A DNA stretch of 64,000 bases from Leidyana gryllorum EB-2025a. Lineage: Eukaryota; Protista; Apicomplexa. The notes under the pieces were generated by a model. It saw nothing but the letters and a program-made list of their open reading frames with translations, had not been told where the DNA came from and made no database searches. Every line of letters begins with the position of its first letter. Position 1 is the stretch's first letter. Made by a program: the position numbers and the translations under genes. Positions 1 through 64,000 of this stretch are shown piece after piece. The stretch is from NCBI GenBank assembly GCA_048772705.1, contig JBLWGC010000042.1, positions 11,515 through 75,514 of the forward strand, given 5' to 3'.

Positions 1-2091
1 CCCTCCTGAAGTGTTGACAGGCGCTGTACAGGAGACTTGTCAGTGATAAACTTCCTCGTTCTGCGCCGGCCCCAGGAACCTCAGGATACACGCCAGAGCA
101 GACAGCCATGGCCTGGAAAATCTCGTTCGTTTCACCAACACATTCCGGCCAAGCATAGAAAGGTCCATATTGGGTAACTCCGGTCGGCATGTTATGATTG
201 GCTGCGTGATCATGAACTTCTTGCCAATGGGTGTCTCCAAGGACAAAGTCGAGGAACTGAAGGGTTCTCATAACTTGACCAACATAATCTGGGACACCTT
301 TCTCGCCATCTTCCAAATCCCAAAGTTCTCTATATTCGGTGAAGTTGGTGGGTGCGTATTTATGGTACTTTTCCAAATTTAGCGCCTCGTGGGCACACTC
401 AGGGAGCTCCGCCCACTTTTTCGCCAGGAACCAATCCTTGAAATCTTCAAAGGGCATCGAGCCTTGGCCATCCACACCGTCTATCAGAAGATCAAAGAGA
501 GGATTCGCACCCGTCCCGTCAATTCCAGTGGTCAAAAACTGCGCCAAAGAGGTGCTGAAGAGTTGCATCGCAGGAGACTCGGGGTCTCCAATGTCTTTAG
601 GCCTCTGGTCCGGCAGATATTTCTTGGGCATGTCGAAGAAGAAGGCGCCCAGAAAGATGCCGACGATCACTTGTATAAGTATCATTGAGCCATAGGATGT
701 TGGGTTCCGGATGGTGTTGCGGAAGGCGCGATACATAATGGCGTACAATTCCAACCACCATTGAACAAAGGAGGATCTGGTAGATTCAGCGATGTCGAGG
801 AGCCCAAGTCCAACTATATGACTCACCGCACTTTGAATTTGAGCTTGGATGCACCGTCCTGGGCCCGCGCCTCCTCGACATCCGCCATCATCGTGTTGTA
901 CTCTAGTGTCTTGACAAAATGCTCTCCCATGGTGATGCAGAGCCGGTCATTTGAGGTATTTGCAGCGCTCTCATCCCTCACGCGGTCGATCTCTCGATCT
1001 CCAGACAGATCCACATCTTTATTCTGCTTGTCGCCCTCATCATCTTCAGATGCACCCATGGGGGTCACCACCTCTGATGCCACCTCAATCAGGAACTCGG
1101 CCGGGCTTGGTGACAGATGTGCTGGGAGACGAAGCTCTCTCGCGAAGTAGTCCGACGCTGTCTTTGGATGTCCACAGTACAGCGTTCGGCCTCGACCCAT
1201 CAGAACAATGTTGTCAAAGAGCTCAAAGATGGCGCTTCTCGGTTGATGAACAGAGCAAATCACGGTTCTTCCCGCTTTGGCTACCATCCGCAACACGTAC
1301 ATAATCTCATAGGCCAAGACAGCATCCAGTCCACTCGTAGGCTCGTCAAGCAGGAGGACTGCAGGATTGCCAATGAGCTCTTGCGCGATTGACAGTCGAC
1401 GCAGCTCTCCTGTGGACAGCCCCTTGTGCCAAACACCCCCAACGCGAGTATCACGGACCCGAGTCAAAGCCAGCTCCTTCATCACGTGCTCGCAAGCTTC
1501 CTCGCGCTCCTTCATCGATATGCCACCGAGACGTAGGGTTGCAGCGAACATAAGTGTCTCAAAAACCGTCAGGTATGGAAGCATCATGTCATTCGCATAG
1601 ACCATAGACAAAGCGCGGTGCAGATTTCGCTTCGAACCCTTGACATTGTTGAAGTAAATAGACCCAGAGTCGCACCGACCCTTAGCTCTGATAAAAGAGG
1701 CAAGTTTCATTTTGGACACGTGTGTACACTGGTTTTACCGATTAGCAATTGCGTTCAACAAGGTGGTCTTGCCACAACCAGATGGTCCCAGGATAGCTGT
1801 CAATTCTCCAGGCCGAGCGATCATAGAGACATCTTTCAGCAGATTCACCCGATGGTCTATAGGCTCGCCGGTTGGCCCCAAGTCACCTTTTTGAGAGACG
1901 AAGAAGCAAGGGAGAAACCATTGAGCCATCCGCTTGTTTCTCACAGAGAATGTATACTTGTCGACCGAAACAGTCACTCTTATGATCCCACGCGTCCATT
2001 CCCCATGGGAACTTTCCTCCTGAGGTTCTTCTGTGGCGAGAGGGAGCACATCGCTCTCAGAATCGGGTAAAGCACTGTGGGTGGCGGACAT
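1..2091 (-). CDS. ABCG (White-family) half-transporter, 3' end outside the window; at least 2 introns
   Basis: Walker A GPSGCGKT, signature LSTGELRR, Walker [12 protein letters not shown] and SVHQP. The NBD precedes the TMD. Intron 1688-1738 and a second intron of about 50 nt below 826 join the ORFs. The frame continues ([25 protein letters not shown]...[10 protein letters not shown]) without a stop to position 1. Confidence 0.92.
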
Positions 2092-2154
2092 GCCGGCCCT
2101 AAATTATTAGTCCGGAACTACCGAAGTTCGATCACAAATGTTCTATTGTCAAAA

Positions 2155-2997
2155 TCAAACTGCCCTCCAGACCTGTCTACGGCGGCCTCTCTGACTAGAA
2201 TTAGCTTCGGCTACATCGACAATGATCCCAGCGTCACTTTCGTGCGCTGAGTGTGAAGGTCTTCGGCCGCTGGGCCTCACGCGACCCCCACATCTACCGC
2301 AAACGTGACCATCGCACCCGCAACAGGGCGGAGCAGTCAGCTGGTGTGGGGGTACAAGATGAGTTGCATCTTGTGCGACAACTTCAGGTTGCTTTTGAGA
2401 ATTGGGAGTTGCAGCTAGAGCTAATTTTGCTTGAGCTGAGAGTGCTTCTCCCTCGTCAGCGCCCACAACGCCGACAGTAGGAGGATTCAACATCTGCAAC
2501 AATGCCTCTGTTCGCTTCTTCTCCGCCCTGTGCTTCACGGCGAGCAGCGCTATGACACCCACAGCAGCAACCACCAGAGCTCCGCCCACACCGAAACAAA
2601 TTAGAGCTGTGCAACTGCTCATTCCCGTATACATTAACGCGGCTGTCGGAGTAGATAGTACGAGTTATACCCACTATATTACTCCACACAACTTACGGTC
2701 ATTTGCATTGATAGTCACTCCACCACTTAGCGCGCGTTTGGCTTTAGGTGTGGGCTGACCTGCGACAACTTCGATGTTGGGAGCAAGTACGTGGAAGTTG
2801 TCCACTCGCAAAGTAGACCCTGATTTTAGGGCCTGTGCGATGGCATCACGTGCAACGGCGTCTGGAGCCAACGGCTCAACGGGCTCGACCTCTTGCTGTG
2901 ATAACCCACTCTCGATGGGGAACGAATCGGCGGAGCTCGTTATGGGCTGGTTCCATCGGCTTTGCAACTTGTTGGCCCAAGGGTGAGGGGTAGCCAT
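2155..2997 (-). CDS. Hypothetical single-pass membrane protein with a Cys cluster (CCGCDGHVCGRCG)
   Basis: ORFs 2674-3021 and 2155-2634 join in frame through GT-AG intron 2643-2696. Hydrophobic segment ALICFGVGGALVVAAVGVIALLAV. Confidence 0.6.
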
Positions 2998-3043
2998 TGT
3001 CTCAGAAAAAAGATTTAACACTTACTTATACAGAGGTGCATTC

Positions 3044-3949
3044 ATGTTTGCACCCCCCGGTGGACGCAAGAAGATGGGGGCCAAAAAGCCCACACATCCT
3101 CCGCAGAAAGACCCTGAACTCTTTCCCCCGGTTGACCCCAACCGTCAATTGAAATCCGAACCAGCCATTACATCAGACTTTGAACCTTCCAGACGCAGCG
3201 TGTGGTACCGAGTCAAACAATCCTCCGCTGACCTGTTGGATGACGCCACGCGTGTGTTGAGCACGCGCACACCACAGGGACTTCATACAACTTCTCCAGA
3301 TACCGAACATGCTATTAGAGATGTACACCGGATGTATCGGCGATATGGCCGCGAATTACGTGGGTGTCGTACACTAGACGACTGGATTGACCTTAATCGG
3401 AGAGAATTTGGAAGTGGTTTGGCCGGAGGCGAAAATGTAAGCACAGTCAAGTCATAGAGCCCTCTCACTCACACGCCCTTATCGCAGCTCATAACAGGTA
3501 CTATCTTTGGATATTGCTCGGGTTTCGCCGTCCGGGCACTGTCCAAATCGGCTGCCCTTCTTTTCGGGTGAGAATGCTCGTCCATTGCTCGACGGTCATG
3601 TTCCTCCAAATGTTCCAGAATCGGATACATCGGGATCCAGTATCTAAATTATAGGGGTTGGGTTCAAGTGCGATGGTCGAATGTCGTACGACGAATGGAA
3701 AATGGGCTCGACCTTAACCGGGACGGTATCGTGGATAGACGAGGTAAGAACTGGTACGCGTTAGCGTGTTCACTTCTCTTTCTCTCTCTCCAAGACTTCG
3801 ACCTGGCAAAGGAACGATTGCTCGAGGTCTTGACCTTCGGATTGCCCAGTGAGTTGCCGAAGCATCCATCCCAGTATATTTCCTTCATCGCAGGTACTTG
3901 CGGCTTCATGTTAGGCTTCACGTGGGGATGCAGAGGGAGACTTTGGTAG
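3044..3949 (+). CDS. FUN14 family (FUNDC-like) mitochondrial outer-membrane protein
   Basis: Spliced translation LITGTIFGYCSGFAVRALSKSAALLFG..IGIQYLNYRGWVQVRW..DLNRDGIVDRRD..LTFGLPSTCGFMLGFTWG matches the FUN14 pattern; four short introns. Confidence 0.75.
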
Positions 3950-3957
3950 CCTGTACA

Positions 3958-4912
3958 TCAGAAATTCTTCTGTTTGGGCGGCGACACCATCTCTTTGATC
4001 AACTTGAGGGATTGTCTGATCGAGCCCTCTGGGGTGCACAGCTCTTTCCTCAACATATCTGTGCCGTGGCCTATCAGAAAGATGGTGAAGAAGAAGCCGA
4101 AAGTCAGGTGTTGGTCGCTTGGTGGAACAAACTTGTCAGCCATGTAGTCTTCATCCCGCATGTAGGCCAACACGTCTTCCTCTCGGACGGGTCGTGCAAA
4201 CCAGCTCATCGGGAAGCCTGGCTTTGAGGACAGGAAGGGCCAGAAGAAGTCAGCTGGGAAGCTGTAAATCATACTGCCACTGATCCATGTGCTCCAGCCG
4301 AGGACAGCGTGAATTGCGACCCAGAAGAGAAACATCTGTCGTAAGGAATGGGGAGTGAATTTCAGACCGCGCGGTCGGACTCACCTCCAGGAGACTCAGT
4401 AGCTTCTTAGCGGTGGCATAGACTCCTTGTTGTTGGTCTGCGCCACCACCCGTCAAGCCCCCTGCGATTCTCATCATAGCCGCTTCCTTTGCCTCGGGGG
4501 TGGAGGCCGTCATCAGCTCGAGAAAGGCGCTTGCGCCCTTCGGTTGTGGCGGTGTGGTGCCTTGAGCCCGGTGATACCGTAGCTTCTCACCGATTGGGAG
4601 CCCCTCAAAAACCATTAACCACCGGGCCTCCAGCTCGGGCAAGCGTCGTTGGGCTTTGGCATACTGCACGAAAGTATCGGGAGAATTGGTGCCAGCAATC
4701 TCCTCTCTACATTCGACGATATCCACAAAAAGCGGGTCGTAAGTACCATCCGCTCGCAGTTCCTTTGCCGTGAGTCGCTTTACTGTGGACGCAGCATTGG
4801 GGTTCTTGCGTCTCTCTTTCTCTTCTGCACGAGAGAGGTAGCGATGGGCCAAGCGACGCAGAAGACATGCCGCAATGAGGAGTACATGTAAGACGTCGCT
4901 CGCGAGCAACAT
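3958..4912 (-). CDS. GET1/WRB-like ER membrane insertase subunit
   Basis: N-terminal TM, coiled coil with NSPDTFVQYAKAQRRL (GET1-like motif), and two further hydrophobic segments after one intron. Confidence 0.55.
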
Positions 4913-4984
4913 TTGGACTTTTTTGGACAGCGCTTTCTGCATAACGGTTGACGGAGACCACGCACAGAACACACGGCAAAGCAT

Positions 4985-5631
4985 TTATCGGTTGGCCTTG
5001 GCAACACGCTCGATTTCGTCCTTCTTCTTGATGGCATAAGAGTTCGAGCTCTCCTTGGCACAGTTCATGATTTCATCAGCCAAGCACTCCGCCATGGTCT
5101 TGGTGGAGCGGAAGGCGGCCTGACGGGCGCCCTGAGTGATGAGGTAGATGGCCTGGTTGACGCGACGAAGAGGAGAGACATCAACAGCCTGTCTGCGGAC
5201 AACACCAGCAGACCCGATACGGGTGGAGTCCTCACGGCACCCACCCTTGCGGACGGCATCAGCAACGATCTGGAGGGGGTTCTTGTCAGTCATCAGGTGG
5301 ATGATGGCAAGAGCATCCTTGACGATGCGGATAGCCTTAATCTTCTTGCCGTTGTTTCTGCGAAAAGGAACACCATGTGTGGGCCAAATCACTGTAGAGA
5401 GCCATACCTGCCGTGCATCATGAGAGAGTTGACCAAACGCTCAACGATGGGGCACTGAGCCTTGCGGAAGCGCTTCTTCTGCCAGCGACCAGCGGTATGG
5501 GGAGTGTAGACCACAGCACGGCCTCGGTTGGCAATGTAGTCAGTGAGGGAAAGGTCACTGCACTCCACATCGGTGGAAGTGTACTTCCCGAAAAGACGAA
5601 CGTCGGTCTCGTCGAAAGTGGCGGACTCCAT
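4985..5631 (-). CDS. RPS5: 40S ribosomal protein S5 (uS7)
   Basis: [28 protein letters not shown]...[11 protein letters not shown]. Coding intron 5358-5407. A 5'UTR intron (5632-5680) ends directly before the ATG. Confidence 0.97.
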
Positions 5632-5801
5632 CTGAAGATAACCACAATACGACAATATACCTTAAGATTCGGCTGCTTACCTCCTGTTTAGGCTCGCAGG
5701 CGCTTACAAAAAATTTAAAAACACCCAGAAACTGGGAACCCCATTCCGTTTTATTTCACCATCCTACTCGCTTCGCGGCATGCACGTGCATCCGAGCAGG
5801 G

Positions 5802-8418
5802 ATGGACACTAATCCCTTTGGAACATCAGCTGCAGCTAAAGCGGCTGTTGATGAGGCCTTGGCTCCAGCCAAACAAACCCCAACGCTTGCTAAAAAGGAT
5901 AGTCAAACGGAGACACCAGCCCCAGAGTCAGCGCCCCATATTGCCTTACCCCCGGGCAGCTTACAGGCAGCCATCACCTCAGCAGGCCCCTTACTGGAAC
6001 AGATAGGCGAGCAGATAGCACATCAGAGCGATACCACAAACAATGAGAACACAGTCGAGGCCAAAGAGATCACGCCCCCGAAAGCACCTCAGCGACCGAC
6101 AAAATCTGCTCCCAAACCTCCGCCCAAACAACCTTTAAAGTCGGCAGCGAAAGCAGCCAAGGCGAACGAGCCCACTGCTCGCCAGGTTACCTTTGAAGCC
6201 AAAGCGCCTACGGCTGCACCGGAGGAGATCGTCGCTTCACCCAAGGAACCTGTAGCTTTTGCAAAGGAGCCCATAGCTGCGGCAAAGGAACCGATCGCTG
6301 CGGCAAAGGAACCGATCGCTGCGGCAAAGGAACCGATCGCTGCGGCAAAGGAACCGATCGCTGCAGCAAAGGAACCGATCGCTGCGGCCAAGGAGCCTGC
6401 CGGTACAGCGAGAGAGACAGGACCAATGATTCAGACAGGGTCAATTCTGATGCGTGCCAATTCCCCACCCATCTATGATCGATTAGGATCTGATTCGTTA
6501 CCCGCCTCCCCGATCTTTTTGGAGGTGCGAGGGGTGTTAGAATTAGTCAGAGCATTTGGCACAGATGGTATGATGATTGTACAGAGATAGTTCAGGTCAC
6601 ATTCTTGGTGTTCGTAGGCGAGCCCATCGATGAGGGGGCGGTCGTTCGTAGTCTGTTTGCTGGACGCCGATTCCGCCGATCGGGATCGTTGACAAAGGAC
6701 GCGGGGCCAAAGAAAGGTACGGCAGAGACTCACTCATTTTGCCCGCACATACTCCTCCTATTGCTCTCAGAACCCTCGACGAAGAGCCAGCCTTCTATAG
6801 ACTTCTCTGAACGCCGGAGAAGCTCAGGAGATCCCTTCTTGGAACATCTCAGAGAGTACAAAGCATCTGAACCGACCAAAAAGGGATCACTGGAGCGCAG
6901 TCGATCTCTATTGTCCTCGCTCTTATCAAAGGGGCCCAAGAAGTCTCAGTCTCTACCGAAGCGGGGCGTGTCGAGCTTATTCAAAAGCGCTGCCAAAGCT
7001 TCTGGTGAGACTGGCCCGCCCAAAGCGGGGCCTCCGAGTCCGAAAGCCGGTCCTGAGGCAAAAGCCCCGGCCGAAGAGACATCTCCCGAAGATCAGGACA
7101 AGCCTCAAGACGGGGATGAGACTCCCAAGCAGTTCCCAGTCAAGCCGGCCCCCGCCAAGAAGGTGCCGAAGAAGATGCCCGATGATGGTGTTGAGACCGC
7201 GAAACGGAGAGCAGAGGAGGCCAATGCGATAGCCAGAGCCGCGAAAGCGGCTGAAGCCGCAAAGGCGGAGGCAGAAGCAGAGGCTAAGAGGGCTGCCAAG
7301 GCAAAGGCCAATGCCCTTAAGCCCAGGGTACCAACTCGGTCGGCAACCTCACGGAGGTCTCCGAGTCCATCACCGCGGGTGGCCATTGAGGCGAAACAAG
7401 AGCCTCCGGCTAAAGCTAAGCCGAAAAAGCGAATGCCAAGATACGGACCTCATGTGGCATTGACTGGGGTTGAGTTACGATATCAGCGGGTGCTCGATCG
7501 ACTGAATCTGAAACGAGGTCGCAGTGGGCCAATCGTCAAGAACCGCGAAGTGAAACGTGCCGCCTCGGCTCGTCCGAAGCGTATGGGTACTAATGTCGAT
7601 GAAGGTCTCAAGGCGATCGGAGCAATCCGGGGTGGCAATTTCGAGATGCTCCCAGAGAAGGAGAAGATCAAACTGATTCATGACGAGTTGGAGCAGGAAG
7701 CTCAGAAGCGTATGGGGCGAACACGGCGAAACTTGAAGCCCAGTGTACCGGGTTATCCGTCGAGACCCAAGGGAGACAAAGTGCAGGGCGCGACTCTGAT
7801 TGTGCCGAGCTCTGACTCCGAAGCGGCAATGACGCCTGTGACACCGGGCACCGAAGCACTCGGTAAGTGGGGAAGACCGTTCAGCATTCACATACTGATC
7901 ACTCAGAAACATTCAAAGAGGCTCGCGAACAAGGAATGGGCATTCAGGAGGCTGCTAACAAAGCCGACAATGTTGTGCACACGCCGCCTCCCGCATCGGA
8001 AGCGGAAGGAGCGCCGCCTGAATCGAGCATTGCCGTCAGCGAAGCGATTAGTGCTGAAACTCATCCCATGACGAAAGAGAAGGAGAAAGAATGGCCGCTG
8101 CTGAAGGGAGTTATGCGTGCCCCATACGCCATGGAGCGTGAGATATTACCTCAGTCCAGAGACGCAGCCGCTCGTCGACAACAAGAAATGGTAATGCGGC
8201 GGTCGATTGAGGACAGTCTGAGACATGAGATGGAAACTGAAATTCGCCGAGCAGTGGCGGACGCCGAGCGTCGAACGGCGGCCAGATTAACACAGGAGTA
8301 CGACCTGCGGAATCGTTTGGAGGAGGTTGTCGTCTCAGAGCGACGTCGGCCGAGGAGGAACTTCTGTTCGACTTTGGTTCGCACCTGTTGCGAGTTTGAA
8401 GCTCCTCCTTCAAGATGA
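5802..8418 (+). CDS. Low-complexity Ala/Lys/Pro/Glu-rich protein with KEPIAAA repeats, a coiled coil and C-terminal cysteines (possible pellicle/cytoskeletal protein)
   Basis: ORFs 5802, 6605 and 7867 join in phase through three GT-AG introns of about 44-54 nt; ends RNFCSTLVRTCCEFEAPPSR. Confidence 0.7.
6243..6398 (+). repeat. 21-bp coding tandem repeat (aaggaaccgatcgctgcggca), about 7.4 copies, encoding KEPIAAA
   Basis: Directly visible in the sequence and the translation. Confidence 0.95.
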
Positions 8419-8455
8419 GTGGCACAGTTTTTTTGGGTCGGCCGAAGTGGCCAAG

Positions 8456-10134
8456 ATGGGGAAGAACCGCCATCAGAAGGATAAACTCTATCTAATTCCA
8501 TCAGAATATGCTGAATTATGGGGTGGATGCAAAGCTGGGCAACGGAAGTATCCGTTTCGGTCATTGCCGTTCTACTGCTGTGGCCTAACATTGGTGCCGT
8601 TCAAAGACCCTGTGTGTGTCAAGGGCGGTGGAGGGATAGTGTTCGATAAGGCAGCAATTCTGAGTTGGTTGACCAAGTACAAGCAGAATCCAGTGACTGG
8701 CGAGCCTCTGAGTCGCAAAGATTTGATAGAACTGACATTCCACAAAAATGCCGACAATGAGTATCACTGTCCGGTCACCTATAAAGTCTTCAACGAGCAC
8801 ACTGACATAGTAGCTAATGCGAAAAGTGGCCACGTATATAGCAAAGACGCCATCGACGAAATATGTCGCAAGGGCAACACTTGGCTGGATTTGTTGACCG
8901 GAGAGAAGTTCAGTCCCAAAGATCTGATTACTATTCAAGACCCCCACAACTTTGACACTCGCAAGGTGGAACAATTCCACTTTGTCAAACAAGATTTGAG
9001 CGTCGACGAGTTCCGGTTAGGCGAGAACGACATCCAGCAGAAAGATGGCACTATCATTCAGAATTCCAGCGTCCTTCTGCGAGAAGCCCTGGAAACTGGC
9101 CTGGCAGCTGGAGAGAACCGCAAACGTATTCACCAGCAGTTGATGGGAGACATTGACCCAGAAGTACGAGAGGAACACGAGCGGTCGCGGAAGAAGAACA
9201 AACTCCATTCGCTCTACACAACCGCTGCTCAAGCCGCCTCTCTTACCTCCACAGTGGTCACAAAGAAAGTGGGCACTGAGTACCGAGAACTCACTGATGG
9301 AGAGGTCAGAGAAGAGTTATACCAGACTGTGCGAGCAAAGAAACTGAAATGGTACGTTGCTCTCTCCCAACACCTTTCTAATGACATACAATCGCTCTCA
9401 GTCACGTGAAGCTGGTGACCTCGCTGGGGGCACTCAATTTGGAACTTCGATCCGATTTGGTCCCAGAGGCAGTCCACAACTTTATGCTCCATGCTAAGAA
9501 TGGCTACTACGACACCACCATTTTCCACCGGTAAGTGGCTGTGACTCTCTCTCCACCTTCGACTCACGTCTTCGTCGTCTTTAGTCTCATCAGACGTTTC
9601 ATGATTCAAGGTGGCGATCCAGAGGGCACCGGTAAGGGAGGCAAATGTGCCTTCCCAGGGCAACAGTACTTTGTGGACCAATTCCACCCCGATCTGCGGC
9701 ACAATAAAAGAGGCGTAGTGTCGATGGCCAACTCCGGTATGGACACGAATGGGTCTCAGTTCTTCATCACCTTTGGCCCTTGTGCCCATCTGGATGACAA
9801 ACACACCGTCTTTGGCATGGGTGAGTGATCAGCTGATAGCGTGAAAAACTGGTCGTGCAGTCGTCGACGGATGGGAAGTCTTGTCCAAGTTGGAAGCCTT
9901 ACCAACGGGGAAGAACGACAAGCCGGAGAATCCCCCTCGGATAGTTGGAGTCATAGTGTACACAGATGCATTCGCTGATGCCGACGCCATCATAAATGGT
10001 GTCAAACTGGACAAGGATTTGAGTGCCAAAGAGCTCAACGCAAAGGAGAAGTAAGTGGCTTTCAATCGGGTCGCCTCAGATTGTTATTAATGCGCAGAGA
10101 AGCCTCATTGGACTTCATTAAATCACTCCAATAA
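8456..10134 (+). CDS. PPIL2: U-box/RING + cyclophilin peptidyl-prolyl isomerase (PPIL2/Cyp60)
   Basis: [13 protein letters not shown]-terminus, U-box ([19 protein letters not shown]) and cyclophilin motifs [15 protein letters not shown] and [23 protein letters not shown]; four short introns. Confidence 0.93.
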
Positions 10135-10203
10135 TTGTATTGTCTCGGAAAAAAATCGGCCGATTTTCGCCTGTAAACTTCTTTTCTGCTAGAGAGGCTC
10201 AGG

Positions 10204-10583
10204 ATGGCATCTGGTCAGGAGAAGCAACCGAAAAAGGAGCGGAAGCCCCGTGTGCGCTCCACCGCCACCACCAAGCGTGCCCCCGCCGCTTCCCGTAAGG
10301 CTACTCCCGTGGCCGTGCAGACCACTCGCACCAAAGTAAGCGACTCCAACATTATATACCGATATTTCACATCGCTCTTCAGCTCTGCCGTGAGGTCGTG
10401 AGAGAGGTTGCCGGTTTCGCTCCCTATGAGAAGCGTGTTATGGAGCTTATCAAGATCGGTTCCGCTTCCTCCCATAAGAGAGCCCTGAAGTTCTGCAAGA
10501 AGCGTCTCGGAACTCACCTCCGTGCCAAGAGAAAGCGCGATGACATGGTCAAGGCTGTTGCTGCCCAACGCCACCGTCACTAG
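10204..10583 (+). CDS. RPL36: 60S ribosomal protein L36 (eL36)
   Basis: [18 protein letters not shown]...[21 protein letters not shown]; intron 10336-10382. Confidence 0.93.
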
Positions 10584-10681
10584 ATGGTTTCTGCTTGCAT
10601 CTGACTCAAACTGAAAATGCTCCTTTGTCTGAACTCCTAGCGAGCCAGAATTGCCAATTGGCCTCGGTGCGCCCAACAAAG

Positions 10682-10900
10682 TTACGCCTCTGTAGGAGGA
10701 GTGTAGAACTGACTGAATTTCTCCTCCGGTCTCCCTCTGCCGATCGACAGTTGTCGTCGTCGCCTATCGCAACACTCCCATCTCAACATGGCCTTGCGAC
10801 AGGCATCGTGCTGCTGGACTACCTCGCTCGCACTGTTGCGTTGCGGACTCACCAAGCTCAGAACGTAGTTAGCAGTACAGGAGAACCAAGGAAGGCTCAT
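10682..10900 (-). CDS. Possible small hypothetical protein (72 aa)
   Basis: ATG-initiated ORF filling the only gap between RPL36 and RPL36A in an otherwise saturated region; no recognisable motif. Confidence 0.25.
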   Translation of the reverse strand: MSLPWFSCTANYVLSLVSPQRNSASEVVQQHDACRKAMLRWECCDRRRRQLSIGRGRPEEKFSQFYTPPTEA

Positions 10901-10995
10901 TGATCAAAGTTAGAATTGTTAGACAAAACACTTAACCCAAAAAAGTTAATTCTTTTCTGGGCGCTCGGGTCTTTGATTCGTGTGGAGTTGGCAAT

Positions 10996-11400
10996 ATGGT
11001 GAGTGTGGGAGGCTGTAAACGTCAGAATACCGTTTGTAGGTGAACATCCCGAAGTCTCGGAAGACTTTCTGCCCCGGCAAACAGTGCCGCAAGCACCAAA
11101 TGCACAAAGTCTCTCAATACAAGAAGGGCAAGGATTCCATCTTCACCCAGGGAAAGAGACGTTACGACAGAAAGCAGCAGGGTTTCGGAGGTCAAACCAA
11201 GCCCATCCAGCATAACAAGGTCAAGACCACCAAGAAGATTGTCCTCAAGCTCGAGTGCTCGGCTTGCAAGTATAAGCGGTAAGCAATCAGATATATCTTG
11301 ACGGGACCAATCTTCTCTTTTCAGCCTTCTTGCTATCAAGCGCTGCAAGACCTTCGAGCTCGGTGGCGAGAAGAAGTCTAAGGGAGGTCCATCTTATTAG
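10996..11400 (+). CDS. RPL36A: 60S ribosomal protein L36a/L44 (eL42)
   Basis: ATG, intron 10999-11039, then [11 protein letters not shown]...[18 protein letters not shown]...[10 protein letters not shown]; second intron near 11279-11324. Confidence 0.97.
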
Positions 11401-11496
11401 GCGCCTCATGCTTGAGAATTATTTTTCTCCATGTCAATCCGCCTGCCACCCACCAACTAACATCGAAACTGACCCGATGAACATCAAGTACATCTC

Positions 11497-13121
11497 TCAT
11501 TGGTCGTATTGGGCATAGATTTCCCGCGTAACCTGCTCGATATAGCGTATGTCGGCAGCAGTGGCCAAGTGATGGACCGGCATGAAAATCAGTCGTCGAA
11601 ACTTCTCCTGGGCTATAGGTGCTCCCGGACTCTGTGGATCCGTCGGCTCTAGAATGCCCAACTGTGAGGTCGTCTGACTTGCCTCAATCCCGTTCTGAAG
11701 ATACAATCCCACCGTCAGTTCCCGTGTTAACTTCCTAGGAACGAATTGTGGACACAGCCAGATCGATGGGTGTGTACAATCCTCGCCTGGACTGGACACT
11801 TTGTACTCCCTAATACGCTTCAAATAGTCCTGAGAACGGGTGGTGTACAAACTTCCACAGAATAATCTTGTTGGGCCTTACCAGTGGTACACTTAACTGT
11901 TGTCTAAAACGAGCTGGATCGAAAGTTCGAGCCCGATACTCCATGGCACGCAGTAAAGCCACGCCTGGCCGTACTCGGAATCTACAAGTCCGTGACAGTA
12001 CAAATTGGGGCCACTCGCCGTACCTGTGGAGGAAGTTGCCTTTGTTCGGGAAACCCCTTAGTTTCTCTGTGACTATGGGACGGTAGTCGAATCCCAGACG
12101 AGCGATCCAGACGAGCAACCGTGCCACAAGGCGTGTTTGGAAAAGAAGGAATAGGAATGCGAAGAACAACTTCTGAGCAAAGGTCCCTAATGATTGTTGA
12201 GGATATCTACTCTGTATCGCCAGCATCTGGCTGTAAATATCGCGATCGCGAACCATGGCTACTGCTCCCGATATACTTGTCTGATACTTGATTTGCCCGA
12301 ATGAAAAGAGTGCCAGATCGACTTGTGGATGACCACTATGTTGGAAATCCGCGAAAGCCTCGGCAGCGTCTTCCACCAAATGCAACCTATTGGCGCGAGC
12401 AATGATGTGTGTGCAACCCCGTGTCTCCATCTACTCACTGGTTGACTCGACAAAAGTTCACCACCTCCTGCATGTCGTTACGCCGGCCGTAGATGTGAGC
12501 CGCCAATACGGCCACGGTCTGTGATTCGCAGTAGCGGCAGGACCGACTATTCTATCTCACTCACTCTGTCCGACAACTTGGCCTTGGCGTCTTCGAGATC
12601 AATACTGAGAGTGTTCCAGTTGACTTCGACTGGGATGACTCTCAAACCGTGGCCTCTGCAGTATCACATGCTGCTGGTCGCACTGGTGGTGTGTAACTCA
12701 CTCGAAAATCTTCTTCATATCTGGGATGTTTATAGCAGACATGAGTACTTCGCTTCCAGTTGGATAACATTTCACTTGGAGATAGAGGTCCAAAGCAGTG
12801 CGAGCGGAGACGGTGATCAGTGCTGATCTTCTATCACGTCCATCGTGTGGAGCCCACTTGGCACAAATCTAAGGGCAGTGTGGTATGCGAGAGCTGAGGA
12901 ATCAGTACCTCTTGCAAGGCGTGAGAGTGTGACTTTCCCCAGACACACGCTATCGCCATACACATCCAATCCCACCACGATCCCATCCATGCCAAAGCGT
13001 GGAGAGGGATTATTCGGAGGCTTCGACTCATTCTGATGCGATCAAAAGCTCGAACAAGGAGCATGAAGGCAAGAGGTAGTAGGTGCACAGCACAACTGAG
13101 AATTGCACCTTTTGTCGACAT
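11497..13121 (-). CDS. DegT/DnrJ/EryC1/StrS-family PLP-dependent aminotransferase-like protein with an N-terminal hydrophobic segment
   Basis: Spliced translation SARTALDLYL..GSEVLMSAINIPDM..HGLRVIPVEV..AHIYGR..LVEDAAEAF..LFSFGQIK (PLP lysine); about six short introns. Confidence 0.8.
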
Positions 13122-13138
13122 GTGCAACAGAATGATTC

Positions 13139-14079
13139 TCAATTGCCTCCTCGGCGGGAGTCAATTTTCAACAGTATAGTAGCATTCCCAGCAACATCCA
13201 AGCCGCGCTCCTTGGTCAACTGGAGTCTCTTGCCCGATATCTCACAGAGTGCCCCCACACCCTCTTCCTTTGCGAATAGCAGCCAACGCTTTGGTGCTTG
13301 ATTGGTGGTAGACTGCTCGGATGATGCGAGTTGACACCTACGATGCATACCTGAATATTGTACATTTCCATTGGAACCCCGAAAACGTCCCCTCTATTCA
13401 TTGAAACCCGACTAGGAGGCTTCTTGACTGGCCCATACAGACACGTCTGCGAGGTCCCTGGATGCGTCAGGAAGAAACACCCAGGCTCCGCGTTGACGGG
13501 GTCAGCAGAGCTCGCCGTCCTGCGGTTAAATGACACATAGACAAAGCCTGCAGACACAGTTGGTACTTACGCATAGTCATTCTCAGCCAATTGTACATCC
13601 GGAAGAATCTCGTAAACTGCTGACGGTGTTCTACGAGTACTGTTACGAATACTCTCCACCGTGATCTTAGCAGCCTCCTCGAAGCTTCGGGCCACCGCTT
13701 CCGTCATGGGAGCTGCGCCCTTCTCTGCAGGAGTCGATTTAGCTCGTTGTCCGCCACCAGCCGGATTTGTAACGGCCACACCCAATCGCTTCTTTGCTCC
13801 AGCTCCTTCCAAAGTCGTCTGACGGATAGCTGCAGCAGCTGAGCTCAACCCCAAACGAGTGAGAGAGACGAAAGGGCATGGGACCATTGACAAGAGACGA
13901 GATGGTAAATGCTCGTATGGGTTCGGCTCGTACTCATAGTCCAGTCGATTTGGATGCGCTAGCAGGAGGGCGGTCAGTGCTGCTTCAGCGTCCGTCTCGG
14001 GGTTCAAAAGGTCCTGAGCTGCAGTCGATGCAACCGTCCTCGACTCCGCCTCCTTCTGTTCCTCCTCCTGCCTCACCAT
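13139..14079 (-). CDS. Divergent Paf1-like protein (RNA polymerase II-associated factor)
   Basis: RSFEEAAK...TPSAVYEILPD and C-terminal WLLFAKEEG...EISGKRLQLTKER resemble conserved Paf1 blocks as I recall them; two introns join three ORF pieces. Confidence 0.45.
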
Positions 14080-14096
14080 ACCCTTTTTTTGACCAA

Positions 14097-15823
14097 ATGG
14101 CCCCTGACTTGCTGGCCCTTATTGAACGTCGGCTCTCCGCGGGCTGGCGTCCCGTCACTCCCGTACTGCAGCTCCTCGTTGGAACGCCTGGGTCCGGAAA
14201 ATCGCATTATTTGAGAACACTCCGTGTCAAAGGGCGCCCGAGACTGCCGAGTCAGAAGACTACCTGGTTATATACACACTGCAGTTCCCTCATACTCTGC
14301 CGTGCGCGGGCCAAACCTATATCCGCCTTTGAAGATTGGTTGCGCACCATTGAAAAAGAGCGACGGCGAGTGGAAAGTGACGAGAATGAGATTGTCTGTG
14401 CTATCTTTGATCAGTCAGAGGTGCTTCTGGACGCTGCACGCGTTGCCACAACTCCCACTGATCTCTCGTTGCAGGAGCTGGGCCAGATGATCCGTGCCTA
14501 TCTCAAAAGCTGGAGTGCGCAACGAGTGATCATAATCTGGGCATGTCAGTCTGACTCTCCTCAGAATGCTACAGAAAGCCTATTCGGCGTGCCACTGAGC
14601 CACGATCTGGTGTCAGAGGGATTATTACAGTCCCACACCATTCAATGCTCTCTGCAAACCCGCCTTGAGACCCTGAAAGCCTCTGCCGAAGCCCTCGATT
14701 TGCACAAGACGATTCTGCAAGAGAACCTGCTGACATGGCAACGGCGGATAGCATCCATGAACTTGTGGGAAGTGCAACGTGCGGTGCAGTTATTCTATCT
14801 AGAATCTCAAACACCAAGTCTTGGTGAAGATCAGCTGATAGCAGGCACACAGCACGTGTTGATGACCGCGCGCACCAGATTCGAGCTTCACATCCCTCCC
14901 TATAACTCCGGCAGAGAGAATACGGGCTCTCTGCAGCCGTTAGGACCCAAGCATTGCCCCATCACGGGATTGAAAGGTCTCGTGGGTCGAGATGACGAGG
15001 CCTCACAGCTCATGTCTCTCTTACGCGGGTCAGAAAGTCCACGACCGCTTGGAATTGAGATTATCGGACCAGGTAGGCATCTTGGCCCCAGAATTCACAC
15101 AGAATGACGTCAGGGGGATCGTACTTTGTGAGGTGCTGCCTTCAAGAAATGCGGAGGCCCTTCATTGTCCTCACTGCAGCGGATATATTCAAGTCGTTGG
15201 TTGGGGCAACCGGGCGAATATTAGCCGATCTCACTTCGCTGCTCGCCAGATCACCAGACTGTGTCTTGATTTTCGAGCAGATGGACCGGTGGGTGGAATC
15301 GGCTCATCCCGTCGACTTGAAAGCCTTCACCAACATGTTCTCTGACCTGGAGTGGGAGCTTCGGCAAAGTAGTCATGTGACCCCCGGTATTATTGGGTTG
15401 AGTAGCCGCGAAGGAGGAGTGGGAGAGCCTGCGCTCCGGCGGGCCTTCCCTCACCGCATCGTCCTCAAGCCAATGAGCCGACTTTTCTTACAGCAGCGAG
15501 ACTTGCTGCAGCAGTATATTGACCTCTACTGTCGGGGCAGACTGGTCCAAAACGAGCATCTCGACAGCCAGAAATTGGACATCAAGGCGCCTCCGTGTCC
15601 AAACTCGTTTCTTAGTCCGGTGATCCAATCGGTGGTGGGTCCGAAGGGGAAAGTAGACGATCACTATGACCAGACGGGAAAGCTGCGAGAGGACAGTCCT
15701 GTCAGGGGATACATTGAGAACGATCTGTGGTTGAGGAATTGGGCAACGAGCTTAGAGCCTGCGGCTATTGTACGGAAGATTCAAATAGTTTGCCTGGACA
15801 GTCTGACAATTTTTGGAGAGTGA
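14097..15823 (+). CDS. Tandem AAA+ (CDC48/AFG2/PEX-like) protein with degenerate motifs
   Basis: D1 Walker A GTPGSGKS with Walker B AIFDQ. D2 has LVGRDDE..PLGIEIIGP, AADIFKSLVGATGRIL and LIFEQMD. One intron near 15074-15113. Confidence 0.6.
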
Positions 15824-15847
15824 TACAAAGGAGGTCGGTCGGTGGCA

Positions 15848-16592
15848 ATGAGTGAGCAGCATACCCAGAGAGCAGCTCAACATCACTATGTGATCCCCCA
15901 ACAGGTGAACTTATCCCGCTGACTGGTTGGGGGCAAGCCTTTGCCAGTGTGCATCCTAATTATTGGGGTGGTCTTGGCATCACCATCGCCATCACACTCT
16001 CCGTCATTGGGGCTGCTTGGTAAGAAGGGACCCTTGCACGCAAGCCAATGTCACCATCCATCCTGCAGGGGTATCTTCCTGACGGGCACCTCTCTCGTCG
16101 GTGCTGGGGTCCGATGTCCACGTATTCGTTCTAAGAATCTAGTTTCCATCATTTTCTGCGAAGCTGTTGCCATCTATGGAGTCATCATGGCAATTCTGAT
16201 GAATGGCAAGAATCACGCGGTACCTGATATGAGGCCCCATGGACAGCTGACTGGCAATGAAGCCGATGCAGTTGTCATGGGATGGGCTTTGTTTTGCACA
16301 GGCATCACCGTTGGTGTGAGCAATCTGGTCTGCGGGTAAGTCCGAATACTGGTGATACTACTAATTGTTGCTCAGAGTGTCTGTCGGCGTTGCTGGCAGT
16401 GGTTGCGCTCTCGGAGACGCCCAGCGACCGGAATTATTCGTTAAGATGCTCGTTGTCGAGATCTTTGCGTCTGCTTTGGGTAAGGATCCCTATGAAGGCG
16501 ACGCACGCACACACACTATTCCTGTACCTGCAGGGCTGTTCGGGATCATTGTTGGTATTGTCCAGTCTGGTGGCCAAATGCCCCATTTCTGA
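15848..16592 (+). CDS. VMA16: V-type ATPase proteolipid subunit c'' (21 kDa)
   Basis: [55 protein letters not shown]; four short introns. Confidence 0.95.
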
Positions 16593-16749
16593 TCGCAAAA
16601 GAGATAGATGTTGAGCGGAGAACGGACTGTAGACTGGCTTTGATTGCGCTTCATCATCTGTTGGAGCTTGACACCAGCGGAACGTGTCGCATAGTAAGCA
16701 AATAGACTATCAGTGTACCGTAAGTACATGTACGAATTCAAAAATGACA

Positions 16750-19077
16750 TTAAGCGTACATCTCAGTGAGCTCTCTGCTGAACCGCTGTTTAGCAACATG
16801 TCTTCGCAGCTTCAGAGTGGGAGTCAGCAGCTCGTTCTCGACTGAGAAGGGGTCCGAGATCATGACAAACTTCTTCACTTTCTCGAAGCCTTTGAGTCCT
16901 ACCTCACTGGCTGATTCTTCCATGGCCACACGGACAGCCTCGTTGAACTCAGAGTCTTGACAGAGCTCAGCCAGCGAGCTGAATGGCCGGTCAGCCGAGT
17001 TTGCCCACCGTGCCGCCATTTCTTCATCTGGTACCACAATGCCCACCAGGAAGGGCTTAGTTGACTCGCCGTGGACAAATATTTGACCCACTAGCGGAGT
17101 TCGTGTGTAGACAGCTTCCACCCGCTCTGGTGCCACATACTCTCCTTGACTGAGTTTAAAGATGTTCTTTCGGCGATCAATGATTTTGATGCAGTTGCCG
17201 GGCAGGAGTACAGCGACGTCGCCGCTGTTCAACCAGCCGGTCTCGTCGATAGCTTCTTTCGTGGCTTCGGGATTCATCAGATATCCCGGAGTGACCGAGT
17301 ACCCACGTACCAACAACTCACCACACACTTCGTCACCATCCACACTGTAATTCATCTCCGGTATCGATCTTAGACAGAATTCTGAGAGAAGGGTGTAGGA
17401 GACACAGACTCGGAGGCACACCACTCACCCAAACAAGGTTGTACTCCGCCAATGTGACCGGCTACGCGTTCCCCGGGATTACAAATAAATGATGCGCCCA
17501 TTTCCGTCATGCCAAAACCCTGCGAGGAAGCGACTGCCGGCGGTTTCGGCTGTAGAAACTTACGTGCATGAGGGGGCAGCAGAACAGCACAGACATCCTT
17601 TCTTGAACGATTGGTTCCAGGGGAGCCCCTCCAACTAACATGTACTTGACATTTCCCCCCATCAATTTGCGGGTTTTACTGAAGACAAGGGGATCCCATA
17701 TGGGATGAGTATAAATCCCCTTCTCTCGCAGGTTTTTGAGCTTTGCGTTCATTGCAGAGTTGAAGAGAAATTGCGCGACCGGGGCCTTGTCCTGGATCCC
17801 AGCCATAACTTTATCATTGATACGACTATACAATCGCGGCACCGACAAGAAGACTGTTGGTCGGATCACTTTCATGTCGTCCAATAGCTTTTGTGTATCT
17901 CCAGAATAACAGGCAATCTTCACACCCTATGTTTGCACGCGATTTGATTTGCCGTCTCCAGCTGGGTGTGTAAGTGAGTGAGTGCTTACCAGAGCGATAC
18001 AATTGGAGCAGATTAACCTCTCAAAAACGTGCGCTAACGGCAGATAGGATATATGCAAATCCGTCTGAGTGAAAAGTTAGTCGCTCAATGGACCGAATAG
18101 TCGCGCCGCCTCCTCACCTCTCCGGCTCGGAAACCAGGATGATTCATAATGCAACGCTGGTGTGCTGCAACTATTGCAGCAAAGTTTCGAGCTGTAGTGA
18201 TAACTCCTTTAGGGAGTCCAGTAGTACCAGATGTGTAACACAGAGTACCAACGTCTTCCGCGGTTTGAGGAGTGAGGACTATGTCGGTATTTTGACGGCC
18301 CTCGTTGACGAGCTCTTTCCAGAAGATGAGATCGATACCCGCAGACTTTGCTAATTCCTTTATCTCGTCGGCCGGACGGTCGAACAACAGCAGATGAGTC
18401 AACGCGGGCTTGTAGTCGTTGTCAAAGTGCCCTTCCTTGAGACGCACCAGAAGCTTGCAGATGATCATGGCCGACTCTACCGACGCCGCAATAGCTGACA
18501 TCTGCGTCTGTTCCAAAATTGAGAGCATCGCCTCATCCCCCAGCGAATCGTACATAGGAACCAAAGTGACACTGTCGGCGCAGGTGGCCTGCTCCGTGAT
18601 GAACCACTCATGACGATTCTTGCTGATCACCCCCAAAAATCTCATACGACGACCGGGCGCGTATGCCTCGTCGGGATACTCAGTGGCCTTTAAGAAGCCA
18701 CGGTGCCGAATACCTCGAGCAAGAGAAACCGCCAGCTCCTCAATCTCACCGTAGGTCGCCCATCGACACTGTCCAGGCGGGCCTATCTCGGTCTCTTGCT
18801 TTTCCGGGTTCCAAAGGCGGGAACCCAAGAAGGTGGCGTCACGAGCACCCGGTTGGGCTAAACGGTATTGGAAGATATCCCAGCTATCAATAAAAGCTCT
18901 TTCACCATGCAATACGACCAGCCACACTCACGGCGAATCCCATTTTACCCCTGGCAAGGTATACACCAAGCCCGAAGGAAAGACGGCTGACTTGAACACA
19001 GGTGTTGCGTCCGGGTACGGAGGAGGGTCGGTTGGCACTGCATAGGTGATGTAATCAGCTGACAAACCGTTTCCCAT
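16750..19077 (-). CDS. Long-chain fatty acyl-CoA synthetase, predicted N-myristoylated (MGNGLS)
   Basis: YTSGTTGLPKG, YLPLAHVFE, GWLNSGD and IIDRRKNIFKLSQGEYVAPE motifs; several short introns. Confidence 0.95.
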
Positions 19078-19098
19078 GCTTTCAGAGCTAAATTCTTT

Positions 19099-21460
19099 TT
19101 ATCCACCAAAACACACCTGGGCTTGAAGCCCAGCACAGCCAATCTCCCCTCCCCTCCTGACACCTTCCTGTAGCTGCACAGTCTCTGTGCCCCCACTTCC
19201 ACGTGCACTCCAGTTCACTCGTTGTCTGAGTGTGAAGGGTATCTTATCAAAAATGCACTCAGCACCAGCTCACCTCTTCGTCATGAGAGAGCTCGCCAAA
19301 TCCAGAAAGGCTTGATCCACGTTTTCGGCAGTCTGATTTCACCCTCAAACAAAAGGCTCCGGTCACAGGCGTGTCTCACCTTGGCCGATGTGGCGGTGAA
19401 AGCTCCACCCAATTTACTCGCCAACTTCATCGCTTCTTCATTAGTCACGGCCGACACTCCCAAATCGCTCTTATTTCCGAGCAGCACCAAACCGTGTGTC
19501 TTCATATTGAAATCATGGTGACCTTTGATCTGATGCCACCAAATGTTTGCGGGGAGAGAGAGAGACTTCCACTACTCACCGTCTCCACCCAATCCAAAAC
19601 GTGGTCAAAAGAACTTCTTCGACTTTGATCAAAGACGATCACGAACCCATCGGCGTCTCGAAAGTAGTTTCCGCTCAGACCCGCGAACCGTTCCTGACCC
19701 GCTGTATCCCACTGTAGGAATGAAATTCAGAGATACTGTGTAGAGAAGAGGAAGAATTCCCGGCATCACTCACCAGCTGCAGCGTACAAAGTTTGCCCCC
19801 GACAAGCGTCACCAGTGTACTGCAATCGGTGCCAATCGTGGCTGTGTGCATGTCATGGTATGTGTCGGTGACAAATCTCAGCAGCAAACAGGATTTCCCA
19901 ACCGCTGTATCGCCAACCATAATGATCTTGAACTTGTGCTGGCTACTTTGCGGCTCGCTGGTGGATAAGATCGATCATGTCATTCCCCAAACCTTCCCCG
20001 CCTACCCTCGCAGTTCAAGCACCGTACAGCACAACAGCTTCCGAGTGAGTTTCGCTTCCTGATCCAACAGCAACCGATGGATCTTGTCGGTCTTTGTCGC
20101 CAGATCCTCCAGTGTCGCCTGAGTCACTTTGCCCCGTCCATCAGACAGCCGGTTGCCACCCCAAACCAGCAATTTGTCCATGAGCTGCGTGGCCGCGTGC
20201 CCCTTGAATCCCAGTATTCCATCACTCAGCGGTCTACACCACTTCTCCTTGCTCAAATCGAATACATATGTACTGACATTGTGATCACAGCTCTGCCCGC
20301 CGTACACGAACAGCCATCTCGGACGCATCATAATCGTGGAATGAAAGATGCGAGATGAGGGTGGGCAAGATCGTGATCCCACGCGACGCCATTGACCCTC
20401 AATTTCGTCCTCAGATACGACAACGCTCAACTTGTATATGGAGCACTCTTCCTCCAAGTTGCCTCTGTCAGGATTGGGTCACACGCAACTGAACGAACTT
20501 CTGACTTTGCATCTCGCACTTACCCTATCAAATAAGCCGCCTCGTCGTGGGAGCTCCATGTGAGGGTGTGCCCTACGCTGCAACCCGCATTCGAAACACT
20601 ATACCAATTTCTCCGTCTCACCGCTTCCCAGGCTTCTGCCCAACCTGCTTGACCTCCACCCACTCCTTGGACTCAACTTTCAAACAGTACAAACTTGTGA
20701 GAATCTACAGTCCAATATTGCACGAGAGGGACTTGGAACCCTCTCACCTCTTCACCATTCGACCCTCCGTGTATCAGCAGCAGATCCTCTTTGTCCGCGC
20801 CCCCCGGACCCGCCGGAACTAAACAGTCAGCGTGAAACATTCTGGGAGGTGGCGAGGCTCCTTCGTACTGTAACTCTTCCCAAGACGAATTCTCCACCTG
20901 AACAGTGCTTCAAAACTGAGGCGATCTCAGACTGATCCCTCTTACATCCATCACATAACTGGAATTCGACAACTGATAGCCTTCAGACGGAGGGGGACCT
21001 TGGAGGCCGATCATCGTCGTGCCGCCGCTAGGCACCGCATCGGTTCCAGGAAGTGGTTGTGCCCCTCCGACCACAATCAGTTGGTCTCCAACCCGAGTGA
21101 GAGAGTGTCCGAAGATGGGACTCAGAGCATTCCTCCCAAGCGGTGCTTTCTTCTCGGTCCATTGGGTACGCTCTGATCCCGAGTGGAGGGCCAAGTTAAA
21201 CCGCAACGCAGCAGCTCTCACCGATTTCCAACAAGTGGATGCCGCCGTAAGTATTTGTATCCGTAAATCCGCCAGCTAACATACATTTCGGGCCCATCAT
21301 GACCATCTGGACCGTCACATCGTACAGACTGACAAATCGTTAGCTTCTTTACCTTCCCTCCCACTCGGGGCGCGGGGAGATCCCCCATTTGCTTCAACTC
21401 GCACACTGATAAGACCAAGTTACGGGCCTCTAACACATCATCGCTCTTAGCGGAAGTCAT
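19099..21460 (-). CDS. Kelch-repeat (six blades) + Rab GTPase fusion protein
   Basis: Six kelch GG repeats are joined by in-phase intron 19958-20005 to KFKIIMVGDTAVGKS..WDTAGQERF..GNKSD..TSAK; about 11 introns; ends QVCFGG. Confidence 0.75.
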
Positions 21461-21617
21461 CTTGAGGTAAAATAAGGGGTTAGCCTAGGTGCTGGAGGTG
21501 GAGAGTTGGTTCAATTCGCTCAGGCATACAAAAACAGGCACCAGCTTGCGATTTTTATCCCTTGAACATTTAACATTGAGGCCAGTAGCGGCCGACATTG
21601 ACGAAGCTCTTTTCACT

Positions 21618-22187
21618 TCACATTTCTCCCTTGCGGACCGGACGAACACGGATGTTGTTGAACGGCAGCTGAGGTCCTTGTTTGCTCGGAAGACGTCCAA
21701 CACGGACAAACTGGCTAGGAGAGGGACCAGCCACCACCGCGACCGGATTCCAGACATTTGTTCCGATGCGAGAAGCCTTGGAAGGAAGGATAGACGGCAC
21801 AGCGGAGGCCGCAGGAGGCAAGGCATGGATGATAGCTGGAGATTGGGGTGTCGGATCCATCGCAATGATGGTTGGGGGGATGTAAGGGCTCGGGGCCGGA
21901 ACATTGATCTGTTGGATAGTCGGGGGTGGGGGGGGAGGAATCATGACCTGCTCCACTATCGGAGCCGGTGCTTCCTTGCCCATCACCACGACTTGATGGT
22001 CAACTACGGGCACGAGATGAATGAAGTCCGGGCCCTTCTGCACTGGAGGCGGGAGAATGGGCATGGCCTGAGGGATGATGGGGACAGGTGCTCCCTTGGA
22101 AGGAGGAACAATCACTGTCTTCTTGTGCGGGCCGCCTACGACGGCTGCGATGGACACAGTCCCGAGGAAGAATCGCATCCAAGCCAT
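21618..22187 (-). CDS. Secreted Pro/Val/Ile-rich protein (possible cyst/oocyst wall or surface protein)
   Basis: Signal-peptide-like MAWMRFFLGTVSIAAVVG followed by a Pro-rich body with recurring KG motifs; intronless ORF. Confidence 0.6.
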   Translation of the reverse strand: MAWMRFFLGTVSIAAVVGGPHKKTVIVPPSKGAPVPIIPQAMPILPPPVQKGPDFIHLVPVVDHQVVVMGKEAPAPIVEQVMIPPPPPPTIQQINVPAPSPYIPPTIIAMDPTPQSPAIIHALPPAASAVPSILPSKASRIGTNVWNPVAVVAGPSPSQFVRVGRLPSKQGPQLPFNNIRVRPVRKGEM

Positions 22188-22275
22188 CTTGATTATGGAT
22201 GCACACGGGTGTGTGTGGGTGAGTGGTTGCGATCGATCGATGAGGTGCAGAGGGTCGGCTTAAATTCTACATATG

Positions 22276-23520
22276 TTATACATCATCAGATGCTGTCGGT
22301 CGAGTACAAAAACATGGGACTTCCTTATCAAACGCCCGATTGAGTTTGCCGAGGCGATTGATCCGCGGTAGCGCGTTAGCAAACACAAAGAATCCGAAGA
22401 AAGTAAGCAGGAGGCCGATCATGTTGAGAATGGTGAACATCTGCCAGCCCAAGAACAGTTCGATCAGCCACATCAGCGGTGCCCTGCAGGCATACAACAT
22501 GCCTTTGAGCAGACCGGTGCCAACCTTTGTGACAATCATGCCGGTCGCATTGAAAGTGGATGAGGCTCCGATGTACACAAACTGGCTAAGCATCAGAGTG
22601 GAGCTATGGAACATCATATACCAATTGTGGTTGAGGTTTTCAACGGCCAGAATGTGGACAATGGGTAAAGCTGCGAGGTTCCACATCATCCCCGTGACCC
22701 CGCAATAGCCGACAGCCCGCAAAGGAGGACAATAGCGGGCTTTGAGCATCCATTCTTCTGATATGATGGTTCCTGCATTGAGAACTGTCCCGAGAAGGGT
22801 GAAGATGACGCCGAGATAGGACTTGGCCGGATCTGTGTTTGTTGAGGTTTCGGGGTGCAATATCGCATCAATACTGGACATGAGCATTCCGCCAGTCATG
22901 ATTGTAATTCCCGTCCACTCATATACTCTGAGCGGTTTCTTCATGATGAACAACGACATGGCGGCTGTGAACAGAACGAGGGAATTCCTGAGCATCTGTA
23001 CTGTGGAGGCGTATGTCATGGCAAAAGCAAAGTTGACCAAAGACGTTCCCAAGAGATCCATGAATGAGGGGGCCGCAAACCACCACCAGGGGACGGGTAA
23101 GCGATCAAGTGAGTGTGAATGAGCGGGGAACTCGAATGTACCTAACTTGTGTCTGGAGAGTCGTTTTCGAAGCATGTCGAGGCCGTGAATGCCCAGACAC
23201 AGGGCTTCTGCCGCGAACATGACAAGGGTTTGCCAATAGGGCTGTTCATAGAATACAGGTGCACAGTCTGTGCAAGGGGGGAGGTGGTGACGATTCTGCC
23301 ACTTGGAGACAAAAATGGTACCCAGTCCGGTTCCCAGACATATTACTGAGCAAACTGGGAGGACCCACTTAGGTATTTGGCGAGGATGCCATGAGTCTTC
23401 GCGGCGGAGGCATTGCGCAGGCGGAGTCAAGCCGGCGACAGTTGACACATCCACAACACTGTCTTCATTCTGAAGCTTTTTCGTGCAGCCAAGCGGCAGG
23501 GTGGTTGTAGCTTCGCTCAT
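22276..23520 (-). CDS. DMT-superfamily / SLC35F6-like nucleotide-sugar transporter
   Basis: About 10 TM segments; QPYWQTLVMFAAEALCL and APSFMDLLGT..TYASTVQMLR motifs. Confidence 0.85.
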   Translation of the reverse strand: MSEATTTLPLGCTKKLQNEDSVVDVSTVAGLTPPAQCLRREDSWHPRQIPKWVLPVCSVICLGTGLGTIFVSKWQNRHHLPPCTDCAPVFYEQPYWQTLVMFAAEALCLGIHGLDMLRKRLSRHKLGTFEFPAHSHSLDRLPVPWWWFAAPSFMDLLGTSLVNFAFAMTYASTVQMLRNSLVLFTAAMSLFIMKKPLRVYEWTGITIMTGGMLMSSIDAILHPETSTNTDPAKSYLGVIFTLLGTVLNAGTIISEEWMLKARYCPPLRAVGYCGVTGMMWNLAALPIVHILAVENLNHNWYMMFHSSTLMLSQFVYIGASSTFNATGMIVTKVGTGLLKGMLYACRAPLMWLIELFLGWQMFTILNMIGLLLTFFGFFVFANALPRINRLGKLNRAFDKEVPCFCTRPTASDDV

Positions 23521-23554
23521 ATAATTCTGTGTTCTGTCAGTCAACAAACAAAGT

Positions 23555-24087
23555 ATGATATTGGCTGCCGGTTTCCTAATCGTTGCGGGTGACGGCACAG
23601 AATCGCCCAAGTGGTTGATGCTGCAAGCACACAATCACAAGACTTGGCTGCCTCCGAAAGGTTGGTTTGCAACACCAGCAGTGCCCACATGTGCTTTGTG
23701 GTGACAGGCCTCCTGGAGCCTGGCGAAGAAATGCTGGAGGGAGCGCTCCGAGAGCTCGAAGAGGAGACCGGCTTCAATGTAGACCAGTTCGAAACTCGGT
23801 TCGACTTGAATTACGTAAGTCCCAATGCACGGGAGTTGAGCGAGTGAGGCCTTAACAAACAAATCCAGTGTACCCGCTACAAGGCGTGGGGTGAAGAGAA
23901 GAAGACATCGTATTTCGTGTTGAAGGTGAAGGGGAACGAGTTGCCGGTACCGCGTCTGTCTGAAGAGCACATAGCTTATAGATGGGTAACCGTGAACGAG
24001 TACCGATCCCAGCTTGAGCCTCGGCTAGTCGAGATGCACAGAATTCTGGAGAGGGCAGAAGAGGCGTTGCGACTTGCTGTCTCTTGA
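23555..24087 (+). CDS. Nudix hydrolase, asymmetrical Ap4A hydrolase (NUDT2-like)
   Basis: AAGFLIV..WLPPKGLLEPGEEMLEGALRELEEETG (Nudix box) and LSEEHIAYRW; two introns. Confidence 0.88.
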
Positions 24088-24211
24088 ATCCCCTTTCTCT
24101 GACCCTTTTGTACAAACCTTCAAAGCATTTACTCTTCTTCTCACTTAGTTAGCATCATCCCCGCTCACTCATCAATCACATTGATCCCCCATTGATCCCA
24201 CAGAAGAAGCA

Positions 24212-26350
24212 ATGACTATGTCCTATCAGCCCCCCTCCATCCTCCCGCAATTGGCAGCCGCTCCAACTATTGTGAGCGCGCCCATGACCGCCAGCACTAG
24301 CCAATTCCCCCCCGTACCCGTAATTGGTATGAATGACGACCCAATGACTGGCAACAATGCACCCGCCAAGATGTTTGTTGGTGGCCTCCCACAATCTGTC
24401 AGTCAAGGTGAACTTGCTTCTTTTGTGCTTTTTATACAGCCCGTCATATTTAGACTCCTTACGTGAGTACTTCGGGCGCTTTGGGCGTATATCGGAAGCC
24501 TTTGTGTTAATGGATGAGGCCTCGGGCCGCTCTAGAGGATTCGGATTTGTGACATTTGAAAACCCAGGCTCCCTACAACGGGTACTCAACAGCCGCCCCC
24601 ACTACCTTGATGGAAAGTGCGTCGACTGCAAACATGCTGTCCTCAAGGGCCAGAACGGCGGCAGCCGGCAAGAAACACCTTCAACTGGACCCCAACAGCC
24701 GCCAGTCCCGACTCCCAACACGGGATGTATAACAGGAAACGGACTGCAGAGCGCTTCTCAACCCGTTCCTGCCACGACTGCCCCGAATACCAATGGAGGC
24801 ACGTGGTCGCGCACTTTCAAACCGGCTCGCTCTGAGACAAATCCGACCCCTCCGGTCGGTAGCTCGTCCTCTGCCTCTTGCAGCTCTGGAACGCTGGATT
24901 CCTCCAGAGATGGAGGCGAGGAAGATGACGAGCTTTTCTTGACAGGAGGCGGCAAGTCCTATCTGGCTTTGTCCGGAGACAAATGGTTGGAAGACTGTGC
25001 AGAAGCAGATGAGAGGAAAATCTTCGTTGGAGGATTGCCTGATGTCACACCTGGTAAGTACAACGAATTGTAAGAGTTTGTTCGTTCGCTATTTCGTTGG
25101 TTCTCCGTGAGTGCGTGCGCACACGCGGATTGCTTTGGCGGCCGTACGAAAGGCCGAGAGTTCCGAGTTATGGATTGGATACTGGTGGAGGAATGTAAAC
25201 TTCTGTAAAGACCGTAATCATCCCCACCGAACCTTGAGCTTTGTGATAATGTAATCCATTGTGTTGATTGTAAACATATTCCACGAGAGATCACACTATG
25301 GCACTGCAGCGGAATTCGCCAGCTTCTTTGAACACTTCGGTCCCGTAGCGGACGCGATGGTCATGTTTGACCGCAAGCGCCGCCGTCAACGAGGTGCGTT
25401 GCTCAGACAATGGGCGTACATATAGGAACGCCCCCTTCTGAGCAGGTTTCGGTTTCATCACGTTCGCAACGAGCGAAGGTGTCGCCAACGCGCTGCAATT
25501 CAATCGGCACCCGGTGAAAGGCAAATTGGTGAGCTAATAGTAAAGCTGTGGTGACATGGACTTGGATGCGTAGGCGGAAGTGAAAAAGGCACACCCGCTG
25601 GTCCTCCAAAAGGCCCGTGCTCCTGCCAAGAAGGAGCGTGAGGCTGCCCAACAGCAGCTGGACAAGCGTTCAAGCCCGAATGCCACCGCTGCAAGCAACT
25701 GTGGGAAGAGGAAGAACAGTACCGCTGTCACTGGACCTCCGTGGACTGCCACAACTGCCAAGAATGGTGGCTCGCAACCGAGCATAGCACCCGTGCAGGG
25801 CACCACCGACTATAGTGCCTGGAGTACTTGCGGCAAGAAGGCCCGAAATGAAACCGAGGAGGGATTGACCGACCCTTTCGCTTCCATGGCCGAGCCAGCT
25901 ACTATGGGACAACATCACGTCCTTCAACACCAGCAGCAGCAGCTTGCTCAGCCCGCGTCTCATACTGACGACGCCTGTAAGAGTCGATTCCCATCGGCTC
26001 CGTGGAACGAAGATTTAGAGAAGCGAAGATTCGGCTACGAAGATGATTCCCGAATGCAGGCGGCGGCACCGCCCCCTCAGTTCATGACCGCTCCGGCAGC
26101 GGAATACCCCCCATTTTATGGAGCGCCTCACGGGGCGGAAGTTCCAGCCCCACAACTACAATTCGCAGCTTCGGGTTACGGATACCATCCTCATCACCAC
26201 CCATATCCTCAACCCGCGGATCCCTACACTAACGCAATGTTGGGGGGCCCCGCACCCACTCAGGCACTTCCTACTGCAAAGTACTACGGCGAAGAAATGC
26301 CAGGGTACGGTCCGAGTGGGTACGATGCTCCCTTATTCAGCAAACGATAG
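24212..26350 (+). CDS. Two-RRM RNA-binding protein (hnRNP A/Musashi-like) with a Q/P/Y-rich C-terminus
   Basis: KMFVGGL/RGFGFVTF and KIFVGGL/RGFGFITF RNP motifs; four introns, one of 256 nt (25054-25309). Confidence 0.9.
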
Positions 26351-26605
26351 ATAGACAAGTCCGTCGACATCTAGAGAACGATTTTCGCCCCTGTTGGCAA
26401 CAGGCGACTGAGTGCCGATAACCACACGACATCAGCCCAAATGAAAGTATTATTATAAAGGTTCCACCTTGTTCAAAGCAGCAACTGAGACAACAAAAGT
26501 AGGTCCCCTCGATTTTGGCGGTAGAAGGAGGTGAATGATCGCCAGCAGGGTAGATGTCTTCCAACTTCTTTTCGTTCCCTGACCATTCCGAATAAGAAAT
26601 CTACG

Positions 26606-28506
26606 ATGGAGGAGAGACTGAGCGGTCTCTCGGTCGACCAGATCGCCCAGATAGGGGCGAGTCTCGGGTATACCGTCCAACGTCAAAGTGGGGACTCGGT
26701 CGTATTGAACCGACCCGTGCTCGAAGAGACGATGTCGCCCTCCAATCGCTTTCCAGTCGCTGTCGAGGTCTTCACCAGCACTGGAGATGCTGCTACCTAT
26801 CTCCCCCATCCGCGCCAACCGGCGTACCGCTTATTCCACTTCGGAGCCGCCCTAGCAGCCGAAACCTTTTCGGCTGTTCTTCGTAATCCCTGGAACGACC
26901 TGCAGTTCTCATACAGACTATCCGAGATCATCAATCGGCCTCAAGATACTGTCCCCACTGCCCCACCCCCCATGACGCTTGCCGCTGCCCTCGAGCGTCA
27001 GGCCACCGTCATTGAGCGCGAAATTGCCGACCTCCGAACAGAACGTGCCGAAATACGCCGCCGTCTACGTTGCCTCCACCGACCACGTAATGGAGCAGGA
27101 GACGACGACTCGGACTCGGCGCTGGGCGCTTCCCACCGCGGCGCTAGCGATGACCCGCTTTTGCAGGGCGCTTACCGCAAGGAGGTAGATTCGCTCAGCG
27201 GCCGCGACGCGCGCAGCCGCCACAGTGGCGCCGTGGGTCTGAGCACACATACGTTTGAGGGCGCCAAAAGTGAAAGTAAGCTGACCTGATATCCTGAAAA
27301 CCATGCACCGCTTTGCGCTGAAAGGCACACGCTCCTGAAGCATCGTGCAATTGATCTTTCGCTGTGCGCAAGTGATCGTTCGCGCAACGCAATCGATCTG
27401 GTGCTCCGACCACACTCGGGAACGCAGCTCGCGCACGAGTGCGAAACGATCCGTGCGTGGTGCAAGATTGTGCAATCATTCTGCTGCTCGCTGCTCTGTT
27501 CATGATTGATATTCGTTACACGACTTCCTATCTTTTCTTTCCAGCGAATCGACGATATATGTCGAGTGTTGATGACTATTCGGGTAGGGCGGGAGGCTAT
27601 CCAGCGCGCTTACGGGACCGAAGCGGTTTCAACGACGATGACACAGCTGGGGGGGGTGATATGTCTCAATCAACGGTGAGCGCGACTCGTTCGACGACCG
27701 AGCGAACGCGTGGTAACAAAGGAGTATGGGCTCTATTTTATCCGGACGCACAAGAAGAATTCGGAAGGTGTTGGGCGCTCAAATCGGTGAATCTGGTGGC
27801 GCTGGGTCGGGGTTACCTGGTGAGTTACGACGATGGGACTGTGACTTGGCACGACATTTGCCCATTACTGGACACCAAATTACGGCAACAGGGCATCACT
27901 CCAGTCAGCACGCTGAGTCAGCAGGGGAGCAAACCATCTTCCCCGTCGGCGGTGGGTGTGCGGGTGAAGTATTTGGTATTGGGAGAGGGTACGAACTTTT
28001 ATGTCAAGTTTGACAATGGGCGGATGGAGTGGTGCGGGAACGACACGTTTGGCGACACGCTTCGTAAAGGTGTGAATGATAAGCGACTGATGGTGGAGCG
28101 GGTGGCGTTTGGCCAGGCCGGCGCTTGGTTGGTACTGTGGAGCGATTGGAGTTTTGATTGCGAGGGGTTGCCCACGACGCTAGTTGACCGTCTTCGACGT
28201 AGTGCCAAGCGGGACAACAATAGCACGAGTGGTGGTGGTACGGGCCAGAATCAGCAGAGCCCTCGAGGAGGCACTCCGGAAACTGGAAAGCTGAGTGGAG
28301 TGCTACCTGGTATTAGGGACATTACAGTGGGGCCCGCAGGCGAATGGTTTATCATCTACAAGGACCATAGTGTTCAGGCAGACAACCTGCCTGACGCTCT
28401 CTACAGGAATTTATCCCTCATACGTGAGAGAAGCGGCCGAGTGCGCTCCATTGTCTTTGGTGAAAACCGAAGCTGGTTTGTTCGCTACTGGGACGGCCCC
28501 AAGTAA
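26606..28506 (+). CDS. Uncharacterised protein: N-terminal HPRQ-motif domain, coiled coil and five C-terminal beta-rich repeats
   Basis: ORFs 26531 and 27439 join in phase 1 through GTAAG...TTCCAG intron 27276-27544. Confidence 0.6.
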
Positions 28507-28723
28507 ATCTACTACCACTGAGTGCGAGTCCAAATATCAATGAGCTCCTGCCGAAGACGAAGACGACGAAGAGTGCCCGAATAGTGTCCCTGTCGATCAT
28601 CAAATCAATCAATCTATCATATCCCTGCCTCACCTATCATGAACAAGAAGGCTAACATGGCCACGAACCCGAGCAGAAAGAGTCCCCAGTCCAACATCTC
28701 TGTAGTTCCTTAGAGAAAATCAA

Positions 28724-30318
28724 TCAATTCAGCCTCCACTTTGGTAGCCTCAGTGCTAACATCGACACCGCCCAAAACAACCCCACCGACCCCGCCAAAC
28801 CCATTACTTCCCCTCCATTCATCACACACCCCTCTTCTCCACCTGCCTCTGCTCCCCACAGGCTACACACGGGAGGTACACACATCCGCATCTCCATCAA
28901 AGGACTTTCGCCCACTCCACACTCCAACGGCGCTATTTCCGCCGTATCGATTTCATGCACCCCATTGTAGGGTTCAAAGCCCACTGTCGCCAAACGGTAG
29001 TCGAACAATGTCAGTTGTTGTTTCAGTGCTGCGCCACACACGCCGTCAGACCAGACACACGAACAAACATCCTTACCCAATTGGCCCAACATGATGGGGG
29101 GGTTGTAGGTTTCCGCCATCGGAGACGCGCTGCAACGAAAAGCGTATACATCGTTCCGCCCCAATGACGCAATTGACTTACTCTAAGCCGCCCCTGATTC
29201 GCGAAGGGGTAACACACAGTTGGTTATCATCCAGAATCAGATCTTGTAATGGCACTTGGATCGTCTGACTGCCTGTTTCAGCCAGCTCGAACTGTAAGTA
29301 CAGGGGATCGTACGTCTGGGCTGAGCCCTTCAGTCGACAGAGTGGTACATCGTCTGGTCCCACGGCGAAATGAGGCTTCATATTGAAGCGGATGGGACAG
29401 TCGAGAGGGTCTAATTGTCTCAACAAGCTGTGGGTGGCCATCTTTTTACACTGCTCTAGTGGTGTACAACGCTCACCGGTACATAAGGAAGGGGGGAAGA
29501 CGTAGGCATGGCGAGGCCAGGTCGAGGTATGCCATCCAATAGCTCGAGGCAGCCCCAAGCAGCTTAACATTATTGAGACGGAAGTGGTACAATGGGACAC
29601 TCATCAGGCCCTGAGTGGCTCTAAAGGCCGGTTGTGCTCTCTCGCCCCATGTAACTGCGGGCGATCGGGTAGCCGAAGTGAGATCATCCATAAGATAAAT
29701 CTTCCGATCGCGGAATGAGAAGCCCAAGGTGGCCGCACCCCAAGTCGCACGGATGGCAGAGGCTTGTGACGAGCGGCAATCATAATCTCCCAAGCCGAGT
29801 ACTCCGAGCACATCTTTGGGAACAGATATTGGGGATGAGATATTGCGGACATATTTAACAGCTCGAAGGGTGTCGGCCAGCGCGCTATTGAGACCATCAA
29901 ATGTAAAGGACTCAAAACCTTCGATACGTTCTTCAATCACCACATCAGCCTCCAGTCCCATGGCGAAGGGTCGAGACGTTCTGAAGTCACCATAGTGGGC
30001 ATAAGTATGACGCTGTACTACTCACTGGTAGCCCAAATCGGTAGGGATAGTTGAGCTCACTTCTCCAGCACAACTCCAGGGTGTAGAGGAACCGCTGGAT
30101 GGTCTGTCAGGGCAGGGGTCTTCAGTCAGGCACCATCGGGCCGATTCGCTGGGAACATAACACTCGGTGCAGAATCCTGTGTCGGGTCCATATAATCTGA
30201 GACCTTCGACGAGTGTGTCGATCATCAGTCGGCCATCTTTGACGTTGGGAAGCGTCACATTTAAACCGTATAAAGGATAGTTCTCATCCAGAAGGATCAA
30301 AGGGAGGCTGCGAGTCAT
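28724..30318 (-). CDS. Pepsin-fold (A1 aspartyl protease-like) membrane protein, probably non-catalytic
   Basis: LMIDTL and AYLDLAS occupy the two DTG positions; GVLGLG, IMLG..LFDY...VGF and a C-terminal TM; several introns. Confidence 0.65.
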
Positions 30319-30343
30319 CACATTGGCCAAAAAAGGCGGGGAA

Positions 30344-32001
30344 ATGAGTCTTCTGCAATGGGTTTCACGTAAGCGTGGTCAGGCAGAAGTAGTAGAGGAC
30401 CTTGAAGGTTCTCCCTCGAAAATACTCACATGGAACTGTAATGGGCTCATCACCCGCATCAAAACGCTGGATGAGTTGGCCACGTGCGGGCGATGGCTTG
30501 CGACCGTTGACCCAGTAAGTAGCACCCCGGCCGGGGGCCTTGAGTCCATGACTTATTCTAGGATGTCATTTGTATACAAGAGGTGAAGCTGGCAGCTCAT
30601 GGGCCGCCTGGAAGTTCCAAAGGCGATGGAAGGCCTCGGCGTCGGGACAAACTTCGAGAAGACACCAAGGCCTATCAGACCGAAGCAAGCGCGGTCAACC
30701 AAGCTCTGCTGAAACCCCCATTTCACAAGTACAATCGGTATTGGTCTCTCTCCGATTGGCGGTACTCGGGAGTTCTGACGCTGGTTCGCAAGGGATATCC
30801 TGTTGAAAGTGTCCGCTACAATGTCAATCGTCATCGGCCAGCGTCGGACCATCACGATGATGGGCGGATCACTTTGCTGGAATTTAAGGACTACAAGTTG
30901 CTTCACACCTACTCGCCTAATGCTGGTTGGGAGCCATCTTCCTGGGAACGTCGCTCTCGATGGGAAGATCAGATGTGCAGTTTCTTGGCGGAGGCCCGCA
31001 AAGACAAGAAACCCCTAATCTGGACAGGCGATCTTAATGTGGCACCCTTCCCGGAAGATCAGTCACATTTTGAGTGGTTTAGGTAAGCAACGGTAAGTCT
31101 TCTCCCTCATTGTCGTGAACAGGAAACAAATTCCGGCTACCTTGAGGCCTGGGCAGGGCCGAAAAGGGGCCACAACGGCCGTTGGGGCTGTTTCCGAAAT
31201 CCCGGAAATCCACCGAGGGCAACCTGGATGCACTCAATTTGAACAGGATGGTTTTAAGCAGTACTTGGCGTCAGGTGATCTGGTGAGTTCACAGAGATGG
31301 CCAAGATATCTTATCTTTCCCCTTCTAGGTGGACTCCTATCGATTACTGAATCCTGAAGGGCCCCCAAAGCTAGAGAAGCCGATAACAGGCCGGGATGGA
31401 GCAACCACGATTTATGATGTTGATGCTCCTTGCATCACCTGGAGAGGAACACCTGGCATTGAGGATGAAGAGTTCGGCCGCTATTTCGCCAAAGGCATGC
31501 GGATAGATCATTTCGTGAGTCGAATAGGGGTGTGACGTGATTCTTCCCGGCAGTTGGTTTCGAAGAGTTTCATGGACCAGGTGGAGAAGGTAGAGATCTT
31601 GGGATATGGGCGGCATAGGGTAGGTATTTTCACGGTGCTAAAGTTGAGGGTTGTCAATGGTTATTACATTCTAGACGAACTATTTCGGATCAGATCACGC
31701 CCCCATGATGCTGACGCTGAAGGCTATGAAGCCTTCCACGATGCAGGACGCCACCGCGGCTGAGCGCGAGCCTCCACGAAAGTTGCGTCGTGGTCCCGAG
31801 ACCGGCGGTGCAACAGAAGGCGAGGCACAACAACAGCAGCAACAGCAACAAGAGGAACAGCCACAGCAATCAAATCTGGAGACACCATCGTCCAGTCCAG
31901 AGGTTGCGGCTACGGCTGAGAACCCGTCGTCGTCGGAAGTTGAATCAGGAACGGCAGCCGCTCCAATTGCTTTAGATGATGAAGATACGCCAAAGAATTG
32001 A
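30344..32001 (+). CDS. Exonuclease III / AP endonuclease (APE family)
   Basis: ILTWNCNG, DVICIQEVK, YSGV, TYSPNAG, WTGDLNVA, GMRIDHF and GSDHAP; five short introns; acidic/Gln-rich tail. Confidence 0.93.
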
Positions 32002-32067
32002 GCATTGGCGTGTACAGGTGTGCGCGCGCTTGTGTGTGTGGTGTGTATATGATGATGGCCTGGTAGA

Positions 32068-32875
32068 TTAAGGCTGGGACGGTGCTGCTTGGTTGCGCGG
32101 GTTTTCGGGAGCCTTCTGCCATTGTTTGAAGATTCTTTCCTTGATTTGAGACATGCGCAGCCCGGGGAACTGTTTGGTGTATGGTGACCTTTAGTCAATG
32201 GTAGTCGATCTTACCTCTTCTTTGATCCTCGGAATCCATTCCTCTTCATAGGCTTTGTAGGCTGCCTTGGCCCTACGTTCGGGATGACGATCGACCGTGT
32301 CTCCCGCAGAAAATCCGGCCAAAGCGGCGTCCATTCCCGAAGCATCAACCCGATCTTCACCCGCCAGCATAGCATCGTACTGTTGCTCACGGATGATGTG
32401 ATTGATGTTTGGCTGCATGAGATCTTCCGTCTCGGGTTTGGCGACCTTTTCGGCCTTCTGCTCTTGACGAAGCTGAAGTTGCCTAAGTGCGATCTCGGCC
32501 CGAGTCATTTTCTTAGCAGCAGCTTGCTGTTGGGGCGTAAATATAAGGTTGGTGGATTCGCGCGTTGCTTACCTTTCCCTTATTGGTTCCAATCAATCGT
32601 TGAGCCTCCTCCTCTTCCAGTTGTCTGTTTTCCTGTTTACGCTTGAGTTTCTCCTCTGTCTTTGCGTCTGCTTCGGCCTGCGGTGAAGAGCATCACATTG
32701 AGTGTAGTTCAGAGGTGTGATTGGTTATTACCTTGCGTGCCTGTCGGGCTGCAATGTGTTTGTCATTGTCTGCCCACTTGGCGTCCTCTTTGGCCCGAGC
32801 GTCTGCTTCTTTCTTAGCTGAAGAAGCGGCAGCTTTGCGTTCACGCGCTTCAATGGCTCTTGGGTGACCTTTCAT
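32068..32875 (-). CDS. CCDC124: CCDC124/Lso2-like ribosome-associated coiled-coil protein
   Basis: ARERKAA..EDAKWAD, DRHPERRAKAAYKAYEE and PGLRMSQIKERIFKQWQKAPENP. Confidence 0.9.
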
Positions 32876-32967
32876 CGTAAATTTTTCTATTCTAGTCACA
32901 TCGGAGCTTGGGTGTTGAAATTCCTATACGATTGGCCAACCATTCCGCTTGCTGTGCATTCAGCTCT

Positions 32968-35900
32968 TCAGCCTCCACAGCCTCTCGTAAGATCTGTACG
33001 GGGAGGAGGAGGAAGATCAGAAAGGGAAGCAGTCAGACCTACTTGTGAGAAGCGCTCCTGACTGATCAGACGAGGTTGAGGGGCCATTTCCATTCTTCTA
33101 CTTGGTATTGAGCCACTGGCTATGAATGAGGGACTGGACCGATGGGAATGATGCTTGAATCGGGGAGCGTGAAATCTAAGCATAGGGACCGCCGACCTAT
33201 ATTGAAACAGATATGGACCCGCCAGTCAAATTACACTCACTTCCATGCTATCTTCAATTCACAGGGACTGATTTGCTCGGGCTCTCCATCCACTTGAATC
33301 GGAACCCGCGTCTTGAGAACGAAGCGGATGTTGCGGCCTTGGGCGAGCTTGACCGCGTCCGCTACTCCAACCTGTACTTGACCCAGATGCAATAATGACC
33401 GGAAGGCCACCAACTCGATCAGTCCATCTCCGTAGCGTTGTGGCAACCAACCTTCATTCATTCGGTTGCTTGATTGAGCTTCCTGGTCCAGCGGACTGCA
33501 CGATGACGTTGCCGAGGCAAAACTGTCGCTCCTCGACATCTTGACCGACGAATCGGAACGTACTCCGTTCACTCGCCACACTTTACAACCGCCTCCGAAA
33601 GACGGGATGTTTACTACTGCTAGTCCTTCTAATGTTCCTTCGTGTCGGAACTGACTCAGATCAATCCTCTGACCGTCACAATACACATCGGTATCCACCA
33701 AACTGATCGGCTGATCCACCAAGAAGTCTCTTACACCAACTTCACCATACAGAAACTTGTTGCCCAACCGCGACCGAAACAACTCTGGGTGGGATTCGCG
33801 CAATACGTGGAACTTCAACGCAATCCGGGCCGCTATACCCACATCTACGTAGTTCGTGAAAGTCTTTCGGAATAGCACCCGACCAGCCGATCCGCCTCCA
33901 CCACTGCCTCGATCTGTACTCGAGGCTCCATTACCACCAGCCGTTGTCGCGGCTGCCGATTCTGGCCGCGATCGACGCCCGAATGAACGACGCTGCTGGC
34001 TCGAAAGCTCTGCTTGCTGGGCCTCAACCGTCCATAAATCGAGAGACACAGGTTTTGCAAACACCAAACGCTTCAGAAAGCTCAGCAGGTCGCCGCCATC
34101 GAACGTTCCTCCCCACTGCAGAATTCTCGCCAGATCATTTCCAGTACCCAACGGCAATATCGCAATCGGTACTTGCACTTGCTCCCGCTCGAAGAGCTCA
34201 ACTAATCTCAGAAATGGTCGTTCATCCGCAGTTTTCAACTTTCCTCCGGCCGTATTAGATACCCATTTTCGGCAATAACTGTTCAACTTGGACAAGGATG
34301 CGAATGCAGGACAATTCTTATATTCCTCAGCAACAGCGTCCACAATCCAGCTCACGGTTCCGTCGCCGCCGCATACCAACACCCGCATGCGCCCGGTGAT
34401 GGCCAGAGCTCGGAACGGACGGAGTGCAGCCCGTGGATCCGTGTTGATGGACAAATTGATGACCTTTCGAGAAAACGATTCATGAAGAACCAGAGCAGCA
34501 ACGTATCTCTCTCACCTGCCACGGATTCAACAGAGAATAGAACTCTTTGAGAAGCGTCTGTCCGACTTGACCTCCAGATTTGGGGTTAACGAAAGCGATG
34601 ATGGGGCTGGCACCACATCTTTCAAGCTCAAAAAGCAGCTCTGAGACCGAGTGATGCAGCTTAGATACCAGATCGCAGATCTTTTTCTCCACCTCGAGTG
34701 GAGACATTGGGGGATTTGGGGTGACTTGAGAACTCAGTCCACGTCCAAGAGACTTAGCGAAGCTTTGTAGCTTCAGTCCGATACCTTTGGCGGTCTCAGC
34801 GGCTTTTGTCACCTCTGCCGCCACCAAATTACCGGCCTTATATACTTCGCCCTCAATTTCGCTGATGGTGGACTGCGCCTTCGAAGCAGCGGCTGCTGCC
34901 GCTCCCGAGGCAGACAAGGGTGCGGGGGGTTCGGATTCGCGTGACGGAGATATGGTGAGAGTGGGCGGGGCTGGCTGGATAGGAGAGTCTGGTGAGAGTA
35001 ACGGTACACTGCCTCCAATGGTGGGACGATCGGTAGCAGGCGGGCCCAATGTTGAGATGCCTTCTTCCGCCGAAAGCGGGTCGATAGCGCTTTCGGGGAG
35101 GACAGGGGCTGTAGCAACTCCCACACCTCCCACGTTCCACTGATCAGTTAGAAGACCGACTGGGCTCTGGAAGGCACCGGCAGCAGCCAGTTGCGAGAGC
35201 CCTTCCAGTTCGTCCAAGAGAGCATCGGCAGCTTCAAGGCCGCCTCTCAATCTCCAGCGTCGGCTGTCGCGTGTGGAGACGCGAGTTTCTTGCGCAGCAG
35301 GCGTAGCTCTGTAGGGCTTCTCAGCTTTGTCAGTGGTCCTCTCAGTCCGACTTTGTCGAAGCTGTTGGAAGGCGCTGAGGGTGATGGCAGATTCGGGGTC
35401 CAGCAACAAGACGCTGACTTACCTTCGGACCGTTGAGCTTTTCACATTTCCAGCATCGGGGGAAGTGGGAGCGGAGCGGAGGTGTAAGTCATCAAGGGTT
35501 CTCATCCGGCCAGACTTGAAGCGAGTTTCAGACTCCTTATTGTGTCGACTGGGAGTTCTCCCTCGGGTATGTGTGTTTCTTCCCAGAGGAGGGCACGGAG
35601 GGGGAGGGGTTGTTCCAGGATTCGGAGGAGCAGACACTGCGCGTTTGTGTGTGGATTTACTCGTTACATTTGACTCATTCTCTGCTGGCAGTGCAGCTGG
35701 AAGTTTCGGGGAGGGATTGTTGACTTCAACAGCAGATGGTGGTAGGACAATACTCACAAGCGGCCCTGTGGGGTTGAGAAGACTGGTAGATGAATGCATT
35801 GGCGTACCCAAGTCACATCGGATGGCAGTGTCGTGGCCGAGCTCCAAGGCCTGTTCGAGGCAAGGACCGTGGAAAGTCCGGTGACACCATAAGCACTCTA

Positions 35901-36493
35901 GGCCGAAGAGACTGAAGCTGGAGGAGCAGACAACTCCGCAGAAGGTACAGACCGAATTATTCTGCAGATTCCCTTCACGAATTTGGTGCTGCACGGGACA
36001 AGATCTCGAGGGAGTCTTGCAGGGGAGTTTGTCGGTGCCTGCGAGGGAGAAGTACAATAATTCCAAGGAGGGGAGGGGCGGGGCAAAGACAGACCTCTGA
36101 TGCAACTGAGGTGGGAGAATATGCCACAAACTTCACATTCGTAGCCCATATTACGGAACAGCAGGAAGCCACTGATGAGTTGGCGGCAGTGGGAGCAGTA
36201 GCGGGGTTGTGGGGTATAGGAGAATGAGATCCATGGATGGAATGTGTTAGAGGACCAATGTGACGCCAGATTGAAACGATTGTAATGCGCCACACGCAAT
36301 CTCCATAACACGAGGGGGAGGGTAACCGCGATCAGGAGGATTGGGAAAATGACCTGTGAGAGCGTTGAGGTGAGGGCATTTGTTCCGAGTGGGCGGTATT
36401 TACCTGAAGTGTTTCCCAGGAGCCCAGGATGTCAGGGAAGATGGACGATTCTGAGCCGCTGGCGAACACGTCGTCGGCTGCCATATGCAGCAT
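32968..36493 (-). CDS. Diacylglycerol kinase with an N-terminal TM and two C1 domains
   Basis: C1 zinc fingers, FVNPKSGG, VCGGDGTV, LPLGTGNDLAR, NIPSFGGG and QVDGEP; about five introns. Confidence 0.92.
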
Positions 36494-36557
36494 TCTAATC
36501 CATTAAGACCAGTTCTGTCACCTTGCATATTGCGGATTTTTCCTCTCCACTGGCACC

Positions 36558-37736
36558 ATGCACAACACTGTTATTCCGTCGATGGCCACTACCACAGTTT
36601 ACCGTCCCACCAACGAGGTGGCAACCAATCTCACGCCCTTTGACCACTCGCGCCACCACGTCTGGGCTCCTCAACAAGAACAACTGGGTGTGGTAGCAGA
36701 CCGATCGGCTGCGTCCCCTACTACTTTTCCAAACCCCCAACAAGAACAACCCTGCTGCCCATGTCGCTGTCACGAGAACGAGAAAGGTGCTTCATCCACA
36801 GTGATCGAAAGTACCACTTACAGTTCACCTCCCCCCACTTTTGGACAGAGGTCAGGCCCCTGTACTTGTCCTGGACCCGTCGCTGTCCTCAATCACAATC
36901 TGCCGACCACGGTGCTGCCAGCAACTATCTCCAAGGAGCGATTGCCGTGTCCGCTGCATGGAGATGAGGTCGCGCACCGCTATCAGATCGCCCCTGTGTC
37001 GGTGCCATCGGCAGCGTCGATACTTGTGACTGCTCGCGAGACGGGATCTGATCTCCAAGCCCATGCAGCCGCCAGGATCGCCCCGGCCAGTCTCCACAGC
37101 GGACGGGTGCCACTTAAGATGACGATGGAAGAGACTACCAACCTCGCTCCTCCTCCCCCCCCGGAAGGACGTCCCAGTGCATTCCCGTTACCCACTTCTC
37201 GCGATGTGTCGCAACAAACTAATTCAAAGATGATTGAGCCTCCAGCGGTGTACGTTGAGGCTCGATATGCACCAGACAACAGCCAGCTGGTGCACCAATT
37301 AGCCCCCGGACTCGAGCCTTCATATCCGCCGCAAGTGGTCCCCGTGTATTTGGACAACGCGCAGTGGCAGAAGAAGAGCGGTGGCGCCGGTTCCTGTGAG
37401 AAGGGGCACCGCTGCAGCAAATGTCTCGCTGAGGACGACAATAAGTGTGGACGATGTGGACGTCCCAATCAACGACGTGCTACGAACGAATCGGCTACCG
37501 GGGGTCGCAAGCAGCCACCCGTGTCGCCGAAGAACTCCAAACGTGGCAAGATTGAGACTAAGCAACGAGAAGTCCGGAGAAAGGAAGATTTGGGAACAGA
37601 TATGGAAGCCTTGGCGGAACAATACCGCGCTCGTGGAAACATCTATGTCGCCAGCCAATCAAATGCATCCGAAGAAGCTTTCCCAGTGGCTCTAGGTCCT
37701 GGTAGATACCGCAAGGCAAACAGAGTCTGCTGCTAG
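36558..37736 (+). CDS. Hypothetical protein with Cys clusters and a C-terminal basic-CC motif
   Basis: 392-aa ORF ending RYRKANRVCC. Confidence 0.7.
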   Translation: MHNTVIPSMATTTVYRPTNEVATNLTPFDHSRHHVWAPQQEQLGVVADRSAASPTTFPNPQQEQPCCPCRCHENEKGASSTVIESTTYSSPPPTFGQRSGPCTCPGPVAVLNHNLPTTVLPATISKERLPCPLHGDEVAHRYQIAPVSVPSAASILVTARETGSDLQAHAAARIAPASLHSGRVPLKMTMEETTNLAPPPPPEGRPSAFPLPTSRDVSQQTNSKMIEPPAVYVEARYAPDNSQLVHQLAPGLEPSYPPQVVPVYLDNAQWQKKSGGAGSCEKGHRCSKCLAEDDNKCGRCGRPNQRRATNESATGGRKQPPVSPKNSKRGKIETKQREVRRKEDLGTDMEALAEQYRARGNIYVASQSNASEEAFPVALGPGRYRKANRVCC

Positions 37737-37853
37737 TTAGAGAGGGGGAGTTGGGACAGATGGTGTGTGACTAAACAGCTTTGTAATTTTACTCTTCATA
37801 CCCTCCTCAGCCAGACAATCCAACCCGTTGAAGTCGCCTTTTTGTCACAGAAG

Positions 37854-38270
37854 ATGGCCACTGCCGCTGTTGCACCTTTCACTCCCTTCCAACAGCCTCC
37901 GATGACCCAGACCATCCCAGCTGCTGCACAATCCACCGCCACAACAACTACTTACGCCGCGGCCGCTCCTGCTGTGCAAACAACTACCTATCAGACGACA
38001 GCATATTCTATGGAAGAGAACCTATATCGTCCCGAAAATGCCGAGTTCGTACCACCTGGACACCCGCTCCGTGGCGGCATGACCCCTCTTTACGACATGA
38101 GTCAAGTTCGAACCTTCCAAGCCTATCCCAGCTTCCAAACCGCTGCTATTGTTCAAGCGCGCGGAGTCGGCTCTGAGCTCGTTTCTGAAGGAGCTCCGTC
38201 CAACGCGGGATCTAAAGCGTTCAGGACTACTGCTCCTTCCGCACTCAAGAAGAGGGCTTTGTGCTGCTGA
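37854..38270 (+). CDS. Hypothetical Thr/Ala/Gln-rich protein with a C-terminal basic-CC motif
   Basis: First ATG at 37854; ends ALKKRALCC. Confidence 0.7.
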   Translation: MATAAVAPFTPFQQPPMTQTIPAAAQSTATTTTYAAAAPAVQTTTYQTTAYSMEENLYRPENAEFVPPGHPLRGGMTPLYDMSQVRTFQAYPSFQTAAIVQARGVGSELVSEGAPSNAGSKAFRTTAPSALKKRALCC

Positions 38271-38366
38271 GCCAATGAATTGGGGTTACTTAGGACGTGC
38301 CACACCATTTTTATTAGTGTCAGACAAGGCAGCATTTTGTTAGTACCTTGTGTGACCACTTACGTT

Positions 38367-40128
38367 ATGAGTAGTATGATCCTGGACCCCAATCTTTCGA
38401 ATATTGAATTAACCATTGCCATGGATTCAGAGTCACTCTGTCGAGCCGCCGACAATGCGTATCTCACCTTCGAGTCGGCTCTCACCCGAGAAAGACTAAC
38501 TGACACTTTCAATGACCTCGGCGACTCCGTATTCATCGGATGGCGCTACAAACGCTCGAACTGTGGAGCTCCATGGTACAAACTAATGACCATTCGAGCT
38601 GATCAATTCATGGGAGAACCACTTCTCCAGGATCTCGCGCAATGTATCCAATGGCTCGCGCCCCATACCATCGAGCGACATATTCACGAGGTACGACTGT
38701 CTGAAATCTCTTGTTCTTGTACTTTCGTGATTCATGAGTAAATCCCGAGAAATCTAGATCGTCTTTGTGTGAGTGACACCTATTTTGCCCTCTCCACTTC
38801 CTGTGCGGCATCGGAACGTCCACTCGGCTGTCTGGCCATGTGACGACGATATACGGTGACGCGTTCAGGGTGGTGGTGTGTGCTTTGCCAGAGACATGTG
38901 TGGTGTGCGGTGCTTGAGCCACCCTTCCCATTGCTGTGTTAGCTGACGTGTAATGCAGAAAAAGACGGAAGGCGAGCACTTCCAAATGGAGCACATTTTG
39001 CGAGCCCACATTGCTCGATTACAACGTGACCTCGATACTGCGGACAAAGCTCTGCGAACGTCGCGGAGCCGAACAGCGTTAATTGAAGAGGATTTCGGCC
39101 GTCTGAAGGAAACCTTGCAGACTGCTACAGTCCAATTACGGAATGTGTCGGAGGGATTGTGTAGTTCGTCCGTGACGTCTCGACTATTGAGGCTGGCTAA
39201 TGAAATGGAGAAAGCTCGAAACAATGTTAGCTACGAAGGTGCTCAAGTGCAGGCGCCAACACCCCAGATGCCAACGCCCCAAATACCGCCGCCAGTACAC
39301 CCTTCTCAACGTTCATCAGGAAACCGTTCCACTCGGCTCCCAGATCAGCCGGCTTTGGAGCATTCTGACCGGCTGTTCCCGTACAGTGGAGACGAACCTG
39401 TGCTCTCGTCCATCGTCTCTCGTCGACCGCAAGATTTTGGGCCTAATTTGACCATGCGGGACAAACCTCCTCGCATACTCCGCTTACCGTCCACAGATCC
39501 GCCACCCGGCTGCGCGCCCACCTCCCCAACCGAAGTCAGAATATCATCGCAACAGACCCGTCCCCCGCGACCTCCTCCGCCTACGAAGTTCAAGGGTGCG
39601 TCAGCCACCACAGCGGTTGGTGGTGGTGGCGGTGCGACTGGCAGTAGAACAGCAGGAACAGGAGGCGCTTGTTCACAACCGGGGAGCGGTTTCTCACAGC
39701 CACTGACGGGAATTGGTTTCTCACAGCCGCAAAGCGGAGGTGGTTATTCACAGTCCCACGCCCGGCCAAGCCAACTTACGCCGTCCGCGTCGCGGCGAGG
39801 GTCAGGCGTGAGGCGTCCCTCCCTGTCCCAAGGCCAGGACCCACCAGCGGCGTCCGGGAGTCTGCGAGGCAGAGACTTTGAGAGAGGAAGCTTTTCTCAG
39901 ACATCCGGCCGGTTTGTGCGAGCAGAAAGTCAGGACAGGGCAGCGGACCTGAAGTTCCGAATGCACTCTCGGCGGACGAGTTTGGTGCGGAGTGCGAGTT
40001 TACAGGAGGAGGAGGGCGAGAATATTGCGCCCGTGAAGGCGACGAGAGGCAAGGAATTATTTGATCGAGTGCACATCGAGAAGCCAGCTCGCGGCCTTTC
40101 TCGTCTACAAGCAGACAGGGGGGGTTAA
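38367..40128 (+). CDS. Hypothetical protein: globular head, coiled coil and disordered Pro/Ser/Gly/Arg tail
   Basis: ORFs 38280 and 38953 are separated by GT..AG-bounded segments; exact middle exons are uncertain. Confidence 0.5.
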
Positions 40129-40199
40129 GCGTAAGTAATTAGGAGGTACGGAGCCAAAACCTGGGCACAAAAAGGTAGAAAAAAGACTGGACAGGAGCC

Positions 40200-41887
40200 A
40201 TGGCAAGTGACGATGGCTTAGCCAAACAGGTGTGTCAGCGTACTACAATGAATCTGCCAACACAACAACGAATTGCAGACTTTCGACGGGCTCGATGTTG
40301 CCAAGCTCACCCCCGTCACCCCTGAGGTGATGAGTCGACAGGCCACTATCAACATTGGTATGACAAACTCTTCTTTTCCGTGCTTCATCTTATCCAGGTA
40401 CCATTGGCCATGTCGCTCACGGGAAGTCCACTGTTGTTCGAGCCATTTCGGGCGTGCAGACTGTCCGTTTCAAGAATGAAAAGGAGCGTAACATCACCAT
40501 CAAATTGGGTTACGCTAATGCAAAACTCTATAAGTGCACCAACCCCGATTGTCCGCCTCCCGATTGCTACGCGTCCTATGGCTCCAGTCACACTGATACC
40601 CCCCCATGCCTTCGAGAAGGATGTGGAGGGACCATGAAACTCATGCGTCACGTGTCCTTCGTCGACTGTCCTGGTCACGATATCCTCATGGCCACAATGC
40701 TCAACGGAGCGGCTGTCATGGACGCCGCTTTGCTCCTTATTGCTGGAAATGAGAGCTGTCCTCAGCCGCAAACGGCCGAGCATCTTGCAGCAGTGGAGAT
40801 TATGAAGCTTCGCCACATTATTGTTCTGCAAAACAAAGTGGAGCTTATCAAACCTGATGCCTGTTTGATCCAACTAGATCAAATCAAAGACTTCATCACC
40901 GGTACCGCCGCCGACAGAGCGCCCATCATCCCGGTAAACACCGCTATTATTGCCCCTCGCCTCATCTTACTCCATACTCTCCTAGATTTCGGCTATCTTG
41001 AAGTACAACATGGATGTGGTCGTCGAGTACCTCTGCACCCAAGTTCCCGTTCCGGTTCGCGACTTCACCTCCGCACCCGAGATGATCGTTATCCGAAGTT
41101 TCGATGTCAACAAGGTGAGTAAATCCCCTTTGGAATCCCACAATTCCCTTTGCTCAGCCTGGAGAGCCAGTCGAGCACATGCGCGGTGGTGTTGCTGGTG
41201 GATCCATATTGAAGGGCGTCCTCAAAGTTGGAGATGTGATCGAAACTCGGCCGGGTGTCGTGGTCAAAACGACTTCTGGCAAGTTTGATGTTCGTCCCCT
41301 GCGATCGACGTGAGTGAATGATCGTGTTTGCGCTCCTATCGCCTCATTCCCGATTTTCAGCATTGTTTCACTGCTGGCGGAACAGAATGAGTTGCAGTAC
41401 GCCGTGCCTGGTGGTCTGATTGGCGTTGGAACCAGCATCGACCCGACTCAAACACGTGCTGACAAGCTGGTCGGACAGGTGTTGGGCAGACCGGAGTCCA
41501 TGCCTGATGTTTTTGACACTCTTGAGGTCAATTACTACTTGTTGAGACGTTTGATCGGCATCAAGATAAAGAAAAGTTCCAAGATTGACAAGAGCAAGAA
41601 GGCGACCAAAGTCAAACCCCTCGAAAAGGGTGAAATCCTCATGGTCAACATCGGCAGCACGTCTGCTGGTGGACAAATCTCGAGCATCAAAGACGATATT
41701 GCCAAATTCAAACTGTTCTGGCCCGTGTGCACACGCGTAAGTTTATATATACACAGAAACACTGATACTCTTCATGCAGGTGGGCGACAAAGTTGCACTG
41801 TCTAGAAGGGTTGAGAAGAACTGGCGACTCATTGGATGGGGCCAGATCGTGCGCGGTACCCCAATCGAGCTTCGGGAACCGTTTTAG
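40200..41887 (+). CDS. EIF2S3: Translation initiation factor eIF2 gamma subunit
   Basis: [48 protein letters not shown] and [14 protein letters not shown]; six short introns. Confidence 0.97.
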
Positions 41888-44800
41888 GCACCTTGCTGGT
41901 ATTTGCGAAGATAGTCAAAGAGCACGCTTTCTTCAGGTGCATACTTCTGCAGTTGTTGTGGAGTGTCAATCACCACCAACTCGGTCAGTTTGTGACCTGT
42001 TGGAGTATCTGTGACTGTTGTATAGCTGACCACGTCCGGCCACTGCGGCTGTCTGAAAACGACCGATTTCACTCCGATCAAAGCGAGACAGTCGTCCATG
42101 GCCAAACTACTCGCCTTATATCCCTTTCGCAGTTTCTTTAGCTCCTTTTTCGGCATCGAGCTATTCCCCGCCCCAGCGGAGTCGCTCAGCACCCGCCATC
42201 TCACAGCTACCTGATCGCATAATCCAATCGAAATGAGACGCCGGGTAACTTGTCTCTGTGGTGTCAAAAACGGGAGTGATGAGACGGCATCGCTGGTTTT
42301 CACTTACCGCTATTGGATTGGGCTTTGACAGTTTGGTAAAGTTGCCAATTATTGCCTGGAAGTCGTTGGTATTCAGCTGATAGGGCTTCCCTCCTAACAT
42401 CTTCCGTTCCAGTTCCGATCGTTCGCCCTCTGTGAGACAATGAGTCAAAGCCATTTTCATCACGCCGTGTGCTGTTAGAACGGCTTCCTTGAGCTTCAGA
42501 TAGTTGAATTTGAAGCGTTTACACTCATCCTCTCGGTCGGCCTCCGACTTGAGCTGGCAAAAGTACCACAGGATTGACAGATAAAAGTCAGCATCGTCAA
42601 CGGGTACCCAAGTCTTCTTGGTGAAGCGATCCATGACTGACGGGTCTGCCTCGTCTTCGAACCATTCCGGGACCGCCTCACTTCCCATTTCCAGCCCAGC
42701 CGCGGCGATGGCTGTGAATGGAAGTATCAGAAACTGTTTGGCTTGTCTGCCGAAGTGGATAGATTTCGCCACAGATCTCCCAAATCGAGGATGTAGTGGG
42801 AACTTGGCTGCAGCCACTCCGTCATTGGTGAGTTGCAGTTTTCGTTCACTCATCGAGTTCGACACGGCCAGTGTGGTTGGCCGGTGAGAGTCAGCAACGA
42901 TCAGTTGCAGAGTTTCGAGTCGTTTAAGAGCCGCCTCGATATCCATTTGGCGAGGAGCCGACGGGAAAGGAAACATTCTGGGGTTAGGAAGTCCAATGTT
43001 CACCAGATAGAGCATAACTCTATCAAGAGGAGCCGTCTCCATCTCCACAGGAGGGTACTCGCTGAATTCGTGCTCGAAGACAGCAGAGCTATATAGTCTA
43101 TAACAGTGTCCGGGACCAACACGTCCCGCACGTCCCGCTCTCTGCCCCGCGTTGGCTTTGGAGATTGCAGCAATCTGAAAGGTGGAGCTGACCCCACCCC
43201 GATGGTAGACTTTGCGCTTCTCAAAGCCTGGGTCCACCACGTAGCGGACGTTGGGTAAAGTAATCGATGTCTCGGCAACATTTGTGGCCAATATAACAAT
43301 CCTCTCATCAGTCTCGGGAGGCTTGAAAGCCAACTCTTGTTTTTCTCTCGTTGCGTTGGCATATAGCGTCCGGATAACCAGTTTGCCCTCACCAAATCCG
43401 CTGCCCTTCCATTCCTCAGTCATCTGGTTCTCCTTCCCCAAAACAACGTTGGGGTCGAGTTCTTCCGACTCACTATCCGGTTCGGTCGTTTCAGTGCCGT
43501 TGAGATCAAAGTTGTCTTTATTACCCTCCGTCTCTTCGTCGTCTTCCGACGAGGCAGAGTCATCGTCGTCTATGTAGGCCGAGACGTCCTCTTCCGCAGC
43601 CTGAAGGTCCATGTTTTCCACGGCCTCCTCGTCGGCGTCCTCGAGATCACAGACCCTGTTCACATAGCCCGGCTTCCCTCTCGCTCCGGGACCTCGGCGA
43701 CCTCGTAACTCATCTTGCAGTTGCAGAATTTCCCTTTTGCCGGTCAGGAAGACCAATACGGAGCCTGGAGGCAGCTTCCTGTGGATCTGCAGGACCCGTT
43801 TTCGCGCGTCGTCGAGATAATTCTCAGGCGTTTTCTTGTTGAAATGGCACTGAACTTTGTGAGTTCGGGCCTCGATATGATGCGTGGCGGGCAACTGAGC
43901 GAACAGACTTCTGTTCGACATAAAGTCACACAGTCTCATGGTAGCAGACATGAGAACGAGTTTGAGGGGTGGCAACTTCAAGGTGCCTTCGTCCCACAGA
44001 CGCTGTCGTTGGAGCACAATGCGTGACAGAATTCCCAAAAGGAGATCACAATTGATCGACCTCTCGTGTACTTCATCTATGACAATGACAGAATACTTTG
44101 TCAGGAGCATATCTTCCTCCAGAAGCTTCACCAGAATACCGTCTGTCATAACATGGATTCTTGGATCTCCTCCTCCGCCTTCCAACTCGCCACGGAATTG
44201 ATGGCACACATACTGTCCATGCTCGGACCCCAACTCCTCTCGTAGTCGTCGAGCCACCGCCAGAGTGGCCACTCGCCGGGGCTGTGTGACGGCAATCCGA
44301 GATCGTGTAATCACTCGATCTCTGGACACTGTTATGGCGGGGTCGTGTTTCATACTGAACCCAGCTTCGTAAAGAAACTGGGGGACTTGCGTACTTTTAC
44401 CACATCCAGTATCACCAGTGATAAGCGTTACGTTATTATATAGTACTTTGTCCACCACCTCCTGTTCCATCAAACAGGCTGGCAACTTGAGACGTACTTT
44501 TTCCACCTCCTTGGTTCTCATGACCACTTGCCGATCCAGGGCTTTGAACCACCCCGGTAGTGCTGATGAGCCGGCCGATGGCGGTGGAGGTGTGAGTTGT
44601 GGTTCAGCGTCAGTCCCAGCTCGTGAGGCCGAGCCGTCATTTATGGTACTGGGGGTCGTAGCCGACGTCAGAGCGCCGCCAGCAGCCGGGGATGTTTGAG
44701 AGGCACGTGCTAACAGATCTTTTCGGGACGCACGCAGAATAGCGGCATCCTGAACTTCAATCTCGGCTGCCTTGGCAACCTTGTCATCATATTTAGATCG

Positions 44801-45190
44801 CAAGGATTGTGCTTTCTGGACCAAATGCGGAGGTATTGGGACCTTAAGCTCTTCCAATTGTTCGTAAGCGGCCACAAAGCGTTTCGCACTGAGGCGAGGG
44901 TCGCTGAGGTGCTGGAGTAAATTTAGTTTTCTCGCTTGGTCTGCATCCAACTTGTGAGCCCGCAGCAGAGGTTGCACCCGGGTCTCTTGCTCCTTGAGCT
45001 TATTCTTTCTTTCTAACTGTGCAATCTTCTTTCTAGCTCGCTTCGTCAAGACGGGTTGTTCAGATTTCACATCTGTTGTTGGGCGCTTCTTGGAACGGCA
45101 AGGAAGAATAAAGTCCGCAGGGAGCGGTTGGGAGGTCGAAGAGTTGTTTGGATCGAATTCAATGAGGTCGATGAGCTGTGGTGAGCTCAT
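41884..45190 (-). CDS. DHX37: DEAH-box RNA helicase DHX37/Dhr1
   Basis: [36 protein letters not shown] and QRAGRAGR. One intron near 42257-42308 leads to the last exon [17 protein letters not shown]. Confidence 0.9.
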
Positions 45191-45298
45191 CTGGCCTGAA
45201 CTGTGAAGCAGGACTCACACGACGATTTATTTCGCTGCTCGGGCTACCGTTCAAAAAAAAGGCGGCCAGCCCACTAATTGTTGTTTCCCCTCCACCTC

Positions 45299-47942
45299 TC
45301 AAGCGTACATCCCAGGCGTCTTGCGAACGCGGAAGAAATCAGTATAATCGTTCGGTGCAATCACGTCATAACAGATGACTGGGAAGTTCTTGTAGGAAGT
45401 AGAGTAACCTGGCAACATTTTCAGTCCAGTCCCTTTGTCCGGCACTCTCAGGTCTTCGACGTCAAAGTACATCTTACGCACGTTGTAGCTCGTGTCTTTC
45501 TGCCCCTCTTTCTTGTTCGAGGGACGGATAGGAGGTACATCCTCATCAAAACCGTCCGTGAACATCGTGATCTGATCCTCAGCCAGAGGAGCTAACCGGG
45601 TAGCCGAAGCACTCTGACGGTGACCAGTCGAAAGGCTCTGTTTCTTGCTGCTCATCCGCGAGCCGCGACCTCCAACACTGGCGCTCTTCGACCTCGAGCT
45701 CTCTCGAGAGTCCAGCACGCTCTCTTGCCGCTGTCCCATGTGCGCATTGCGAGGCACCTGGCGTGCCTGGGGAGGAGGGGGTCGCCGGGCACTGCTCGAC
45801 ATGGATGAGCTGCTGGTTTCACCCGAACCCGAGCTCGATGTGTAGGTGCTGCTGCTGGAAATGGTCTCTTTGCGACGATCCCCAGTGCGGCAGACACCAC
45901 ATACGTGACCGCGAGCACGTTTCGGAGAGGTCAAAGAGGAGCTGACCTTAGAGCTTTGCAGACTCTTGTTGCGCACATCGATCTCATTGGTGGTCTGAGT
46001 GTCAGTGTAAGTCTCTGTGGTCACGCTGGACGAAGTGTACGAGCTCGTCGAGGTGATGGTAGAGCCGCCTCGGCGTTGTACTCCACAGCAAGCGCGCGAC
46101 TTGCGCACCGGCATGCTGGAATTCAAACTCGAACTCTCAGCCACAGACGCCCGGGGAGGATAGCTGGGAGGTACCTCAGCACCAGCCACAAACCGAGCGG
46201 GGTTCTGAGCGTGATATCGGATAGAAGACTCGCTCGTCTCATCAGTGCTGCCAGACTCGTGGGACAAAGTCACCACTTGGACATATTGGTTGGGAGCCGT
46301 CGCATCGTACTTGATCTCATAGGTCCCTTGGGAGGCAGTACCGTAAACAGATCCTCCGTCTGCCGTGATCACCTTCTTGGTCCCGCAGCAGCCAAGCTGC
46401 TCTTGATGGGGCTGCAGAGACACATAGTGGGTGCTGGACATCGAGCCGGTCCCGTTCGCAGTGTTCAAACGCGACTCAGCCACAGCCTGAAGGTCGATCG
46501 GATGCTGCGGGCCGAGAGACTCCACAGCTGCCGCAGGAACGGGAGTCTGGCGAGAAGCCGATCGAGTGCTGCCACCCTGCACTACGGACTCGCCAATGTC
46601 TCGAGGCTGTACAGTCGGGAGGCGAGCGTCTTCCATAGATCCTTCGGATTCAGTATAGTCTGTAGAGCGATCGTCTGGCTGTGAAACCTTCCTCCTCGGG
46701 GCAATCGCGCCCTTAGGCAAGACGTGTTTGCCTGTTTTCGGGTCGCGCTTCACCTCCTTCTCTTTACCCAGGTCGTTGTCCAACAGAATATTGTTGGGCG
46801 CCGTCTCATCAAAATAGAATATTGTGAAGGGCGAAGTGAAGGAGTCTTTGCCACCCGCCGAGGCATTGAAGTTCTTATGCTTTGCCAGAATGTGATCAGG
46901 GCACTCGGTAGGTCCCGCACGCACTGCCATCAGATACTTGTCCTTATACTCCCACGGAGTTGAGTCACATGCAGATGCAGCGGCTTCGCTTGAGTTATCC
47001 ACAGAAAAACCTCTCGGACGGAACTGCAACCCGCCAGTCTGATCTGGTACTGGAACGGTAACCCAAGCATTCGGTGAATCCTTCTTTGTTTGTCCGAATG
47101 TTCCGGGCTTTACCACCATTGACTCCTCGACTTCTTGGCCAACTTTTGATTGGCGCTTAGGTTTTGGTGGTGGCAACAATTTGGAAGTGGGCAGGGCGGG
47201 TTGCTGCGTTTTGGGCAACTCGACGGAAGGGATGGGGCCCACAGGATTGGCGGCATGGCTGGTGTGCTGCGCAAACAGATTGAACTCAGGAGACATGAAA
47301 GCCAACAGCACGACGATCATTGCAGCATAGACAAACGACGGACAAAAGCTCTACCCCATACCATTGATCAACGTGACTTGCCAAGAAACAACACACACGT
47401 ATATCAAATTGGTGCTGTACTTCACATGACGGGTGTAAAGAAGACTTACATGTACGGGATCATGAGCCAAGGGGGAAGAAGCCCCCAGGCTCGCCCCACC
47501 ATGTGAGGGAAGGGCATTTTGGTCGTAAGCAGGTGGTGCTTGCATGAAGATGGATGAAGTGAGGTTAGGTTGTTGAGAAACATTTTGCAGTGTTGGCAAG
47601 CGAGCTTGCTGGCCGAGCGAAGTATATGTCGGCGGCTCAACACGCGACTCGACCCGAGACGCTAATGCATGAGTATGCGATTTATTGGCATATGGCGCGA
47701 GTGCTGACGCGGCCAGGGGAGTCTGTGGAATAAGCGGTTTGAGAGGGCAGAAGTGGATTGTTTGTCACCTGCACAAGTGTTGGGACCCCTCCCGTCGCAG
47801 TGGATGGCATTTGGGCACTGACCACCCATCGCGGTGGTTGGTGTGTCGGTTGAGGTTGTGATTGCGAGGTTGAGGTGACTGATTCGGAGCTGGTAAGATT
47901 ACTTGACGAGTCCTCTGGCTGGTAATTGGGAGGGTTAATCAT
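45299..47942 (-). CDS. Hypothetical Ser/Thr/Arg-rich protein with internal CC motifs
   Basis: 673-aa ORF plus two upstream exons joinable in phase; motifs LGCCGTKK, RACCGVQRR and HVCGVCR. Confidence 0.65.
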
Positions 47943-48017
47943 CCTTGGGCCTGATAGAATTCCAGATCACTCGACGTTTTTGGCGTTTTCGACTGCTAAG
48001 AGTCCCATTCTGCACAC

Positions 48018-49522
48018 ATGGCGACGTCAGTGGACCTTGTGATCCAGTGGCGGGCCTTCCTGGGAGGGAAAGCGGAGCAAATAGCACATCTACAGGGTCT
48101 ATATGGGTCAATAGCCGCGGGATTGACGGCACCGACAGGTACTGTTGTCTTTTGAGTGTTCCAATAACGCTGCAGTCAGTCACTTGGACGGTTTAGACCT
48201 ACGGCAAGTGGCAGTGAATGATATTCCGCGACTGGCGGCCAGTTTGGTGGTACGAATTCACGACCTTTTGGAATTGGAGCATCAAGATGGTTTGAGCTCA
48301 TATACTGCATTACTACATACAGTCAAGTTTCCCATGCCGGAGATGACCAAGAACATGCTATGCGTTTGTTTGTTGACGAGGGCTCCGGCATTGACTCAAT
48401 GGTTGTCTATGGCTGCTGAGTTGGCCTTATCAGCGGTCGAGACCAATGCAAATCTCGACATAATGGCCCATCGAATATTAAGCGGGATTTGGATGTTCAT
48501 TTCCCACATTCTCATCAATGCTTATTCAGTAGATACTCGTATGGTTCTCTGCGAGTCAAGCGGTTTGTGTCAGGTCTTCGCTTCCGCGGCCATCCGTCCT
48601 CGGCTGCAGCTGGATCCGGACTATGACTGCGAGGTCCAGCTAGCCGTGGTGGTGGACGCTTTGGGGCCATCGAGCTTTTGGTCTACCTCTCTGCAGGTCT
48701 CAGAATGGCGCGATGTAGTATTAACAAAGATGGCGGTGCTCCTCGACTACCACAAAAGATCGCCCTCTTCGAGCAAAATGGAACCAATGTTACTGGGGTT
48801 ACGTACCGTCACCCATCTCTGCTTGACTTCCGAAGTGTTCGCACACCACCTAGCTGCCAACGCCTCTCTCATACAGAGACTGCTCCATCTGGTCTTCTCC
48901 ATTGCCGAGTCGCCTGACTGCGAGTGGGCTTATCACAATCTCGTTTGGCTCAAGTCCGTAGATAACAATGGAGACATGCAACGTCCGTATTTCATCGAAG
49001 ATGAAGAGGCCGTCCCAGTTAATTTTACCATAATGACTTCCAGCCAATGCCTCACGGCTTTACACTTTGCTGCAAGAAGCTCAATCGGAGCAGACATGAT
49101 AAGGCAGGATGGAGCCCGAGCCTTGAAGAGCATCCGTCGCCTTGTTGAACTCCATGGAGATGAATTACTGCACAAGTTTAACCTGTGGCCAATGGTTGTG
49201 GGCTTGATGCCCGCCTGTGCATTCGGCGAGACTACTAGTCCGGTCGACGCCATCCCTTCCAAAGTCAGAAGGTACGTACAGCTGCACAGTCCACTCACAG
49301 TAATCTGGTTCCAGCTTCAAGCACTACAGCATGATGCTCCGCTGTAATTACTGCTCGCGGATCGCTGTGGGATCACGCCAGCTCAAGATTTGTGGAGAGT
49401 GCCACCTGGTGCGCTATTGTGGTCGGGAGTGTCAACAACAGGATTGGCAGGCAACCCACAGCGTCCTGTGCCGTCATTTCGCGTCTGGCGGGGGCTCAAC
49501 TAACCTTAAGGTGCCGGCCTAG
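48018..49522 (+). CDS. MYND zinc-finger protein with a helical N-terminal region
   Basis: CNYC..LKICGECHLVRYCGRECQQQDWQATHSVLC; two introns. Confidence 0.85.
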
Positions 49523-49983
49523 TCCAAAGCCTGTGGGCCAGCAACCGCACTGTGCTGCTCTGTACTGATCATATACATTTGAGAAACAAACAGATTGTCA
49601 ATGAAAAGCACCCTGTGGTCGAGAGAAGGCCAAATGAGAGATGCGACGGTGGATCGGGTACTAAGAGAGAGACATTGAGTGGTCCTTCGCCACAGGCTGA
49701 CTGGCGCTCTCTGATCAAAAGGAATAACTACCTTTCGGCAAACTTTGTAGAGAGAGACATAGGGTTCGCTAGCTCTAGCACGACCAAATACGACAACTGG
49801 GCACCTGAGAGACTTCTGCAGGGACCTACTCGAGATGAGATCAGCATTTCAGGTTCTCAGCGCAATTTCAATTCAGTTTATGAGACTCACAGAGGGCTAC
49901 TGAAGGCAAGTACTTAAACCTGGACACTCAGCAACCCAGAAGGGAGGCGATAGAGGGAAACACTTGGGATCGGACTTTAACAT

Positions 49984-64000: not shown

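What the first reader, a model, noticed from the sequence alone, without database searches (positions are those of the whole stretch)
19099..21460. Hidden kelch beta-propeller-Rab GTPase fusion gene
Seen: manual splicing gives six kelch blades (PAPRVG..LAGG; IFGHS..VVGG; PPRMFH..IHGG; KRVGHT..LIGG; SRIFHS..VYGG; FKGHA..VWGG). The kelch ORF's apparent TAG lies inside a 48-nt GT..AG intron (19958-20005), the typical size here. Removing it joins ..ELRG in frame to EPQSSQHKFKIIMVGDTAVGKS. The Rab part has no in-frame ATG of its own before strand beta-1; the nearby upstream ATGs hit stops. G1, G3, G4 and G5 are intact, but the effector motif IGVDF is IGTDC and the tail (GCAGLQAQVCFGG) is not a canonical CC/CXC. 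Known: Rabs are normally stand-alone ~200-aa proteins, and kelch proteins such as RABEPK/p40 are separate Rab effectors. Inference: a 'large Rab' carrying its own propeller scaffold, possibly an undescribed trafficking module.
Basis: partly seen in the sequence, partly recalled or inferred. Interest (0 to 1): 0.8.

Follow-up and report, generated by a model that had tools for sequence, protein, structure and literature searches.

The report
Kelch propeller fused to Rab GTPase
The window holds one 12-exon gene for a 605-residue protein that joins a six-bladed kelch propeller to a Rab-type GTPase; the fusion is real, but the same architecture is already in public databases for gregarines, coccidia such as Toxoplasma, Perkinsus and dinoflagellates, so this is a new member of an existing, functionally unstudied family.

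Summary
On the minus strand, 21460..19099, twelve exons separated by eleven GT..AG introns of 43-62 nt give one open frame of 605 codons. The kelch ORF's TAG (20004-20002) lies in a 48-nt intron (20005-19958). Removing that intron joins ..ELRG to EPQSSQHKFKIIMVGDTAVGKS.

No RNA run was listed for this genome, so the splice is not shown directly. Relatives support it: full-length proteins of 550-900 residues with the same kelch + Ras architecture occur in gregarines, Rhytidocystis, Cardiosporidium, coccidia (Toxoplasma, Neospora, Eimeria, Cyclospora), Perkinsus and dinoflagellates. Many come from transcriptome assemblies. All eleven junctions, including the kelch/Rab one, align without gaps to them.

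The GTPase is closest to Rab1, and its G1, G3, G4 and G5 motifs are intact. The tail ends CFGG. Many relatives carry CC or CXC near the end.

An AlphaFold model of the closest relative (Blabericola, 49% identical) gives a propeller closest to the LZTR1 kelch domain, followed after about 10 residues by the Rab fold.

Databases name these proteins only generically ('Ras family protein', 'hypothetical'). No paper describing the fusion was found.

Verdict: real gene, new member of a known but uncharacterised myzozoan family. Moderate interest.

The parts
19099..21460 (-). Whole coding region of the kelch-Rab gene, ATG 21460-21458 to TAA 19101-19099; 12 exons, 605 aa
   Evidence: one open frame after removing 11 GT..AG introns; collinear with transcript-derived orthologs at every junction.
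20006..21460 (-). Exons 1-7 with introns 1-6: N-terminal strand plus six kelch blades, a short helical insert and the last propeller strand (aa 1-389)
   Evidence: Pfam kelch hits on exons 3, 4 and 7. Orthologs score PF24681 at 1e-45 to 1e-96. AF2 model of ortholog P0001. Foldseek top hits are the LZTR1 kelch domain, TM 0.82-0.84 by target.
20008..20052 (-). Conserved segment KLTRKLLCCTVLELR (aa 374-388), just before the splice. In the ortholog model it is a long beta-strand (353-366 of P0001), probably part of blade 6 together with the N-terminal strand.
   Evidence: Alignment; secondary structure. Its assignment to blade 6 is inferred from strand order, not from coordinates.
19958..20005 (-). 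Intron 7, 48 nt, GTAGGC..CACCAG, phase 2. It contains the apparent stop TAG (20004-20002) and a second in-frame stop.
   Evidence: Gap-free alignment across the junction with Blabericola, Gregarina sp., Ancora and Noctiluca proteins.
19099..19957 (-). Exons 8-12 with introns 8-11: Rab-type GTPase domain and C-terminal tail (aa 389-605)
   Evidence: Ras PF00071 on exons 8, 9 and 10. The closest solved structures are Rab1A/1B.
19891..19914 (-). G1 / P-loop GDTAVGKS (aa 404-411)
19694..19708 (-). G3 DTAGQ with the catalytic Gln (aa 452-456)
   Evidence: invariant in 38 family members
19464..19475 (-). G4 NKSD (aa 513-516)
19380..19388 (-). G5 SAK (aa 542-544)
19111..19113 (-). Cys602, fourth residue from the end (CFGG); candidate prenylation site
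   Evidence: The column is invariant Cys in alignment A2. Prenylation itself was not tested.
19075..19077 (-). ATG of the next gene on the same strand (acyl-CoA synthetase, MGNGLS..), 21 nt after the TAA of the kelch-Rab gene

Best explanation
This is a single gene for a 605-aa kelch-Rab protein. It is the ortholog, in what is most likely a gregarine, of a family conserved across Myzozoa (apicomplexans, perkinsids, dinoflagellates). Shown: the 12-exon frame, the domain content, and collinearity with full-length relatives. Also shown: intact GTP-binding and hydrolysis motifs, Rab1 as the nearest Rab type, and a propeller of the LZTR1/KLHDC2 kind in the ortholog model. Inferred mechanism: the C-terminal Rab domain is an active GTP/GDP switch anchored to a membrane through C-terminal cysteine prenylation. 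The propeller is tied to it by a spacer of only about 10 residues, because the last propeller strand lies directly before Rab strand beta-1. The propeller would be a built-in protein-binding platform. The Rab cycle (GEF, GAP, GDI-type extraction) would then decide where and when that platform is on the membrane, so switch and effector-like scaffold sit in one chain. Whether the propeller also contacts its own Rab domain is open.
For: The frame and splice sites are shown, and Pfam on exons. Exon 7 hits P0001 (583 aa) at residues 221-368, leaving a 215-aa C-terminal part. Ten of ten relatives checked have kelch followed by Ras. Their sources are Blabericola, Ancora, Polyplicarium, Porospora, Cardiosporidium, Toxoplasma, Perkinsus, Noctiluca, MMETSP and TSA transcripts. 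The junction and all other exon boundaries align gap-free. The window groups with Blabericola and Gregarina sp. at SH-aLRT 100, and dinoflagellates, coccidia and the two Cardiosporidium copies each form a well-supported clade of their own. WDTAGQERF, GK, NKxD and SA are invariant in 38 members. Rab1 tops the PDB lists and the non-kelch hits. The AF2 model has pLDDT 82.6 and pTM 0.81, with strand 353-366 followed by Rab beta-1 at 376. The LZTR1 kelch domain is the top structural match. Many relatives carry CC or CXC near the end.
Against: There is no RNA evidence from this organism: none was listed. The donor of intron 7 (GTAGGC) is the least canonical of the eleven. The genome packs genes very tightly, with 21 nt to the next ATG, so a short spacer could in principle be intergenic. 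RabF motifs are eroded in this lineage (IGTDC, RFAGLS), and the tail lacks CC/CXC. Coccidian members show no cysteine in their last 14 residues, so membrane anchoring by prenylation may not hold for the whole family. No experiment on any member was found.
Confidence: 0.85

Rival explanations
1. These are two adjacent genes in a hyper-compact genome. A kelch-only gene ends at TAG 20002, and a separate Rab gene starts at ATG 19920 (Met402).
For: A stop codon sits exactly at the donor. No RNA data are available.
Against: A Rab starting at Met402 would lack most of strand beta-1, and the Ras profile and Rab1 structures already align 3-7 residues upstream of that Met. The 48-nt stretch has GT..AG ends and the modal intron size. 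Every relative carries the two domains in one chain, several from transcript assemblies, and the window's sequence is gap-free across the junction.
Confidence: 0.04
2. Both forms are made. The spliced mRNA gives kelch-Rab, while retention of intron 7 gives a kelch-only protein ending ..ELRG, because the stop overlaps the weak donor.
For: The donor GTAGGC departs from the GTRAGN of most of the other introns. Retention gives an immediate stop after a complete propeller. Rhytidocystis has transcript isoforms of 363, 458 and 658 aa in one cluster.
Against: There are no RNA data. Isoforms in a transcriptome assembly can be fragments. Nothing shows that a kelch-only form is made or used.
Confidence: 0.1
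3. The Rab part is a degenerate pseudo-GTPase that serves only as a structural appendage of the propeller.
For: The switch-I-adjacent motif is IGTDC instead of IGVDF, and other RabF motifs are eroded. The clade has a long branch in the family tree.
Against: G1, the switch-I Thr, G3 with Gln, G4 and G5 are all intact in the window and invariant across 38 members. This points to selection for nucleotide binding and hydrolysis.
Confidence: 0.05

Closest known systems
Deposited kelch+Ras proteins of Myzozoa, for example Toxoplasma gondii XP_002367251.1 'Ras family protein' (771 aa), Perkinsus marinus XP_002787766.1 (585 aa), Porospora cf. gigantea XP_067807735.1 (561 aa), Cardiosporidium cionae KAF8821028.1 (566 aa) and Noctiluca A0A7S1B080
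   Same: Same order of domains, a similar length in most, a conserved N-terminal strand, a conserved pre-Rab strand (KKLFFLNVLEIK type) and an invariant GTPase core. The window aligns end to end, at 49% identity to Blabericola and 35-38% to the others.
   Different: The window, Blabericola and Gregarina sp. form a fast-evolving branch with IGTDC/VGADC in place of IGVDF and a C..C-x-x-G tail in place of CC/CXC. Coccidian members are longer and show no cysteine in their last 14 residues.
Rab1 / Ypt1
   Same: It is the best-scoring solved structure and the best non-kelch database hit for the GTPase part, with the same G motifs.
   Different: Rab1 is a stand-alone protein of about 200 aa. The margin over Rab2, Sec4 and Rab8 is small (141 against 140, 137 and 131 bits), so descent from Rab1 is not established.
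Large Rab GTPases (Rab44, Rab45/RASEF, CRACR2A)
   Same: A C-terminal Rab domain preceded by a large N-terminal non-GTPase part. The RASEF Rab domain is among the PDB hits.
   Different: Their N-terminal part is an EF-hand plus coiled coil, not a propeller. They are animal proteins. No EF-hand family was found here.
LZTR1 kelch domain bound to RIT1, MRAS or KRAS (PDB 9mey, 9mez, 9mf0)
   Same: It is the best structural match of the propeller (E 1e-23, TM 0.82-0.84 by target). It is a kelch propeller that binds a Ras-superfamily GTPase.
   Different: LZTR1 binds its GTPase in trans and has BTB-BACK domains for cullin-3. No BTB or BACK domain is present here, and sequence identity is only 17-18%. 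KLHDC2, KLHDC3 and KLHDC10 score nearly as well.
RABEPK / p40 (Rab9 effector with kelch motifs)
   Different: It is a separate polypeptide. It did not appear among the structural or sequence hits here.

Membership tests
Rab family of small GTPases | Ras-like G domain with G1, G3, G4 and G5 motifs and the switch-I Thr | tested here: met
   GDTAVGKS, TIGTD, DTAGQ, NKSD and SAK are present. Ras PF00071 is above its cut-off on exons 8, 9 and 10.
Rab family of small GTPases | Closer to Rabs than to Ras, Rho, Arf or Ran | tested here: met
   57 of the 60 listed PDB hits of exon 8 are Rab, Ypt or Sec4 by name, 2 more carry other titles (GH01619p, which titles Drosophila Rab2; the 'RAS and EF-hand domain containing' protein RASEF) and 1 is a plant RABA1a; Rab1A/1B come first. 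The result is the same for the ortholog's whole domain. No tree with outgroups was built.
Rab family of small GTPases | Five RabF motifs (IGVDF, KLQIW, RFRSIT, YYRGA, LVYDIT; Pereira-Leal and Seabra, from my own knowledge) | tested here: inconclusive
   The window has IGTDC, TLQLW, RFAGLS, YFRDA and IVFDQS. The family consensus has IGVDF, KLQLW, RFSVVT, YYRNA and FVYDAT. The motifs are recognisable in the family but eroded in this lineage.
Rab family of small GTPases | C-terminal cysteine(s) for geranylgeranylation | tested here: inconclusive
   The window has Cys at -4 and -12 (..GCAGLQAQVCFGG). Many relatives carry CC or CXC at or within about 12 residues of the end; coccidia have none in the last 14 residues. 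Modification was not tested.
Kelch beta-propeller | Repeated kelch motifs (GG doublet, aromatic, Trp) recognised by kelch profiles | tested here: met
   Six repeats can be read in exons 1-7. Kelch_3 scores 26.8 bits against a cut-off of 22 on exon 7. Orthologs score PF24681 at up to 1.6e-96.
Kelch beta-propeller | Closed six-bladed fold | tested here: met
   The AF2 model of the 49%-identical ortholog has pLDDT mostly above 85 over residues 11-330, in six groups of four strands. Foldseek TM is 0.82-0.84 to the LZTR1 kelch domain. The window's own protein was not folded, because the spliced model has no reference.
Myzozoan kelch-Rab fusion family (unnamed) | Kelch propeller, then a conserved strand, then a Rab domain in one chain, collinear over the full length | tested here: met
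   The window sits inside the family tree with Blabericola and Gregarina sp. at support 100.
LZTR1 | BTB and BACK domains after the kelch domain | tested here: not met
   No BTB or BACK family appeared in the Pfam scans of the exons or of ten orthologs. The similarity is in the propeller fold only.
Large Rab GTPases (Rab44/45/CRACR2A) | [quoted passage not shown] | tested here: not met
   No EF-hand family appeared; the N-terminal part is kelch.

The most novel reading that the evidence does not exclude
The kelch-Rab family is an unstudied, myzozoan-wide Rab paralogue in which an LZTR1-like propeller reads or gates the nucleotide state of its own Rab domain in cis. It would be a self-contained switch-plus-effector used in trafficking specific to this group, for example at the pellicle or the apical or secretory organelles. 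It would be testable in Toxoplasma.
Probability: 0.15. Interest if true: 0.6.

Novelty: new member of a known kind. Interest (0 to 1): 0.4.

Why it matters
The finding corrects what a naive ORF reading would split into a kelch gene and a headless Rab. It also places this genome's gene in a family that spans gregarines, coccidia (including Toxoplasma, Neospora, Eimeria and Cyclospora), Perkinsus and dinoflagellates. That family keeps an intact GTPase core and a rigidly attached propeller. I could find no study of it, although Rab inventories of Toxoplasma exist. A conserved Rab with its own binding platform is a reasonable candidate for lineage-specific trafficking, and the Toxoplasma ortholog offers a tractable system to test it.

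Tried and rejected

Complex prediction: kelch part against Rab part of P0001 gave no verdict (score 0.01). This is neither support nor evidence against.

Paralog search: searching this genome with exon 7 found only the gene itself and one weak kelch hit. Other Rab genes exist elsewhere in the genome.

Literature: nine searches were sent, one returned only an argument error, and the eight that ran found no paper on a kelch-Rab fusion. The single 'kelch' in PMC10470541 is a Kelch13 reference.

Kremer et al. 2013 (PMC3591302) left three putative Toxoplasma Rab-like genes unstudied: Rab23, an '8/10 like' gene and a 'Rab-like' gene. I could not map the Toxoplasma kelch-Rab accession to any of them. 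NCLIV_029730 in their tables is Rab4, a false lead.

A Phytophthora 'RABB1c' of 872 aa with kelch, SWIB and Ras covers only 35% of the query. I did not count it as a member.

The joined 605-aa model was not sent to any search or folding tool. Searches were done exon by exon by reference. The joined translation was built only inside local scripts, for the frame check, alignments and the tree.

The careful tree search did not finish, so the tree cited is the quick one.

Full report
**1. What is in the sequence**

The feature lies on the minus strand. From ATG 21460, twelve exons separated by eleven introns join to 1818 nt. That is 605 codons with one stop, the terminal TAA at 19101-19099.
- The exons are 21460-21353, 21306-21222, 21172-20946, 20897-20748, 20704-20622, 20577-20524, 20464-20006, 19957-19774, 19711-19580, 19529-19380, 19332-19274 and 19225-19099.
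- All introns start GT and end AG. They measure 46, 49, 48, 43, 44, 59, 48, 62, 50, 47 and 48 nt.
- An in-frame TAG lies 27 nt upstream of the ATG, so 21460 is the first possible start.

- The TAG that closes the 151-aa kelch ORF (20004-20002) overlaps the GT of intron 7 (20005-19958).
- Read through, the frame gives two stops, and the next in-frame Met is Met402 in KIIMVGD, inside strand beta-1.

**2. Domain content, exon by exon**

- Pfam gives kelch families on exons 3, 4 and 7.
- Pfam gives Ras (PF00071) above its cut-off on exons 8, 9 and 10, covering profile positions 1-52, 53-95 and 103-144.
- The Ras profile starts at residue 10 of exon 8, three residues before Met402.
- Rab1 structures align from residues 6-7 of exon 8. 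A Rab starting at Met402 would therefore be truncated.

**3. Is the fusion real?**

No RNA run was listed for this DNA. The splice is therefore not shown directly in this organism. The evidence is comparative, and it is strong.

Exon 7 alone, scored against 1.8 billion representatives, has as best hit a 583-aa protein, P0001 (E 1.4e-37, 46% identity). It matches residues 221-368 and leaves about 215 residues downstream. Ten relatives of 427-595 aa were scanned, and all show a kelch propeller followed by a Ras domain.

Their sources are:
- gregarines: Blabericola migrator, Gregarina sp., Lankesteria, Ancora sagittata, Polyplicarium and Porospora cf. gigantea A and B;
- Rhytidocystis, and Cardiosporidium cionae with two copies;
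- coccidia: Toxoplasma, Hammondia, Neospora, Besnoitia, Eimeria, Cyclospora and Cystoisospora;
- Perkinsus marinus;
- dinoflagellates: Noctiluca, Ansanella and several MMETSP transcripts.

From their identifiers, many are ORFs of transcript assemblies (GenBank TSA prefixes GHVO, GHVR, GHVQ and GFBE; MMETSP; Trinity). I read the identifiers this way from my own knowledge.

In a local alignment, the window's protein is collinear with these proteins at all eleven exon junctions. The kelch/Rab junction is gap-free: KLLCCTVLELRGEPQSSQHKFKII against KLIYCTVLELKGPSQNSQMKFKIV in Blabericola.

I put the two-gene reading at about 4%. The genome does pack genes tightly: the next ATG on this strand (19077) comes 21 nt after this gene's TAA. 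That is why the rival had to be considered.

**4. Which organism and which family**

The genome is 15.5 Mb in 237 contigs.
- The window's protein is 49% identical to the Blabericola protein and 52% identical to the Gregarina sp. protein. It is 35-38% identical to the others.
- In a quick maximum-likelihood tree it groups with those two at SH-aLRT 100, on a long stem.
- Dinoflagellates, coccidia and the two Cardiosporidium copies each form a well-supported clade. The deeper forks are weakly supported.

The tree is compatible with vertical descent from an early myzozoan. The careful search did not finish, and long branches make the deeper nodes unsafe.

No Plasmodium, piroplasm, Cryptosporidium, chrompodellid or ciliate member appeared in the profile search. 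That search is word-seeded and length-limited, so this is 'not found', not 'absent'.

**5. The GTPase**
- G1, the switch-I Thr, G3 with the catalytic Gln, G4 and G5 are intact.
- The core (GK, T, WDTAGQERF, NKxD, SA) is invariant in 38 family members. This argues for a working switch.
- The nearest solved structures are Rab1B and Rab1A, but Rab2, Sec4 and Rab8 are close behind at 141, 140, 137 and 131 bits.
- After the kelch-bearing relatives, the best database hits are Rab1/Ypt1 proteins. 'Rab1-like' is the best label; true descent from Rab1 needs a proper tree.
- IGTDC in the window and VGADC in Blabericola replace the IGVDF that the rest of the family keeps. This erosion is lineage-specific.

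**6. The tail**

The window ends ..GCAGLQAQVCFGG, Blabericola ends ..CPSLRCSNG and Gregarina sp. ends ..CPGLRCANG. All three have a Cys at -4. Many other members carry CC or CXC at or within about 12 residues of the end. The coccidian proteins show no cysteine in the last 14 residues. Rab-type prenylation is therefore likely ancestral and plausible here, but it is not shown.

**7. Structure**

The spliced model has no reference, so I folded the closest relative, P0001, with a 38-sequence alignment. The model has mean pLDDT 82.6 and pTM 0.81.
- The strand pattern fits six four-stranded blades.
- After two short helices (335-349), a long strand (353-366, the conserved KLTRKLIYCTVLEL segment) is followed within about 10 residues by Rab strand beta-1 (376-384).
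- Together with the conserved N-terminal strand (12-19), this long strand most likely completes blade 6.
- The short spacer and the high pTM for a two-domain chain suggest a fixed mutual orientation. This is a weak inference.

By Foldseek, the propeller is closest to the LZTR1 kelch domain in its complexes with RIT1, MRAS and KRAS (E about 1e-23, TM 0.82-0.84 by target). KLHDC10, FBXO42, KLHDC3 and KLHDC2 follow, and the Rab part matches Rab1 and Rab2 at TM 0.90-0.92. The LZTR1 match is a lead that such a propeller can hold a Ras-type GTPase. Sequence identity is only 17-18%, and no BTB-BACK part exists here.

**8. How it most likely works**

Shown: one chain carries a propeller and an apparently competent Rab switch.

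Inferred:
- The Rab domain cycles between GTP and GDP and is membrane-anchored through its C-terminal cysteine(s).
- The propeller is a protein-binding platform whose presence on a membrane follows the Rab cycle.
- Contact in cis between the propeller and the switch regions is possible but untested.

**9. Comparison and novelty**

The gene is not a member of the large-Rab group of animals, because it has no EF-hand or coiled coil. It is not an LZTR1 ortholog or a RABEPK ortholog either. It is a member of an unnamed family that public databases already hold under generic names.

Eight literature searches that ran, and a reading of the Toxoplasma Rab screen (PMC3591302), found no description of it.

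It is therefore a new member of a known kind. The family as a whole remains uncharacterised, which gives the finding moderate interest.

The scan had noted this same stretch before, in an overlapping window (s1-580532).

Noticed in passing
window 19075-19101, minus strand: Only 21 nt separate the TAA of the kelch-Rab gene from the ATG of the next gene on the same strand (acyl-CoA synthetase, starting MGNGLS, a myristoylation-type start). The 5' end of the downstream mRNA must therefore overlap the upstream gene, or the two genes are co-transcribed.
   Followed up: partly
window 20002-20006, minus strand: The donor of intron 7 reads GG|GTAGGC, so a stop codon overlaps the splice site. Retaining the intron would give a complete kelch-only protein ending ..ELRG. 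It is the least canonical of the eleven donors.
   Followed up: no
P0001, P0191 and the window's aa 430-434: The window, Blabericola and Gregarina sp. share a changed switch-I-adjacent motif (IGTDC / VGADC) and a C..C-x-x-G tail. They sit on a long common branch. The rest of the family keeps IGVDF, and many members carry CC or CXC near the end.
   Followed up: partly
P0163 and P0016 (Cardiosporidium cionae): Cardiosporidium has two kelch-Rab copies (655 and 566 aa) that are sisters in the tree, which points to a recent duplication.
   Followed up: no
P0128, P0182, P0183, P0185, P0188 (coccidia): Coccidian members are longer (728-900 aa) and show no cysteine in their last 14 residues. They may attach to membranes differently, or not at all.
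   Followed up: no
G000 contigs C140, C182, C211, C230: Other Rab-like exons lie elsewhere in the 15.5-Mb genome. None is next to a kelch match, so the kelch-Rab gene appears to be single-copy.
   Followed up: partly
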